Shown here: one piece after another, positions 1 to 64,000 of the stretch
Numbering within the stretch: the first letter of the stretch is position 1
Layout of the letters: every line of letters starts with the position of its first letter
DNA from: Acidimicrobiia bacterium
GTDB lineage: Bacteria > Actinomycetota > Acidimicrobiia > Spongiisociales > Spongiisociaceae
DNA length: 64,000 bases
Assembly: GCA_011523635.1 (NCBI GenBank)
Contig: WTGI01000013.1
Coordinates: forward strand, 17,177 to 81,176
Reading direction: 5' to 3'
Program-made: the position numbers and the translations under genes
The notes under the pieces: model-generated
Told to the model about the DNA's origin: nothing
The model's input: the letters and a program-made list of their open reading frames with translations, nothing else
Database searches by the model: none

Positions 1-387
1 CGGCTGCTCGGCGGCGGGGACCTACCGGGTGTCGGCCTGGCGCTGGGGCTCGACCGGATACTGTCGGCGGCCGGGCAGAGCCCTCCGGCGAGGGCCCTCG
101 ATGTGTTCCTGGTGGTGGCCGACCAGGAGCGCCGCAGCCTCGCCCACGCCTTCGCCCGTCGCCTCAGGGCAGCCGGGGTCCGGTGTGACCTGGTGGCGGG
201 CCGTCGATCCGTCAAGGCGCAGTTCCGGGCGGCCAATCGACGTGACGCGGCGTTGGCGGTGGTGATCGGCGCCGAGTGGGACCGGGGGATGGTGACGGCC
301 AAGGATCTCAGCTCGGGCGATGAGCGCACCATACCTGCCGGCGAGGTGGCGGCGTGGGTGATCGGCGGTCCGGAGGGAGGGCGCTGA
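1..387 (+). CDS. hisS: Histidyl-tRNA synthetase, C-terminal fragment (gene begins before window start)
   Basis: The frame-1 translation from position 1 (RLLGGGDLPGVGLALGLDRIL...) matches the HisRS catalytic-core C-terminus and anticodon-binding domain. The stop overlaps the aspS start (ATGA). Confidence 0.8.
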   Translation, partial: RLLGGGDLPGVGLALGLDRILSAAGQSPPARALDVFLVVADQERRSLAHAFARRLRAAGVRCDLVAGRRSVKAQFRAANRRDAALAVVIGAEWDRGMVTAKDLSSGDERTIPAGEVAAWVIGGPEGGR

Positions 388-2186
388 TGACTGCTTACCG
401 TTCCCACTTCGCCGATGAGCTCGGACCCGATCAGCTGGATCAGCATGTAAAGGTGGCCGGCTGGGTGGCTCGGGTCAGGGACCTGGGTGGCATCTCGTTC
501 TTCGACCTGAGGGACGGGCGGGGGATAGTGCAGGTGGTGGTCGACCCGGCGGTGGTCCCATCGGCATCGGACCTCCGCATGGAGTACTGCGTCCGGGTCG
601 AGGGCACGCTCCGCCGGCGGCCGGCGGGGACCGAGAACCCCGACCTTCCCACCGGGGACTTCGAGGTGGAAGCCGGGGTGCTCGAGGTGTTGAGCCGGGC
701 GGCCCCGCTCCCCTTCATGATCGACGACCGTTCCCACTCCGAGGAGCGGATCCGGCTCGAGTATCGCTATCTCGATCTGCGCCGCCCCCGCATGGCCGCA
801 AATCTGCGAGCCCGTTCCAGGTGCATCAGCGCCATCCGGCGTACCCTTGACCACCTGGGCTTCCTGGATGTGGAGACTCCCACGCTCGTCAACTCGACGC
901 CCGAGGGAGCCCGGGACTTCCTGGTGCCGAGCCGGCTGCGGCCCGGCCGGTTCTATGCCCTGCCCCAAAGCCCCCAACTCTTCAAGCAGTTGCTCATGGT
1001 GGCGGGCGTCGAGCGTTACTACCAGATCGCCCGTTGCTACCGCGACGAGGACACGCGGGCCGACCGCCAGATCGAGTTCACCCAGTTGGACCTGGAGGGA
1101 TCGTTCTGGGAACGCGAGGACGTCTTCGCCGCCATCGAGCGGGTGGTGGCGGCCGTGGTGCGAGACCTGCGCGGCATCGAACTCCCCCTACCCCTACCCA
1201 GGATCACCTACGACGAGGCGCTGGCCCGCTACGGCACCGACAAGCCCGATCTGCGGTTCGGCATGGACGTGACCGAGCTGTCGGATGCGTTCTCGGGCAC
1301 CGGCTTCCGCGGCTTCGGCGGCGCTCTCGACGCGGGGGGAGTGGTCCGGGGCATCAACGCAGGGCCGATGAGTCCCTCCCGGGCGGAACTGGACGGTCTG
1401 GTGGGCCGGGCCAGGGAATTGGGCGCAGCCGGCCTGGTCTGGGCCGTGGTCAACGAAGACGGCGGTTGGCGGTCGCCCGTGGCCAAGTTCCTGGACGGCG
1501 CCGAGATGGCGGAGGCGACCCGGATACTGGACGCATCGCCGGGCGACTTGTTGCTGCTGGTGGCCGGCGGGGCTGCCATGGCCTCCTCGGTGCTGGGCGC
1601 GATCCGTCTGGAACTGGGCCGGCCCGGTAGCCACGAGGAACTGCGTTTCGTCTGGATAGTGGACTTCCCGGTCTTCGAGACGACCGAGGGTGGTGACCTG
1701 GTCCCCTCCCACCATCCCTTCACCGCCCCGGTCTCGGTGGAGGAGATGCGCGAGCGGCCGGAGACGGCGGTGGCCCAGGCTTACGATCTCGTGCTCAACG
1801 GGTCCGAGCTGGGCTCCGGCTCCGTGCGGATCCATGACCCCGATACGCAGAGGGCCGTGTTCGAGACCCTTGGCATCTCCGATGAGGAGGCCGAGTCCCG
1901 TTTCGGCTGGTTCCTGGAGGCCCTTGCTTACGGGACACCACCCCATGCCGGTTTCGCGGTGGGGATCGATCGCCTGGTAGCCATCCTCCAGAACGAGGCC
2001 AGTATCAGGGAGGTGATCCCGTTCCCCAAGACCCAGAGCGGCGCCGATCCGCTCACGACCGCCCCCACGCGGGTGGTAGATGACCAGTTGGAGGAACTCG
2101 GTCTGGATCTCACGGCCGCCGCCAAGGCGGCCCTGGCTACTACGGACCAACCCCCGGCGGGGCCTTCCGACCCCGCCGGCTCCTGA
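387..2186 (+). CDS. aspS: Aspartyl-tRNA synthetase
   Basis: 610-aa ORF with class II AspRS motifs (FFDLRDG, QSPQLFKQLLMVAG, GLDR). A GGAGG Shine-Dalgarno sits 8 nt upstream of ATG 387. The track ORF begins at GTG 354, but the ATG at 387 is preferred. Confidence 0.93.
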   Translation: MTAYRSHFADELGPDQLDQHVKVAGWVARVRDLGGISFFDLRDGRGIVQVVVDPAVVPSASDLRMEYCVRVEGTLRRRPAGTENPDLPTGDFEVEAGVLEVLSRAAPLPFMIDDRSHSEERIRLEYRYLDLRRPRMAANLRARSRCISAIRRTLDHLGFLDVETPTLVNSTPEGARDFLVPSRLRPGRFYALPQSPQLFKQLLMVAGVERYYQIARCYRDEDTRADRQIEFTQLDLEGSFWEREDVFAAIERVVAAVVRDLRGIELPLPLPRITYDEALARYGTDKPDLRFGMDVTELSDAFSGTGFRGFGGALDAGGVVRGINAGPMSPSRAELDGLVGRARELGAAGLVWAVVNEDGGWRSPVAKFLDGAEMAEATRILDASPGDLLLLVAGGAAMASSVLGAIRLELGRPGSHEELRFVWIVDFPVFETTEGGDLVPSHHPFTAPVSVEEMRERPETAVAQAYDLVLNGSELGSGSVRIHDPDTQRAVFETLGISDEEAESRFGWFLEALAYGTPPHAGFAVGIDRLVAILQNEASIREVIPFPKTQSGADPLTTAPTRVVDDQLEELGLDLTAAAKAALATTDQPPAGPSDPAGS

Positions 2187-2198
2187 CCGGTAACCGGG

Positions 2199-3569
2199 AT
2201 GCCGTCCGAGCCCGACCTGTTCTCGGCCGGCCGGGAGAGACGCCGGCGCCGGGTGGCCCCGCTGGCCGACCGCATGCGTCCCAGGTCCTTGCCAGAGGTG
2301 GTGGGCCAGCCCGATCTGCTGGGGAAGGGCGCCGCCTTCCGCGCCATGGTCGAATCCGGCCGGCTGGTGTCCGTCCTCCTCTTCGGACCGCCGGGTACCG
2401 GGAAGACGACCCTGGCCCGGCTCATGGCCTCCGAAAGCGACGCGGCCTTCGAGCAGCTGACCGCGTCCGCTCACGGGGTGCGTGACGTCCGCCGCGTCCT
2501 GGAAGGAGCCGAGCGCCGGCTCGGGGAGGACGGGAATCGAACGGTGCTCTTCCTGGACGAGATCCATCGCTTCAACAAGGCTCAGCAGGACGCCCTCCTG
2601 CCCGGGGTCGAGAACGGCACCGTCATACTCGTCGGCGCTACCACCGAGAACCCGTTCTTCGAGGTCAACTCCCCCCTGATCAGCCGATGCACCCTGTTCC
2701 GCCTGGTTCCGCTCTCCGCTGCCGAAGTGGTCGGGCTGCTCGAGCGGGCTCTGACCGACCGTGAGAGGGGGCTGGGCGCCGCAGGGATGGCGATCGACCC
2801 GGCGGCGGCCGAAGCCCTGGCCGGTCGGGCGGGAGGAGACGCCCGACTGTCGCTCAACGTCCTGGAACTGGCCGCCATCGTGGCCGGCGGCGGAGGACGG
2901 ACCACCATCACGTACCACGATGTGGAGGAGGCCCTCCAGCGCCGCATCATCCGCTACGACAAGAAGGGCGACCAGCACTACGACGTCATCTCGGCCTTCA
3001 TAAAGTCGATGCGGGGCTCCGACCCCGACGCCGCCCTCTACTGGCTCCACACCATGCTGTGGGCCGGGGAGGACCCCGAGTTCGTGGCACGACGGATGGT
3101 CATCTTCGCCTCCGAGGACGTCGGCATGGCCGACCCGGACGCTCTGGTCCAGGCGGTTGCGGCCGCCCACGCTCTGGCGATGGTCGGCCTGCCCGAGGCG
3201 GCCTACAACCTGTCGCAGGCCGCGATCTACCTGGCCGCCGCCCCCAAGTCCGACTCGGTGAAGCGATCGATGGGTGCGACCCGGCGGGCGGTCGACGAGA
3301 CCCCCGCCGCAACCGTCCCCGCCCACCTGCGCTCCACCGGCGGACGGCTGGTGTCGTCCCAGGTGGACGGCATGCCGGCGGGCTACGTGGATCCCCACAC
3401 GGGACCGGGACACCTCGTTCCCCAGCCTTACCTACCGGAGCAGATGGAGGGGAGGATCCTCTACCGGCCCACCCACCAGGGCCGGGAGGCGGGCGTCGCC
3501 GAGCGGCTCGAGGAATGGGACAAGGTCATGGGCCGTCCCGCGCGCAGTACCAACCCGGGCCAGAGCTAG
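2199..3569 (+). CDS. rarA: Replication-associated recombination protein A (AAA+ ATPase RarA/MgsA)
   Basis: Walker A motif LFGPPGTGKTTLARL and an MgsA C-terminal domain; 456 aa. Confidence 0.9.
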   Translation: MPSEPDLFSAGRERRRRRVAPLADRMRPRSLPEVVGQPDLLGKGAAFRAMVESGRLVSVLLFGPPGTGKTTLARLMASESDAAFEQLTASAHGVRDVRRVLEGAERRLGEDGNRTVLFLDEIHRFNKAQQDALLPGVENGTVILVGATTENPFFEVNSPLISRCTLFRLVPLSAAEVVGLLERALTDRERGLGAAGMAIDPAAAEALAGRAGGDARLSLNVLELAAIVAGGGGRTTITYHDVEEALQRRIIRYDKKGDQHYDVISAFIKSMRGSDPDAALYWLHTMLWAGEDPEFVARRMVIFASEDVGMADPDALVQAVAAAHALAMVGLPEAAYNLSQAAIYLAAAPKSDSVKRSMGATRRAVDETPAATVPAHLRSTGGRLVSSQVDGMPAGYVDPHTGPGHLVPQPYLPEQMEGRILYRPTHQGREAGVAERLEEWDKVMGRPARSTNPGQS

Positions 3570-3609
3570 CCGGTGGTTGGTGGTCAGTGGTTTTCAGCAT
3601 AATCTAACA

Positions 3610-3649
3610 TCAACTAGCAACTAGGAACTAGCAACTAGAAACTAGGAAC
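3610..3649. repeat. Tandem heptamer repeat (CAACTAG-like) x5.5 in the rarA-alaS intergenic region
   Basis: Direct read: CAACTAG CAACTAG GAACTAG CAACTAG AAACTAG GAACT. Stop codons are present in all six frames. Confidence 0.8.
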
Positions 3650-3668
3650 TGGCGCTAACCTGCATCGG

Positions 3669-6290
3669 ATGCGAGCCAATGCCATCCGGCGCGCCTTCAC
3701 CGACTTCTTCGCCGAGCGCCGCCACGTTGTCCGGCCGTCCGCGTCGTTGATCCCCACCGATCCCACCTTGCTGGTGACCAACGCCGGAATGGTCCCGTTC
3801 AAGCCCTATTTCCTGGGCGAGGAGGAGCCGCCCTGGCCCCGGGCGGTCAGCATCCAGAAGTGCGTGCGGACGGTCGACATCGACATCATCGGCACCACTG
3901 CTCGCCACCTGACCATGTTCGAGATGCTCGGGAACTTCTCGTTCGGTGATTACTTCAAGGAACTGGCCATTCGCTACGCCTTCGACTTCGTCACCGGGCC
4001 GCTCGGTCTGGATCCCGAACGTCTCTGGTACACGGTCTACAAGACCGATGACGAGGCGGAGGAAATCTGGATCGACTCGATAGGGGTTCCACCTGATCGG
4101 GTGCAGCGGGGCGGTAAGGACAACTTCTGGCAGATGGGCATTCCCGGTCCGTGCGGTCCGTGCTCGGAGATCTTCATCGACCGGGGCCCTGCCTACGGGC
4201 CTGACGGAGGCCCGATCGGTGGTGGCGAGGACCGGTTCGTGGAGCTCTGGAACCTGGTCTTCATGCAGAATATCCAGGATGAGCCCTATCACGTTGTCGG
4301 CGAAATCCCCGCCAAGGGGATCGATACCGGTACCGGGCTGGAGCGTCTGGCCATGATCCTCCAGGGAGTGGACACCCTCTTCGAGGCCGACTGCGTCCAT
4401 GACGTGCTGGCGGCCGCGTCGGGCGCCCTGGGCCGGACCTATGGAGAGGATGAACGGGTCGACGTGACGCTTCGCCTGCTCGCCGACCACGCCCGCGCAT
4501 CCACGTTCCTGATCGGCGACCGCGCCCTACCCGGAAACGAAGGCCGGGGTTACGTGGTGAGGCGCCTGATCCGTCGCGCGGTCCGCCACGCCTGGCAGCT
4601 GGGTAGCGAGAGCCTCATCATGCCCCGCCTGGCCGGGGTGACCGCCGACATCATGGAGGACGCCTACCCGGAACTGAAGGCCGACCTCGACTTCATCCAG
4701 CATGTCTTCGAGCGGGAGGAGTCCCGATTCCGGCGCACCCTCGCGGCCGGCACCCAGATGCTGGACGAGGCGCTGGTGGGTTCGGAGCCGGGCGGTGCCG
4801 TGTCCGGCGCTCTGGCCTTCAAGCTGCATGACACGTACGGCTTCCCGATCGACCTCACCCGGGAGATCGTGGAGGAGCAGCAGCGCGCGGTGGACCTGGA
4901 CGGATTCGAGGCCGAGATGGCCGCCCAGCGGGCCCGGGCCAAGGCCGCCTGGAAGGGGGGTGCGGAGGCGGTCCGCGTCGAGTCCTACAAGCGGATCCTC
5001 GACACCATCGGCCCCACCGACTTCCTGGGCTACATCAAGGATGATACGCCCGCCCTGATCCTCGCCATCCTCCGTGAGGGGGAGCTGGTGGAGAGGGCCG
5101 AGGAGGGTCAGGAGGTGGAAGTCTTCCTGGACAGGTCGCCCTTCTATGCCGAGGCCGGCGGGCAGGTGGGTGACGTCGGGCTGATCGAGTCGGTTACCGG
5201 ACGGATCGAGGTGGGCGACACGCAGGCGGCCGTGACCGGCTTGCACGGCCACCACGGCAGGGTGACGAGCGGCTCCGTCCAGACCGGCCAGGAAGTGGAT
5301 GCCCGTATCGACAGCCCCAGGCGAGACCGCATCCGCAAGGCCCACACCGGCACGCACCTTCTTCATTGGGCGCTCCGGGAAGTCATAGGGGGGCACGCCA
5401 ACCAGGCCGGTTCGCTGGTCCAGGACGGGCGCCTCCGGTTTGATTTCAACCACTACACGGCGGTGCCCGCCGAAGAACTCGGCGAGGTGGAGCAGTTGGT
5501 CAACCAGCGGGTAGTGGACAACCACCGGGTGGGCCTGCTCGAGACGTCCAAGGACGAGGCCGAGGCGATGGGGGCGCTGGCCTTCTTCGGCGACAAGTAC
5601 GGTGAGCGGGTGCGGGTGGTCTCGGTGGGCGACTTCTCGGTCGAGTTCTGCGGAGGCACCCATGTGGGCAGCTCGGCGGAGGTAGGGCCGCTGCTGGTCA
5701 CCTCCGAGTCCTCCATCGGATCGAACGTGCGCAGGGTGGAGGCTCTGACCGGTATGGCGGCCTACTCCCATGCCAGGGAAGCAAGGGAGCAACTGACCGA
5801 CGTAGGTCGTTTCCTCGGCCTGTCGATGTCGGAGGTTCCGGCAGGAGTGCGCCGGCTGGCCGAGCGGGCCGACGCCCTCCAGAGCGAATTGGATCAGCGC
5901 CGCCGGCAGGAGAGGACTGCGATCGCCGCCGATCTGGCCGGCGCCGCCCGGCGTACCGGGGATACCTCGTGGCTGGTGGCCGAACTCGACGATCATGCCC
6001 CGGTGGCGTTGCGCCAGGTGGGAGCGCAGGTCAGGGACCGGCTCGGGTCCGGTGTCGTGGTACTGGGTAGCCGGGCTGGCGGCAAGGGGGCGCTGGTCGG
6101 CCTGGCGACCCGTGATCTCGTCGACCAGGGTATTTCGGTGGCCGACCTGGTGCTGGTGGGCGCCAAGCTCCTCGGCGGAGGCGGCAGTCGCGATCCCGAA
6201 CTGTCACAGGCAGGCGGACCCAGGGGCGACAAGGTGGGCGAGGCTCTGGACGCGATTCGGGAGGCGGTGGCACGCCGTCTGAGTGCCTGA
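3669..6290 (+). CDS. alaS: Alanyl-tRNA synthetase
   Basis: 873-aa ORF with class II AlaRS editing and catalytic motifs, including the HTGTHLLH zinc-binding motif. Confidence 0.95.
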   Translation: MRANAIRRAFTDFFAERRHVVRPSASLIPTDPTLLVTNAGMVPFKPYFLGEEEPPWPRAVSIQKCVRTVDIDIIGTTARHLTMFEMLGNFSFGDYFKELAIRYAFDFVTGPLGLDPERLWYTVYKTDDEAEEIWIDSIGVPPDRVQRGGKDNFWQMGIPGPCGPCSEIFIDRGPAYGPDGGPIGGGEDRFVELWNLVFMQNIQDEPYHVVGEIPAKGIDTGTGLERLAMILQGVDTLFEADCVHDVLAAASGALGRTYGEDERVDVTLRLLADHARASTFLIGDRALPGNEGRGYVVRRLIRRAVRHAWQLGSESLIMPRLAGVTADIMEDAYPELKADLDFIQHVFEREESRFRRTLAAGTQMLDEALVGSEPGGAVSGALAFKLHDTYGFPIDLTREIVEEQQRAVDLDGFEAEMAAQRARAKAAWKGGAEAVRVESYKRILDTIGPTDFLGYIKDDTPALILAILREGELVERAEEGQEVEVFLDRSPFYAEAGGQVGDVGLIESVTGRIEVGDTQAAVTGLHGHHGRVTSGSVQTGQEVDARIDSPRRDRIRKAHTGTHLLHWALREVIGGHANQAGSLVQDGRLRFDFNHYTAVPAEELGEVEQLVNQRVVDNHRVGLLETSKDEAEAMGALAFFGDKYGERVRVVSVGDFSVEFCGGTHVGSSAEVGPLLVTSESSIGSNVRRVEALTGMAAYSHAREAREQLTDVGRFLGLSMSEVPAGVRRLAERADALQSELDQRRRQERTAIAADLAGAARRTGDTSWLVAELDDHAPVALRQVGAQVRDRLGSGVVVLGSRAGGKGALVGLATRDLVDQGISVADLVLVGAKLLGGGGSRDPELSQAGGPRGDKVGEALDAIREAVARRLSA

Positions 6291-6733
6291 TGAGCGCCGG
6301 ACCGGAAGGAGCCAGCCGCATCATGGGCATCGACTACGGAAGCCGGCGCGTGGGCGTTGCGCTTTCCGACCGTCTCGGTATCGCGGCCCATCCCTTCGGA
6401 GTGTTCGAGGCGGGCCCCGGGCTCGGACGCCGGTTGGCCGACCTGGTCGGCTCGGAGGATGTGGACAAGGTGGTGGTGGGGCTGCCGGTCTCGCTCGATG
6501 GCACCGAACAGGCGGCCGCCCGCAGGACCCGCCGGTTCGTCGATCGGCTCCGGCCCCTCGTGGGGGTGGACGTGGTCCTGTATGACGAGCGGCTCACCAC
6601 CCGGATCGCGGAAGGCGTCCTGGTGGCGGCCGGGACCTCCCGTGCTAAGCGCCGCCGACGGATCGACAAGGTGGCGGCCGCGGTGATGCTCCAGGGTTAT
6701 CTCGATAGCCAAGCCCGCGCGAGGGTCGAATGA
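6290..6733 (+). CDS. ruvX: Putative pre-16S rRNA nuclease / Holliday junction resolvase-like YqgF
   Basis: GIDYGSRRVGVALSD RNase H-like motif. The more likely start is ATG 6323 (MGIDYG), which has a GGAAGGAG SD upstream; the track start at 6290 overlaps the alaS stop. Confidence 0.85.
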   Translation: MSAGPEGASRIMGIDYGSRRVGVALSDRLGIAAHPFGVFEAGPGLGRRLADLVGSEDVDKVVVGLPVSLDGTEQAAARRTRRFVDRLRPLVGVDVVLYDERLTTRIAEGVLVAAGTSRAKRRRRIDKVAAAVMLQGYLDSQARARVE

Positions 6734-7857
6734 GTGCGTACCGGCGACCGGACGTTCCACCGGAGGGTTACAACCGAGGTCAGGACCGATTGCTTATCCG
6801 AGCCCGAGGCGCCATCACCGGCCTTCTCGTAGCTGCCGTCGTCGCCTACGCCCTGGTGGTGGGGGGCGCCGGCCTGGGCGACTGGGTCAACCGGCTGGGC
6901 GGGCTCCGTGGAGGGGATCAGACCGCCGAGGTCGAGCCGGGTCGCACCGTGGTGGTGGAAATCCCGTCAGGGTCCAGCGCCCGTAGCATCGCCGGCATCC
7001 TCGTGGGCAACGGCGTGGTGCCCTCCGCCATCGAGTTCGAGTCGTTGGTCCGGACGCGTGAGGCAGGCAGCCTCCTCAAGGCCGGTACCTACGAGTTGGT
7101 TACCGGGACCGACCTCGACGAGATCGTGGACCTCCTCATAGCGGGGCCGTCCCTCGATGTGTTCCGGGTGACGGTGGTTGAGGGACTCCGGCTCGCCGAG
7201 CTCCTGGACGTGCTGGCCCAGGCCACCCGCAACTATTCGGAGGAGGACTTCACGGCGGCCCTCCTGAGCGGGGACGTGACATCCGCCTACCTGCCCGTCG
7301 GTCTCGACAGGACGGTATGGGAGGGCCTCCTGTTCCCGGCTACCTACGAGTTCTTTGGTAACGCCACACCGGCCGAGATGCTGCAAAGGCTGGCTACCGA
7401 GCTGGAGCGACGTCTGGAGACGTACGACTGGTCCGCGGTTACCGGGCGAGGACTCTCGGTGTACGAAGGCCTGGTGATGGCCTCTCTGGTGGAGGCCGAG
7501 GCCGGTACGGATGAGGACCGGCCGCTGATCGCCAGCGTTATCAATAACCGGCTGGAGCGGGGCATGCCGCTCCAGATCGACGCCACCGTTCTCTACGCCA
7601 TGGCGGACCGGGGCCGGTCGCCGACGCTCGAGGACCTCCAGTTCGAGTCCCCTTACAACACCTACCTGATAGCCGGTCTCCCGCCGACGCCGATCGGTGC
7701 GGCAGGCGCCAAGTCCATCGAAGCGGTCATCGACCCGGCGGACACCGACTACCTCTATTACGTTCTCACCTCGGAGGACGGCGCCCACTCCTTCTTCAGC
7801 GACTACGACGACTTCCTGGTGGCCAAGCAGCAAGCGGACGCCCTGGGGATCGGCTGA
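6730..7857 (+). CDS. mltG: Endolytic murein transglycosylase MltG (YceG family)
   Basis: N-terminal TM helix followed by a YceG domain (…YLYYVLTSEDGAHSFFSDYDDF…). It occupies the conserved position after ruvX. Confidence 0.85.
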   Translation: MSAYRRPDVPPEGYNRGQDRLLIRARGAITGLLVAAVVAYALVVGGAGLGDWVNRLGGLRGGDQTAEVEPGRTVVVEIPSGSSARSIAGILVGNGVVPSAIEFESLVRTREAGSLLKAGTYELVTGTDLDEIVDLLIAGPSLDVFRVTVVEGLRLAELLDVLAQATRNYSEEDFTAALLSGDVTSAYLPVGLDRTVWEGLLFPATYEFFGNATPAEMLQRLATELERRLETYDWSAVTGRGLSVYEGLVMASLVEAEAGTDEDRPLIASVINNRLERGMPLQIDATVLYAMADRGRSPTLEDLQFESPYNTYLIAGLPPTPIGAAGAKSIEAVIDPADTDYLYYVLTSEDGAHSFFSDYDDFLVAKQQADALGIG

Positions 7858-7862
7858 TCCGG

Positions 7863-8675
7863 ATGGTCGACCTCCGCCTGGCGGTCCTCGGCGACCCGGT
7901 GGCCCATTCGCTCTCGCCGGTCATCCACGCCGCCGCGCTGGAGTTCGCCGGACTCGAGGGCACGTACAGCAGGCGCCGGGTTGACCACCGCGGCATGAGA
8001 CGGGCGGCGGACGATCTCCGATCCGGGCGCCTGACCGGCGCCAACGTGACGATGCCCCATAAGGCTCTGGCAGCCGGGTTGGCCGACCGGCGCTCGGGAG
8101 CCGTGGTCCGCTCGGGCGGCGCCAATACCCTCTGGATGGAGGACAGCCGGCTTCATGCCGACTCCACCGACCCCCAAGGGGTGCGCTTCGCCTGGCGGCA
8201 CGCCCGACTCCCGGCCGATGCTCCGGTGTTGCTGCTGGGCGCGGGTTCCGCCGCCGCCGCGGCCCTCCTGGCTCTGGCCGATCACGAGGTCTTCGTGGCG
8301 GCGCGGCGTCCGGAAGCAGCCCATCAGCTGGTAGCCCGAGTGGGCGCCACGGCCGGGGTGGCTCCGTGGGGGGAGCCGGTGCCGGGTGCGGTACTGGTCA
8401 ACGCCACCCCGCTCGGCATGCGTGGCGAGGCCCTCCCGGCCGGCGTGTTGGACGAGGCGGGGGGTCTGGTGGAACTGGCCTACGGCGGCGGGCCGACCCC
8501 GGCCGAAGCTGTGCTGGCGGCGCGGAACCTGCCGGTCGCGTCGGGGGAGTTGGTGCTGGTCGGCCAGGGGGCGGCTTCGTTCGCCATCTGGACCGGTGTG
8601 GAGGTGCCTCCTAGCGTCATGCTGGCGGCGCTCGCCGGACACGGCGATCCGCCCACCGAGCCCGCGACCCGCTAG
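7863..8675 (+). CDS. aroE: Shikimate dehydrogenase
   Basis: N-terminus LAVLGDPVAHSLSPVIHAAA, and a Rossmann GAGSAAAAA motif. Confidence 0.85.
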   Translation: MVDLRLAVLGDPVAHSLSPVIHAAALEFAGLEGTYSRRRVDHRGMRRAADDLRSGRLTGANVTMPHKALAAGLADRRSGAVVRSGGANTLWMEDSRLHADSTDPQGVRFAWRHARLPADAPVLLLGAGSAAAAALLALADHEVFVAARRPEAAHQLVARVGATAGVAPWGEPVPGAVLVNATPLGMRGEALPAGVLDEAGGLVELAYGGGPTPAEAVLAARNLPVASGELVLVGQGAASFAIWTGVEVPPSVMLAALAGHGDPPTEPATR

Positions 8676-8839
8676 TGGTCTGTCTGCGAAACAGCTCGGC
8701 GTGTTATGGCGGTCATCGGAGTCCCGTCGCTGCGTTCCGCTTCCTTGACGTACCGCTGCGGGTACGCCTTCGTCAGCGGGCCTTGCGAGGAACACCGCTG
8801 CCGACGCCATACCACACCGCCATTCCGCAGACAGACCAC
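8675..8839. repeat. 165-bp element bounded by a perfect 14-bp inverted repeat (GTGGTCTGTCTGCG ... CGCAGACAGACCAC), with internal hairpins
   Basis: Direct read of arms at 8675-8688 and 8826-8839. There is an internal GTACC-GCTGCG-GGTAC hairpin. The element lies between the aroE stop and the peptidase start. Confidence 0.7.
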
Positions 8840-8844
8840 TGACG

Positions 8845-9585
8845 GTGCCGCTCTACCTGGTCGCGGGAGTTCTGGGCCTGTTTGCGGGCCGACTGCTGGT
8901 GAGCCTGATCCGGGCCGAGCTGGAGCGGGCGCCGTTCAGGTCGGCATTGGCCTGCCGTCCGATCTGCGGCTGTCCCGTCCGACCGGCGGACTTCGTGCCT
9001 CTCTGGTGGTGGGCGGGAAGCGTGGACTTCTGTCCACGATGCCACCGGCCGGCCGGAGCTTTCTACCGGTTGGTGGAGCCGGTGACTGCAGTTGCCTGGG
9101 CCGGGACGGTCGGGTTGGTCGGCGTGCGGTGGACCCTGGCATCGTTTCTCTGGATGGTGACGGTGACGGTGGCGCTGAGCTTCGTCGATCTCCGGAGCTA
9201 CCGCCTTCCCAACCGGGTGCTCGTACCCGGCACCGCGGTTGGTTTGCTACTGCTCTCGGGCGGCGCGCTTCTGGACGGTCGGATCGGCGACGTGCCGGAA
9301 GCTTTGGCCAGCGGCCTCGGTTACTCCGTCGCGCTGCTGGTCCCGGCGCTGGCGACCCGAGGAGCCATCGGGATGGGCGACGTCAAGCTGGCCCTCCTGC
9401 TGGGGCTGTTCGCCGGCTACAGCGGCTGGGCAACCGCCGTGGCGGCCCTGGTGGGCGCGTTCCTGCTGGCCGGAGCAGTGGGCGTCCTGCTGCTGGTCCT
9501 GCGCCGCATCACCCGCCACGATCACCTGCCGTTCGGCCCCTTCATGGTCGCCGGCGCCTGGTTCGCGATAGCTCTTGGTTTCTAG
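8845..9585 (+). CDS. Type IV prepilin peptidase (A24 family)
   Basis: Multi-TM protein with GMGDVKL and PFGPFM motifs, plus an N-terminal Cys-rich region (CRPICGCP...CPRC). GTG start. Confidence 0.8.
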   Translation: MPLYLVAGVLGLFAGRLLVSLIRAELERAPFRSALACRPICGCPVRPADFVPLWWWAGSVDFCPRCHRPAGAFYRLVEPVTAVAWAGTVGLVGVRWTLASFLWMVTVTVALSFVDLRSYRLPNRVLVPGTAVGLLLLSGGALLDGRIGDVPEALASGLGYSVALLVPALATRGAIGMGDVKLALLLGLFAGYSGWATAVAALVGAFLLAGAVGVLLLVLRRITRHDHLPFGPFMVAGAWFAIALGF

Positions 9586-9593
9586 TTCCCATA

Positions 9594-9635
9594 TAACTAT
9601 CAACTATTAACTATCAACTAGCAACTATCAACTAG
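9594..9635. repeat. Tandem heptamer repeat (CAACTAT/CAACTAG) x6 in the peptidase-argS intergenic region
   Basis: Direct read: AACTAT CAACTAT TAACTAT CAACTAG CAACTAT CAACTAG. Confidence 0.8.
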
Positions 9636-9661
9636 TGATTGCTGTATCCTGCCGGGTTCGT

Positions 9662-11425
9662 ATGGGCCTTCTCTCGGATCTGACCAGGATCGTGGCGGCC
9701 GGCTTCGAAGCCGCCGGTCTCGATGCCTCGTTCGGCGGCGTTCAGGTCTCGGATCGTCCCGACCTGGGCCAGTTCCAATGCAACGGCGCGCTGGCCGCCG
9801 CTCGGAGCGCCGGTCGTAGCCCTCGCGACATAGCCGGGGAAGTGGTGAGGTGGATCGAGGGCGACCACAGGCTCGCTTCGGTTTCGATCGCCGGGCCGGG
9901 TTTCATCAACCTGACCGTGACCGGTCGGACCCTCGCCGACGGCGTGGACGCCATGGCGCGGGACGAGAGGTTGGGGGTGCCCCCGGTCCGGCAACCGCTT
10001 AACGTGATAGTGGACTATGCGGGGCCGAACGTCGCCAAGGCGATGCATGTCGGGCACCTTCGGGCCACGATCATCGGGGACACGCTCAAGCGGCTGTTCC
10101 GCTTCGCCGGACACGAGGTGCTGGGAGACGCCCACTTCGGTGACTGGGGCCTGCAGATGGGCATGCTCATCGTGGCTACCCGCCGGCGCCATCCCGACCT
10201 GGCTCACTTCGACGGATCCTACGAGGGTCCCTACCAAGACCCCCTCGACGTCACCCTGGCCCATCTCCAGGAGTGGTATCCGGAGATGGCCCGGCAAGTC
10301 GCCGATGACGAGGCGGTGGCCGCGGAGGCCCGGCTTGCCACCACCGAGCTCCAGTCGGGCCGGCCCGGGTACGTGGCCATCTGGGAGCACTTCGTCCGGG
10401 TGTCCCGTGCCTCCCAGGAGCAGGACTTCTCCGACCTGGGGGTGGAGTTCGACCTCTGGTACGGGGAGAGCACCGTCCGGGATCTGCTTCGACCGCTGGT
10501 CGATGACACCCTTGCCCGGGGGATCGCGGTCCGTTCGGAAGGAGCGGTCGTGATCGACGTGAGCCGGCCTGACGACAAGGCCGAGATCACGCCCCTCGTG
10601 CTGGAGACCTCCCACGGGGCCTTCCTCTACGGCACCACCGACGTGGCCACCATCCAGATGCGGGTCTCGGAACTCGGGGCGGACCTGATCCTCTACGTCG
10701 TCGACTCCCGCCAGTCCTACCACCTCGAGCAGGTGTTCCGGGCCGCCCGCCGGGCAGGCTTGTCCGGCGGGGCAGTCATGGAGCACATCGGATTCGGAAC
10801 CATGAACGGGCCGGATGGAACCCCTTTCAAGACGCGTGAGGGCGGCGTGCTCAGGCTGGGAGATCTGATCGAGACGGTTACGGAGGCCGCGGCGGCCCGC
10901 CTGGAGGAGTCGGATCTGGCAGCCCGGTATTCCGGGGCCGAGCGGGAGCTGATCGCCCGCCAGGTCGGTATCGCCGCCCTCAAGTTCGGCGACCTGGTCA
11001 ACAACCGCACCTCCAACTACGTCTTCGACGTGCGCCGCTTCACCGCGCTGGAAGGTAAGACCGGTCCCTACCTGCAGATGGCGACCGTGCGCATGGATTC
11101 GATCCTGGCGCGGGCCTCCCGCCAGGGATTGGCGCCGGGTACCGTCCTGCCGCCGCGCCACGAGACGGAGACCAGGCTCGTGCTACGCCTCCTCCAGCTA
11201 CCCGAGGTGATCGACCGGGCCATTGAACTGCGCGCCCCCAACCATCTGGCTGAGTTCGCCTACGAGGTGGCGGCCGACTTCAGCCGTTTCTACGAGGCCT
11301 GCCACATCCTGACCGAGCCCGACCCCGGGCTGCAGTCCTCATGGTTGGGGACGGTCCGGACCACGCGCCGGGTGCTGGAACTCCTGCTCGACCTGCTGGG
11401 TATCGAAGTTCCGGCTCGCATGTAG
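9662..11425 (+). CDS. argS: Arginyl-tRNA synthetase
   Basis: Class I HIGH motif (HVGHLRATIIGD) and a DALR anticodon-binding C-terminus. ATG 9662 (MGLLSDL) is preferred; the track start is 9635. Confidence 0.9.
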   Translation: MGLLSDLTRIVAAGFEAAGLDASFGGVQVSDRPDLGQFQCNGALAAARSAGRSPRDIAGEVVRWIEGDHRLASVSIAGPGFINLTVTGRTLADGVDAMARDERLGVPPVRQPLNVIVDYAGPNVAKAMHVGHLRATIIGDTLKRLFRFAGHEVLGDAHFGDWGLQMGMLIVATRRRHPDLAHFDGSYEGPYQDPLDVTLAHLQEWYPEMARQVADDEAVAAEARLATTELQSGRPGYVAIWEHFVRVSRASQEQDFSDLGVEFDLWYGESTVRDLLRPLVDDTLARGIAVRSEGAVVIDVSRPDDKAEITPLVLETSHGAFLYGTTDVATIQMRVSELGADLILYVVDSRQSYHLEQVFRAARRAGLSGGAVMEHIGFGTMNGPDGTPFKTREGGVLRLGDLIETVTEAAAARLEESDLAARYSGAERELIARQVGIAALKFGDLVNNRTSNYVFDVRRFTALEGKTGPYLQMATVRMDSILARASRQGLAPGTVLPPRHETETRLVLRLLQLPEVIDRAIELRAPNHLAEFAYEVAADFSRFYEACHILTEPDPGLQSSWLGTVRTTRRVLELLLDLLGIEVPARM

Positions 11426-11565
11426 GCCTCGCCACCGGGCGCCTAGACCACTAAGAGGGTGCCGAAAAAGACGGGAGTGTATTTGGCCCCCGACGGTTTG
11501 ACCTGGGGTTGTGAGATCGGACACGGGCCAAACCGGACATTTTTCAGTACCCTCCTCGCTCCTGC

Positions 11566-12204
11566 TCAACCGCTCCGGTATTCCAGGATGACGAGGAGCA
11601 TCCAGGGCGCGTAGAGCAGGGAAGCAACGTTGCCGGCGATCCACGGGTAGCGGGGTGCTCCGTACTGGAGGGCCGGCCACGCCAGCGCCAGGGCGATCAA
11701 GCCTGCTGGCCAGGCCCGGCCGCCGACCACGCCCAGATAGGCCGGCACGAGGTCGAACAATTCGGAGAAGCGGGCCAGAGTCGAGGTTGCCAAACCTGCC
11801 AGCCGGCCGGTCACCCAGATGCCGACCAGAATGGCCGGCACCCAGGTAAGCAGCGTCTCCCACGGCTCGGCCTCCACCCGCAGAACGGAGGGCCCGAGGC
11901 CCCACTCGGTGGCCATCCCTATGACCGCCGCGCCGAGCATCAACACTGCTACCCCGACCGCCAGGACTTCGGACTCGGGCGGCGCCAGGTCGAGTGTGAG
12001 CAGGCCGAACCCACCCAGGGCCAGCCCGATCCCCATTCCGGCGAGTCCGGTGCCGATGACCGCCAGGACCACCCCGAGCACCATCCGCAGCGACTGCATG
12101 CCGATGGTCGCCCACCGCCAGACCTCGGAACCGGGCTGGAAGATCTGGGGGAGCAGCTCCAGGAGGTTCCGGCGCCGCCGGTCGTATGGCGGGTAGTCGG
12201 TCAC
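11566..12204 (-). CDS. Hypothetical polytopic membrane protein
   Basis: 212 aa, hydrophobic, about six TM segments. It overlaps the glcF stop by 4 nt, suggesting an operon. Confidence 0.55.
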   Translation of the reverse strand: MTDYPPYDRRRRNLLELLPQIFQPGSEVWRWATIGMQSLRMVLGVVLAVIGTGLAGMGIGLALGGFGLLTLDLAPPESEVLAVGVAVLMLGAAVIGMATEWGLGPSVLRVEAEPWETLLTWVPAILVGIWVTGRLAGLATSTLARFSELFDLVPAYLGVVGGRAWPAGLIALALAWPALQYGAPRYPWIAGNVASLLYAPWMLLVILEYRSG

Positions 12205-13448
12205 CTCACGGCAGCCTGTCTATCGGCTCGCTGCAGTGCTTCCCAGTAGATCTCCACCGGATGAGCGACCCGGGCCGCGTGCCCGAGTTCGCTCAGATAC
12301 GAGCGCAGCTGGATCTCGCATCCCGGATTGGCGCTGGCCACGAGAGGTGCTCCGGTCGCTTCCACCTGTTCCGCCTTCGACGAGCCGAGGCGGCGCGACA
12401 TCTCAGGTTCCAGCACGCTGTAGATGCCCGCCGCGCCACAACACAGGCCACTCGGGTCGATCTCGACCACGGTCAGACCGGCCGCGGCCAGGATTGCCCG
12501 GGGCTGGTCGGTAATCCGTTGCACGTGCCGGAGATGGCACGGGTCCTGCACCGCCACCAGGCCGCCATCGGCGCTCAATCGGGGAAGCCTCCCGTCGGTG
12601 ATCGCCTCCGCCACCACCTCGTTCACGTCGGCAACCCTGGCGGCGAGTTCCTCCCCGCCGTCAACCCAATGGTCGTACTCCTTCATGTGGGCCCCGCATC
12701 CGGCCGAGTTGACGACCACCAGGTCCGCACCCCGGAAGGCCGCCATATTCACGGAGGCCATCTTCCGGGTGTCATCCGCCCAGCCGTCATGCGCGGCGAG
12801 CGCTCCGCAACAGGTTTGACTCCGGGGTGAGACGACCTCCCACCCGGCCGCCGCCAGCAGCTCGACGGTGGCCGTGTGTACATCGCCGAACCAGGCGTCC
12901 ATGACGCAACCGGCCACCAGAGCGGCCACCCCCCGTTTCTCCCCCTCCGCGGCCCTGATCCTCCCCACGATCGAGGGAGGCCTTGCTTTGAGCGGTCGGA
13001 GCCCGGTCAGGTTGCCCCGGATCCGGCGCGGCGCCACCCTGGTCAGCTGGAGCGACTGGGCGATCGATGCGGCCAGCGTCCCCAATCGAACCGCCGTCCG
13101 GCTACGCAGCAGGCGGGCCGTCACCAGCCGCCGGAGCCGGCGGTCGATTCCTGAGGTCTGGGCGGCTATCTCGGCTCTCGCTCCCTCCATGGCTCGGCCG
13201 AACGGAACGAACGACGGGCAGACGACCTCGCAGGCGCGGCACTGCAGGCATGCCCCCATGATCTCCTCGAAGCGGCCGTCCACGGGTCGTCCGGCGGCGA
13301 CTGCCGACATCGCGGTCAGCCTCCCTCGCGGCGAGGCGGTCTCGAGTCCAGTCAGCCGGAAGGTGGGGCAGCTGGGCAGGCACAGCCCGCACTGGATGCA
13401 TGAGGAGAGCTCGTCCTCTCGTGGCGCGTAGCGGGTAACCCAACTCAT
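12201..13448 (-). CDS. glcF: Glycolate oxidase iron-sulfur subunit (CCG-domain Fe-S oxidoreductase)
   Basis: Two 4Fe-4S ferredoxin motifs (CIQCGLCLPSCP, CLQCRACEVVCP) and C-terminal CCG domains. Confidence 0.85.
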   Translation of the reverse strand: MSWVTRYAPREDELSSCIQCGLCLPSCPTFRLTGLETASPRGRLTAMSAVAAGRPVDGRFEEIMGACLQCRACEVVCPSFVPFGRAMEGARAEIAAQTSGIDRRLRRLVTARLLRSRTAVRLGTLAASIAQSLQLTRVAPRRIRGNLTGLRPLKARPPSIVGRIRAAEGEKRGVAALVAGCVMDAWFGDVHTATVELLAAAGWEVVSPRSQTCCGALAAHDGWADDTRKMASVNMAAFRGADLVVVNSAGCGAHMKEYDHWVDGGEELAARVADVNEVVAEAITDGRLPRLSADGGLVAVQDPCHLRHVQRITDQPRAILAAAGLTVVEIDPSGLCCGAAGIYSVLEPEMSRRLGSSKAEQVEATGAPLVASANPGCEIQLRSYLSELGHAARVAHPVEIYWEALQRADRQAAVR

Positions 13449-13449
13449 C

Positions 13450-14574
13450 TCAGATACGGCCGGGCAGGATGCCCCGGTTGATCCTGCGGCCGGGATCGAA
13501 CAGGTCGACGATGCGCCGCTGGATCTCGATCGATGGGGGCGGCGTTCCCCACGGGTCGAATGCCCGGGCTACGGACGCGGGCGCGTCCAGCATCACCAGA
13601 GCGCCTCCGAGGGACTCGGCCCGGCCTCTCAATTCTTCGAGTTCCTCGAGGCCGACCGCGTCGGCGGCGACCGTCACCTCGCCGACTCCGAACTGGGCCA
13701 GGTACCTCCAGCCCGGGTCGAGGCGATCGACGATGCCACGCAGGGAGGAGGGAGGGGTCCGCACCGAGAAGCGAACCGCTCCGGACGGATGGTTCGGCCA
13801 GTCCAGCCCGGCGGCGGGTTCGGCGCCCAGCGCGGATGCCTGGCCTGCCACCTCCTCGGGGGTACCTCCGAGGAATACGGCGGCGCCCTCGCGGGTCTCC
13901 AACACGGCGAGAGGCCGATAGGCCACCTCGAGTGCCTCCTCAGGGGACTCCACTGGCACGGTTGCGGATGCCTGGGGGACCGGCCATAGCTTGAGGCAGA
14001 CCCGGGCGATCAGGCCCATGGCTCCGAGCGAGCCGGTGGCGAGGCGGGGGATGTCGTACCCGGTCACGTTCTTCACCACCCGGCCGCCGGCGGTGACCAC
14101 CCGCCCGTCGCTGGACACCAGGGTCGTCTCCAGCACCCGGTCCCGGATAGGGCCGTACCGGAAGCGCCGCCATCCGGATGTGGCGGTGGCGACAGCCCCT
14201 CCCACCGTGCCGGTTCCGGGTTGCTCGGGCAGCAGCGCGGTCTGGCCCTTCGACGCGAGCATCTGTTCGAGTTCCTCGACCAGGACGCCGGCCTCCACGA
14301 CCACGGTCAGGTCGTCCGGTTCCCAAGCCACCACGCGATCCAGCCGGGATGTGGAAAGGACCACGTCGGACGTCACCTGGTGTCCGATGCCGCGGTGCGA
14401 GCCGCCACCGTGGATCCGGATGCGGTCTCCTCCGGCCGGCAGGTTGGCCATCAGGCCGGCTGCCTCCTCGATGGTCTCGGGCGCGGCGGTCGGTAGGCCC
14501 GAGCCCCCATCCGCAGAGGTGGCGAGGCTCAAACCCAGGCTCCCACCGGTGGCGGACGGCCGAAGTCGAAGCAT
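13450..14574 (-). CDS. glcE: Glycolate oxidase FAD-binding subunit
   Basis: FAD-binding PCMH domain (RIRIHGGGSHRGIG). The start is uncertain; the track start overlaps glcD by 45 nt. Confidence 0.75.
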   Translation of the reverse strand: MLRLRPSATGGSLGLSLATSADGGSGLPTAAPETIEEAAGLMANLPAGGDRIRIHGGGSHRGIGHQVTSDVVLSTSRLDRVVAWEPDDLTVVVEAGVLVEELEQMLASKGQTALLPEQPGTGTVGGAVATATSGWRRFRYGPIRDRVLETTLVSSDGRVVTAGGRVVKNVTGYDIPRLATGSLGAMGLIARVCLKLWPVPQASATVPVESPEEALEVAYRPLAVLETREGAAVFLGGTPEEVAGQASALGAEPAAGLDWPNHPSGAVRFSVRTPPSSLRGIVDRLDPGWRYLAQFGVGEVTVAADAVGLEELEELRGRAESLGGALVMLDAPASVARAFDPWGTPPPSIEIQRRIVDLFDPGRRINRGILPGRI

Positions 14575-15959
14575 CGTGAGCCCTGCGGCACGATCTTGCC
14601 GGGGTTCAGCTTTCCGTCGGGATCGAAAGCCTCGCGGATGCGCGCCTGGGCATCGAGGTCCATCTCGTCGAAGACCAGGTGCATGTAGTCCCGCTTCTCC
14701 ATGCCGATGCCGTGCTCACCGGACAGCGAGCCGCCGATGGCCACGCACACCTCGATGAGGTCTCTCCCGGCCGCGTCCACCCGTTCCATGACCCCAGGAA
14801 TCGAAGCATCGAACGACATGAGCGGATGCAGGTTGCCGTCGCCTGCGTGGAATACGTTCAGCATCGGGATGTCGTGACGCTTCGAGATGGCGTAGGTCTG
14901 CTCTATGGCTTCCACCAGCCGGGTCCGGGGTACCACGGTGTCGTGCAGGTAGTAGTCGGGGTTCATCTGGGCGATGGCGCCGAAGGCGGACTTGCGACCC
15001 AACCAGATCCGCTTCCGTTCGGCCTCGTCGGAGGCGATCCTCGTCAGGGTGGCCCGATGGGAGACGGCCAGCCGGCGCACCAGCTCGGCCTCGGCGTCCA
15101 CCGCTGACGGGTGCCCGGTCACCTCGGCGATCAGCACGGCCGCCGCCTCGGTGGGAAAGCCGGCGTTTGCGAAACGCTCCACCGCGATCGTCATCGGCTG
15201 GTCCATCATCTCGAGGGCTGCCGGGATCAGCCCGTTGGCGATGATCCCCGAGACGGTGGCGGCCGCGTTCTGCACCTCGGGAAAGGCGAGGAGGATGGTG
15301 CGGGACGCGGGCGGGTTGGGGAGCAGGTTCACCAGGGCGTCGGTGACGATGCCGAGCGTTCCCTCGGAGCCCACCATCAAGCCGCGTACATCGAGCCCGA
15401 TCGGATCCGGCGCCGGCCCGCCTATCGACACGATGTCGCCGTCCGGTGTCACGATCTCCATCGCGAGCACGTGGTTGACGGTGGTGCCCTCGGCCAGGCA
15501 GTGCGGCCCCCCCGAGTTGTTGGCCACGTTGCCCCCGATCGTGCAAACCGACTGGGAGGAGGGATCGGGCGCGTAGTGGAGCCCGAACGGGGTAGTGTGG
15601 ATGCTGAGGTCCAGGTTGATGACCCCGGGCTGCACCCAGACGCACCTGTTCTCGACATCGACGGGGCCGATCCGGTTCATCCGGGTGGTGACCAGTAGCA
15701 CGTGGGGCCCCGTGGTGACCGCTCCACCTGCCAGGCCGGTTCCCGACCCGCGCGGTACCACCGGCACGCCGTGACGCCCGGCGAGGCGCATGATCGTGGC
15801 TACCTCGCCGGTACTGCGGGGGAAGACAACCAGGCCCGGCTCGCCGCGTACCAGCCCGGAATCCTTGCCGAACACGTAAAGGTCGAGCGGATCCGAGGCC
15901 ACCTGCTCGTCACCGAGCTTGCGGCGCAGTTCTAGTTCGAGTTCGGGAGACGGGACCAC
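14529..15959 (-). CDS. glcD: Glycolate oxidase subunit GlcD (FAD-linked oxidase)
   Basis: 476 aa with FAD_binding_4 (VVPRGSGTGLAGGAV) and an FAD-oxidase C-terminus. Confidence 0.85.
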   Translation of the reverse strand: MVPSPELELELRRKLGDEQVASDPLDLYVFGKDSGLVRGEPGLVVFPRSTGEVATIMRLAGRHGVPVVPRGSGTGLAGGAVTTGPHVLLVTTRMNRIGPVDVENRCVWVQPGVINLDLSIHTTPFGLHYAPDPSSQSVCTIGGNVANNSGGPHCLAEGTTVNHVLAMEIVTPDGDIVSIGGPAPDPIGLDVRGLMVGSEGTLGIVTDALVNLLPNPPASRTILLAFPEVQNAAATVSGIIANGLIPAALEMMDQPMTIAVERFANAGFPTEAAAVLIAEVTGHPSAVDAEAELVRRLAVSHRATLTRIASDEAERKRIWLGRKSAFGAIAQMNPDYYLHDTVVPRTRLVEAIEQTYAISKRHDIPMLNVFHAGDGNLHPLMSFDASIPGVMERVDAAGRDLIEVCVAIGGSLSGEHGIGMEKRDYMHLVFDEMDLDAQARIREAFDPDGKLNPGKIVPQGSRCFDFGRPPPVGAWV

Positions 15960-16029
15960 AGAGCGGAATGGTAGTGGTTAGGGGTTGTCCAACCGGGGGC
16001 AGGGTTAACATCGCGGCAAAGGAGGTCTG

Positions 16030-16287
16030 GTGCCGATCGTCCCCCAATACACCCCCAATCCCAACGCGCTGAAATTCAGCGTCGGGATGGAGGTGGGCGG
16101 TCCCCGTAGCTACGTGCCGGCCAACGCGGGAGACGACCCCGTGGCTGGCGAACTTTTCGGGATCGAGGGAGTGATGAGCGTCTTCATGACCGCCGACTTC
16201 GTCACCGTCACCAAGGAACCCGATGCCGATTGGTCCGGCATCGAACCTGCTGTCGTGGTCATCCTCGAGAGGTACTTTCCGGACTAG
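16030..16287 (+). CDS. Nfu/NifU N-terminal-domain Fe-S scaffold-like protein
   Basis: 85 aa; PNPNALKF motif. An AAGGAGG SD precedes a GTG start. Confidence 0.7.
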   Translation: MPIVPQYTPNPNALKFSVGMEVGGPRSYVPANAGDDPVAGELFGIEGVMSVFMTADFVTVTKEPDADWSGIEPAVVVILERYFPD

Positions 16288-16311
16288 ACAGACCACAAGT
16301 ACGATTCTGGT

Positions 16312-17181
16312 GTGGAGTCAGGCGCAGCACGTCCGGGCCAGGAGGAGCGGCTGCTCTGCGCTCTTAGAGCTATTCGATCCGGCGACGCGGACGGGCTTCG
16401 AGCGGTTCTCGACAGTGCCCCGGAGTTGGTGAACTTGGCGGTGGGTGGCTACACGTTGCTCGAACTGATGACGCAACCCGAAGCCGGACCTGCCTCACCC
16501 GAACTAGTCGAAGTGCTGATCGACGCCGGTGCCGAACTGGATCGGGCCTTGAATCTCGCTGCCTGCTGGAATCTGGCGGATCTCTGCTCCCAACTCCTGG
16601 CGGCCGGCGCCGACCCGACCGCCCGAGCCGACGCCGGCATCACGCCGCTGGAGTCGGCCGCCATGCACAGCTCCACCGAGGCCGCCGACGTGCTGGTAGA
16701 GCATGGACTCCACCGGCACACGCTTTGGCTGGCCGCGGCTGCGGGCCTGCTGCCGATGGTCAGGAATTGGGTGGCGACCGACGGTTCGCTGCTGGCGGAC
16801 CCGGGCCCCTACCGGCCGGACTGGGCCGACGTGGGCAGACCTGTCGGCCGTCCGCCGACCGATGACCCGGCAGAAGTCCTGGACGAGGCCTTCGTGCTGG
16901 CCGCGGCCAACGACCGGAAGGAGGTCGTCGATTACCTCCTGGGTGCGGGGGTGGATGTCGACGCGCGCCCGTACCGGAATACGACCGCCTTGCACTTCGC
17001 CATCCAGTTCGGCCAACTCGAAATGGTACGGCACCTTCTCCGCCAAGGGGCATCCGTCACCATCGAGGATGACACGTACCGTTCGGACGCCGCCGGTTGG
17101 GCGCAGGCGTGCGAGAGTGGCAGCGAGGACGGGGTCGAGATCCACCGACTGGTCAGCGCGGCCCGTTCAAACCGCCCGTAG
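16312..17181 (+). CDS. Ankyrin-repeat protein
   Basis: Several ANK repeats (GYTLLELM, GITPLESAAMHSSTEAADVLVEHG, NTTALHFAIQFGQLEMVRHLLRQGASV). GTG start. Confidence 0.7.
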   Translation: MESGAARPGQEERLLCALRAIRSGDADGLRAVLDSAPELVNLAVGGYTLLELMTQPEAGPASPELVEVLIDAGAELDRALNLAACWNLADLCSQLLAAGADPTARADAGITPLESAAMHSSTEAADVLVEHGLHRHTLWLAAAAGLLPMVRNWVATDGSLLADPGPYRPDWADVGRPVGRPPTDDPAEVLDEAFVLAAANDRKEVVDYLLGAGVDVDARPYRNTTALHFAIQFGQLEMVRHLLRQGASVTIEDDTYRSDAAGWAQACESGSEDGVEIHRLVSAARSNRP

Positions 17182-17423
17182 CCGACTGGCCCGTCGCGAA
17201 GGCCTCGATCGTCGGGCTTCTGGCCGGCGCGGCCTGGCAGATACGGGGACCAGGGTCACAGATGGGCCTCGTGTGTAACGCAAGAAACAGGCCTCCGATG
17301 CGAGTCCCAGCAGTGCTTGTATCACCGCTGCGGTGACCAGCCGACCGTACAGGCCGCTCCGTATCGCCTGTGGGCGGACTCGCACCGTCCCCGCAGGCGT
17401 AGCGTCATCGGGAAACCCGTCGA

Positions 17424-18284
17424 TCAACGTGTCACGGGCCAGCCGATACCGGCCGAGTCCACGACCCAAGCCAGCTCGGTCTCCGGCAGTGGGATCAACA
17501 CCGCCTCGGTCGGCGCCGAGATCTCGGGTAGCGAAAGGGCACGTACCTCGCCGTCCGGCTCTACTCGGAGGTCGACTTCCACCCGTTCCACAGGAAGCCG
17601 CCGGAAGCCGACCCCGTCCGGCGCCACCAGCCGGCGGATCAGCACGAGGGCTCGGTAGGTGTCCGGTCCGGTCTGCGTCACGGATCGGGTCCGGGTCCAC
17701 TCCACGTAGGAGACGGTCTCGGCGCTGGACGGCTCAGGCGCCGCCCCGTCGGGCAGCCGGAGGCCCGAAGCGGCCTGCACCCGCTCGGCCCACACCTCCG
17801 AGGGGTCGATGGTGAAGAACTCCAGCACCAGCCATTCGGCGGTGCCCGCCAAGGCCCGCTCCGTACCCTCCCGGTCGACCGCCATGAGGTCGGCCTCCGA
17901 GAGCCGGGGGGTGACCTCCGGCTCGGCCAGGGCCACGGTGGCCGGCGCCGGTCCCTGGTCAGCCATGCGCGGGAGGGTGGTGGTGGCCAGCGGCTCGGAG
18001 GCGACGGCAATCGGGGTGACCGGCACCAGATCCGGTGCCGAAGGCCGGTTGATCTGGCGGAAGACGACCACGCCCAGCACCACCACGATCAGGCCGGCCG
18101 CGATGCCGTAGACCAGTATCTTGCGGTCGGGTTGGGGTGGGATGGTGAGCTGCTCCCAAGGTATGTGCTCGCTCACCTGGTCGTCGGTTGCGGGTGGGAG
18201 GTTTGGCACGGGCTGACCCTTTCGTTCCTCCCGGTGCCGACGAACATCGCGCGTCCGGACAACATACCCCGAATACCCGGGCAT
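17424..18284 (-). CDS. Hypothetical membrane-anchored protein (single TM, extracytoplasmic domain)
   Basis: 286 aa; TM helix ILVYGIAAGLIVVVLGVVVF. No recognisable domain. Confidence 0.5.
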   Translation of the reverse strand: MPGYSGYVVRTRDVRRHREERKGQPVPNLPPATDDQVSEHIPWEQLTIPPQPDRKILVYGIAAGLIVVVLGVVVFRQINRPSAPDLVPVTPIAVASEPLATTTLPRMADQGPAPATVALAEPEVTPRLSEADLMAVDREGTERALAGTAEWLVLEFFTIDPSEVWAERVQAASGLRLPDGAAPEPSSAETVSYVEWTRTRSVTQTGPDTYRALVLIRRLVAPDGVGFRRLPVERVEVDLRVEPDGEVRALSLPEISAPTEAVLIPLPETELAWVVDSAGIGWPVTR

Positions 18285-18359
18285 TAACAGCCCCGCCGGA
18301 CGACCTGCCGGCCAGGGATAACCGGAAACCGGTCGCGTGCGGACTAACGTTGTTCGCTA

Positions 18360-19021
18360 TGGTGTCCAACCCCGACCCCAGGCCCGGCCGGTGGGTATTG
18401 CCCTTGGTGGTGCTGGGAATGATCCTGTTTACATGGGTCTGGGTGAACCGTCTGGAGCCCCCTGCCGTCGAGATTACGTCCGGGGCGCCGGGTACTACTC
18501 GGCCCACGACGGCGACCTCGGCGCCCGTCGAGGACACCACCGCCGGCAATGGTGAGACCGAAACGCCCGAAGACACCACTCCCACGACCCTCCTGCCGCC
18601 CGAGATCGAGGTGTACCTCACCAACCTGGCAGAGGACAAGGCTGCGCTGGCTGCGCTGGTCGAGGAGTTGAACCGGGTCAATGACTCCTGGGAGAACCGT
18701 GATCAGACGGGCGTTACCTACGCCGATACGGAGGCCGCCATGGTCGCTGCCTCCGAGCGGGCCGTGGTCTTCAGTGAGGCGGTGGAACTCCACCGTCCAC
18801 CTGAGGACGTGGCGGGCTTGACCGACGCTCACCAGCGGGTCTACGAGTCGGCAGCCGCAGTCGCGGAAGCAGCCGCCAACGCTCTGGCCGGTTTGAGGGC
18901 GCCCGACACCGGTGAGCTCCGCCGAGCGGCCGTGGTGGAGTTCCGGGCCGCGGCGGCCAGCTTCGAGCAACAGGTCGACCAGATCAGCGAGATCGTCCGG
19001 CAGGGTTTCGGCGCCGGCTGA
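18360..19021 (+). CDS. Hypothetical membrane-anchored protein with Thr/Pro-rich linker
   Basis: ATG 18360 (MVSNPDP) avoids overlap with the divergent gene; the track start is 18188. Single TM then a TTATSAPVEDTTAGNGETETPEDTTPTT linker and a helical domain. Confidence 0.5.
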
Positions 19022-19135
19022 CGTCTCCGGGAACCCCTTCCCGGCTAGCTCGACTGGAGAATCGACGGCTCGGTTGTCCGGCCGTTCGCCGTGGGACGCC
19101 TCCGCTCTCACCGAGTCCACCGACCAACAGCCCCC

Positions 19136-19164
19136 TTGAATTCATCACCAGATAGCGATACATG
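19136..19164 (+). promoter_or_regulatory. Candidate sigma70-like promoter (TTGAAT-17nt-TACATG) upstream of the small ORF
   Basis: Direct read in a locally AT-richer stretch. The -10 is weak. Confidence 0.3.
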
Positions 19165-19211
19165 GAGTGTGGGATGACTAGAAACAGGTTGTGTAGCTCA
19201 ACATCCATCCC

Positions 19212-19586
19212 GTGCTCTGGGCTACACTGGCAGCAATGGAGTTAAGCAATATGGACTATGCAGTAGTCGTCGGGTTGTTCGGCATCTGGACCGCCATCCT
19301 GTGGCGGGTGATCTTCGTGCTCACTCGGGGTTTCGAGAGAAGCCTCGACGAGTTCAAGGCCCTTACCAACGAACGCTTCGACCGCCAAGACAGCGCCATC
19401 AAGGAAGGCTTCGCGGGTCAGGATGAGCGTTTCGACCGGCAGGACCGGCGGCTAGACAAGCAGGATGAGCGCCTGGAGAGGCACGGCGCTTTGTTACTCC
19501 AGTTGGTAAGGGACGTCGGTCTGCTGACCGGCGCGCTGATCGGAATACCGGAAAGGGAACGGGAGAGGGTCGGCTCCCGCGAGTAG
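19212..19586 (+). CDS. Small hypothetical membrane protein with internal ERFDRQD repeats
   Basis: 124 aa; N-terminal TM (VVVGLFGIWTAILWRVIFVL), then repeated ERFDRQD / DKQDERLER motifs. Confidence 0.5.
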   Translation: MLWATLAAMELSNMDYAVVVGLFGIWTAILWRVIFVLTRGFERSLDEFKALTNERFDRQDSAIKEGFAGQDERFDRQDRRLDKQDERLERHGALLLQLVRDVGLLTGALIGIPERERERVGSRE

Positions 19587-19618
19587 GCCTTACCGGTGGC
19601 CGGTGAGGGTGCGAAAGA

Positions 19619-19658
19619 GCAAGGGCCCGATGCGCGCATTGCGGCGCGCATCGGGCCC
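19619..19658. terminator. Bidirectional hairpin terminator (perfect 16-bp stem GGGCCCGATGCGCGCA / TGCGCGCATCGGGCCC, 4-nt loop)
   Basis: Direct read. It lies between convergent genes 19212..19586(+) and glnII(-). Confidence 0.75.
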
Positions 19659-19679
19659 TAGTGATCAGGGTCGGTTGTC

Positions 19680-20708
19680 TCAGGAGGAGGCCGCTCCACA
19701 GATGGTCTCCATGATCAGGCGGGTGACCACGTAGGGATCGCAGTTCGAGTTGGGACGGCGATCCTCGATGTAGCCCTTCTGGTTCTTGTAGGTGGTCCAG
19801 GGGATCCTCACCGATGCGCCCCGGTCGGACACGTCATAGTTGAACTGGTCGTAGCGCTGGGTCTCGTGCGCCCCGGTCAGGCGCATCTCGATGTCGGCGC
19901 CGTAGTTCTTGACGTGCTCCTCCGCGTTGGCGCCCAGAGCCTCGCAAGCGGCGATCACGGCGTCGTAGCTCTCCATCATCTGGCGGGTCGAGACGTTGGT
20001 GTGGCATCCGGCGCCGTTCCAGTCACCCGTTACCGGCTTCGGATGCAAGGTCACCTGGAGGCCGTAGTCCTCGGCGATCCGCTCGATCATCCAGCGGGCG
20101 ATCAGGATCTGGTCGGACACCTCTACGGGCGGCAGCGGCCCGATCTGGTACTCCCACTGCCCTGGCATCACTTCGGCGTTGGTGCCCTCGATCGACAGGC
20201 CGGCGTCGATGCAGGCCTGGCTGTGCGCATCCACTACGGGCCTCCCGAAGGCGCGATTGGCGCCCACCGAGCAGTAGTACGGGCCTTGGGGGGCCGGATA
20301 CCCACCGAGCGGGAACCCCGGCGGGGGACCGTAGTACTGGCTGGCCGTCGGATCCATCATCGTGATGAACGTGTATTCCTGCTCCAATCCGAAGATCGGA
20401 TTGAAGTCGGCGTACTTCTCGTAGGCCTCCACGCAGGCGGCCCGAGTGTTGGTGGGATGGGGTTCGAAGTCGGGCGTCAAGCACTCGCTCAGCACGAGGA
20501 TGTCGTCGCCGCCCCTGATCGGGTCGGGTACCTGCTTCACCGGCCGGAGGACCACATCCGAGTCACCTCCGGGCGCCTGGTTGGTGCTTGACCCGTCGAA
20601 GCCCCAGATGCCCGGCTCTTCGCCGTCCTTGAGCACGTTGGTCTTCGACCGCAGGAGCGGGGTCGGCTCGGTCCCGTCCGACCAGATGTACATAGCCCTG
20701 TATGCCAT
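19680..20708 (-). CDS. glnII: Glutamine synthetase type II (eukaryote-like GSII)
   Basis: 342 aa; MPGQWEYQIGP and GAGCHTN motifs diagnostic of GSII. Confidence 0.9.
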   Translation of the reverse strand: MAYRAMYIWSDGTEPTPLLRSKTNVLKDGEEPGIWGFDGSSTNQAPGGDSDVVLRPVKQVPDPIRGGDDILVLSECLTPDFEPHPTNTRAACVEAYEKYADFNPIFGLEQEYTFITMMDPTASQYYGPPPGFPLGGYPAPQGPYYCSVGANRAFGRPVVDAHSQACIDAGLSIEGTNAEVMPGQWEYQIGPLPPVEVSDQILIARWMIERIAEDYGLQVTLHPKPVTGDWNGAGCHTNVSTRQMMESYDAVIAACEALGANAEEHVKNYGADIEMRLTGAHETQRYDQFNYDVSDRGASVRIPWTTYKNQKGYIEDRRPNSNCDPYVVTRLIMETICGAASS

Positions 20709-20942
20709 ACGAGCATCCTCTCATCAACGGAATCCCCCATGCCGCGGTGAGCAGACCGCTTGGCGAGTGGCCGCCTCAACCCCAGTGCGATCATCGCACC
20801 CCCGGCATCTCGGGGCGTGGCGTGGCAAGGCTAGTCCGCCCGAGCCTGAATCGGAAACGCATTCGCGTTCCGGTCGTATGCGGATCCGGCGTGGCCGCGG
20901 CCTATTTGATGCGCGATGGTGCCGGATCCACCGCGACCCGGT

Positions 20943-21587
20943 TCATCCGTCCGGTCCTGCGGGTTTGACGGCCACCAGCAGTATGTCGTGGGCCATCCGC
21001 ACCAGGCCGTCCTCGCCCTCCACATCGCGGAATACCTTCTCGTTCCTCAGGAGATCCAGGTCGACGAAGTCGCCGGCGAGTGCTCTCTCGTTGAACAGCA
21101 CTTCCGGATACGGGGGCCCTCCCACCCCGTCCGTGATGTTGTCGGAGTGGTGGGCGATCAGCCAGACCGTCCCCCCGGGGGCGAGGGCCTCAGTGGCCTT
21201 GGCATGAGCCACCCGGCGGTCATGTGACGGGAGCTGCAGGTACGACAGAACGACCAGGTCGAACGCACCCGGAGGCGGCGTCCAGTCCTCCACCACGCTC
21301 GCCACCTCGAAGATCACCTCCACCGCGTGGTCGGCCGCCAACCGGCGGGCCTGCTCGATGGCCACCGGGGATAGGTCTATCCCGGTGACCCGATGGCCTT
21401 GGGTGGCCAGCCACACCGCGTTGCGTCCCTGCCCGCACCCGAGGTCGAGAACCCGGCGAGGGGTGAGCCCGGTCGCGTAATCGGCCAGGAACCGGTTGGG
21501 CTCTGTTCCCCAAACCATGCCCCGGGTCGCGTACCGCTCGTTCCAGGCCTGTACGGTGCCGCTCTCGTGATAGCCCCAATTATTCAT
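20943..21587 (-). CDS. Class I SAM-dependent methyltransferase
   Basis: Motif I VLDLGCGQGRN; 214 aa. Confidence 0.75.
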   Translation of the reverse strand: MNNWGYHESGTVQAWNERYATRGMVWGTEPNRFLADYATGLTPRRVLDLGCGQGRNAVWLATQGHRVTGIDLSPVAIEQARRLAADHAVEVIFEVASVVEDWTPPPGAFDLVVLSYLQLPSHDRRVAHAKATEALAPGGTVWLIAHHSDNITDGVGGPPYPEVLFNERALAGDFVDLDLLRNEKVFRDVEGEDGLVRMAHDILLVAVKPAGPDG

Positions 21588-21833
21588 GGTGGGGGTTTGT
21601 CCGGGTGACGGGAATGGGTGATCCGTGCTCCTGGCCTGGAGTTATAACCATCTAACAGCCCGATCTTCCGGCCGGGTGTGGAATCAGCTGGTCATGGGCG
21701 CCGCGTCGCGAATGATGTGGTTGAAGTGGCCTGATTCGCGTGGTGTGCTGGGAACAGGAATAATCGGGGCTAGGAGGCGGGTCGCACATGTCCCGAGGCC
21801 TCGGCATCGCCTGCCGGCAGCATGGAACCGGCC

Positions 21834-22226
21834 TTAGCCCAGGTTCCCGCTCCGGGCAGCCACGATCTCTATCTCGACGCGGAACCCGCCCGGCAGGGCG
21901 GACACCTGCACTGCGGACCGGGCCGGGGGGTCGGCATCGAAGTACTCGGCGTACACCTCGTTGATAGCTGCGTAGTCCCCGATGTCAACCATGAAGATGG
22001 TGGTCTTGACGATGTCGCCGTAACCGAGGCCGATGTCGCCCAGCATGGCGCCGATGTTGTTCATGACCTGGCGGGTCTGCGCAGAGCTGTCACCGTCCTC
22101 TCGCCCACCCTCCGGCACGAGCGCCACCTGACCCGATAGGAACACCAGGCCGGCAGCCTCGATCGCCACCGTGTACGGACCGATGGCGGGTGGGGCGCTG
22201 GGGGTTTCAAGAGTCCTCTTTGCCAT
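21834..22226 (-). CDS. RidA/YjgF family reactive-intermediate deaminase
   Basis: 130 aa; PAIGPYTVA...AARSAVQVSALP family motifs. Confidence 0.8.
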   Translation of the reverse strand: MAKRTLETPSAPPAIGPYTVAIEAAGLVFLSGQVALVPEGGREDGDSSAQTRQVMNNIGAMLGDIGLGYGDIVKTTIFMVDIGDYAAINEVYAEYFDADPPARSAVQVSALPGGFRVEIEIVAARSGNLG

Positions 22227-22335
22227 AGCGATGCCTCCGTAGCCTGAGGTTCAGAGGCTACCGCGCCGGGTGGCGATCTCGGGCACTCGACCACGGCACC
22301 CCACGAACTCGCAGCATTCGGCTCGTTATCATCGA

Positions 22336-22363
22336 CAACTAGCGACTAGCGACTAGCGACTAG
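22336..22363. repeat. Tandem heptamer repeat CAACTAG + (CGACTAG)x3 overlapping the erpA stop codon
   Basis: Direct read: CAACTAG CGACTAG CGACTAG CGACTAG. The last TAG is the erpA stop on the minus strand. Confidence 0.8.
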
Positions 22364-22722
22364 CTAAAGCTATTCCCGCAGCCGCACGACCTGCTGACGT
22401 TCGGGTTGTTGATGGCGAAGCCCGCCCCCATGAGGCCGTCCTGGTAGTCCAGGGTCGAGCCGCGCAGCAGGTCCACGCTCTGGCGGTCCACCAGCACGTC
22501 GACGCCTTCGAACTCCTCGACGACGTCGGCGTCGGACCTATCGGAGTCGAAGAACATCTCGTACGAGAATCCGGAACATCCTCCGGGGCGGACGGCCATG
22601 CGTAGGGCGAGGGCCGGATCCCCCTCGGAGACCAGCAGCTCACGCACCTTGGCAACCGCTCCGTCGGTCAGCGTGACCGCCCGCATCGGTCGGCGCGTGG
22701 TGATGTTGACGAGCTGTTCCAT
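22360..22722 (-). CDS. erpA: Fe-S cluster insertion protein (HesB/IscA/ErpA family)
   Basis: C-terminal 120 aa of the track ORF 22360..23352, starting MEQLVNITT; A-type carrier motifs GGCSGFSY and SCGCGNSF. The upstream part of the long ORF is antisense to mrp upstream DNA. Confidence 0.8.
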   Translation of the reverse strand: MEQLVNITTRRPMRAVTLTDGAVAKVRELLVSEGDPALALRMAVRPGGCSGFSYEMFFDSDRSDADVVEEFEGVDVLVDRQSVDLLRGSTLDYQDGLMGAGFAINNPNVSRSCGCGNSFS

Positions 22723-22957
22723 CCGGGCACTCCCGATCGACCGTCCCGGGCCATCCCGAGGGATCGGCCCGGCCCAGGCATTATACAAGCGGCCGGCAAC
22801 CAACCGTGAGATCGGACGCAGGAAGTGGGCGAATCTGTGCGGCGCGGTGTTGCCCTCCGTGATCCGGTTCGCCGGCGAAGGTCGGGGAGAGCCGGTGTGC
22901 CGACAACTGCGATATGTCGATAAGGTGGGCCGATCCGACGGATGCGCGGAGACGACC

Positions 22958-24097
22958 ATGCCACATCCCCTGACCGAAGACCGGATCATGGAGGCCCTCC
23001 GAGGGGTGATGGACCCTGAACTGGGTTCGGACGTGGTCGATCTGGGGATGGTGCGCGAGGTCGTTCTCGACGAAGGCGTCGTGACCATCGGTCTGGCTCT
23101 GACCATCGCCGAGTGTCCGATGCGGGGCCAGATCGAGAACGACACCGTCCGCAGGATCGAGGCCATCCCCGGAGTGCGAAGGGTGGTGGTCGAGACCCGG
23201 GCCATGACCCGGAAACAACGCTCGGAGCTGATGGAGGTGGCTCGCCGCCGCGCCCGGGAGAACGCAGCACCCACCCGCGTGCCGCCCACCACCAGGACGA
23301 TCGCGGTCGGGAGCGGCAAGGGCGGGGTCGGCAAGAGTTCGGTCTCGGTCAACCTGGCCCTGGCGCTCGGCCGGGTGGGTTACCGGGTCGGGTTGCTCGA
23401 TGCCGATATCTGGGGGTTCTCGATCCCGAGGATGCTGGGGACCGACGCCCGGATCGAGGCCGACCCGGCTACCAGGCTCATGCAACCGGTAGAGGCGTAC
23501 GGCATCGAGGTGGTGTCCACCGGCCTGATCATCGAGTCGGAGGAGACCGCCCTCATGTGGCGGGGCTTGATGCTCTCCAAGGCGCTGGAGCAGTTCCTCC
23601 AGCAGGTCGCCTGGGGCAAGCTCGACTACCTGGTCATCGATCTGCCGCCCGGCACCGGCGACGTCCAGATGGCGCTGTCACGCCTGCTTCCCCAGTCGGA
23701 GATGGTCGTGGTGACCACCCCTTCCCTGACTGCCCAGAAGGTGGCGATCAGGGTGGCAGACATGGCTCGCCGCTCCGCCATGCCGGTGGTGGCGGTGATC
23801 GAGAACATGTCCTACTTCGAGACTCCGGACGGGCAGCGCTTCGAGCTGTTCGGCCGAGGTGGGGGAGAAGCGCTGGCGGACTCGCTGAACGTCCCCCTCA
23901 TCGGAGCGATCCCCCTGGATCCGGCCCTGGGCGCCGGGGCCGACCGGGGCGAGCCGGTGGTGGTCGTCAGACCAGATGGTCCTGCGGCCCGGGTCTTCAC
24001 GGAAGTGGCCGGAAGGCTGCTCGAACTGGTTCCCCCGGCCGAGGCCGAGACCTGCACGGGTCGGATCGCCAAGCTGATGGCGGCGCTCTCCTCGTAG
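22958..24097 (+). CDS. apbC: Fe-S cluster carrier ATPase Mrp/ApbC (with N-terminal MIP18/DUF59 domain)
   Basis: ATG 22958 (MPHPLTEDRIMEAL). P-loop GSGKGGVGKSSVSVNLA and a CPMRG motif. Divergent from erpA. Confidence 0.85.
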   Translation: MPHPLTEDRIMEALRGVMDPELGSDVVDLGMVREVVLDEGVVTIGLALTIAECPMRGQIENDTVRRIEAIPGVRRVVVETRAMTRKQRSELMEVARRRARENAAPTRVPPTTRTIAVGSGKGGVGKSSVSVNLALALGRVGYRVGLLDADIWGFSIPRMLGTDARIEADPATRLMQPVEAYGIEVVSTGLIIESEETALMWRGLMLSKALEQFLQQVAWGKLDYLVIDLPPGTGDVQMALSRLLPQSEMVVVTTPSLTAQKVAIRVADMARRSAMPVVAVIENMSYFETPDGQRFELFGRGGGEALADSLNVPLIGAIPLDPALGAGADRGEPVVVVRPDGPAARVFTEVAGRLLELVPPAEAETCTGRIAKLMAALSS

Positions 24098-24179
24098 GAC
24101 GCCGCCCGTCCGGCTCGATTTACCCGAATACCTCGGGGGTGGTGCCGGGTTCCGCTCCGGTCGTGGCACAATTCCCACC

Positions 24180-25309
24180 ATGCTTTACCTGGACCATGCC
24201 GCCTCCTCCCCCCTGCGACCCGAGGTGTGGGCCGCGATGGAACCTTTCCGTCTCGACGTCTACGGCAATCCGTCAGGGAGCCACGCCATCTCCCGGAGCG
24301 CCAAGAACGCCCTCGAGGATTCCCGCGACCTGGCAGCCTCGCTCATCAACGCCGACCCGAGCGAGATCGTGTTCACAGGGGGTGGATCGGAGGCCGACAA
24401 CCTGGCCATCAAGGGCAGGGCCTTCTCGGGTGGGCGCCGGGGCGCCATCATCACGTCGCCCACGGAACACGACGCCGTCCTCATGAGCACCGAGTACTGC
24501 CACTCCTTCGGATCCGCGGTCACCTACGCGAAGGTGACCACCGATGGCCTCGTCGACCCGGCCGAGGTCGCCTCCCATGTGACCGCGGATACGGCGGTGG
24601 TCTCGATCATGATGGGCAACAATGAAACCGGCGTGAGGATGCCCGTCGAGGAGGTGGCGGCAGCGGTAAAGGCTGCCCACCCCGCGGCCATCGTCCACAC
24701 CGATGCGGTCCAGGGTTACGTCTCGGAACGGGTGGATGTCGACGCTCTGGGTGTCGACCTACTATCTCTCGCGGCGCACAAGTTCGGAGGTCCCAAGGGC
24801 GTGGGCTTTCTCTACGTCCGGTCCGGGACTCCTCTTGCTCCCCTGGTCCATGGTGGCGGGCAGGAACTCGGTCGGCGTTCCGGTACCCACAACGTGATGG
24901 CCGTGGTCGGAATGGCGGCCGCTATGGCCGCTCTCGGGGACGACCGGGCCGCCTTCCGGTCCCGGGTCATGGGCGAACGCGACGCTTTCGAAGCTACCTT
25001 GGCCCGGCTGATCCCGGACCTGGTCGTCACCGGCGCCGGCGCGGCCCGGATGGTCCAGACCAGCCACGTCCGCATTCCCGGTGTTCGCAACGAGATGCTG
25101 CTGGTCCGGCTCGACCGGGCCGGGCTGGCCGCGTCCGCGGCCTCCGCCTGCCAATCGGGCGCGGCGACGGTCTCCCACGTGCTCGAGGCCATGGGTATGA
25201 GTCCAGCTCTGGCCAGGGAGTGCCTCCGGTTCTCGTTCGGCTGGTCGACCGCAGAGGGCGAGGGCGCCCGCGCGGCCAGGCTGGTGGCCGGCGAAGCAGG
25301 CGCCCTGCG

Positions 25310-25313
<4 letters not shown>
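24180..25313 (+). CDS. Cysteine desulfurase (class V aminotransferase, NifS/IscS-like)
   Basis: 377 aa; PLP-lysine region SLAAHKFGGPKGVGFLY. Confidence 0.85.
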
Positions 25314-28419
<3,106 letters not shown>

Positions 28420-28425
28420 TAACAG

Positions 28426-28453
28426 CAACTAGCAACTAGCAACTAGCAACTAG
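28426..28453. repeat. Tandem heptamer repeat (CAACTAG)x4 between convergent ligA and a hypothetical gene
   Basis: Direct read. The last TAG is the stop codon of the minus-strand ORF 28450..28851. Confidence 0.85.
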
Positions 28454-28851
28454 AAGACCCGGAACTCCCAGCTGTACCGGCCTTCGTCGGGAAGCCCGCT
28501 CAGCTTCCGCCAACTCACCAGAACGGTGTGCGGGCCCGGTGTCCATACGATGGTCGAGGAACGGGTCGGCGCCCACGAGTGCACGCCGGTTCCCTCCACG
28601 AAACGTACCTCCGACTCGGGCACCCGGAAGCCGTCGATGTAGATCTCCACCCGGTAGCCGACCGGGACGTCCACCTCGACGGGCGTCTGGAGCGGTACCT
28701 GGCTGCCGGGTTGGGGCGAGATCTGCTCGAGCACACGAGGCAATGGCTCACGACCCGTGTCCGGTGACCCGAAGACGAACCCCATCACGACCACCAGGAC
28801 CGCCGCCAGACCGAGCAACAGGAATACGGCGAGGTAGCGCCGATCGGTCAC
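28450..28851 (-). CDS. Hypothetical membrane-anchored/secreted protein
   Basis: 133 aa; N-terminal TM helix. No domain recognised. Confidence 0.5.
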   Translation of the reverse strand: MTDRRYLAVFLLLGLAAVLVVVMGFVFGSPDTGREPLPRVLEQISPQPGSQVPLQTPVEVDVPVGYRVEIYIDGFRVPESEVRFVEGTGVHSWAPTRSSTIVWTPGPHTVLVSWRKLSGLPDEGRYSWEFRVF

Positions 28852-28894
28852 GTCCGGGTCTCCACGGCAGGGGATTCTATGGGGTGGTTCACCC

Positions 28895-30088
28895 GTGGGG
28901 TTCGCCAGCCGGAGCGGGTTGCCATGGCCATCACGCTACCCTGACCCCGTGCGCGTGAATCCGGTGCTGGACCAGATCGGCTCCCACGCCATTACGGCCA
29001 TACACGACCGGGCCCGCCACCTCCGCGCGGCCGGTAGGCCACTGGTCGACTTCTCGATCGGCGATCCGCGCGAGCCGACTCCTCCCTTCATTCCAGAGGC
29101 GCTCAAAGGAGCGGTTCCGAAGGTGTCGCAGTACCCCACGGTGATGGGCCTGCCCGCCCTGCGCCGCGCCATCGCCGGCTATGCCGGTCGCCGCTTCGGC
29201 GTGGACGTCGATCCTGATACCCAGGTGTTGCCCACGACCGGCTCCAAGGAGTCCATCTTCTCCACGGCGCTCGCGTTCGTCGACCGCGACGCCGGCGACG
29301 GGGTGGTGTGGCCCACCCCCGGCTATCCCATCTACGAGCGGGGCGCCCGCCTCTCCGGGGCATTGCCCCTCCCGGTCCGCCTGAAGGACGACTTCCTGTT
29401 TCGCGTCTCCGACGTTCCGGACCGATCCTGGGAGCGGGCGCGCATGCTATGGCTGAACAGCCCCCACAATCCGACCGGCGTGGTCAGTTCGCTCGACGAG
29501 CTGGCCCGGTTCCGGGAACGGGCGCAGCATCACGGGGTGCTGTTGTGCTCCGACGAGTGCTACGTGGATCTCTATGACCACGATCCGCCCGCCTCTCTCC
29601 TCGAGGCGGGAGGCACGAAGGGGGTGCTCGTGTATCTGAGCCTCTCCAAGCGGAGCGGTATGACCGGCTACCGGAGCGGAGCAATCGTGGGGGACGAGCG
29701 GGCGATCGCCGTGCTCAGATCCCTGCGCACCGGAACGGGCACGGCCCCTCCCGAGTTCACCCAGGCTGCTGCCATCGCCGCCTGGAACGACGATGCCCAT
29801 GTCGAACAGCGGCGTACACTCTTCCGGCGCAAGCGGGTGATCATCTCCCGAGGGTTCGCGGCGCTCGGTTACCCGACGATCGGCTCCGAAGCGGGCCTGT
29901 ACATCTGGTTGAAGGTAGAGGATGACGTGGCCATCACCGAGCGGCTCCTGGAACACGGCGTAGTGGTCTCTCCCGGTCGCGTGTTCGGCCCCGGTGGCGA
30001 GGGGCATATCCGCCTGGCGCTGGTACCCACCCTGGACGAATGCGAGCAGGCGATCGACGTGGTCAGAACCTGCCTGGGTAGCCCATGA
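28895..30088 (+). CDS. dapC: Class I/II PLP aminotransferase, probably N-succinyldiaminopimelate aminotransferase
   Basis: SLSKRSGMTGYRSG PLP-lysine region. Adjacent to and overlapping dapE. GTG start. Confidence 0.7.
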   Translation: MGFASRSGLPWPSRYPDPVRVNPVLDQIGSHAITAIHDRARHLRAAGRPLVDFSIGDPREPTPPFIPEALKGAVPKVSQYPTVMGLPALRRAIAGYAGRRFGVDVDPDTQVLPTTGSKESIFSTALAFVDRDAGDGVVWPTPGYPIYERGARLSGALPLPVRLKDDFLFRVSDVPDRSWERARMLWLNSPHNPTGVVSSLDELARFRERAQHHGVLLCSDECYVDLYDHDPPASLLEAGGTKGVLVYLSLSKRSGMTGYRSGAIVGDERAIAVLRSLRTGTGTAPPEFTQAAAIAAWNDDAHVEQRRTLFRRKRVIISRGFAALGYPTIGSEAGLYIWLKVEDDVAITERLLEHGVVVSPGRVFGPGGEGHIRLALVPTLDECEQAIDVVRTCLGSP

Positions 30089-31146
30089 CGGTGCTGGACA
30101 CCCTGTGCTGGCTGGTCGACACCCCGTCTCCTACCGGCCAGGAGGGCCAACTCTGCGAAGCCCTCTCGCGCCGGCTCGGTTCGACTTATGCGAGCGAGCA
30201 CATTCGGCGCATCGGCAACAGCCTGGCGGTAGGCGGCCGCACCGGGCGCCCACTCCTCCTACTGGTCGGTCACATCGATACCGTGCCTCCCCAAGGTCAG
30301 GGTCCGGCTCAGGTCGAGGGAGGACGGCTGCTCGGTCTCGGAACGTCGGACATGAAGTCGGGCGTCGCGGTCATGGTTCACCTGCTCGAGGAGGAGACGG
30401 TCCGGGAGGGCCCCTTCGATGTGGTCGGCGTGTTCTACGATGCCGAGGAGGGTCCCGACGCGGGGAACGGCCTCGAGCCGGTTCTGCAGGAACTGTCATG
30501 GCTGTCCGAGGCCGAGTTCGCGGTGGTGCTCGAGCCCACGGACCTCGAGCTCCAGCTCGGTTGCCAGGGCACCGCGAACGCCACCGTCCGTTTCGAGGGC
30601 AAGAGCGCCCATAGCGCCCGCCCCTGGCTGGGCGAGAACGCCGTCACCAAGGCAGGCGCGTGGCTCGCCGATCTCCACGAGCGGCAGCCCGAGGAACACG
30701 TGGTGTCGGGCCTTTCCTTCTACGAGGTGTTCTCCGTAACCCAGGCTTCCGCCGGGGTGGCGCGCAATGTGATCCCGGGACGTTTCGATCTCCATCTCAA
30801 CTACCGGTTCCCGCCCGACGTGTCCCCCGAAGCGGCGCGCAGGCGGATGTCCGAGATTGCCGCCCCCGCCGACGCCCTGGAGGTCCATGAGATCGTTCCC
30901 GGCGCCCCGGTCCCGGAAGGCAACCCGCACCTCGACCGGCTGATCCGAGCCACAGGCGCTCCGCTCACTCCCAAGCAGGCCTGGACGGATGTTGCCCGTC
31001 TGGCGCGCTACGGGATACCGGCGGTCAACTACGGACCGGGTGAGGTTGCCCAGGCCCACCAGGCCACGGAGAGCGTGCCGATCGCCAACCTGGGACCGGC
31101 ACTGGAGGCCCTGCTCGGTTTCCTGGCCGAAGCGCCATCCGGCTGA
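30085..31146 (+). CDS. dapE: Succinyl-diaminopimelate desuccinylase (M20 metallopeptidase)
   Basis: LLLVGHIDTVP and GTSDMKSG motifs. Confidence 0.8.
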   Translation: MTVLDTLCWLVDTPSPTGQEGQLCEALSRRLGSTYASEHIRRIGNSLAVGGRTGRPLLLLVGHIDTVPPQGQGPAQVEGGRLLGLGTSDMKSGVAVMVHLLEEETVREGPFDVVGVFYDAEEGPDAGNGLEPVLQELSWLSEAEFAVVLEPTDLELQLGCQGTANATVRFEGKSAHSARPWLGENAVTKAGAWLADLHERQPEEHVVSGLSFYEVFSVTQASAGVARNVIPGRFDLHLNYRFPPDVSPEAARRRMSEIAAPADALEVHEIVPGAPVPEGNPHLDRLIRATGAPLTPKQAWTDVARLARYGIPAVNYGPGEVAQAHQATESVPIANLGPALEALLGFLAEAPSG

Positions 31147-31175
31147 TATACCGGCACTCCCAGGCCGGCCCACCC

Positions 31176-31568
31176 GTGATCTGGATCGTGGTGTGCTGCT
31201 GGTGGATCCCGGTCGTCCTCCTTTCGTCGGTGAACGATCCCGAGAGAGCCCCATACCTGGCCGGGTTGTTTCCGGTGCTCTCGCTGATCTACCTGGGCTT
31301 TCTCCGGCTGACAGTGACGGTCAGCGCTGCCGAGATCCTTCTGGCCTACACCTTCGGCTGGCCCCGCCGGCGGATCGACCGCGACAGGGTCATCTCGGCC
31401 GTTCCGGAGCGGATTCCCCTGTGGTACGGGTGGGGCATCCGGCGCACGCCCAAGGGTTGGATGTGGAACGTGTGGGGACGGGACGCGGTGCGGGTCACCC
31501 TTACGGAGAAGGAGTTCTTGATAGGCACCGACGATCCTGACGGGCTGGCCGCTGCCTTGACGCGTTAG
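31176..31568 (+). CDS. Hypothetical small membrane protein (PH-like C-terminal region)
   Basis: 130 aa with two N-terminal TM segments. Confidence 0.5.
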   Translation: MIWIVVCCWWIPVVLLSSVNDPERAPYLAGLFPVLSLIYLGFLRLTVTVSAAEILLAYTFGWPRRRIDRDRVISAVPERIPLWYGWGIRRTPKGWMWNVWGRDAVRVTLTEKEFLIGTDDPDGLAAALTR

Positions 31569-31581
31569 CTAGCGCCCAACG

Positions 31582-31929
31582 GTGCCAGCGCGCCATCCGG
31601 GATGCCGTCCGCTGCCGGTTAACCTCCCGCCCGTGGCCATAGAGATCGACATTTCCCACGTGGCGCGACTAGCGCGTCTCGAGTTGTCCGACCGGCAACT
31701 GGACACCTACGGGCGCCAGTGCCGGGAGTTGCTCGAGCACGTAGCTCGCATCCAGGCGGTGGATACCGAGGGTGTGGAGCCCACCTCCCATCCCCTCCCC
31801 ATGACCAACCGTTTCCGCGAGGATCGAATCACCCCGGAGACGGTGCTGGGCCACGAGGAGGTGCTGGCCCAGGCCCCGGACACCGAAGGCCCGTTCTTCC
31901 GGGTGCCGCCGGCCATCGAGGAGGCCTGA
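31582..31929 (+). CDS. gatC: Asp/Glu-tRNA amidotransferase subunit C
   Basis: GatC-length and position, immediately upstream of gatA. The likely true start is GTG 31634 (MAIEIDISHVARLARLEL). Confidence 0.8.
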   Translation: MPARHPGCRPLPVNLPPVAIEIDISHVARLARLELSDRQLDTYGRQCRELLEHVARIQAVDTEGVEPTSHPLPMTNRFREDRITPETVLGHEEVLAQAPDTEGPFFRVPPAIEEA

Positions 31930-31932
31930 GCC

Positions 31933-33417
31933 GTGGCGTTCACCACGATCGTGGGGGCGGCCCGCGCCCTCCGGGACGGATCGGTCACCTCGGTCGGGCT
32001 GGCCGAACAGGTCCTGCAACGCACCTCGATGGTCGAGGCCCAACTCCACGCCTACCTGACCCTCGATTCGGACGGCCTGATGGAAGCCGCCGCCCGGGCT
32101 GACGAGGAGTTGGCGGCCGGGAGTGATCGCGGACCGCTCCACGGTATCCCGATCGCCGTCAAGGACAACATGACCACCCGGCACATGGAGACCACGGCGG
32201 GTTCGAGGATCCTGTCCGGCTACGTCCCCCCGTACGATGCCACAGCAATCCGGCGCCTCCGGGATGCCGGCGCGCTGATCGCGGGCAAGACCAACCTCGA
32301 CGAGTTCGCCATGGGGTCTTCCACGGAGAACTCCGCCTTCGGGCCCACCCGTAACCCCTGGAACACCGACCGGGTTCCGGGCGGTTCGTCGGGCGGGAGC
32401 GCGGCGGCGGTCGCGGCCGGGATGGCCCTGGGGGGCCTGGGTTCCGACACGGGCGGTTCGATCCGCCAGCCCGCCTCGCTGTGCGGAGTGGTCGGGGCCA
32501 AGCCGACCTACGGTGCGGTCAGCCGTTACGGGCTGATCGCCTTCGCCTCCTCGCTCGACCAGATCGGTCCCATAGCTCACCGCGTCGAGGACGCCGCCCT
32601 CCTGCTCGACGCCATCTGCGGCCATGATCCCCTCGACTCCACCTCGTATCCGGGCGGGATCGAGCCGTCCCGGGCCCGGCTGGACGGGGGCCTGGACGGG
32701 GTCCGGGTGGGTGTGGCCCGCCGGTTGGGGGGCGCCGATGCCGTGGAGCCCGATGTGGAGGCGGCCTTCGACCGTATGGTGGCGGCCATGGAGGGGGCCG
32801 GCGCCGTCACCCGGGAGGTGGATCTCCCCTCTACGGAGCAGGGCCTTTCTGCTTACTACCTGATCGCACCGGCCGAGTGCTCCGCCAACCTGGCCCGCTT
32901 CGACGGAGTCCGGTACGGACTGCGGGTCGACGGCGTCACCACCGAGCAGATGATGTCCCGCTCCCGCGCCGACGGGTTCGGTGCCGAGGTGACCCGCCGG
33001 GTGCTGCTGGGCACTTTCGCTCTCTCGGCCGGCTATCACGAGGCGTTCTACGGCCAGGCCCAGAAAGTGCGCACCCTGATCCGCGAGGACTTCGCCCGCG
33101 CCTACCGGCAGTGTGACGTGCTGGTCTCGCCCACCAGCGCTACCACCGCGTTCCCGCTGGGCGACCGAACCGAGGACCCGCTGTCGATGTACGTGAGCGA
33201 CGTCTTCACCATCCCTTCCAATCTGGCAGGGCATCCGGCCATCAGCGTCCCGGTCGGCCTGGACCATCACGACCTGCCCATCGGGTTCCAGGTGATGGCG
33301 CCTGCTCTGGGGGAGGCGGTCATGTTCCAGGTGGCAGCGGCAGTGCAGTCCCTCGCCGGCTTCGACACCACCGTTCCGTTCGACCCCGCCTACGGACTGA
33401 GAGGAGGGGTCCGGTGA
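31933..33417 (+). CDS. gatA: Asp/Glu-tRNA amidotransferase subunit A (amidase)
   Basis: Amidase signature GGSSGGSAAAVAAG; 494 aa. Confidence 0.92.
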   Translation: MAFTTIVGAARALRDGSVTSVGLAEQVLQRTSMVEAQLHAYLTLDSDGLMEAAARADEELAAGSDRGPLHGIPIAVKDNMTTRHMETTAGSRILSGYVPPYDATAIRRLRDAGALIAGKTNLDEFAMGSSTENSAFGPTRNPWNTDRVPGGSSGGSAAAVAAGMALGGLGSDTGGSIRQPASLCGVVGAKPTYGAVSRYGLIAFASSLDQIGPIAHRVEDAALLLDAICGHDPLDSTSYPGGIEPSRARLDGGLDGVRVGVARRLGGADAVEPDVEAAFDRMVAAMEGAGAVTREVDLPSTEQGLSAYYLIAPAECSANLARFDGVRYGLRVDGVTTEQMMSRSRADGFGAEVTRRVLLGTFALSAGYHEAFYGQAQKVRTLIREDFARAYRQCDVLVSPTSATTAFPLGDRTEDPLSMYVSDVFTIPSNLAGHPAISVPVGLDHHDLPIGFQVMAPALGEAVMFQVAAAVQSLAGFDTTVPFDPAYGLRGGVR

Positions 33418-34862
33418 CCTGGGAAGCGGTGATCGGCCTGGAGACCCACGTGGAGCTGTCCACGGAGTCGAAGATGTTCTGCGGCTGCCCGGCCCGGTTC
33501 GACGCCGAGCCGAACACCAATGTCTGCCCGGTCTGCCTGGGACTGCCGGGTGCGTTGCCGGTGCCCAACCGGGAGGCGATCAATCGGATCATGCAGATCG
33601 GCCTGGCGCTGAACTGTTCGGTGAACCGCCGGCCGGTCTTCCACCGCAAGAACTACTTCTACGCCGACCTGCCGAAGAACTACCAGATCTCTCAGTTCGA
33701 CCTGCCGGTCTGCGTGGACGGCTACCTCGAGGTGGGCGGGGACCATCCCGCCCGGATCGGGATCGAGCGTGTCCACCAGGAGGAGGACACCGGCAAGAGC
33801 ACCCACCGAGGCGGAGACGGGAGGATCAGCGCGGCCGAGTACTCGTTGCTCGACTTCAACCGTTCCGGCGTGCCGCTGGTCGAGATCGTGACCCGTCCCG
33901 ACATCCGGTCTGCCGCCCAGGCGAGGACCTACGCGCAGGAGCTCAGGTTGCTGGTGGAGGCCCTCGGCGTTTCCGACGCCCGGCTTGAGGAGGGGTCGAT
34001 CCGCTTCGACGCCAACGTCTCGGTGCGTTCGGGACCCGAGACGCCACTCGGCACGAAGGTGGAGATCAAGAACATGAACTCGTTCCGGTCGCTGGAGCGG
34101 GCCGTCTCGTACGAGATCGAGCGTCAGACCGCTCGCCTGTCGAGCGGGCAAAGGATCGTCATGGAGACACGCCACTGGGACGAGGAGGCCGGCGTCACCA
34201 GGGGAGGGCGGATCAAGGAGGGCAGCTCGGACTACCGCTACTTCCCCGATCCCGACCTGGTGCCGATGGAACTCGACCGTGAGTGGGAGAGGGGGATGGC
34301 GGCCTTGTTGCCGGAACTGCCGAGCGTGCGGCGGGTGCGGTACGAGGAGATGGGTATCGACACCGCCCAGGCGGCCATCCTGGTGGGAGCCGAAACCGGC
34401 CTGTCCCAACTGTTCGAGGACGCCGTGGGAGCCGGGGCCGGTGCCGCTCAGGCCGCCAACTGGGTGACCGGTGAGGTCGTGGCTTTCCTACGGAAGGCCG
34501 GGATCCCATCGGTAGGAGAGTCGGCGCTGACCGGGTCGTCGCTGGCCGAGTTGCTGGGCATGATCCAGAACGGGTCGCTGTCCGGCTCGGCCGCGCGGGA
34601 GGTGCTGGCAGGAGTGATGGCAGGGGAGGGCTCTCCGGCAGAAGTGGCTGCCGGCCGCGATCTGCTGCAGATATCCGACACGGGCTTGCTGGAGTCGGTT
34701 GTCGACGAGTTGATCGCGGCGAATCCTGACGAGTTCGCCCGCCTCAGGGATGGCGAGCGCAAGCTGGTCGGGTTCTTCGTGGGCCAGGTGATGCGCAATA
34801 CCCGCGGAAAGGCCGACCCGAAACTGGCCGGAAGCCTCATCACCGAACGAGCAGGACTCTGA
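33414..34862 (+). CDS. gatB: Asp/Glu-tRNA amidotransferase subunit B
   Basis: 482 aa with GatB N-terminal and YqeY domains. Overlaps the gatA stop. Confidence 0.92.
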   Translation: MTWEAVIGLETHVELSTESKMFCGCPARFDAEPNTNVCPVCLGLPGALPVPNREAINRIMQIGLALNCSVNRRPVFHRKNYFYADLPKNYQISQFDLPVCVDGYLEVGGDHPARIGIERVHQEEDTGKSTHRGGDGRISAAEYSLLDFNRSGVPLVEIVTRPDIRSAAQARTYAQELRLLVEALGVSDARLEEGSIRFDANVSVRSGPETPLGTKVEIKNMNSFRSLERAVSYEIERQTARLSSGQRIVMETRHWDEEAGVTRGGRIKEGSSDYRYFPDPDLVPMELDREWERGMAALLPELPSVRRVRYEEMGIDTAQAAILVGAETGLSQLFEDAVGAGAGAAQAANWVTGEVVAFLRKAGIPSVGESALTGSSLAELLGMIQNGSLSGSAAREVLAGVMAGEGSPAEVAAGRDLLQISDTGLLESVVDELIAANPDEFARLRDGERKLVGFFVGQVMRNTRGKADPKLAGSLITERAGL

Positions 34863-34875
34863 CCGCTACGCCCCT

Positions 34876-34920
34876 AAGGAGGGAATCCGGCTAAGGAGGG
34901 CCGCCAGCTATTCCCTCCTT
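34876..34920. terminator. Hairpin (11-bp stem AAGGAGGGAAT / ATTCCCTCCTT) between convergent gatB and pgpA
   Basis: Direct read; begins 14 nt after the gatB stop. Confidence 0.6.
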
Positions 34921-34938
34921 GCGTTGGGTCCTTCGGTG

Positions 34939-35388
34939 TCAACCCGTGAGGCCCTGAACGATCCAGGCCGCGCCCAGACCCCACAAGCCCGCCACCACAT
35001 CGTCCGCAGTGATCCCCAGGCCGCCTGGCAAGGTCTCGGCCCTCCGCACGAGCGGGAACCGTTTGGTGATGTCGGCAACCCGGAACACGGCGAAGCCCAC
35101 CAGAGCCGGCCCGAAAGACACCCCGATGGTGGCGATGAACGTCCCGGCCGCCTCGTCCACCACGACCCATGCCGGGTCCCCTTCGTCGGCGAAGTGCCAG
35201 CTCGCCCACACCGAGAGCGCGCACACCGCCACGGCTGCCACAAGCTGGACCGCCCAGCCCGCCTGGCCGAGGAGGAGCGCCGGCACCAGAGCGGCCAGGG
35301 CACCCACCGTCCCGGCGCCCTCGTCGGCCCCCCGGAGCCGGCGCGGTATGAACCCGCACCCGAACCATGAAGCTACGACCCTGGCCAT
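34939..35388 (-). CDS. pgpA: Phosphatidylglycerophosphatase A family protein
   Basis: 149 aa PgpA-like membrane protein (VDEAAGTFIA motif). Confidence 0.7.
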   Translation of the reverse strand: MARVVASWFGCGFIPRRLRGADEGAGTVGALAALVPALLLGQAGWAVQLVAAVAVCALSVWASWHFADEGDPAWVVVDEAAGTFIATIGVSFGPALVGFAVFRVADITKRFPLVRRAETLPGGLGITADDVVAGLWGLGAAWIVQGLTG

Positions 35389-35446
35389 GGACGGGAGGGT
35401 AGATGTGGGAACCCCTGGCCTCGCCGGGGCAGCTCGACGGCTGGTG

Positions 35447-36169
35447 TCACGAGCCGGCGGTCTGGTTGCGCCGCATGCGCATGTTCAGCATCTCGACCAG
35501 CACGGCGAACCCCATGGCCGAGTAGATGTAGCCCTTGGGGAGGTGGGCGCCTCCGCCCTCGGCGACGAGCGAGACCGCGATGAGCAGGAGGAAGGCCAGT
35601 GCCAGCATGCGGATGGTCGGATGCTCGTTGACGATGCGCATGACCGGGCTCGACAACCACATCATCACACCCACCGCGATGAGCACGGCCGCGACCATGA
35701 CCTCGATCCGGTCGGCCATACCGACGGCCGTTATCACAGAATCGAGGCTGAAGACGACGTCCAGCAACGCGATCTGACCCAGAACACGTGCGAAGGTGGC
35801 GGCGGTCCGCTCGGCCCTACCGTCGTGGCGCGATCCCGGATACAGTTGCTCATGGATCTCGATCACGGCCTTGCCGAGGAGAAACAGGCCGCCGGCTAGG
35901 AGGATGAGGTCCCGCCCGGACACGCTGTGGTCGAAGACCGAGAACAGGGGAGCGGTGAGGCCGATTACCCAGTTGATGGCGAACAGGAGCACTACCCGCA
36001 TGCCGGCGGCCATTGCCAGCCCCACCTTCCACACCCGGTCCCGGGACGCGGGAGGCAGCTTGTTGGCCATCAGGGAGATGAACACCAGGTTGTCCACGCC
36101 CAGCACGATCTCGAGGGCCGTCAGGGCCACCAGGGACACCCAGATATCGGGCGAGAGCAGGCTACTCAC
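35447..36169 (-). CDS. TerC/Alx family integral membrane protein
   Basis: LEIVLGVDNLVFIS TerC motif; 240 aa; GTG start. Confidence 0.8.
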   Translation of the reverse strand: MSSLLSPDIWVSLVALTALEIVLGVDNLVFISLMANKLPPASRDRVWKVGLAMAAGMRVVLLFAINWVIGLTAPLFSVFDHSVSGRDLILLAGGLFLLGKAVIEIHEQLYPGSRHDGRAERTAATFARVLGQIALLDVVFSLDSVITAVGMADRIEVMVAAVLIAVGVMMWLSSPVMRIVNEHPTIRMLALAFLLLIAVSLVAEGGGAHLPKGYIYSAMGFAVLVEMLNMRMRRNQTAGS

Positions 36170-36295
36170 GAACGTAATGCATCAGGACCAGCCAGCAGGA
36201 TAACGCGCAGACGGCTTGGAGACCCCGACCCATCCGGTCCGGCCACCCGGGAACATCGAGCCGCTCCGGGTTTCTCTGTCTGCGGGGGTTCTATC

Positions 36296-37216
36296 ATGGT
36301 GCTCATGGATACGGCAAGATACATATGGATGGATGGTCGGATCGTTGACTTCGAGGATGCCACCGTCCATGTACTGACCCACGCGTTGCATTACGGCACG
36401 GGTGTCTTCGAAGGCATCCGGGCCTACGAAGCAGTGGGCGGTACGGCCGGTTTCCGGCTTACCGACCACATGAAACGTCTGGCCCGGTCCGCCAAGTCGT
36501 ACCGCATGGATCTCGAATACTCGGTGGACGAGATGGTCGAGGCTGCCAAGGAGGTAGTCCGGGCCAACGAATTCTCATCCGCCTACATCCGCCCGATCGT
36601 CTTCCTCGGCCTCGGGGCTCTGGGTCTGGATCCCCGCAACGCCAAGGTGCAGGCGGCGATCATCACCTGGCAGTGGGGCGCCTACTTAGGCGAGGAGGGC
36701 GTCCTCAACGGCATACGGGTGAAGGTCTCCTCGTGGCGCCGCTTCTCCCACGAGGCCTTTCCGAACGCCAAGGCGACCGGGACCTATATCAACTCGATCC
36801 TCGCCAAGCGGGAGGCGGTAACGGACGGCTACGACGAGGCCTTGATGCTCAATGCCGAGGGCTCGATCTCCGAGGGCTCGGGCGAGAACCTGTTCGTGAT
36901 CCGCGACGGCGTCATCTACACGCCGCCGCTGTCGGCCGGGTGCCTCGACGGCATCACCCGCAACTCGGTGATGACGCTCCTCCGCGACGACGGGTACGAG
37001 GTGGTGGAGAAGGTGATCCACCGCTCCGACCTGTACTACTGCGACGAGCTGTTCATGACGGGGACCGCGGCCGAGGTGACACCGGTACGCGAGGTCGACA
37101 ACCGTACGGTCGGTTCGGGCCGTCCCGGCCCGGTGACCAGGCGGGCGCAGGAGATCTACGCCGACGCCTACACCGGCAAGCTGGATGAATACACCGACTG
37201 GCTCGACTACATCTAG
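36296..37216 (+). CDS. ilvE: Branched-chain amino acid aminotransferase
   Basis: Fold-type IV PLP enzyme (MVLMDTARYIWMDGRIVDFEDATVHVL...). The track ORF's N-terminal extension is antisense to terC. Confidence 0.88.
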   Translation: MVLMDTARYIWMDGRIVDFEDATVHVLTHALHYGTGVFEGIRAYEAVGGTAGFRLTDHMKRLARSAKSYRMDLEYSVDEMVEAAKEVVRANEFSSAYIRPIVFLGLGALGLDPRNAKVQAAIITWQWGAYLGEEGVLNGIRVKVSSWRRFSHEAFPNAKATGTYINSILAKREAVTDGYDEALMLNAEGSISEGSGENLFVIRDGVIYTPPLSAGCLDGITRNSVMTLLRDDGYEVVEKVIHRSDLYYCDELFMTGTAAEVTPVREVDNRTVGSGRPGPVTRRAQEIYADAYTGKLDEYTDWLDYI

Positions 37217-37280
37217 TGGTCGACCGTAGGCGGTTCGGGATGCGCCGAGGGACGATGCAAGTCCCGACGGAGGTCATCTG

Positions 37281-37796
37281 ATGGGTAGGCAACCGAACAT
37301 CCGCCTGCGCTCTACGGAGCGACCCGTCGAAGACCTCGACCGGGCCCCGGAGCGACGCTGGAGCCCGACCCGCCCCGGCGAGATCACTTCTCCCGCCGAG
37401 ACTCCATCCGGAGGGTCGTTCGGGCGGCCGGGCCCCGACACCGGCTGGGGGCTACAGATGATCAGAGCGGCCTCGTTCGATCGGGGCCGGAGGCCCAGGG
37501 ATCTGGAGAGCTTGCTTTCCGCGCTGGTGGGCGCCCGGGCGTCCCGGGCCCGCCGGGGGCCTACCCGCCAGGACGTGGAGGTTGCGCTGTCCATCGTGGG
37601 GCTGCACGATGGCTATGCCCGGACCGGCGGCGCCCCGGCAGGGCTCGCCGAGGTGAGAGAGCGCTGGCTGGACGAGTTGGCGCACGATCCCTGGCCCGGC
37701 CGCTCGGCGCTCGGGTCTGTCCCCGCCGATCTTCTCATGGACGAGCCCCGCCGGGTTCGGGCCCGTCTCCGGGCAGACCCTTCGCTGGTTGCCTGA
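37281..37796 (+). CDS. Hypothetical protein
   Basis: 171 aa, Arg-rich, no recognisable domain. Coding status is uncertain in this high-GC context. Confidence 0.4.
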   Translation: MGRQPNIRLRSTERPVEDLDRAPERRWSPTRPGEITSPAETPSGGSFGRPGPDTGWGLQMIRAASFDRGRRPRDLESLLSALVGARASRARRGPTRQDVEVALSIVGLHDGYARTGGAPAGLAEVRERWLDELAHDPWPGRSALGSVPADLLMDEPRRVRARLRADPSLVA

Positions 37797-38184
37797 CCGG
37801 CCGGACGAGGGTGTCAGGTTGTTCTTTCTGTCCGGCGCTGGCCGGCCCGCGTCATGAGGACGCCCGCCCGCCACGGCCTGATCTCTTCCTAGGCTCGCCG
37901 ACCAGGGGAGCCGAAACCGCAGCAGCCGGCGGCGGCTCCGCCGGGCCCTCTCCCACCGCCACCTTTCCTGGGATGAGAGCGCGCTCCGCCGGGCCGGGCC
38001 CCTGGGCCCGCTCTCGATGTTTGATAACCCCTCGGGCGGTCGGGCTGACGTCGGAGCTCGGAGCTGCCGGGTATTTGGTGATCCCCAACATGGCGCGAGC
38101 CTGTGACAGATTCCACCCCGTCACGCCGAGAACGCGAAAAAACCTTCGGCAAACGGCTCGGCCACCACTAGGGAGGGTGCGCCG

Positions 38185-38943
38185 GTGAAGATCGTCCGCA
38201 TGCAGACCCCCGAGGGCATCCGCTACGGCGCCGTCGAGCCGGAGGGCATCCGCATCCACGACGGGACTCCGTTCGTGGCCTGGCAGCCGACCGAGGTGGT
38301 GGTCGACTTCCGGGAGGCCCGCCTCCTGTCACCGGTGTTCCCGACCAAGGTGATCGGCGTCACCGCCAACTACGCCTCCGGCCCCGACGACGCCGGCAGT
38401 CTGCCGGAGAGGCCGAGCCTGTTCATGAAGCCCTCCACGTCGGTCATCGGCCCCGGCCAGGCGATCGTGCTGCCCGCCCTGTCCGGCCAGGTCCACCACG
38501 GAGCAGCCGTGGCCGTGGTCATCGGCAAGGTCGCCCGCAAGGTGGCCGTCGAGGATGCCTCCTCGGTGGTACTCGGCTACACCGCCGGTAACGACATCAC
38601 AGCCCTGGATCTGCTCCGCGAGGAAGGGCAGCCGGCTCGGGCCAAGAGCTTCGACTCGTTCTGCCCGCTCGGGCCGGCCATCGAAACCGAATACGATCCA
38701 CTGGAGGACTTCTCGCTCGAGTGCCACGTGAACGGCGTCTTGCGGCAGGGAACATCGATCAACGACATGATCTTCGGGGTGGCCGAGTTGATTTCCTTCG
38801 TGACCTACGTGATGACCCTCCTACCCGGTGACGTGATCCTCACCGGGACCCCTCCGGGCGCGGGGCCGGTGAAGAACGGCGATGTGGTGGAGGTGTCGCT
38901 CGAGGGAGTGGGCGCCCTCACCAATCCGGTGGTTTCCGAGTGA
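38185..38943 (+). CDS. Fumarylacetoacetate hydrolase (FAH) family protein
   Basis: 252 aa FAH-fold protein. A GGGAGGG SD precedes a GTG start. Overlaps gltX (ATGA-type). Confidence 0.75.
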   Translation: MKIVRMQTPEGIRYGAVEPEGIRIHDGTPFVAWQPTEVVVDFREARLLSPVFPTKVIGVTANYASGPDDAGSLPERPSLFMKPSTSVIGPGQAIVLPALSGQVHHGAAVAVVIGKVARKVAVEDASSVVLGYTAGNDITALDLLREEGQPARAKSFDSFCPLGPAIETEYDPLEDFSLECHVNGVLRQGTSINDMIFGVAELISFVTYVMTLLPGDVILTGTPPGAGPVKNGDVVEVSLEGVGALTNPVVSE

Positions 38944-40415
38944 GCGGTCATCATCCGGTCCGGGTCCGCATCGCCCCGTCGCCGACCGGCTACCTCCACG
39001 TCGGCAACGTGCGGGCGGCCCTGTTCAACTGGCTGTTCGCCCGCCGCCATGGCGGTGTTTTCATCATCCGCATCGACGACACCGACCGGGCCCGCTCCGA
39101 CGACCGCTACATAGAGGACATCGTCTCCGGGTTCCGCTGGCTGGGTCTGGATTGGGACGAGGGTGTGGAGGTGGGAGGGCCGCACGGTACCTATCGCCAG
39201 TCGGACCGCTTCGATCACTACCGGGCAGTGGCCGACCAACTGATCGACATTGGACGCGCCTACCACGACTTCCGGTCGGCGGAGGAGATGGATGATTTAC
39301 GGGCTCGGGCCCGGGCAGAGAAGAAACCCCCCGGCTACTACGTACGGCGTCCGCCCGGCAGCGACCCGGACACGGCCCGCCGGCGCCTCGGGGGCGGGGA
39401 GAGGGCGGTGGTTCGATTCTCCAGTCCGGGCCGGGCAGTGGGCTTCACGGACGTGGTCCGGGGCGAGGTGCGGTTCGAGGCGGACGCAATCGACGACTTC
39501 GTGATCCTGCGCTCCGACGGCTCACCGACCTACCACCTGGCGTCCACCGTCGATGACATCGACTACGGGATCACCCACGTGGCCCGGGGGGAGGACCTGC
39601 TCTCCTCGACCCCCAAGCACATCCTGATCACCGAGGCACTCGGCGGGGAGCGGCCCGTCTACGCCCACCTCCCGCTGCTCTTCGGCCCTGACGGGCGAAA
39701 GCTGTCGAAGCGGCACGGCGACACGTCCCTGCGCGCCTACCGGGAGGGCGGGTACCTACCGGAGGCGGTGTTCAACTACATGGGCCTGCTGGGCTGGTCG
39801 CTCGATCCGGACAACGAGGTCTTCGGCCGCGAGGAGGCCGTCGCCGCCTTCGATCTGGCGGATGTCCAGAAGAGCCCGGCGGTGTTCGATCCCGACAAGC
39901 TGGGCTGGCTGAACGGCGTGTACATGCGGTCGATGGCCACGGGACGCTTCACCGATCTGGCGGTCGCATCGGTCGAGGAGGACCTGGGGCGCGACCTGGA
40001 CGGCGACGAGCGGAGCCGCCTGGCCGGACTGGCGCCCCTCATACAGGAGCGGGCCAAGCTGACCACCGATGTCGGTCCGGCGGCGCGCTTCCTGTTCTCG
40101 GACGTCACCTATGACGAGAAGGCCTGGCGGAAGGTGATGAAATCCGATGCCCGGCGAGCTCTGGCCGCCGCCCGGAGGATGCTCGAGGGTGTCGGGGACT
40201 GGACCGCCGGGAACATCGAGAAGGCCTTGCGGGACATGCTGGCCGCCGAGAGCCTCAACCCCCGCAAGGGTTGGCAGCCGATCAGGGTGGCGATCACCGG
40301 TTCCAACATCTCACCACCCCTGTTCGAGAGCCTGGAGGCTCTCCCCAGGGAGGTGGCTCTTGCCCGGATCACCGGAGCCATCGCACGCCTCGACCTGCCG
40401 ACCGGCGCCGACTAG
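38940..40415 (+). CDS. gltX: Glutamyl-tRNA synthetase
   Basis: HIGH motif (PSPTGYLHVGNVRAA) and KMSKS (KLSKRHG). Confidence 0.92.
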   Translation: MSGHHPVRVRIAPSPTGYLHVGNVRAALFNWLFARRHGGVFIIRIDDTDRARSDDRYIEDIVSGFRWLGLDWDEGVEVGGPHGTYRQSDRFDHYRAVADQLIDIGRAYHDFRSAEEMDDLRARARAEKKPPGYYVRRPPGSDPDTARRRLGGGERAVVRFSSPGRAVGFTDVVRGEVRFEADAIDDFVILRSDGSPTYHLASTVDDIDYGITHVARGEDLLSSTPKHILITEALGGERPVYAHLPLLFGPDGRKLSKRHGDTSLRAYREGGYLPEAVFNYMGLLGWSLDPDNEVFGREEAVAAFDLADVQKSPAVFDPDKLGWLNGVYMRSMATGRFTDLAVASVEEDLGRDLDGDERSRLAGLAPLIQERAKLTTDVGPAARFLFSDVTYDEKAWRKVMKSDARRALAAARRMLEGVGDWTAGNIEKALRDMLAAESLNPRKGWQPIRVAITGSNISPPLFESLEALPREVALARITGAIARLDLPTGAD

Positions 40416-40418
40416 GGA

Positions 40419-41678
40419 CTAATCATCTAGTGCCCGATCAAGGGCGTTGATCAACCGGTCGATCTCGCCTTCGGTGTTGTAGTGGATGAAGGACATCCTC
40501 AGCACGCCGGGCTCCGCAGGTATCCGCATCTCATCGAGGAGGCGCGGGGCGTAGAAGTCCCCGACGCCGACCATCATCCGGCTACGGACCAGTGACTCCG
40601 CGACTTCCGCGACCGGGCGTCGCACCGGGACGATCGAGACGGTGGGGGCCCGCCGGGTGGCGTCGGTCGGGCCGGCCACCCGTACGTCGGCCCGCCCTTC
40701 CAGGTACCGCAGCAGCCGGTCCGCCAGGTTCGTCTCGTGGGCCCGGAACATGTCATGGACCGCCCGGCCTCGCTCCACCGGGGTCGCAGAGGGTCCTCCA
40801 TGGTGGGTATACAGGTCGTCCAGGTAGTCGATCACCCCTGCGCACGCCGCCACCTGGGCATGGTCTGGTCCGGCCGGCACCAGCTTGAAGCGGGGCTGGT
40901 CGGCCACGAAGTAGTGGCCCTCGTTCCCGAGCTGACCCGCCAGGTCGCGGCGGACGTACATCACCCCCTGGTGCGGACCCCACGTCTTGTAGGCGGAGAA
41001 GAGGTAGACATCGACCCCCAGTGCCCCTATGTCGGGTAGGCCGTGGGGTGCGTAGGACACCCCGTCGACCACCACCCGGGCGCCGACTTCCGCCGCCCTC
41101 GCCACCACATCGGTGACCGGGTTGATGGCGGCCACCACGTTCGAGGCGTGCGGGAAGGCGACCAGCCTGGTGCGCTCGGTCATCAACCTGTCGAGATCGG
41201 CTAGGTCCAGGGTTCCCTTCTCCGGATCCACCCGCCACTCCCGTACCACGATCCCCGTGGCCTCCAACCGCCTCCAAACACCGGCGTTGGCCTCGTGGTC
41301 CTGCGTGGACGCGACGATCTCGTCCCCGTCCCGCCACATCGACCGGAACGCCCGGGCCAGGACGTAGGTGTTCTGCGAGGTGGACGGCCCGAAATGGATC
41401 TCATCCACCCCCACGCCCGTCCACGCCGCCATTCGTCGGTAGGAGTGCTCCATCGCCTCGGTGGCCTCGATCGAGAGCGGGAAGGCATGATCGGGTTGTA
41501 CCTTGGTGCGCCGGTAGAAGCCGGTCAGGCGGTCGATCACCTGCCGGCAGGCGTAGGATCCGCCCGCGTTCTCGAAGTGGGCCCACCCGGCGAGACGGGC
41601 GTCGGAGAAGGCGGGAAACTGGCGGCGGGCGAACTGTACGTCCAAGGGCCGCAGCGAGATTTCCGGCTCGGGGTTCAC
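40419..41678 (-). CDS. Aminotransferase class V-fold PLP-dependent enzyme (cysteine desulfurase-like)
   Basis: 419 aa; SAYKTWGPHQG PLP-lysine-like motif. Confidence 0.65.
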   Translation of the reverse strand: MNPEPEISLRPLDVQFARRQFPAFSDARLAGWAHFENAGGSYACRQVIDRLTGFYRRTKVQPDHAFPLSIEATEAMEHSYRRMAAWTGVGVDEIHFGPSTSQNTYVLARAFRSMWRDGDEIVASTQDHEANAGVWRRLEATGIVVREWRVDPEKGTLDLADLDRLMTERTRLVAFPHASNVVAAINPVTDVVARAAEVGARVVVDGVSYAPHGLPDIGALGVDVYLFSAYKTWGPHQGVMYVRRDLAGQLGNEGHYFVADQPRFKLVPAGPDHAQVAACAGVIDYLDDLYTHHGGPSATPVERGRAVHDMFRAHETNLADRLLRYLEGRADVRVAGPTDATRRAPTVSIVPVRRPVAEVAESLVRSRMMVGVGDFYAPRLLDEMRIPAEPGVLRMSFIHYNTEGEIDRLINALDRALDD

Positions 41679-41748
41679 ACGGGCGAGTTTGCCAGATCGG
41701 GCCGGTCCGAGCCGCCTGCCGTCCAGCTACCGGTCCGGCTCGGACGCG

Positions 41749-42171
41749 CTAGGCGCGTTCGAGCAGGACGACCGGGATGACCCGCGACGTCTTGGCCTCG
41801 TATTCCGCGAACTGCGGATAGTCCCGCTTCTGCCTGGTCCAGATCCGGTCCCGCTCCGCTCCCGAGGCGACCCGGGCGCGGACCCGGATCGTCTCGGCCC
41901 CGACCTCCACCTCCGTTCCGGGATTAGCCACCACGTTGTGATACCAGTCGGGGTTGGTGTCCGCGCCGGCCTTGGAGGCAAATACGGCATAGCCATCCGC
42001 CAAGTCCTGGTACGCGAGCGGTGTGACCCGCCGGGTCCCCGTGCGGGCGCCCGTGTGATGAAGTAGCAGCAGCGTCCTCCCTTCGAACATTCCACCCACC
42101 TGACCGTCGTTGGCGCGGAACTCCTCGATGATCGCCGCATTCCAGTCGTTCACGTTCTTCCAATCGTTCAT
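41749..42171 (-). CDS. Deazaflavin (F420)-dependent nitroreductase/Ddn family protein (DUF385)
   Basis: Start at MNDWKN. Family motifs RTLLLLHHTGARTGTRRVTPLAY and NPDWYHNVVANP. Confidence 0.7.
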   Translation of the reverse strand: MNDWKNVNDWNAAIIEEFRANDGQVGGMFEGRTLLLLHHTGARTGTRRVTPLAYQDLADGYAVFASKAGADTNPDWYHNVVANPGTEVEVGAETIRVRARVASGAERDRIWTRQKRDYPQFAEYEAKTSRVIPVVLLERA

Positions 42172-42432
42172 CCGGCGCTCCGATCCTCGTTCTGCTGGAA
42201 GGCCTGTCGAAGCCTGCGCTGATGATGCCATGGTCCTGTAACAACCCGAAGCCGGGTCCGTCGATGCACTCAGCAGTAACGACGGATCGCTGGCGAAGAG
42301 CCCCATCGGCGCGCCGAGAACACGAATAGTCAGGGCTAGGGTATGCCGGACCGGGTCGTGTACAGCAGTTCCGGAGGCCCTATGCGTGACGGTGCGGACC
42401 CATGATGAGGTTCCGGGTTAGGAAGGTCGGCG

Positions 42433-43482
42433 ATGTCTACCCGGCGTAGGGTGGTGCTCGAGAATGCCCCGCTGCCTTCTCCCTTTCCCGAGGGCTGGTA
42501 CTTCGTCACGAGCCGTAGGGCACTGCTGGAAGCCGGGATCATCGAAAAGACATGGATGGGAGAGAACATCGTCGCCTGGAGCGACGAGAACGGCACCGTG
42601 TGCGTCGCCGGCGCCTACTGCCCGCATCTGGGCGCCGATCTGGGACCGACCGCAGGAGGTCGCATCTGTGAGGGGCGGCTGGTCTGCCCGTTCCATGGCT
42701 ACGAGTTCGACGCCACCGGGCAGTGCGTGGCCACCCCCTATTCCCCGCCGCCCACGACCGCGAGGTTACGCGTGTTCGAGACGCAGGAGATCGCGGGCCT
42801 GATCTTCGCCTGGTGGGGGATCGGGGGACGGGTGCCGCAATGGAGTCTGCCGGAGGATGAACCGGATCAGGCCGGCTGGACCGGTCTCAAGATCAGAACT
42901 CTCCGATTTCCCGGCCATCCCCAAGAGACGACGGAGAACTCGGTCGACGTGGGCCACCTGCGCTACGTCCACGGCTATGACAGCGTGGACCGCGTTGGGC
43001 GGGTGTCCGTGGACGGGCCGCGTCTGGAGAGCGACTTCGACTTCAGGCGCACCCGGAAGATTGCCGGACCACTGACCTCCACCTTCGAAGTCTCTGCCCG
43101 CACGCGAATCTTCGGGTTGGGTTACTCGTTCGTGGAGATCCGCGAACGCTCGATCGGGATGGATCTGCGCCTGTGGGTGCTGGCCACGCCGGTCGACGGT
43201 TCGCTCATCGACCTGTCGCTGGTTTCGCAGGTGCGGGAGATACGCAAGCCGGGGCGGTGGATCGCGGGCCTGGGGTTCCTGCCGGTGAAGTGGCGAGCCC
43301 CCATCATGAACCGGTTCATCGCGTCCCAGCAGTACCGGGATGTCCAGCAGGATGAGATCATCTGGAGCCGCAAGCAGTACCGATCCCGCCCGCTCCTGTG
43401 CCGTTCCGACGGCGAGATCATGCCGTTCCGGCGCTACTGCGCCCAGTTCTATCCCGACCCGGCCGATCTGGAGACTCCCTAG
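42433..43482 (+). CDS. Rieske [2Fe-2S] non-heme iron oxygenase (KshA/PAO/Neverland-like single-component alpha subunit)
   Basis: Rieske CPHLGADL...CPFHGYEF motif, and a mononuclear Fe motif E-x3-D-x2-H-x4-H (ENSVDVGHLRYVHG). Confidence 0.8.
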   Translation: MSTRRRVVLENAPLPSPFPEGWYFVTSRRALLEAGIIEKTWMGENIVAWSDENGTVCVAGAYCPHLGADLGPTAGGRICEGRLVCPFHGYEFDATGQCVATPYSPPPTTARLRVFETQEIAGLIFAWWGIGGRVPQWSLPEDEPDQAGWTGLKIRTLRFPGHPQETTENSVDVGHLRYVHGYDSVDRVGRVSVDGPRLESDFDFRRTRKIAGPLTSTFEVSARTRIFGLGYSFVEIRERSIGMDLRLWVLATPVDGSLIDLSLVSQVREIRKPGRWIAGLGFLPVKWRAPIMNRFIASQQYRDVQQDEIIWSRKQYRSRPLLCRSDGEIMPFRRYCAQFYPDPADLETP

Positions 43483-43505
43483 CCCGGGAATCTGACGGAA
43501 CTCCC

Positions 43506-45533
43506 TTACACCGGCAGTTCGTGCCTCTGCTCGGCGACGACGAACTTCAGCTTGTTGTTCACCGACGACGACGGGAAGGAGCTGATCTTCAGCTTGTAGT
43601 TGGCGGGAGAGATCTCGAGCCTGAAATGGTGAACGAGCAGCAGCAGATGGATCGCCAGGTGCAGGGATGTCCACCGGGACCCCAAACACGTATGGGTACC
43701 CAGACCGTACGGCGCGTAAGACGACCCGAGGTGCTCCTTGCGCGGAGGCAGGTAGCGATCGATGTCGAACGAGAAGGGATCGGGGAAGACGTCCTCCATG
43801 TAGTGCGTGGCCGTTTGGGCAATCAGAACCCGCGCTCCCTCCGGCAGCTCGTATCCCTCGACGGCGCACGTATTCATCACGTTTCGATATGAGGCCGGCA
43901 CGATCGGGTAGAGACGCAGGCACTCCATGATGAACCGGCGTGTGATGTCGATCCCTGGCCCGGTGAGTTCGTCACGATCCGGCGTCCCCTTGGCGAACAG
44001 GGCGTCTGCCTCATTGCTAATACTCTCGTGGAACTCGGGCTGCGACAACATCGCGTAGATGATTAGGCCGAGTTGATCACCGACATACATGCTTGCGATC
44101 AGCGCCGCCGAGAGCACGAAGGGCAGGTTCGACTCCGGGAGGAACTGCCGATCGCTCGCGTGCATGCTCAGCAGGTCATCGGCGAGGTCGCGAGGGCACC
44201 CAGCCCGCTGGGCGGGTGTGTGGCTACTCAGGACTCGTTCCATGACCTCTCCGACCAGCTTCGCCCGGCGCTTCATTGCGGGCGTACGCAGCATCAACTT
44301 GGGCAGGTTCCCGATTACATGGGTCTGCAGGGCTCTTTCCTTGAATTTGTGCAGGTCCGCGACGACATCCTGAGTATCGATGCTGACCATGGCGGGCGAC
44401 AACGTTGAATTGACCAACTGCCTGCACATCGTCTTTGCAGGGAGCTTGTCACCGATAGACCAAGCCGCCATGTAGGCCCGGGCGGTGGAGTAGCACTCAT
44501 CCAGCCGAGTCTCCAACCTGGTGCGGGAATAGGCCGGTTGCATGGACTTGCGGTACCGGAAATGATCCGCACCGTCCAGGGTGGGCAGGATTCCTGATCC
44601 TCCGTATACCTTTTCGAAATCCTCCAGATAATCTCTGGATCTCAGGTACATCCGCCCATGCCGATGTGCCCAGTGATTCATCTCGGGGCCGGCGAGCAAA
44701 ATCATCGGGCCGGTCAAGGGCGGGCGGAGCTCGAACACCGGTCCATATTCTTTGGCAAGCTCTGCAAAGAAAGCCGGTAAATTACCTTGGCGAGCGGGCC
44801 GGCTGCGCAGCAACCTACGAAGCGGGACAACCGGAATCGGCTTAGCGAAAGCGGAAGACCTGAACAACGACACAGACAGGTTATGGCCAACTGCTGCGGC
44901 GATGGACCTGCCTATCAGGTCCATCTTGGAGATGAACTCGACACGCTTCTCCGACTCTTCATCGAGTTCGAATATGAATCGTAGGACATCACATGTATTG
45001 ATAAGACAGATTATGATGATATCTCTGGGGTCCGGAATCTCGTTAGCAAAGATTGCTCTGCTGAGACGTGTCTTTACGAAGTCAACGGCAGTACCTTCTC
45101 CAGATGTGGCGTAAGGACCCTTCTGCCATGCGCCCCGGGCCAGCGACCAGAAATCGCCGTCATGGTGCCGGAGTATCTCCAGGTCGACCAGCCGGTCAAG
45201 GGTCAAGTCGATAATCGATTCCGCGCGCGGGGCGAGACGTTCGATCCAGTACTGGGCGTCTCGTTGAACCGGTTCGGCCGCGATTTGCTCGAGGATAGGA
45301 TCTAGGGCAGGATCGCCCGTTTCCGTTCGGTCCAGGAGGATCAACGAATCCATATCCGTATCGATACGGGATAGGAGCGACAGCTCTCCCAGCACGCCTC
45401 CGATAACGGCACAGTTCAAATCCCACCCAGGAACCTGCCGGAAGTAGCCACTCTCCTCGTTGAGGAGTGTGAGGACGAGTTCGTCGACCAAACTGAGCTT
45501 CTGAGTGACCGCACTGTCGGCGGTTAGAGTCAT
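43506..45533 (-). CDS. Cytochrome P450 with N-terminal GPP34/GOLPH3-like domain (fusion protein)
   Basis: N-terminal ~220 aa match the GPP34 pattern (LSLVDELVLTLLNEESG...AVIGGVLGELSLLSRI). The C-terminus carries P450 EXXR (ECLR), PERF-like DPFSFDIDRY and a heme loop YGLGTHTCLG. This part of the gene appears visibly AT-richer by eye (not computed). Confidence 0.75.
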   Translation of the reverse strand: MTLTADSAVTQKLSLVDELVLTLLNEESGYFRQVPGWDLNCAVIGGVLGELSLLSRIDTDMDSLILLDRTETGDPALDPILEQIAAEPVQRDAQYWIERLAPRAESIIDLTLDRLVDLEILRHHDGDFWSLARGAWQKGPYATSGEGTAVDFVKTRLSRAIFANEIPDPRDIIIICLINTCDVLRFIFELDEESEKRVEFISKMDLIGRSIAAAVGHNLSVSLFRSSAFAKPIPVVPLRRLLRSRPARQGNLPAFFAELAKEYGPVFELRPPLTGPMILLAGPEMNHWAHRHGRMYLRSRDYLEDFEKVYGGSGILPTLDGADHFRYRKSMQPAYSRTRLETRLDECYSTARAYMAAWSIGDKLPAKTMCRQLVNSTLSPAMVSIDTQDVVADLHKFKERALQTHVIGNLPKLMLRTPAMKRRAKLVGEVMERVLSSHTPAQRAGCPRDLADDLLSMHASDRQFLPESNLPFVLSAALIASMYVGDQLGLIIYAMLSQPEFHESISNEADALFAKGTPDRDELTGPGIDITRRFIMECLRLYPIVPASYRNVMNTCAVEGYELPEGARVLIAQTATHYMEDVFPDPFSFDIDRYLPPRKEHLGSSYAPYGLGTHTCLGSRWTSLHLAIHLLLLVHHFRLEISPANYKLKISSFPSSSVNNKLKFVVAEQRHELPV

Positions 45534-45666
45534 CCGTCCGGTCCCTCCGTCACCAACCTTCGAATCTTAGCATGAACCACGCATGAAGAAAGTATGAAGA
45601 AGCTGTTCGGGAGCATGAAGCGTAGAGAGGTGGTATCCACTGAGGGGGTCCGGTAGGCTGGGCGCC

Positions 45667-46437
45667 ATGGCTCAACTACAACTGCGTCCACTGGGTGTCG
45701 GCGAAATCGTCGACGCCACCTTCACCGTCTACCGCCGCCGCTTCGGCCCGATGTTCGCCATCGCGCTGATGCTCGTGTTCATCCCTTTCCTCGTCAGCCT
45801 GGTCGGGGGCTGCAGCCTTGACTCGGGCGGCATCACTACGTGCACGTCTCCCATCGGTTGGCTCGGGTATTACGTAAGCGTTGTCGGTTCGTTCGTGGCG
45901 AGCGTGGCTGCCGTCCTCGTGGCTGCCGGAGCGTATGCAGATGTCCCGTCCGACTGGCGGAGCGCGATGAACACCGGAATCCGGAGGATCGTCCCGATCA
46001 TCGCGGCGACGATCGTGGCCGGGGTTTTGATCGCCATCGGATTCCTGCTCGTGATCATCCCCGGGATCTTCCTTGCCGTGTCGCTGGCGGTGGTCTGGGA
46101 GGCTCTGATCATTGAAGATGTCGGTCCGATGGAGAGCATCAAGCGGTCGTGGCGCCTGGTGGCGGGCGAGCGCTGGCGGGTGTTCGGCGCCGGCTTCCTC
46201 GTCATAGTCCTGTCGGCCATCTTCTTCGGGATCGTCTCGGCCGTGGTCTGGCTCATCCTCTCGACCGGCCTCGGCGTGAGCGGTGGGATTGCCGGCTACC
46301 TCGTCCAGCAGGTCGCCACCCTGCTGTCGGTCCCGCTGACGGCCGCGCTCGGCACGGTCATCTATCTCGACCTGCGGGTCCGCAAGGAGTCGCTGAGCGC
46401 AGCCGAACTCGCCGCCGCTCTGTCCGAACAAGGCTGA
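45667..46437 (+). CDS. Hypothetical polytopic membrane protein
   Basis: 256 aa, about six TM helices. Confidence 0.55.
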   Translation: MAQLQLRPLGVGEIVDATFTVYRRRFGPMFAIALMLVFIPFLVSLVGGCSLDSGGITTCTSPIGWLGYYVSVVGSFVASVAAVLVAAGAYADVPSDWRSAMNTGIRRIVPIIAATIVAGVLIAIGFLLVIIPGIFLAVSLAVVWEALIIEDVGPMESIKRSWRLVAGERWRVFGAGFLVIVLSAIFFGIVSAVVWLILSTGLGVSGGIAGYLVQQVATLLSVPLTAALGTVIYLDLRVRKESLSAAELAAALSEQG

Positions 46438-46526
46438 TTCTCAACTAGCCTCCGAATCCGAGCAACATCCCACCGTTGATCGACGGTTCTGCGCAACCAC
46501 ATGGAACGCGTAGGATCGGAACCAGC

Positions 46527-46600
46527 GGCCCCGTCGTCCAGCCGGCCTAGGACGCTGGCCTTTCAAGCCAGAAACGCGGGTTCGAATCCCGTCGGGGCCA
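46527..46600 (+). tRNA. tRNA-Glu (anticodon UUC)
   Basis: Manual cloverleaf: acceptor GGCCCCG/CGGGGCC, anticodon stem CTGGC/GCCAG, loop CTTTCAA, T-loop TTCGAAT, discriminator A. No encoded CCA. Confidence 0.85.
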
Positions 46601-46735
46601 CTGTTTCTCTTCGGGGGCTGCGGCGTGTCGTCGCGGCTGCGACCGAGCGGAACGCGTTGCCCGAGCTACGGCCGCGCTCACGAATCGGGCTGCTACCGTC
46701 TCCTGCGCCCCACCCGGCCCTTTCCTGAGGTGTAG

Positions 46736-47932
46736 ATGACCGGGGACAGACACTTCTACGTCGAGACGTTCGGCTCGGTCCGGTTGAGTTCGTTCCGGCT
46801 CGGCCGATCGCCCTTTGCCGACCGGTACGTGACGGATCAGACCGTCTTCGGCCTGTACTGCGGTCGCCTGTATCCCATCAAGGCGTACCCTGACGAGGAC
46901 CCCGTTCCCCAGTACTGGAAGTTGCGGAACGGGGTGATGCTGTACGACGTCCCCGAAAAGCCCCTCGAGATCATCGGCCCGGAAGCCGCCAGGATGCTCG
47001 AGAGGGTCCTCACCTGCAGGGTCGGCACGCTCGCAGTGGGTCGGGCTCGGTACGGAATCGCCTGCAATGAGGACGGCACCGTTCTGATGGACGGTGTGAT
47101 CATGCGCCTCGCGCCGGATCGCTTCTGGTATGTGAAGGCGAACGGTGAATTCGAGGGTTGGCTCACGGCGCACGCCATGGGGCTCGATGCCGAAGTCTCC
47201 GATCCGGATTCGAGAGTCCTCCAGATTCAGGGACCGAGTTCGCTCGACGTGCTGGACGCGGCGATCGGCGGTGGACTATCGACCGACTTCAGGTACTTCC
47301 ACGCCGGATTCTTCGAAATCGACGGACAGACACTGTGGGTGTCCCGGACCGGATGGACGGGCGAGGCGGGGATCGAGATCTACTGCAACAGCGGTCCGGA
47401 GGCGACGGATCATGACGCCCTCTGGGATTACCTGCTCGCGTGCGGTGAGCCCTTCGGCATGGAGTTCAGCTCGTCTTCATCGATGGGCATACGGCGCATC
47501 GAGGCCGGCATCCTGGACAACGGCACGGATATCGAGCCGGACCTGACCCCGTACGGCGCCGGCCTCGGGAATTTTGTTGCACTCGACAAGGGGGACTTCA
47601 TCGGACGCTCCGCGCTGGCGAGGGCCGATCGCAGCCAACTCCTGTTCGGCCTGGTTTGTGCTACCGCAGCACCGGACGCCGGGATGCAGGTGCACCTCGA
47701 GAACGGCCCGGTCGGGCATATCACGATCGGCACCTGGTCGCCCTCGCTGGAGGCAGGAGTCGGCTACGTGCGCTTCGACCGGCCTCTGCCGGGCGGCGAC
47801 TGGCTCGGCAAGACGGTCTCGTTGATCGACCATAAGGGAGCTCCTCACCCGGCGACCGTTGACACCCTGCCGTTCGTGGATAAGGAGAAGCGGTTGCCCC
47901 GCGCCGAATGGAGTGGCGGACGGTCCGGTTGA
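46736..47932 (+). CDS. Aminomethyltransferase (GcvT) family folate-binding protein
   Basis: 398 aa with a GcvT fold (…VSRTGWTGEAGIEIY…). A GAGGTG SD precedes ATG 46736. Confidence 0.7.
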   Translation: MTGDRHFYVETFGSVRLSSFRLGRSPFADRYVTDQTVFGLYCGRLYPIKAYPDEDPVPQYWKLRNGVMLYDVPEKPLEIIGPEAARMLERVLTCRVGTLAVGRARYGIACNEDGTVLMDGVIMRLAPDRFWYVKANGEFEGWLTAHAMGLDAEVSDPDSRVLQIQGPSSLDVLDAAIGGGLSTDFRYFHAGFFEIDGQTLWVSRTGWTGEAGIEIYCNSGPEATDHDALWDYLLACGEPFGMEFSSSSSMGIRRIEAGILDNGTDIEPDLTPYGAGLGNFVALDKGDFIGRSALARADRSQLLFGLVCATAAPDAGMQVHLENGPVGHITIGTWSPSLEAGVGYVRFDRPLPGGDWLGKTVSLIDHKGAPHPATVDTLPFVDKEKRLPRAEWSGGRSG

Positions 47933-47959
47933 CACCGGCCTGCCGATACCTGGTATCTT

Positions 47960-48031
47960 GCGGGCCTGATCGGGAGTGGTGTAATCGGCAGCACGACAGG
48001 TTCTGGCCCTGTTAGTAGGGGTTCGAGTCCT
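47960..48031 (+). tRNA. tRNA-Gln (anticodon CUG)
   Basis: Manual cloverleaf: acceptor TCGGGAG/CTCCCGA, D-stem GTGT/GCAC, anticodon stem ACAGG/CCTGT, loop TTCTGGC, T-loop TTCGAGT. Confidence 0.85.
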
Positions 48032-48068
48032 CTCTCCCGAGCGGTTGGTATCATTCGCCACACGCAGT

Positions 48069-48141
48069 GGCCCCGTCGTCTAGGGGCCTAGGACACCGCC
48101 CTCTCAAGGCGGAGACGCCAGTTCAAATCTGGTCGGGGCTG
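48069..48141 (+). tRNA. tRNA-Glu (anticodon CUC)
   Basis: Manual cloverleaf parallel to E. coli tRNA-Glu: acceptor GGCCCCG/CGGGGCT (G1-U72), anticodon stem CCGCC/GGCGG, loop CTCTCAA, T-loop TTCAAAT. Confidence 0.85.
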
Positions 48142-48209
48142 CGATAGAACGACCCGGTCGGGCTCATCACCGTTGGTGAGGGGCTCCGGTCGGGTCTTTC
48201 CTTGTCCGG

Positions 48210-48914
48210 TCAGGCCCGTCCGTAGACTGGTACAACGGCTCCTGACATGACACCCGACTCCCCAGTCAGGATGAACTCCGCCACCGCAGCGATCTCGTCA
48301 GGGGTGGGCCACTTGACGTACTCCGCGAAAGGCAGCGCCCGGCGGGTGGCCGGGGTATCCATCACCGACGGCAGGATCACGTTGACGGTGACGTCGGCGT
48401 CCTCCAACTCAGCCGCGGCGGTCTTGGCCAGGGCGACCACCCCCGCCTTGGCGATGTTGAAGGCCGCCTGCCCGGGTGGGTTGTCCACTACCGCCCGGCT
48501 CCCGACCAGCAGGATGCGGCCCCCGCCGGTCTCGAGGTGGGGGACGGCGGCCCGCACGGTGTAGAAGGCCGACCGCAGGTTCAGGTCGATCATCCAGTCG
48601 AACCGCACATCGTCGGTGTCCTTCACATCCCGTCCGGCGGCCCAGCCTCCCACGAGACAGGCCACCGCGTCGATACGCCCGAACCGGGCTGCCACCCTGG
48701 CCATGAAGTCTTCGACCTCCCCGGATTCGGTGGCGTTGACGCGGCGGAGGACCAGTTGATCCTCATCGAAGGGGAACCGTTCCTCGAACTCGTCAGTGTC
48801 GATGGGTCTGAGATAGGTGGCGCCGATGCGGTAGCCCCGGCGGATCAGCCGCCCGGTGAGGGCGGCGCCGAGCCCGCTGGTGGCGCCGACGATGACTGCT
48901 ACACGACCGCTCAT
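48210..48914 (-). CDS. SDR family oxidoreductase
   Basis: Start at MSGRVAVIVGATSGLGAAL (TGxxxGxG). The track ORF extends further upstream, antisense to the neighbouring gene. Confidence 0.75.
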   Translation of the reverse strand: MSGRVAVIVGATSGLGAALTGRLIRRGYRIGATYLRPIDTDEFEERFPFDEDQLVLRRVNATESGEVEDFMARVAARFGRIDAVACLVGGWAAGRDVKDTDDVRFDWMIDLNLRSAFYTVRAAVPHLETGGGRILLVGSRAVVDNPPGQAAFNIAKAGVVALAKTAAAELEDADVTVNVILPSVMDTPATRRALPFAEYVKWPTPDEIAAVAEFILTGESGVMSGAVVPVYGRA

Positions 48915-48921
48915 GATGAGA

Positions 48922-50241
48922 TCAGGATATAACGATCCGCTCGGTGGCGGGACCATTCCCCGATCTGTCCACGATCCACAGGTCGGCGACGTTGGTACCC
49001 GTTCTCCCGGTCCGGAGCAGCCCCCCTGCCGCCTCCAGGTACGGATAGGAGTCGCAGGCGTCCAGGTGTCGGCGCGCCGGCGCCGGATCGGTGACCGTGG
49101 CGCCGTCCACGCAGCCACCGGCCGCATCGGTCGGGCCGTCCACACCGTCGGTTCCGAAGGCAAGAAACCGGTGCCGGCTCCCGGCGATCTCGATGCCTGC
49201 GGCGACGGCGGCATGCTGGTTGCGACCCCCCTTGCCCGGCCCGCGTACCTCCACTGTGGTCTCTCCGGCCAGGACCCGGACCGTGCCCGCCGGAGTGGCT
49301 TCCAGCTCCCTCAGGACGGCTTCCTCGGTGTCCCCGGCCAGCCGCTCGGGGACCGGCGACACGTCCAGGCCGGCCGACGACAGGAACCGGACAGCCGCCC
49401 GCCCCGCGGTCATCCCGTCAGCCAGGATCAGGGCGAGATCCTTCCCCGGCACGCGGTGGGTACCGAAGCGCTCGACCCCGGCGTCGGCCACGCGCCGGAC
49501 CCGCTCCGCCGTGCTGCCCCGGATCGGGTAACGGTCGAGTGTCTCGCTCAAGGAAGCCGGGCTCCGGGGTGCGGTCACGGTGGGGCCGGACGCCACCACC
49601 GCCGGGTCGTCGCCCACGTCCGAGACCATCAGCGTGACCACCGGGCTCCGGCATCGTGCCGCCAACCGGCCGGCCTTCACCCGCGATACCGACTGTCGGA
49701 CCCGGTTGATCGTCTCGATGGGGGCGCCCGAGCGGAGCAGTTGGTCGTTCAGGTCCTGGATGTCGTCGAGGCTGAGGCCCTCGGCCGGTGCCTCCAGCAA
49801 CGCCGATCCGCCCCCGGACACGAGAGCCAGCAGGAGCTCGTCCGGCCCCACGCCTTGCGCCATGTCGATGGCGCGTTCGGCCGCTCTGACGCTTCCCTCA
49901 TCGGGCACCGGATGGCCTCCCACCAGCACTTCCGCCCAACCAGGCGCCTCCTCGGCCTGGTCGGTCACCACCAGGCCTCGCGACACCAGCGGTCCCAGGG
50001 TGTCCGCCGCGCCACGGCTCATACCGGTGGCCGCCTTGCCGACCGCCAGCACCGCCACCCGCCGCGCCCCGATGAAGTGCCCTCCGGCGTGAAGCCCACC
50101 CTCCGCCTTGCCGAGCGCAGCGCGCACCAACCGGCGGGGATCCACCTCCTCCAATGCCGCATCCACGGCGCCGAGCAGGCGGCCCGTGGCCCGAGGGCGG
50201 ATGGCCCGGAGATCGCCGAGCCGCTCGCCGGCCAGTCCCAT
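48922..50241 (-). CDS. Glycerate kinase (MOFRL/GlxK-type, glycerate 2-kinase family)
   Basis: 439 aa with MOFRL N- and C-terminal domains (…LVSGGGSALLEAP…GTDGVDGPTDAAG…). Confidence 0.75.
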   Translation of the reverse strand: MGLAGERLGDLRAIRPRATGRLLGAVDAALEEVDPRRLVRAALGKAEGGLHAGGHFIGARRVAVLAVGKAATGMSRGAADTLGPLVSRGLVVTDQAEEAPGWAEVLVGGHPVPDEGSVRAAERAIDMAQGVGPDELLLALVSGGGSALLEAPAEGLSLDDIQDLNDQLLRSGAPIETINRVRQSVSRVKAGRLAARCRSPVVTLMVSDVGDDPAVVASGPTVTAPRSPASLSETLDRYPIRGSTAERVRRVADAGVERFGTHRVPGKDLALILADGMTAGRAAVRFLSSAGLDVSPVPERLAGDTEEAVLRELEATPAGTVRVLAGETTVEVRGPGKGGRNQHAAVAAGIEIAGSRHRFLAFGTDGVDGPTDAAGGCVDGATVTDPAPARRHLDACDSYPYLEAAGGLLRTGRTGTNVADLWIVDRSGNGPATERIVIS

Positions 50242-50996
50242 CAGGGTGTGATCCGTTTGAACGCCTCGGCTCGCGAAAGGCCGGCCTCGTCACCGGCCGT
50301 CCGGGCGCGGTCGTCGATCTCGAGACGGAACGCTTCGGTTGCCTCCTCCGAGTGCCCGGCGCCGTCCATCGTGGTGGTGGCCTGGCTGGAGTGCGACAGC
50401 AGGGCGGCGACCTTGTGCTCCACGAAACCGGTCACGTCCTCGTGATGATCCGGCTCGTCCGCCGCCCACAGCAGCATGGTCCCAGGACGGTGATGGGCCA
50501 GGCCACCGGCCAGTTGCTCCGGGAAGAAGAGGTGGTCCCGGGCGGCCACCACCCCGTCAATGGCCGCCCATCCGGTCGCCCGGTGGTCGGGATGCAGCAT
50601 GTAGCGGCGCCACGGATCGTGGGTGAGGACCACGTCGGGCCGCAGCCGGCGGATCCACAGGCAAACCTCGGCGCGCAACTCCATGGTGTACTCCAACTCG
50701 CCATCGACGTGGGAGAGGTTGAGGACGCTGTCCACGCCGAGAGCCTCGGCGGCGCGGGTCTGCTCGTTCATTCTCATCCGCACCAGGTCGGACGGGCTGA
50801 GCGAGGGATCCCACGATCCCTTGGAGCCGTCGGTCAGCACCAGGATGGTCGCCTCCGTTCCTGCGGCGGCCCACTTGGCCAGGGTCCCGCCGGCTCCGAA
50901 CTCGGCGTCGTCGGGATGTGCGCCGATGGCCAGCGCTCGCCTCGGGACCGGTAGGTCGGAGGTCATGCCCTGCTCTGGGACGCGGTAATCGACCAT
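50241..50996 (-). CDS. PIG-L/LmbE family N-acetylglucosaminyl deacetylase
   Basis: AHPDDAEFGAGGTLAKW motif; 251 aa. Confidence 0.75.
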   Translation of the reverse strand: MVDYRVPEQGMTSDLPVPRRALAIGAHPDDAEFGAGGTLAKWAAAGTEATILVLTDGSKGSWDPSLSPSDLVRMRMNEQTRAAEALGVDSVLNLSHVDGELEYTMELRAEVCLWIRRLRPDVVLTHDPWRRYMLHPDHRATGWAAIDGVVAARDHLFFPEQLAGGLAHHRPGTMLLWAADEPDHHEDVTGFVEHKVAALLSHSSQATTTMDGAGHSEEATEAFRLEIDDRARTAGDEAGLSRAEAFKRITP

Positions 50997-51214
50997 GGCC
51001 CGAGCCTAGGCCATGTGCCGGGGGAGCCCGGCTCCATGGTGGTCGCCCTGCGGCCGTGGCGGTTCCGGGCCCTCCGGCCGGCGACGAGCTACGCCCCGGA
51101 CGGATGTACGCTCGGATGGTGCGGAACTCCCATCCCCCGCAGTCCCTTACCCCCGCCGGGTCCGGCCAGGCCCTGACCGGGACCTGGACGCGCGCCGGCT
51201 CCCTCGGAGCCCTG

Positions 51215-52819
51215 ATGGAGGCCCGGCTGTTCGACATGGTGGTGATCGGCGGGGGAGTGATCGGGGCCGCGGTGGCCAGGGATGCGGCGAGCCGGGGCCT
51301 GTCCGTGGCGCTGGTCGAGAAGGACGACTTCGCCGGCGCAACCTCGAGCAGGTCCACCAAGTTGTTGCACGGCGGCATCCGGTACCTCCCCCATTTGCGG
51401 TTGGGGCTGATCCGCCAGGGTCTGCGCGAGCAGGATGTGTGGCGCCGGACGGCCGACTTTCTCTACTCCGACCTGGACTTCGTCATCCCTCTCTTCAGCG
51501 GCCGGCGGATCGTGGACCTCCCACCCTGGCTGACGGCGGGACCGCTGGCTTCCCTCAGCCTCAGAGCGGGGTTGTCGCTGTACGACCGGCTGGGCGGGAG
51601 GCGGGGAGCCGACAGGCATCGAAGGCTGGGGAGGCCGGATCTGGAGAGATCCTTCCCCAAGCTGCGCGCCGAGTCGCTGGTGGAGGGGTTCTCCTACCGG
51701 GATGCTCTGACCGATGACTCCCGGCTGACCGTTGCGTTCCTGAAGACGGCGGTAGCGCGCCACGGGGCAGTGGCGATCTCCCGGATGTCCGCCCGCTCGA
51801 TCGATATGGCCGGCGGCGAACTCAGGGTCGGGCTGACGGACAACGGCCCTGAGGGAGATGGCCGACCGGTGGTGGTCCGGGCCAGGACCGTGGTGTCGGC
51901 CACCTGGGCGTTCGATCCTCCTCCTCTGGACGGGCGACTTCCGGACGTGCCCAGTCGTCTGTCGAAGGGGGTCCACCTGGTCTACCGGGCGGGAGACCTC
52001 GGCGTCGGGGACAAGGCCCTGGTGCTCCCCGAGACCGATGACGGGCGCCTCCTGTTCGTGGTCCCTTGGCGAGGGTTGGCCCTGCTCGGAACCACGGACA
52101 CGCCCTACGAGGATGACCCGGACCGGGTCCGCCCCGATGAGGACGACATCGAGTACTTGGAGCGGCATCTGGTCCGCTATCTGGAACACTCCGCTTCTCC
52201 ACTGGCGGCCTTCGCGGGCCTCCGCACCCTGGCGGGGGGCCGGGGGCGCGTCTCCGCCGCATCGAGGGAGCACCGGATCGTAGAGCGGTCGCCAGGGGTG
52301 TTTGCCGTCGTCGGGGGCAAGCTGAGTTCGGCCCGGGTGATCGGGGCCGAGGCGGTTGACCGCGCCTGCGCCCGCCTGCGGATCGACCGGCGATCCCGGA
52401 CCGCCGAAGAGCCGCTCGTCGGTTCGGGTGTGGATGCCAACCTCCGGGAACGGCTCCGGACCGGTCTGGCGCGCATCCAGGTCCCGGAGGACTACGCCGA
52501 CGACCTGATCGGGCGTTACGGGACGGAAGCCGCCGCAGTGCTCCGGATCCTGGAGCAGCGGCCGGCCTGGCGCGGGCTGATGACCCCGGCTCGGGTCTCG
52601 GCCGCAGAGGTCGCCTACACGGCCCTCCACGAATCGGTGGTGTCGATCGGTGACTTCGCGCTGCGACGATCCAGACTCGCCTGGAGCAGCCCGGGTCATG
52701 GTCGCCCGCATGCGCGGCGGATGGCTTCGGCGTTGTCGTCGGTGCTGGACTGGTCCTCCCTGCGGGCCACGAGGGAGATGGACGACTACGTCCGCGAGCT
52801 GTCCGCTCTCGGACTCTGA
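51215..52819 (+). CDS. glpD: FAD-dependent glycerol-3-phosphate dehydrogenase
   Basis: ATG 51215 (MEARLFDMVVIGGGVIGAAVARDAASRG) dinucleotide-binding motif. The track ORF 50918.. has an unsupported N-terminal extension. Confidence 0.8.
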   Translation: MEARLFDMVVIGGGVIGAAVARDAASRGLSVALVEKDDFAGATSSRSTKLLHGGIRYLPHLRLGLIRQGLREQDVWRRTADFLYSDLDFVIPLFSGRRIVDLPPWLTAGPLASLSLRAGLSLYDRLGGRRGADRHRRLGRPDLERSFPKLRAESLVEGFSYRDALTDDSRLTVAFLKTAVARHGAVAISRMSARSIDMAGGELRVGLTDNGPEGDGRPVVVRARTVVSATWAFDPPPLDGRLPDVPSRLSKGVHLVYRAGDLGVGDKALVLPETDDGRLLFVVPWRGLALLGTTDTPYEDDPDRVRPDEDDIEYLERHLVRYLEHSASPLAAFAGLRTLAGGRGRVSAASREHRIVERSPGVFAVVGGKLSSARVIGAEAVDRACARLRIDRRSRTAEEPLVGSGVDANLRERLRTGLARIQVPEDYADDLIGRYGTEAAAVLRILEQRPAWRGLMTPARVSAAEVAYTALHESVVSIGDFALRRSRLAWSSPGHGRPHARRMASALSSVLDWSSLRATREMDDYVRELSALGL

Positions 52820-52949
52820 AGGTCACCCTCCGGGGGCGCCACCTGTTCTCGACACCTGTCCGGCTCTGCGGAAAGAAACCCGCGATTACCAGTGGGATGA
52901 GCGCTCGGCCCGATAAGGTGGGGCCAGCGACCGCAGGAGGTGAGGTTCG

Positions 52950-53825
52950 GTGTATCCATCCGCGTTCGACTACTCGGCGCCCGGCAGTCTTGAGGAGGCC
53001 CTGGCTACCCTGGCTGAATTGGGTGACGAGGGCCGGATTCTCGCCGGAGGCCAGAGCCTCATCCCCATGATGAAGCTCCGGCTGGCGGCGCCGGGCCACC
53101 TCGTGGACATCAACCGCGTCAGCGAGCTGGCACACATAAGCGAGTCCAACGGCCACCTGGCGGTGGGGGCGCTGGCCCGTCACGCCGACGTGGCCTCATC
53201 GGAGACGGTGAGCCGCTACAACCACACGGTGGCCTCCGCGGCGCCTTGGGTGTCCGATCCGCTGGTGCGGAACCGGGGAACCCTGTGCGGCTCGGTGGCC
53301 CACTGCGACCCCGAGGGCGACTGGAACTCGGTCATGCTGGCGGTGGGCGCCTCGGTGGTGGCCCGCTCGTCGTCGGGGGAGCGGGTGATCCCGATCACCG
53401 AATTCGTGGTCGACTTCTTCACCAACTCCCTCAATCCCGGCGAGATGGTCACGGAAGTGCGGATCCCGGCGTACCGGGGTCCGGCCGGGGGCGCGTACCT
53501 CAAGCTGGAGCGCAAGGTCGGCGACTACGCCACTGTGGGGGTGGCCACCCATCTCGTGCTCGACGGTTCGGGGAACGTGGCGGAGGCGGGCCTGGGCCTG
53601 ACCGCCGTTTACGGCCACAACCTGAAGGTCACGGAGGCGGAGGAGATGATGGCCGGGCAGACCCCCGGACCGGAAATGTTCGCCGAGGCGGCGGCCATCG
53701 CGGCCCGCGCCTGCGATCCCGATGACAACGTTCGGGGTCCGGCCGAGTACAAGCGGGCCGTGGTAGCCGAGTACACCAGGCGCGGGTTCGCCCAGGCGCT
53801 GGCCCAGGCAGGAGGGGAGGGCTGA
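52950..53825 (+). CDS. coxM: Carbon monoxide dehydrogenase medium (FAD-binding) subunit
   Basis: FAD_binding_5/CO_deh_flav_C domains (ILAGGQSLIPMMKLRL). Confidence 0.85.
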   Translation: MYPSAFDYSAPGSLEEALATLAELGDEGRILAGGQSLIPMMKLRLAAPGHLVDINRVSELAHISESNGHLAVGALARHADVASSETVSRYNHTVASAAPWVSDPLVRNRGTLCGSVAHCDPEGDWNSVMLAVGASVVARSSSGERVIPITEFVVDFFTNSLNPGEMVTEVRIPAYRGPAGGAYLKLERKVGDYATVGVATHLVLDGSGNVAEAGLGLTAVYGHNLKVTEAEEMMAGQTPGPEMFAEAAAIAARACDPDDNVRGPAEYKRAVVAEYTRRGFAQALAQAGGEG

Positions 53826-54286
53826 TGCAGATCACCGTCAACGTAAACGGCGCCAGCGAGACCCGGGATGTAGAACCCCGGCGCCTGCTGGTCGACTTCA
53901 TCCGCTCGGACGCGGGCCTTACCGGGACCCACATCGGCTGCGACACCTCCTCCTGCGGTGCTTGCACCGTCCTCCTGGACGGCCGGCCGGTCAAGTCTTG
54001 CACGGTGCTGGCGGTCCAGGCCGACGGCGGCGAGGTGAAGACCGTAGAGGGCCTGGCCGAGGGTGGCGAGCTCCATCCGGTCCAGGCCGCTTTCAAGGAG
54101 CACCACGGCCTGCAGTGCGGCTTCTGCACACCGGGAATGATGCTGGTGGGCAGCGCTTTGCTGGAAGAGAATCCGAATCCGACCGACGAGGAGGTCCGCT
54201 GGGCCATATCCGGCAACATCTGCCGCTGCACCGGCTACATGAACATCGTGACTGCCATCCAGGCCGCAGGCGGAGAGGGGAGCTGA
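53825..54286 (+). CDS. coxS: Carbon monoxide dehydrogenase small [2Fe-2S] subunit
   Basis: Two 2Fe-2S motifs (CDTSSCGACTV, CGFCTPGMM...CRCTGY). Confidence 0.9.
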   Translation: MQITVNVNGASETRDVEPRRLLVDFIRSDAGLTGTHIGCDTSSCGACTVLLDGRPVKSCTVLAVQADGGEVKTVEGLAEGGELHPVQAAFKEHHGLQCGFCTPGMMLVGSALLEENPNPTDEEVRWAISGNICRCTGYMNIVTAIQAAGGEGS

Positions 54287-54287
54287 C

Positions 54288-56660
<2,373 letters not shown>

Positions 56661-56707
56661 GAGGGTCAACCCGGTCCCGTCTTCTTTAGCACCGTCCTAA
56701 GGATGCG

Positions 56708-57595
56708 ATGAGCATCCTCCGGCAGGCAGCCCGGCTGCACGAGGAGGGACGGGCGTTCGCGCTGGCCACCGTCACGTGGTCGCGCGGGCCGTCGTCGGGC
56801 AAGGGCGGTTCCAAGGCGATAATCCACCCGGACGGCCGGGTGGAGGGTTGGCTGGGAGGCGCCTGCGCCTCCCCGACAGTGGTTCGCCACGCCCTGGAGG
56901 CGCTGGGGGATGGCGAGGCGCGGGTGCTGATGCTGGGCGAGGGCGACCGTAGGCCCGGCGTGACGGACGTGGCTATGGCCTGTGACAGCGAAGGAGCGAT
57001 GGAGGTGTTCGTGGAACCGGTCCTCCCCTCTCCTCACCTGATCGTTGTCGGATCGTCCCCGATGACCGGGACCCTGCGGCGGATAGCCGAAGTGGTCGGG
57101 TGGCGGGCGGAGGTCGTCACCGAGGTGGGGGATGTCGGCCGGGCCGGCGAGCGGTCCTACGTAGTCGTCGCTACCCAGGGCCACTTCGACGAGCCCGCCC
57201 TGGAAGCCGCTCTCGCTACGCCTGCCTCCTACGTGGGCCTGGTGGCCTCCCAGAAGAGGGCCTCGTCGGTACTCGCCTGGCTCAGGGAGCGGGGAGCGGG
57301 AGAAGGTGCCCTGGCCAGAGTGCATGCTCCGGCCGGCGTCGATCTGGGGTCGACCACCCACGAGGAGATGGCCGTGTCGATCATGGCCGAGCTGGTCGCC
57401 TTCAAGGCAGCCGGGGCCGGCGCGCAAGGGGTCTGGGTGGTGATACCGGCCCAGGCGGTCGATCCGGTGTGCGGGATGCTGGTGGACGTGGCGACGGCCG
57501 GCTTCGTCAGCCACCACGCCGGAGAAGAGGTCTACTTCTGCGCCGCCGGCTGCCGCCGCGCCTACGAGGCCGATCCCTCCGCATACACCGGTTAG
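56708..57595 (+). CDS. XdhC/CoxF-family maturation protein fused to a C-terminal YHS (TRASH-like) metal-binding domain
   Basis: XdhC_CoxI N-terminal region, an XdhC Rossmann-like domain, and a C-terminal DPVCGMLVD...HHAGEEVYFCAAGCRRAYEADP YHS motif. Confidence 0.75.
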   Translation: MSILRQAARLHEEGRAFALATVTWSRGPSSGKGGSKAIIHPDGRVEGWLGGACASPTVVRHALEALGDGEARVLMLGEGDRRPGVTDVAMACDSEGAMEVFVEPVLPSPHLIVVGSSPMTGTLRRIAEVVGWRAEVVTEVGDVGRAGERSYVVVATQGHFDEPALEAALATPASYVGLVASQKRASSVLAWLRERGAGEGALARVHAPAGVDLGSTTHEEMAVSIMAELVAFKAAGAGAQGVWVVIPAQAVDPVCGMLVDVATAGFVSHHAGEEVYFCAAGCRRAYEADPSAYTG

Positions 57596-57683
57596 CGCTG
57601 GTCCCGATGTATCCTCCTCCCTGGTGAGTCAATCGCTCGGGCCAAGTGACAGCTAACCGGCGAGTCGGGGAAGGGGGAATGCG

Positions 57684-58220
57684 GTGAAGATGCGCCAGGT
57701 CATCGTTGGCGGTCTAGGACTGCTCGTTCTGGTGGGGATGGCGGCATGCCAGGGAGAGACGTCCTCCGCGGTGGGACAGGAGGCTGTTGCTTCGATGTCG
57801 GGCACCGACGGTGGCGCACTAGGCACCGTCGTCCTCACGGAAGGACCAAACGGTGTCCTGATCTCGGCTGACGTGGCGGGGCTTTCCCCCGGAGCGCACG
57901 GATTCCACATCCATGAGGTGGGGGCTTGCACGCCCGATTTCTCAGCGGCGGGCGGGCACTTTGCTCCCGGCGGGGAAGGTCATGGCTTCCAGCACGAGGA
58001 CGGGTCCCACGCCGGAGACCTGCCGAACCTCTACGCGGGTGCGGACGGAGTTGCGCGGGCCGACGTCTTCACGAACAAGATCACGCTGGCGGCCGATGCT
58101 GACACGTCGATCTTCGATGCGGACGGCTCCGCCATCATCATCCACGCCAGACCCGACAGCTACGGCCCCGACCCCGGCGCGGGCGACCGCGTCGCCTGCG
58201 GCATCATCAAGCGCACATAG
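57684..58220 (+). CDS. sodC: Cu/Zn superoxide dismutase, lipoprotein
   Basis: Lipobox LVGMAAC; GFHIHEVGAC and GGHFAPGG motifs; metal-ligand histidines. Confidence 0.88.
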   Translation: MKMRQVIVGGLGLLVLVGMAACQGETSSAVGQEAVASMSGTDGGALGTVVLTEGPNGVLISADVAGLSPGAHGFHIHEVGACTPDFSAAGGHFAPGGEGHGFQHEDGSHAGDLPNLYAGADGVARADVFTNKITLAADADTSIFDADGSAIIIHARPDSYGPDPGAGDRVACGIIKRT

Positions 58221-58244
58221 TCCGCCGGTCCCGACGCCGGGCGG

Positions 58245-58742
58245 TCAGTCGTAATCGAAGACCTCTCCGGCCAGCACTTGTTCCAGGGAAGCCTGCGGGT
58301 AATGGCCCTCGGGCCAGTCGGCCAACTGGATGAGGGTGCCGTGGGCGCTCGATGGATGGATGAAGCACTCGCTCCAGCCGCCCGGATTGGTGTGCAAGCC
58401 GACCACGTCCATCCCGGCTTCCTCCGCTCTCCGGGCTGCCTCGGCCACCGACGACACCTTGAAGGTGAGATGGTGCATCCCCTCCCCTCGCGATCGCAGG
58501 AAGCGCCATAGGAAGCAATCATCGGTCACAGGCGCCAATACCTCGATCTTCGTACCGCCCGGCAGCCGGTATTGGATCCACCGGAATCCCCGCCGCTGGT
58601 TGTCTGCCCCCGTGAGGAAGGTACCGCCGAGCAACTCCAGCGACTCGGCCGCCGCGGCCGCGTCACGGACCCCGATGGCAACGTGGTCGAAGTACTCGAT
58701 CAGATCGCTGAGCGGTTCGAGGTTGTCGGGATGATCAGGCAT
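58245..58742 (-). CDS. VOC/glyoxalase family protein
   Basis: Start at MPDHPDN. FDHVAIGVRD...MHHLTFKV VOC motifs. Confidence 0.7.
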   Translation of the reverse strand: MPDHPDNLEPLSDLIEYFDHVAIGVRDAAAAAESLELLGGTFLTGADNQRRGFRWIQYRLPGGTKIEVLAPVTDDCFLWRFLRSRGEGMHHLTFKVSSVAEAARRAEEAGMDVVGLHTNPGGWSECFIHPSSAHGTLIQLADWPEGHYPQASLEQVLAGEVFDYD

Positions 58743-58849
58743 GGTCGCCGCCTCCGGTATGGCGCGAGAATCCGGCGCCCACATCGGCGGGCGCCGGATC
58801 TCTCAGTCGATGGGTCAGGTCGCATGCCGCGACCGGACCCCGAGTCCGT

Positions 58850-59698
58850 CTAGTTACAGGCGGGGAGACCTTCGGTCGGACCGATGTGCCGCTCGTAGAC
58901 CTCGTCGAGCGTGCCTCTCGAGATGTAGTAGGCCAGCCAGCCGTTCAGGTATTCGAGCCACACGACCTCACCGCGGGGAAGAGCCCATGCTCCGTACTCC
59001 TCCGCGACGAACGGCGCGTTGGGATTCAGCACGCTGGTGCTCGGGTTCTCCGCGACGAACGGGAGGGCGAGGTACTCCTCGATGACGATCGCGTCGGCCC
59101 TGCCCGAGGCAACTTCGAGCAACGCGGGCGCCTGATCGAGCTCCACGAGTTCCGCGTTCGGGAACCGGGTCTCGGTGAGGCTGGCCGCGGTGGAGCCGAT
59201 CAGGGCGGTCATGGTCACGCCACTGCTGTTCAATTCGCTGATGTCGTTGATTCCCGAGTCGTTGTTCACCACGACCACCTGGCGGTAGGGAACGTATGGA
59301 CATGTGAACCAGAGCTGCTCGAGACGAGCCGGACGACCGACGAGACCTACCGACACCATGTCGAACTGGTTGGCGATCAGGCCCGGGATCATCGCGTCGA
59401 ACTCGAGGTTGGAAATCTCGAGCGTCACGCCGAGATCCTCGGCGAGCATGTTCATCAGGTCCACGTCGTATCCGGCGGGGTTCCCTGCGTCATCGATGTA
59501 CATCTGCGGCGGGAACTGGAGGACCATACCGACGTGGAGGGTCCCACGGTCCTTGATCTGGTCGAGGAGGTTGCCTTCCACCGCGGCCTGCGCCGCAGCC
59601 GTCGGTCCGCCATCGCCGCCCTCGTCCTCGCTCGCGCAGGCGCCCGCGAGCATTACTAGCGCGAGTACCGGGACTAGCCACTTCATGCGGCTCTTCAT
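58850..59698 (-). CDS. Polar amino-acid ABC transporter substrate-binding lipoprotein (family 3 SBP)
   Basis: Start at MKSRMKWLVPVLALVMLAGAC (lipobox), then an SBP_bac_3 fold. Confidence 0.8.
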   Translation of the reverse strand: MKSRMKWLVPVLALVMLAGACASEDEGGDGGPTAAAQAAVEGNLLDQIKDRGTLHVGMVLQFPPQMYIDDAGNPAGYDVDLMNMLAEDLGVTLEISNLEFDAMIPGLIANQFDMVSVGLVGRPARLEQLWFTCPYVPYRQVVVVNNDSGINDISELNSSGVTMTALIGSTAASLTETRFPNAELVELDQAPALLEVASGRADAIVIEEYLALPFVAENPSTSVLNPNAPFVAEEYGAWALPRGEVVWLEYLNGWLAYYISRGTLDEVYERHIGPTEGLPACN

Positions 59699-59823
59699 AC
59701 TGTGTCTCCTTCCAGGGATTTCGACGTGCTTCCATGCGAGTGACCGGCCAACCGTGAGACAGGCCAAGATCATCCATCATCTGTGAGTTGTGATGTCCGA
59801 GCTGTGACGTCGAACGAGCCATC

Positions 59824-60639
59824 CTACATTGCCGTAGCCGTCCCGGACGATTTGGATTCACGTTCGGATGCGACAGCCTCCTGGATCATCCTCAGACGTA
59901 TCCCCCTGCGTCGGGCGAAGGGCGACCTCACTCTGGTGGTGAGGACGTCGACCAGGGCAAACCGCTTCTCGAGGTACTTCACGCCGAAATACGCCGCGGT
60001 GGTGAGGATGAGGTAGAAGATGACCGCGCCGAGATACACCTCGAAGTAGCGGAATGTCCTGTTGGCCATCACGCTGCTCACCCGGAAAAGCTCGGGTACA
60101 CCGATTATGAAGACCAGGGACGAGTCCTTGATCATGCCGATGAACATGTTGCCCGTGGGAGGGATGACGATGCGGATGGCCTGCGGCAGCACCACCCGGA
60201 AGAAGGTCTGGGGACGACTCATACCCACCGACAGGGCCGCCTGGGTCTGCCCGTCGGAGACCGCCTGGATGCCGCCGCGGAAGATCTCGCCGAGCCAGGC
60301 GGAGTACTGAAGGGTGAGAACGAGTATCCCGGCCTGGATGGCGGAGATCCTGATATCAAACTGGATCGCTATCCCGTAGTACACGAAGACGACGAACACC
60401 AGCAGAGGGATAGCCCGGAAGATGTTGATGTAGGCGGCCATGATCGGGGCGACAATCCGATTCTTCGACATGCGCAGGAGAGCAACCCCCAGGCCGAATA
60501 CCGTCGCCAGCGCGAAGGCCACGATGGCGATGAACACGGTCAGCCTTACTCCGCCGAGGAAGACGTCCCGGTTCTCCCAGATGAACTCAGGCCTGAAACG
60601 GGCCTGGGCGAGCACCGGGATCACCAGGAAGGAATTCAT
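59824..60639 (-). CDS. Polar amino-acid ABC transporter permease
   Basis: HisM/GlnP-type permease with an EAA-like region ([20 protein letters not shown]). Confidence 0.8.
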
Positions 60640-61403
60640 AGGATTGCCTGCAGGAACGCCCGGGTGCGGGGCTCCCGGGCGTGGTCGTACAACTCCCGCC
60701 CCCCGGTCTCCACCACCAGGCCCTCGTCCATGAATATGTTCAGGTCGCCGGCTTCCCTGGCGAACCCCATCTCGTGGGTGACCACCACCATCGTCATACC
60801 CGACTCAGCCAAGTCACGCATGACGGTCAGTACCTCGCCGACCAATTCCGGATCGAGCGCCGAGGTGGGTTCGTCGAACAGCATCACCTTGGGTTCCATG
60901 ACCAGGGAGCGGGCGATCGCCACCCGCTGTTGCTGGCCGCCCGACAGCTGCGACGGGAAAGCGCCCAGCTTGTCGAGCAGGCCCACCCGGTCGAGGTAGG
61001 TGGCGGCCTTGTGCTCGGCCTTGTCACGCTTCATCCCCCGCACCCGCCGGAGGGCCAGAGCCACGTTGTCGAGGGCGGTGACGTGGGGGAACAGGTTGAA
61101 CTGCTGGAACACCATGCCGATCTGCTGGCGGAGGAGCCGTGCCTTGCCACGGGGTAGGCCCTCTCCTTCGATGCCGGGGCCGTATTCCTTGCCGTCGAAC
61201 CAGACCGAACCGGAGTCCGGGGTCTCGAGGAGGTTGGTGGTTCTGAGCAGGGTTGACTTGCCGGATCCGGAGGGCCCGAAGATGACCACGTGCTGGCCCT
61301 GCCCCACCGTCAGGTCGATGCCCCGCAGGACATGGTTGGTATCGAACGACTTGTGGATGTTGCGTAGCCGGACGACCGGCTGGGCGTCCCCGGTCTGGCT
61401 CAT
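60636..61403 (-). CDS. Polar amino-acid ABC transporter ATP-binding protein
   Basis: Walker [13 protein letters not shown], signature [13 protein letters not shown], Walker [13 protein letters not shown]. Confidence 0.88.
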
Positions 61404-61408
61404 CTCCG

Positions 61409-61666
61409 CTACGTGTCCATCGGGGTCCCGCGCACCTCAGCTTGGTGCCCGTGGCGGTTCAGCAGGTTCACGAGCGCGTCCTCGGCGAACCTGAGTCCGT
61501 CATGCATGCCGAGCCGGTAGGCGCTCCGGCCCTTGGCGTCGTTGTAGTCCAGTTCTTGCCGGACCCGCTCGATGAGATGGAGGATCCCCTGTTCCGGGCT
61601 CTCACCGGGTTCGGAGACACGGGCCCTCTGGTCGGCTTGCAGCGAGTTACCGGGAGGATGTGACAT
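61409..61666 (-). CDS. Hypothetical small protein co-transcribed with the ABC transporter
   Basis: 85 aa; 4-nt gap to the ATPase gene. No domain recognised. Confidence 0.4.
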
Positions 61667-61688
61667 GCGCCCTGGATCCCGGAGCTAC

Positions 61689-61967
61689 TCAGGACACGCC
61701 GGCGGTGGCGGCGCGATACGCCTTGGTAACGGCGTCCAGTCCTTCGGGGTCGAAGCCCGTGACCGTCCGGTCCTCGAAGATCAGGTAGGGCACGACGAGG
61801 TCTCCGGTCAGAGCGAGCAACTCCCGGCGAGCCTCCTCGCTCTGGCGGATGTTGCGGTCGTCGAACTCGACGGAGTTGGCCTCCAGGTAGTCCCGCACCC
61901 GGCAGCACTCCTGTCAGGTCGGGGTTCGTGCGTCGGTATTGAGGGTGTAGAGGACGGGGTGCTCCAT
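61689..61967 (-). CDS. Glutaredoxin-like protein (YruB/NrdH-like) with in-frame TGA at the active site; candidate selenoprotein (UxxC), alternatively a pseudogene
   Basis: Minus-strand read: ATG(61967)-MEHPVLYTLNTDARTPT-TGA(61916..61914)-QECCR-VRDYLEANSVEFDDRNI...GFDPEGLDAVTKAY. It aligns to Grx-like TPTCPYCK...VEF...VGFD, with TGA in place of the first Cys of CPYC. The track splits it into 61914..62495 and 61689..61898. Confidence 0.55.
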
Positions 61968-62064
61968 AGGGGTCACTATAGAACGGCAGCCTCGCCGCCG
62001 CGCGGCCGAGGGGCATCGGGTCGGCCTGTAGGATGCCCACCGTGCATTTCGTGGAGGAGCGGGT

Positions 62065-62793
62065 ATGGCGGTGGCACTGGTTACCGGCGCCGGGTCGGGG
62101 ATAGGCGCCGCAGTCGCCCGATGCCTGGCGCGCCGGGGTGATCGGGTGGCGTGTGTGGACGTGGACGGAGACCGCGCTGCGGTAGTGGCTGGTGGAATCG
62201 AGGGATCGATCGCTCTGGCAGCGGACGTCACCGACGAGGCCCAGTGCGAGAATATGGTGGCCACCACACTCGACCGTTTCGGGGACCTGGACACGGCTGT
62301 GGCCTGCGCCGGGATCGAGATGGCCGGGGACTCCCTCGACTTCGACATCGACACCTTCCGCAGGGTGGTGGATGTCAACCTAACCGGCAGCTTCCTGACC
62401 GCCCGTGAGTCGGCACGCGCCATGACCGCGCAGGGACACGGCGGGGCGATAGTCCTGATCGGTTCGATCAACTCCAAGGTGGTCCTTCCCGGCACCGCCG
62501 CCTACGCCTCGTCCAAGGGTGGAGTGCTGCTTCTCGGCCAGGCGCTGGCGGTGGACTTCGCCCGCCGCGGGATCAGGGTCAATACGGTGGGTCCGGGCGT
62601 TACCGACACGCCGATGAGTGCCGATAGCCTCGCCAACCCGGAGCGGCGCGCCAGGCTCATGTCTCGCACGCCATTGGACCGCCCGGCCCATCCGGATGAG
62701 ATTGCCGAAGTGGTTGCCTTCCTGACGTCCGGCGCGTCCAGCTTCATGACAGGTGCCTTCGTCCCGGTCGACGGGGGCTGGCTGGCCTTGTAG
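62065..62793 (+). CDS. SDR family oxidoreductase (3-oxoacyl-ACP reductase-like)
   Basis: VTGAGSGIGAAVA motif; catalytic YASSK region. Confidence 0.8.
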   Translation: MAVALVTGAGSGIGAAVARCLARRGDRVACVDVDGDRAAVVAGGIEGSIALAADVTDEAQCENMVATTLDRFGDLDTAVACAGIEMAGDSLDFDIDTFRRVVDVNLTGSFLTARESARAMTAQGHGGAIVLIGSINSKVVLPGTAAYASSKGGVLLLGQALAVDFARRGIRVNTVGPGVTDTPMSADSLANPERRARLMSRTPLDRPAHPDEIAEVVAFLTSGASSFMTGAFVPVDGGWLAL

Positions 62794-62828
62794 GCGCCGG
62801 TTGCCCTAACCACTAGGCCGCCGGCCGG

Positions 62829-63878
62829 CTACCGGATCGCTACGTCCACTACCAGGCGCTTTCCGAGGGTTCCCGAGGCGGCGATCTCCGCCAGCGCGGC
62901 CGGTACCTGCTCCAGGGTGATGGTCTCGCCCGTAAGGGCGCTGAGGTCGAGGTTGCCGGTGGCATGCAAGCGGTTTCCGATCACGAAGTCCTGCCGGGTG
63001 AATCCGAAGGTGGTGACCAGCGACACCTCCCTCGACAGGAAGTCGCGGAGGAAGCTGTCGAACGTGATCGACGTCCTGCCTTCGCAGATGCCCATCAGCA
63101 GGACGGTCCCGCCCCGGCGCACCGCTCGCAGCCCCAGGTCCACGCTGTCAATGTGGCCGGCCGCCTCGAACACGATGTCGGCCCCGGCCGGGGAGCCGAG
63201 GGCCCGGCTGACTCGGTGTGCCGCCTCCTCGTGCTCGACACCGGATACGTTCACCACCCCGTCGGCCCATGGCGCCGCCGCGTCGAGGCGGTCGTCAGCT
63301 ATGTCGACCGCCACCACCGTCGTGGCCCCCATCGCCCGCGCTACCTGGCAGATGGTGAGGCCGATACTGCCCACTCCGGTTACCACCACCCGGTGGCCGC
63401 CCCGGACACCGGCCCGCCGCGCGGCATGTACCGCAGCTGGTAGGGCCGATCCCAGCATCACGGCCTCCTCCACGGGTGTCCCGGGCTTGATGGGGAACAT
63501 GTGGGACTCCGGAACCGCTACGTAATCCGCGTAGCCTCCGTCGATGTTGATCCCCAGGTGACGCATCCACGGGCAGATCATGTCGTCGCCGGTGATGCAC
63601 CACTCGCATACCCCGCAGCCCACCACGGCGTCCACCACCACCATGGACTCCTCCGGGGGAGCAGCGTCTGATGTGACCTGTGCGACCTCGCCGACTATCT
63701 CGTGGCCCAGAATCCTCGGATACCCGTCCGTCGGAAGCATGCCGGACAGCATCTGCGCCTGGAACAGCCCGGCGGCGGAGGCGATGCTACGTACCAGTCC
63801 CCAGCCCGGCGGTGGCTGCGGGATCGAAGTCTCCTCCAACTCGAGCCGTCCACCCTCGTACATCCCGAGAGCGCGCAT
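62829..63878 (-). CDS. Zinc-dependent medium-chain alcohol/polyol dehydrogenase
   Basis: GHEIVGEV and CGVCEWC zinc motifs; GVGSIG Rossmann motif. Confidence 0.8.
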   Translation of the reverse strand: MRALGMYEGGRLELEETSIPQPPPGWGLVRSIASAAGLFQAQMLSGMLPTDGYPRILGHEIVGEVAQVTSDAAPPEESMVVVDAVVGCGVCEWCITGDDMICPWMRHLGINIDGGYADYVAVPESHMFPIKPGTPVEEAVMLGSALPAAVHAARRAGVRGGHRVVVTGVGSIGLTICQVARAMGATTVVAVDIADDRLDAAAPWADGVVNVSGVEHEEAAHRVSRALGSPAGADIVFEAAGHIDSVDLGLRAVRRGGTVLLMGICEGRTSITFDSFLRDFLSREVSLVTTFGFTRQDFVIGNRLHATGNLDLSALTGETITLEQVPAALAEIAASGTLGKRLVVDVAIR

Positions 63879-63915
63879 CGGTCGATCCCTTAACGAAGCG
63901 GTCGGGGGTGTTCAG

Positions 63916-64000
63916 TCGATGACGCCGGCGGTGTCGAGCTCCCAGATCAGCTCGCTGAACTGGTAACCGCCCGGCACCCAGCGCTTCCTCGAGTACCGGA
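63916..64000 (-). CDS. Partial CDS (C-terminal 28 codons; gene continues beyond window end)
   Basis: The minus-strand frame ends ...QFSELIWELDTAGVID*. Insufficient sequence to identify. Confidence 0.3.

Follow-up and report, generated by a model that had tools for sequence, protein, structure and literature searches.

We identified a short gene in an Acidimicrobiia genome of the family Spongiisociaceae that very probably encodes a genuine selenoprotein, a 92-residue NrdH/YruB-like oxidoreductase of the glutaredoxin fold in which a UGA at codon 18 specifies selenocysteine (Sec) and the active site reads U-Q-E-C-C. The gene lies on the minus strand of a 64,000-nucleotide stretch of contig WTGI01000013.1; this whole stretch, whose G+C content is ~68%, is referred to here as the window. 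An initial annotation of the window had put the gene forward as a candidate selenoprotein of the UxxC type, and the proposal was borne out by tests at the sequence level: the UGA is kept in related genomes, the protein is under purifying selection, a SECIS-like hairpin is present and TGA is an ordinary stop codon elsewhere in the window.

An in-frame UGA in the active site of a glutaredoxin-like gene

The gene, the proposed Sec codon and a promoter-like hexamer were placed as follows:

61689..61967, minus strand: glutaredoxin-like candidate selenoprotein gene, full length (translation, Pfam match, frame kept in 58 loci)
61914..61916, minus strand: in-frame UGA, proposed Sec codon (at the first Cys of CxxC; TGA in 58 of 58 related loci)
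61975..61980, minus strand: TATAGT, a -10-like hexamer (7 nt upstream of the ATG; read directly in the sequence)

Translation of the minus strand from 61967 to 61689 gives MEHPVLYTLNTDARTPT, a stop, QECCRVRDYLEANSVEFDDRNIRQSEEARRELLALTGDLVVPYLIFEDRTVTGFDPEGLDAVTKAYRAATAGVS and a second stop. This is a single frame with one internal stop, and it reproduces exactly the peptide reported in the initial annotation. The ATG occupies 61967-61965, the internal TGA 61916-61914 and the terminal TGA 61691-61689; read through, the gene has 92 codons, including that for Sec18, followed by the TGA stop, with the putative active site U18-Q-E-C21-C22. The immediate context of the internal TGA is MEHPVLYTLNTDARTPT-TGA-QECCRVRDYLEANSVEFDD. 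The ORF lister breaks the gene in two, as had been noted before, into a 193-aa upstream ORF that ends in MEHPVLYTLNTDARTPT and a 69-aa ORF that starts from a GTG (61689..61898). The further expectation that automated annotation would truncate the gene to a fragment lacking the CxxC motif is matched by the public gene calls, which show exactly such fragments.

The TATAGT hexamer is part of a GTTCTATAGTGA element common to close relatives; the element also occurs in locus L001 and can be seen as ...CSIVN... in the upstream translations of loci L011-L018. The position of this conserved GTTCTATAGTGA element, which ends 7 nt 5' of the ATG, supports the ATG at 61967 as the likely true start, and the arrangement suggests that the transcript is leaderless or has a very short leader. 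A scan for consensus sigma-70 promoters and terminators gave no match.

For profile searches, U was written as C. Under this convention residues 5-67 match the Pfam Glutaredoxin profile (PF00462) with 41.9 bits, where the gathering threshold is 22.9. Among the curated NCBIfam models YruB (TIGR02196) scores best, at 51.3 bits against a cut-off of 88.55; the scores for Uxx-star (NF041212, 30.6 bits against 66; the proposed Sec is at residue 18 of 92) and NrdH redoxin (TIGR02194, 26.2 bits against 85.75) are also well below the cut-offs. The closest solved structure is PDB 7c10 (E 2e-9). Judged from these matches, the protein has a glutaredoxin fold and is not a member of the YruB or NrdH family. 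The initial annotation had described a residue-for-residue alignment with YruB-type proteins; this holds from residue 15 onward and fails before it, where ordinary YT(S/T)PTC proteins lack the LNTDAR stretch inserted here, and the 51.3 bits fall short of 88.55. The TGA does fall on the first Cys of the redox motif, as claimed, with the placeholder Cys aligned to the first Cys of CPHC (PDB 7c10).

A Cys aligned to the Sec position was found in distant homologues only, namely glutaredoxin-like proteins with CPHC, CPYC or CPWC motifs and PDB 7c10. The nearest of the CxxC proteins show 35-46% identity within the part that aligns, with E values of about 1e-5 to 1e-3. No Cys-form orthologue was found within the family, so the Cys/Sec pairs for which the initial annotation had proposed to look exist with distant CxxC relatives and are confined to them.

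Conservation of the UGA and of the protein around it

When one genome per GTDB species was scanned, the same arrangement was found in 43 further species, nearly all of them Acidimicrobiia. The carriers include Ca. Spongiisocius and Spongiisociaceae sponge symbionts as well as Danish soil MAGs, and complete genomes are among them (for example OZ241858.1, OY760694.1 and ERZ25069580 ctg105713_214x_c); the chromosomes OZ246890.1, OY282370.1 and OZ241390.1 have the gene as well. In the 58 related loci, which represent 43 GTDB species, mostly Acidimicrobiia and including sponge symbionts (Ca. Spongiisocius), the codon at the Sec site is TGA in every case (58/58); TGC or TGT was found in none, and neither was TAA or TAG. 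For the organism of the window itself, at least four assemblies made independently show the TGA: the window's own copy of p85, the 85-aa protein encoded next downstream, occurs on 12 contigs, and the four places that were fetched come from four different samples, each with the TGA and a 69-aa truncated call upstream of p85.

These data bear directly on the possibility that a glutaredoxin gene was inactivated by a TGC-to-TGA change, as a pseudogene or through a sequencing or assembly error. A single base change from TGC or TGT does give TGA. But the same TGA recurs in 43 species whose proteins are as little as ~55% identical, and assemblies made independently from short and from long reads both contain it. 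The gene is free of frameshifts and additional stops, strong purifying selection acts on either side of the TGA, and the other genes of the operon are intact. The conserved TGA across species and assemblies effectively refutes this reading. Both sequencing error and recent decay, which the initial annotation had listed as ways in which its proposal might fail, are excluded by the same data, since the TGA is kept in all orthologues and none shows signs of decay.

Protein databases record the gene only in part. Among 5.8 billion proteins searched, 39 homologues were found, 38 of which are 65-71 aa long and start just past the TGA; the exception, P0039 (153 aa), likewise begins past the TGA and continues into the downstream protein as a fusion. 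All homologues at E < 1e-9 are cut at the same point except the singleton P0161, and none has Cys at the site. Ten of the encoding contigs were read upstream, and all carry the same in-frame TGA, preceded by ...LY(S/T)LNT(D/E)ARTPT. P0161, a read-assembled singleton from soil (SRR3954466), is the family's only full-length database protein and reads TPT-G-QECC; it is not on record in assemblies. Its Gly could reflect a genuine GGA codon, an error in the reads or a gene call made under a code in which UGA means Gly.

The amino acids on both sides of the TGA are held constant while their codons vary. Residues -9 to -1 (LNT[D/E]ARTPT) are invariant except for the one D/E position and are encoded by 2-5 synonymous codons each; the Arg at -4, for example, is encoded across the loci by CGC, CGT, CGA, CGG and AGG. 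Residues +1 to +7 (QECCRVR) are likewise invariant with synonymously varied codons. Over a 21-codon stretch (-12 to +8), 46 distinct nucleotide sequences translate to 10 peptides. Invariant flanks despite synonymous codons indicate that translation continues through the TGA. Furthermore, the +1 to +5 codons (QECCR) sit between the TGA and the annotated GTG start, and their invariance upstream of that start indicates that they are translated. The gene has both an orthologue-conserved UGA and coding conservation on either side of it, the combination taken as the mark of a selenoprotein gene; on the coding side, the selenoprotein proposal is upheld by this protein-level purifying selection before and after the TGA.

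The same codons decide against a reading in which the locus makes two products, a conserved 17-residue leader peptide that ends at the UGA and an independent 69-residue fragment that starts from the GTG five codons on. All public gene calls take such a form, and the fragment retains a partial match to the Glutaredoxin profile. Yet QECCR is invariant between the TGA and the GTG despite the use of GAG and GAA, TGC and TGT, and four Arg codons, which makes a leader with a separate fragment untenable and tells equally against pseudogene decay. The leader supplies beta-1 and the loop into the active site, whereas the 69-aa fragment is left without beta-1 and without CxxC. Finally, if the codon served only as a terminator, it could have drifted to TAA or TAG, yet it is TGA in 58 of 58 loci. 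We consider two separate products highly improbable and retain a single selenoprotein read through the UGA as the probable product.

A change of the genetic code was also considered and ruled out. TGA is the commonest stop in the window, where it ends 27 of the 42 ORFs supported by a strong third-position GC signal (GC3); TGA is therefore a normal stop here, in agreement with the initial annotation.

A SECIS-like hairpin in the coding sequence

A hairpin that could direct Sec insertion was found within the coding sequence:

61872..61911, minus strand: SECIS-like hairpin (minimum free energy, synonymous resamples, pairing across the family)

With the T of the TGA numbered 1, the outer stem pairs G6-U13 with G36-C45 and the upper stem pairs C15-G21 with U28-G34. 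The outer stem is formed by GGAGUGCU with GGC..ACUCC and the inner one by CCGGGUG with UACCUGG; the upper stem begins 11 nt past the UGA, and the apical loop, CGGGAC, lies at +22 to +27 (61895..61890), with G23 and G24 at its top. The hairpin drawn in the initial annotation (outer GGAGU/ACUCC, inner CCGGGUG/UACCUGG, loop CGGGAC) coincides with the predicted minimum-free-energy structure of -24.2 kcal/mol, calculated for the 51 nt from the UGA (z -2.95 against dinucleotide shuffles). Because the coding sequence itself constrains the RNA, resampling of synonymous codons was added as a control. Compared with resamples drawn from the codon usage of the window, the window hairpin is more stable (z -2.5, p 0.01), and most of the 40 distinct family sequences likewise exceed their own resamples in stability (mean z -2.0). 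The soil clade (L007, L040, L049, L052 and L053) showed no excess stability in the same comparison.

Pairing across the family points in the same direction. In one common register, 73% of cells were paired, and when the partners were slid as a control the figure was 34-56%; the two positions of pair 21-34 covary (UA 12, GC 9, GU 5, CG 1). The register of the hairpin varies between clades, which makes the support from covariation moderate rather than strong. In bSECISearch, the apical loop of a bacterial SECIS is expected ~16-37 nt from the UGA, with a G early in the loop; the window hairpin agrees with this pattern, and that of the soil clade does not do so convincingly. Taken as a whole, the sequence evidence for a SECIS is good for the clade of the window and is not uniform across the family. 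A search of Rfam around the gene at a permissive E-value yielded chance matches only and none to a SECIS, as expected because bacterial SECIS elements are poorly covered.

The geometry can be compared with that of the E. coli fdhF-type SECIS. In the E. coli fdhF work, an upper stem starting 11 nt from the UGA together with G23/G24 at the top of the loop is the geometry that SelB needs, and this description reportedly goes back to Liu and colleagues in 1998 and Huttenhofer and colleagues in 1996. The window hairpin shares with the fdhF type its location inside the ORF, the upper stem 11 nt after the UGA and the loop G at about +23/+24; it differs in that its sequence is unrelated, there is no evident bulged U, the loop is CGGGAC and the stem register varies with the clade.

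Two observations concern the sequence around the hairpin. The stretch SVEFDDRNIRQS (window 61779-61866, minus strand, codons 35-63) is near-invariant family-wide, far more so than in ordinary glutaredoxins, and it may be a surface that a partner or substrate contacts, or it may belong to the recoding signal. Directly after the SECIS-like stem, the VEFD codons (GUCGAGUUCGAC) form a second, small hairpin.

Sec machinery and the identity of the inserted residue

Genes for the Sec machinery were sought near the gene and its relatives. selA, selB, selD and tRNA-Sec were not found in the window, within 10 kb past either end, or in 43 family loci of ~20 kb each. ARAGORN and Rfam returned no tRNA-Sec in the window or in 45 loci, and, as a control, ARAGORN did detect tRNA-Sec in unrelated SelA loci. 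Six-frame scans of the window and the family loci for the SelA PLP site, the SelD N-terminus and the SelB G1 motif gave no match, nor did Pfam assign SelA, SelB or SelD to any of 20 large window ORFs. Among 120 metagenome loci with a high-GC SelA motif, ranked by tetranucleotide similarity to the family, none shared flanking genes with it.

Related organisms do carry the machinery. In Actinomarina (Actinomarinales, same class), 84 of 84 complete genomes have selA, selB, selC and selD, with ~5 selenoproteins each (bioRxiv 10.64898/2026.04.03.716425). SelA, SelB and SelD COGs are recorded for the sponge-associated Acidimicrobiia bin76 (PMC5649159, Table S4), and the authors of that study describe SelA and SelB as enriched in sponge symbionts (PMC5649159).

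These results bear on whether the UGA might be recoded without Sec. In that case a near-cognate tRNA or a suppressor tRNA would insert Trp, Cys or Gly, perhaps stimulated by the hairpin, and the full-length protein would be made but would not be a selenoprotein. Consistent with such recoding are the absence of Sec machinery from the window and the family loci searched, the Gly at the site in the singleton P0161 and the failure of the hairpin to match any curated SECIS model. Against it, the UGA lies exactly on the catalytic nucleophile of CxxC, the classic Sec position, where Trp or Gly would kill the active site; if Cys were wanted, some TGC or TGT would be expected, yet 0 of 58 loci have either; and related Acidimicrobiia possess the Sec machinery (bioRxiv 10.64898/2026.04.03.716425; PMC5649159). 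We regard recoding to another amino acid as very unlikely, and Sec as the probable residue at position 18.

The loci were also scanned for other selenoprotein genes, as in-frame TGA codons with a two-sided coding signal in the window and in L001-L055. None was found beyond a glutaredoxin-like gene of Acidobacteriota, and the remaining matches were ordinary gene junctions. That gene, a distant glutaredoxin-like one, occurs in two Acidobacteriota MAGs (L054 4108-4200 and L055 6921-7010), reads …GSA-TGA-RPCEKV and would give U-R-P-C. Other database families also start with 'M/V-R-E-F-L-S' just past the motif (P0163-P0165, P0168, P0175, P0176, P0180 and P0183). Unannotated UxxC glutaredoxin-like selenoproteins may be far more widespread than the Acidimicrobiia clade.

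Several other features related to selenium metabolism or to the tRNA searches were recorded. Many metagenomic proteins of 890-1500 aa (P0190-P0254) combine SelA (PF03841), a SelB-type GTPase and a winged-helix domain in one polypeptide and are apparently natural SelA-SelB fusions. The window encodes two class-V aminotransferases of the cysteine desulfurase type, at 24180-25313 (plus strand) and 40419-41678 (minus strand), one NifS/IscS-like and one VC1184-like. Their matches to the selenocysteine lyase SclA model are weak, at 58 and 70 bits where the cut-off is 525. The two enzymes might mobilise selenium or sulfur, but they are not diagnostic. In locus L036 (170-261), ARAGORN calls a 92-nt 'tRNA-Pro (cgg)' with its anticodon at position 38, unusually long for a tRNA-Pro, which may contain an intron or be mis-called.

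A small partner protein and an amino-acid transporter

The initial annotation described the gene as the head of an operon with a small protein and a polar amino-acid ABC transporter. This layout is confirmed, with successive gene gaps of 22, 5, -4 and 50 nt:

61409..61666, minus strand: p85, 85-aa partner protein (no Pfam or NCBIfam family; predicted helical hairpin)
60636..61403, minus strand: ABC transporter ATPase, polar amino-acid type (Pfam ABC_tran; GlnQ and TcyN best, below cut-off)
59824..60639, minus strand: ABC permease, HEQRo 3-TM type (Pfam BPD_transp_1; score above the TIGR01726 cut-off)
58850..59773, minus strand: solute-binding protein, family 3 (Pfam SBP_bac_3)

The p85 ORF starts 22 nt after the glutaredoxin-like gene. 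The window copy contains no Cys and has the conserved motifs PPGNSL..DQ and LDYNDAKG...; it has no match in Pfam or NCBIfam, and its predicted structure is a helical hairpin (pLDDT 83.6) for which no specific structural relatives were found. Homologues of p85 fall into 111 clusters, mostly of 85-90 aa, and are listed as 'hypothetical protein' or left unnamed. In 41 of the 43 species loci p85 is directly downstream of, or fused to, the glutaredoxin-like gene, and it lies ~3 kb upstream in the other two. In ~15 species the two are fused in frame (as in P0039, P0153 and P0158). A reverse search that started from divergent p85 proteins again found the UGA gene preceding them, with a 4-nt overlap. 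Repeated fusion argues for a physical association of the two proteins.

The substrate of the transporter is less clearly indicated. The NCBIfam models for Lys/Arg/Orn and cystine binding proteins tie for the solute-binding protein, far below cut-off, and its start is uncertain (the public gene calls are 282 aa); the best NCBIfam match of the permease is cystine permease. Scores against the equivalogs of a cystine importer (TcyJLN / FliY-YecSC) are 76 against 312 bits for the binding protein, 157 against 300 for the permease and 287 against 406 for the ATPase. Cystine is one of several best-scoring substrates for the transporter, and because all scores are below the equivalog cut-offs, reduction of cystine or another disulfide after import is offered as a hypothesis only. 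About half of the species, like the window, have a polar amino-acid ABC transporter adjacent to the gene.

The operon has as neighbours a glyoxalase-like gene and a gene for a periplasmic Cu/Zn superoxide dismutase. Immediately downstream of it are a molybdenum hydroxylase cluster of the CO/xanthine dehydrogenase type at 52950-57595 (plus strand; FAD, 2Fe-2S and 790-aa Mo subunits, and XdhC) and the secreted Cu/Zn superoxide dismutase at 57684-58220 (plus strand), both assigned from same-length genes in L056. Positions 1-41700 and 46527-48142 of the window form a housekeeping region with genes for AspRS, MgsA, AlaRS, MltG/YceG, ArgRS, Mrp/ApbC, LigA, GatA, GatB and GltX and with a tRNA-Glu / tRNA-Gln / tRNA-Glu cluster. 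These housekeeping surroundings place the selenoprotein operon on the chromosome rather than on a mobile element. Elsewhere in the window, a 675-aa ORF (43506-45533, minus strand) combines an N-terminal GPP34 domain (Golgi phosphoprotein 3 family) with a cytochrome P450 domain, and it is adjoined by a Rieske/KshA-like oxygenase (42433-43482). The window's lowest-GC stretch (44001-46000; 58% against ~68%) holds the GPP34-P450 ORF, and the GPP34-P450/Rieske stretch may be a horizontally acquired island for steroid or terpenoid oxidation.

Proposed function and implications

On the E. coli model, the hairpin in the coding sequence would serve as a bacterial SECIS and bring SelB, together with Sec-tRNA(Sec), to the ribosome. 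From its fold and motif, we expect that the Sec selenolate would attack its substrate, either a disulfide or some other oxidised compound of sulfur or selenium, and that Cys21 would resolve the resulting selenenylsulfide. The Sec protein would work with the 85-residue helical protein encoded downstream, which in all lineages examined is either translationally coupled or fused to it. More speculatively, in the sponge-symbiont clade the pair would be co-transcribed with the polar amino-acid ABC importer and might serve to reduce an imported disulfide such as cystine.

A broader proposal, which we put forward tentatively and consider possible but rather doubtful, is that the UGA-glutaredoxin and p85 make up an undescribed selenium-dependent two-component module that is specific to Acidimicrobiia and uses Sec only, with p85 as a dedicated substrate, adaptor or sensor and a possible link to the uptake of disulfide amino acids in sponge symbionts. 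Any of these roles for p85 would account for the recurrent fusion of the two genes. If the proposal is true, p85 would be a new protein family with a selenoprotein-dependent function.

At present, dozens of Acidimicrobiia genomes, among them those of abundant sponge symbionts and of soil lineages, list the gene as a 'glutaredoxin family protein' of 65-71 aa from which the active site is missing. Correction of these entries would add a selenoprotein to a class in which the use of Sec has only just been reported. That Sec is never replaced by Cys in the sampled loci argues that selenium is functionally required. The pairing and fusion with p85 provide a concrete handle on an orphan family, and co-transcription with the polar amino-acid importer suggests that the redox chemistry of the selenoprotein is linked to nutrient uptake in symbionts. 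The conserved truncation points in protein databases could be used to find other missed selenoproteins. The finding should be of use for annotation, for selenoproteome surveys and as an entry to the orphan partner family; to a selenoprotein specialist it will be unsurprising.

Comparison with known redoxins and selenoproteins

Glutaredoxins with a UxxC motif are experimentally verified prokaryotic selenoproteins (PMC13188914, Table 1; PMC9312934). The entries in Table 1 of PMC13188914 include Geobacter WP_010943784.1 and the Grx of Clostridium/Alkaliphilus oremlandii (Kim et al. 2011). With the bacterial UxxC glutaredoxins (PF00462) the window protein shares the fold, the probable replacement of the first CxxC Cys by Sec, a putative SECIS in the coding sequence just after the UGA and a length of ~80-90 aa. 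The clade of the window differs from them in its U-Q-E-C-C motif, in the six-residue insert LNT[D/E]AR before TPT-U, in that no Cys-form orthologues were found and in the obligate p85 partner, which is fused in some species. It also differs in its hosts: the known UxxC glutaredoxins are from anaerobic Firmicutes or Deltaproteobacteria, whereas the clade of the window consists of aerobic, high-GC Acidimicrobiia.

YruB (TIGR02196) and NrdH (TIGR02194) have in common with the window protein the order beta-alpha-beta-alpha-beta-beta-alpha, a TPTC-type approach to the active site and the (V/I)xGFD motif, but the window protein scores far below both cut-offs and probably has Sec in place of Cys. CVQC and WSGFRP, which we take to be NrdH signatures, are absent from it, and no class Ib ribonucleotide reductase genes were seen near the gene. 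The Uxx-star families (NF041212, NF041211 and NF047338) share a Sec-bearing glutaredoxin-like fold and weak profile similarity. In Uxx-star proteins, the Sec lies three residues from the C-terminus (U-x-x-stop), whereas the proposed Sec of the window protein is in the N-terminal redox motif.

None of the curated models and public annotations compared here recognises the clade. The UxxC glutaredoxin selenoprotein is a kind already known, and what is new here is a clade member that apparently uses Sec only; the two-gene module of the glutaredoxin-like protein and p85 is the part that could prove new.
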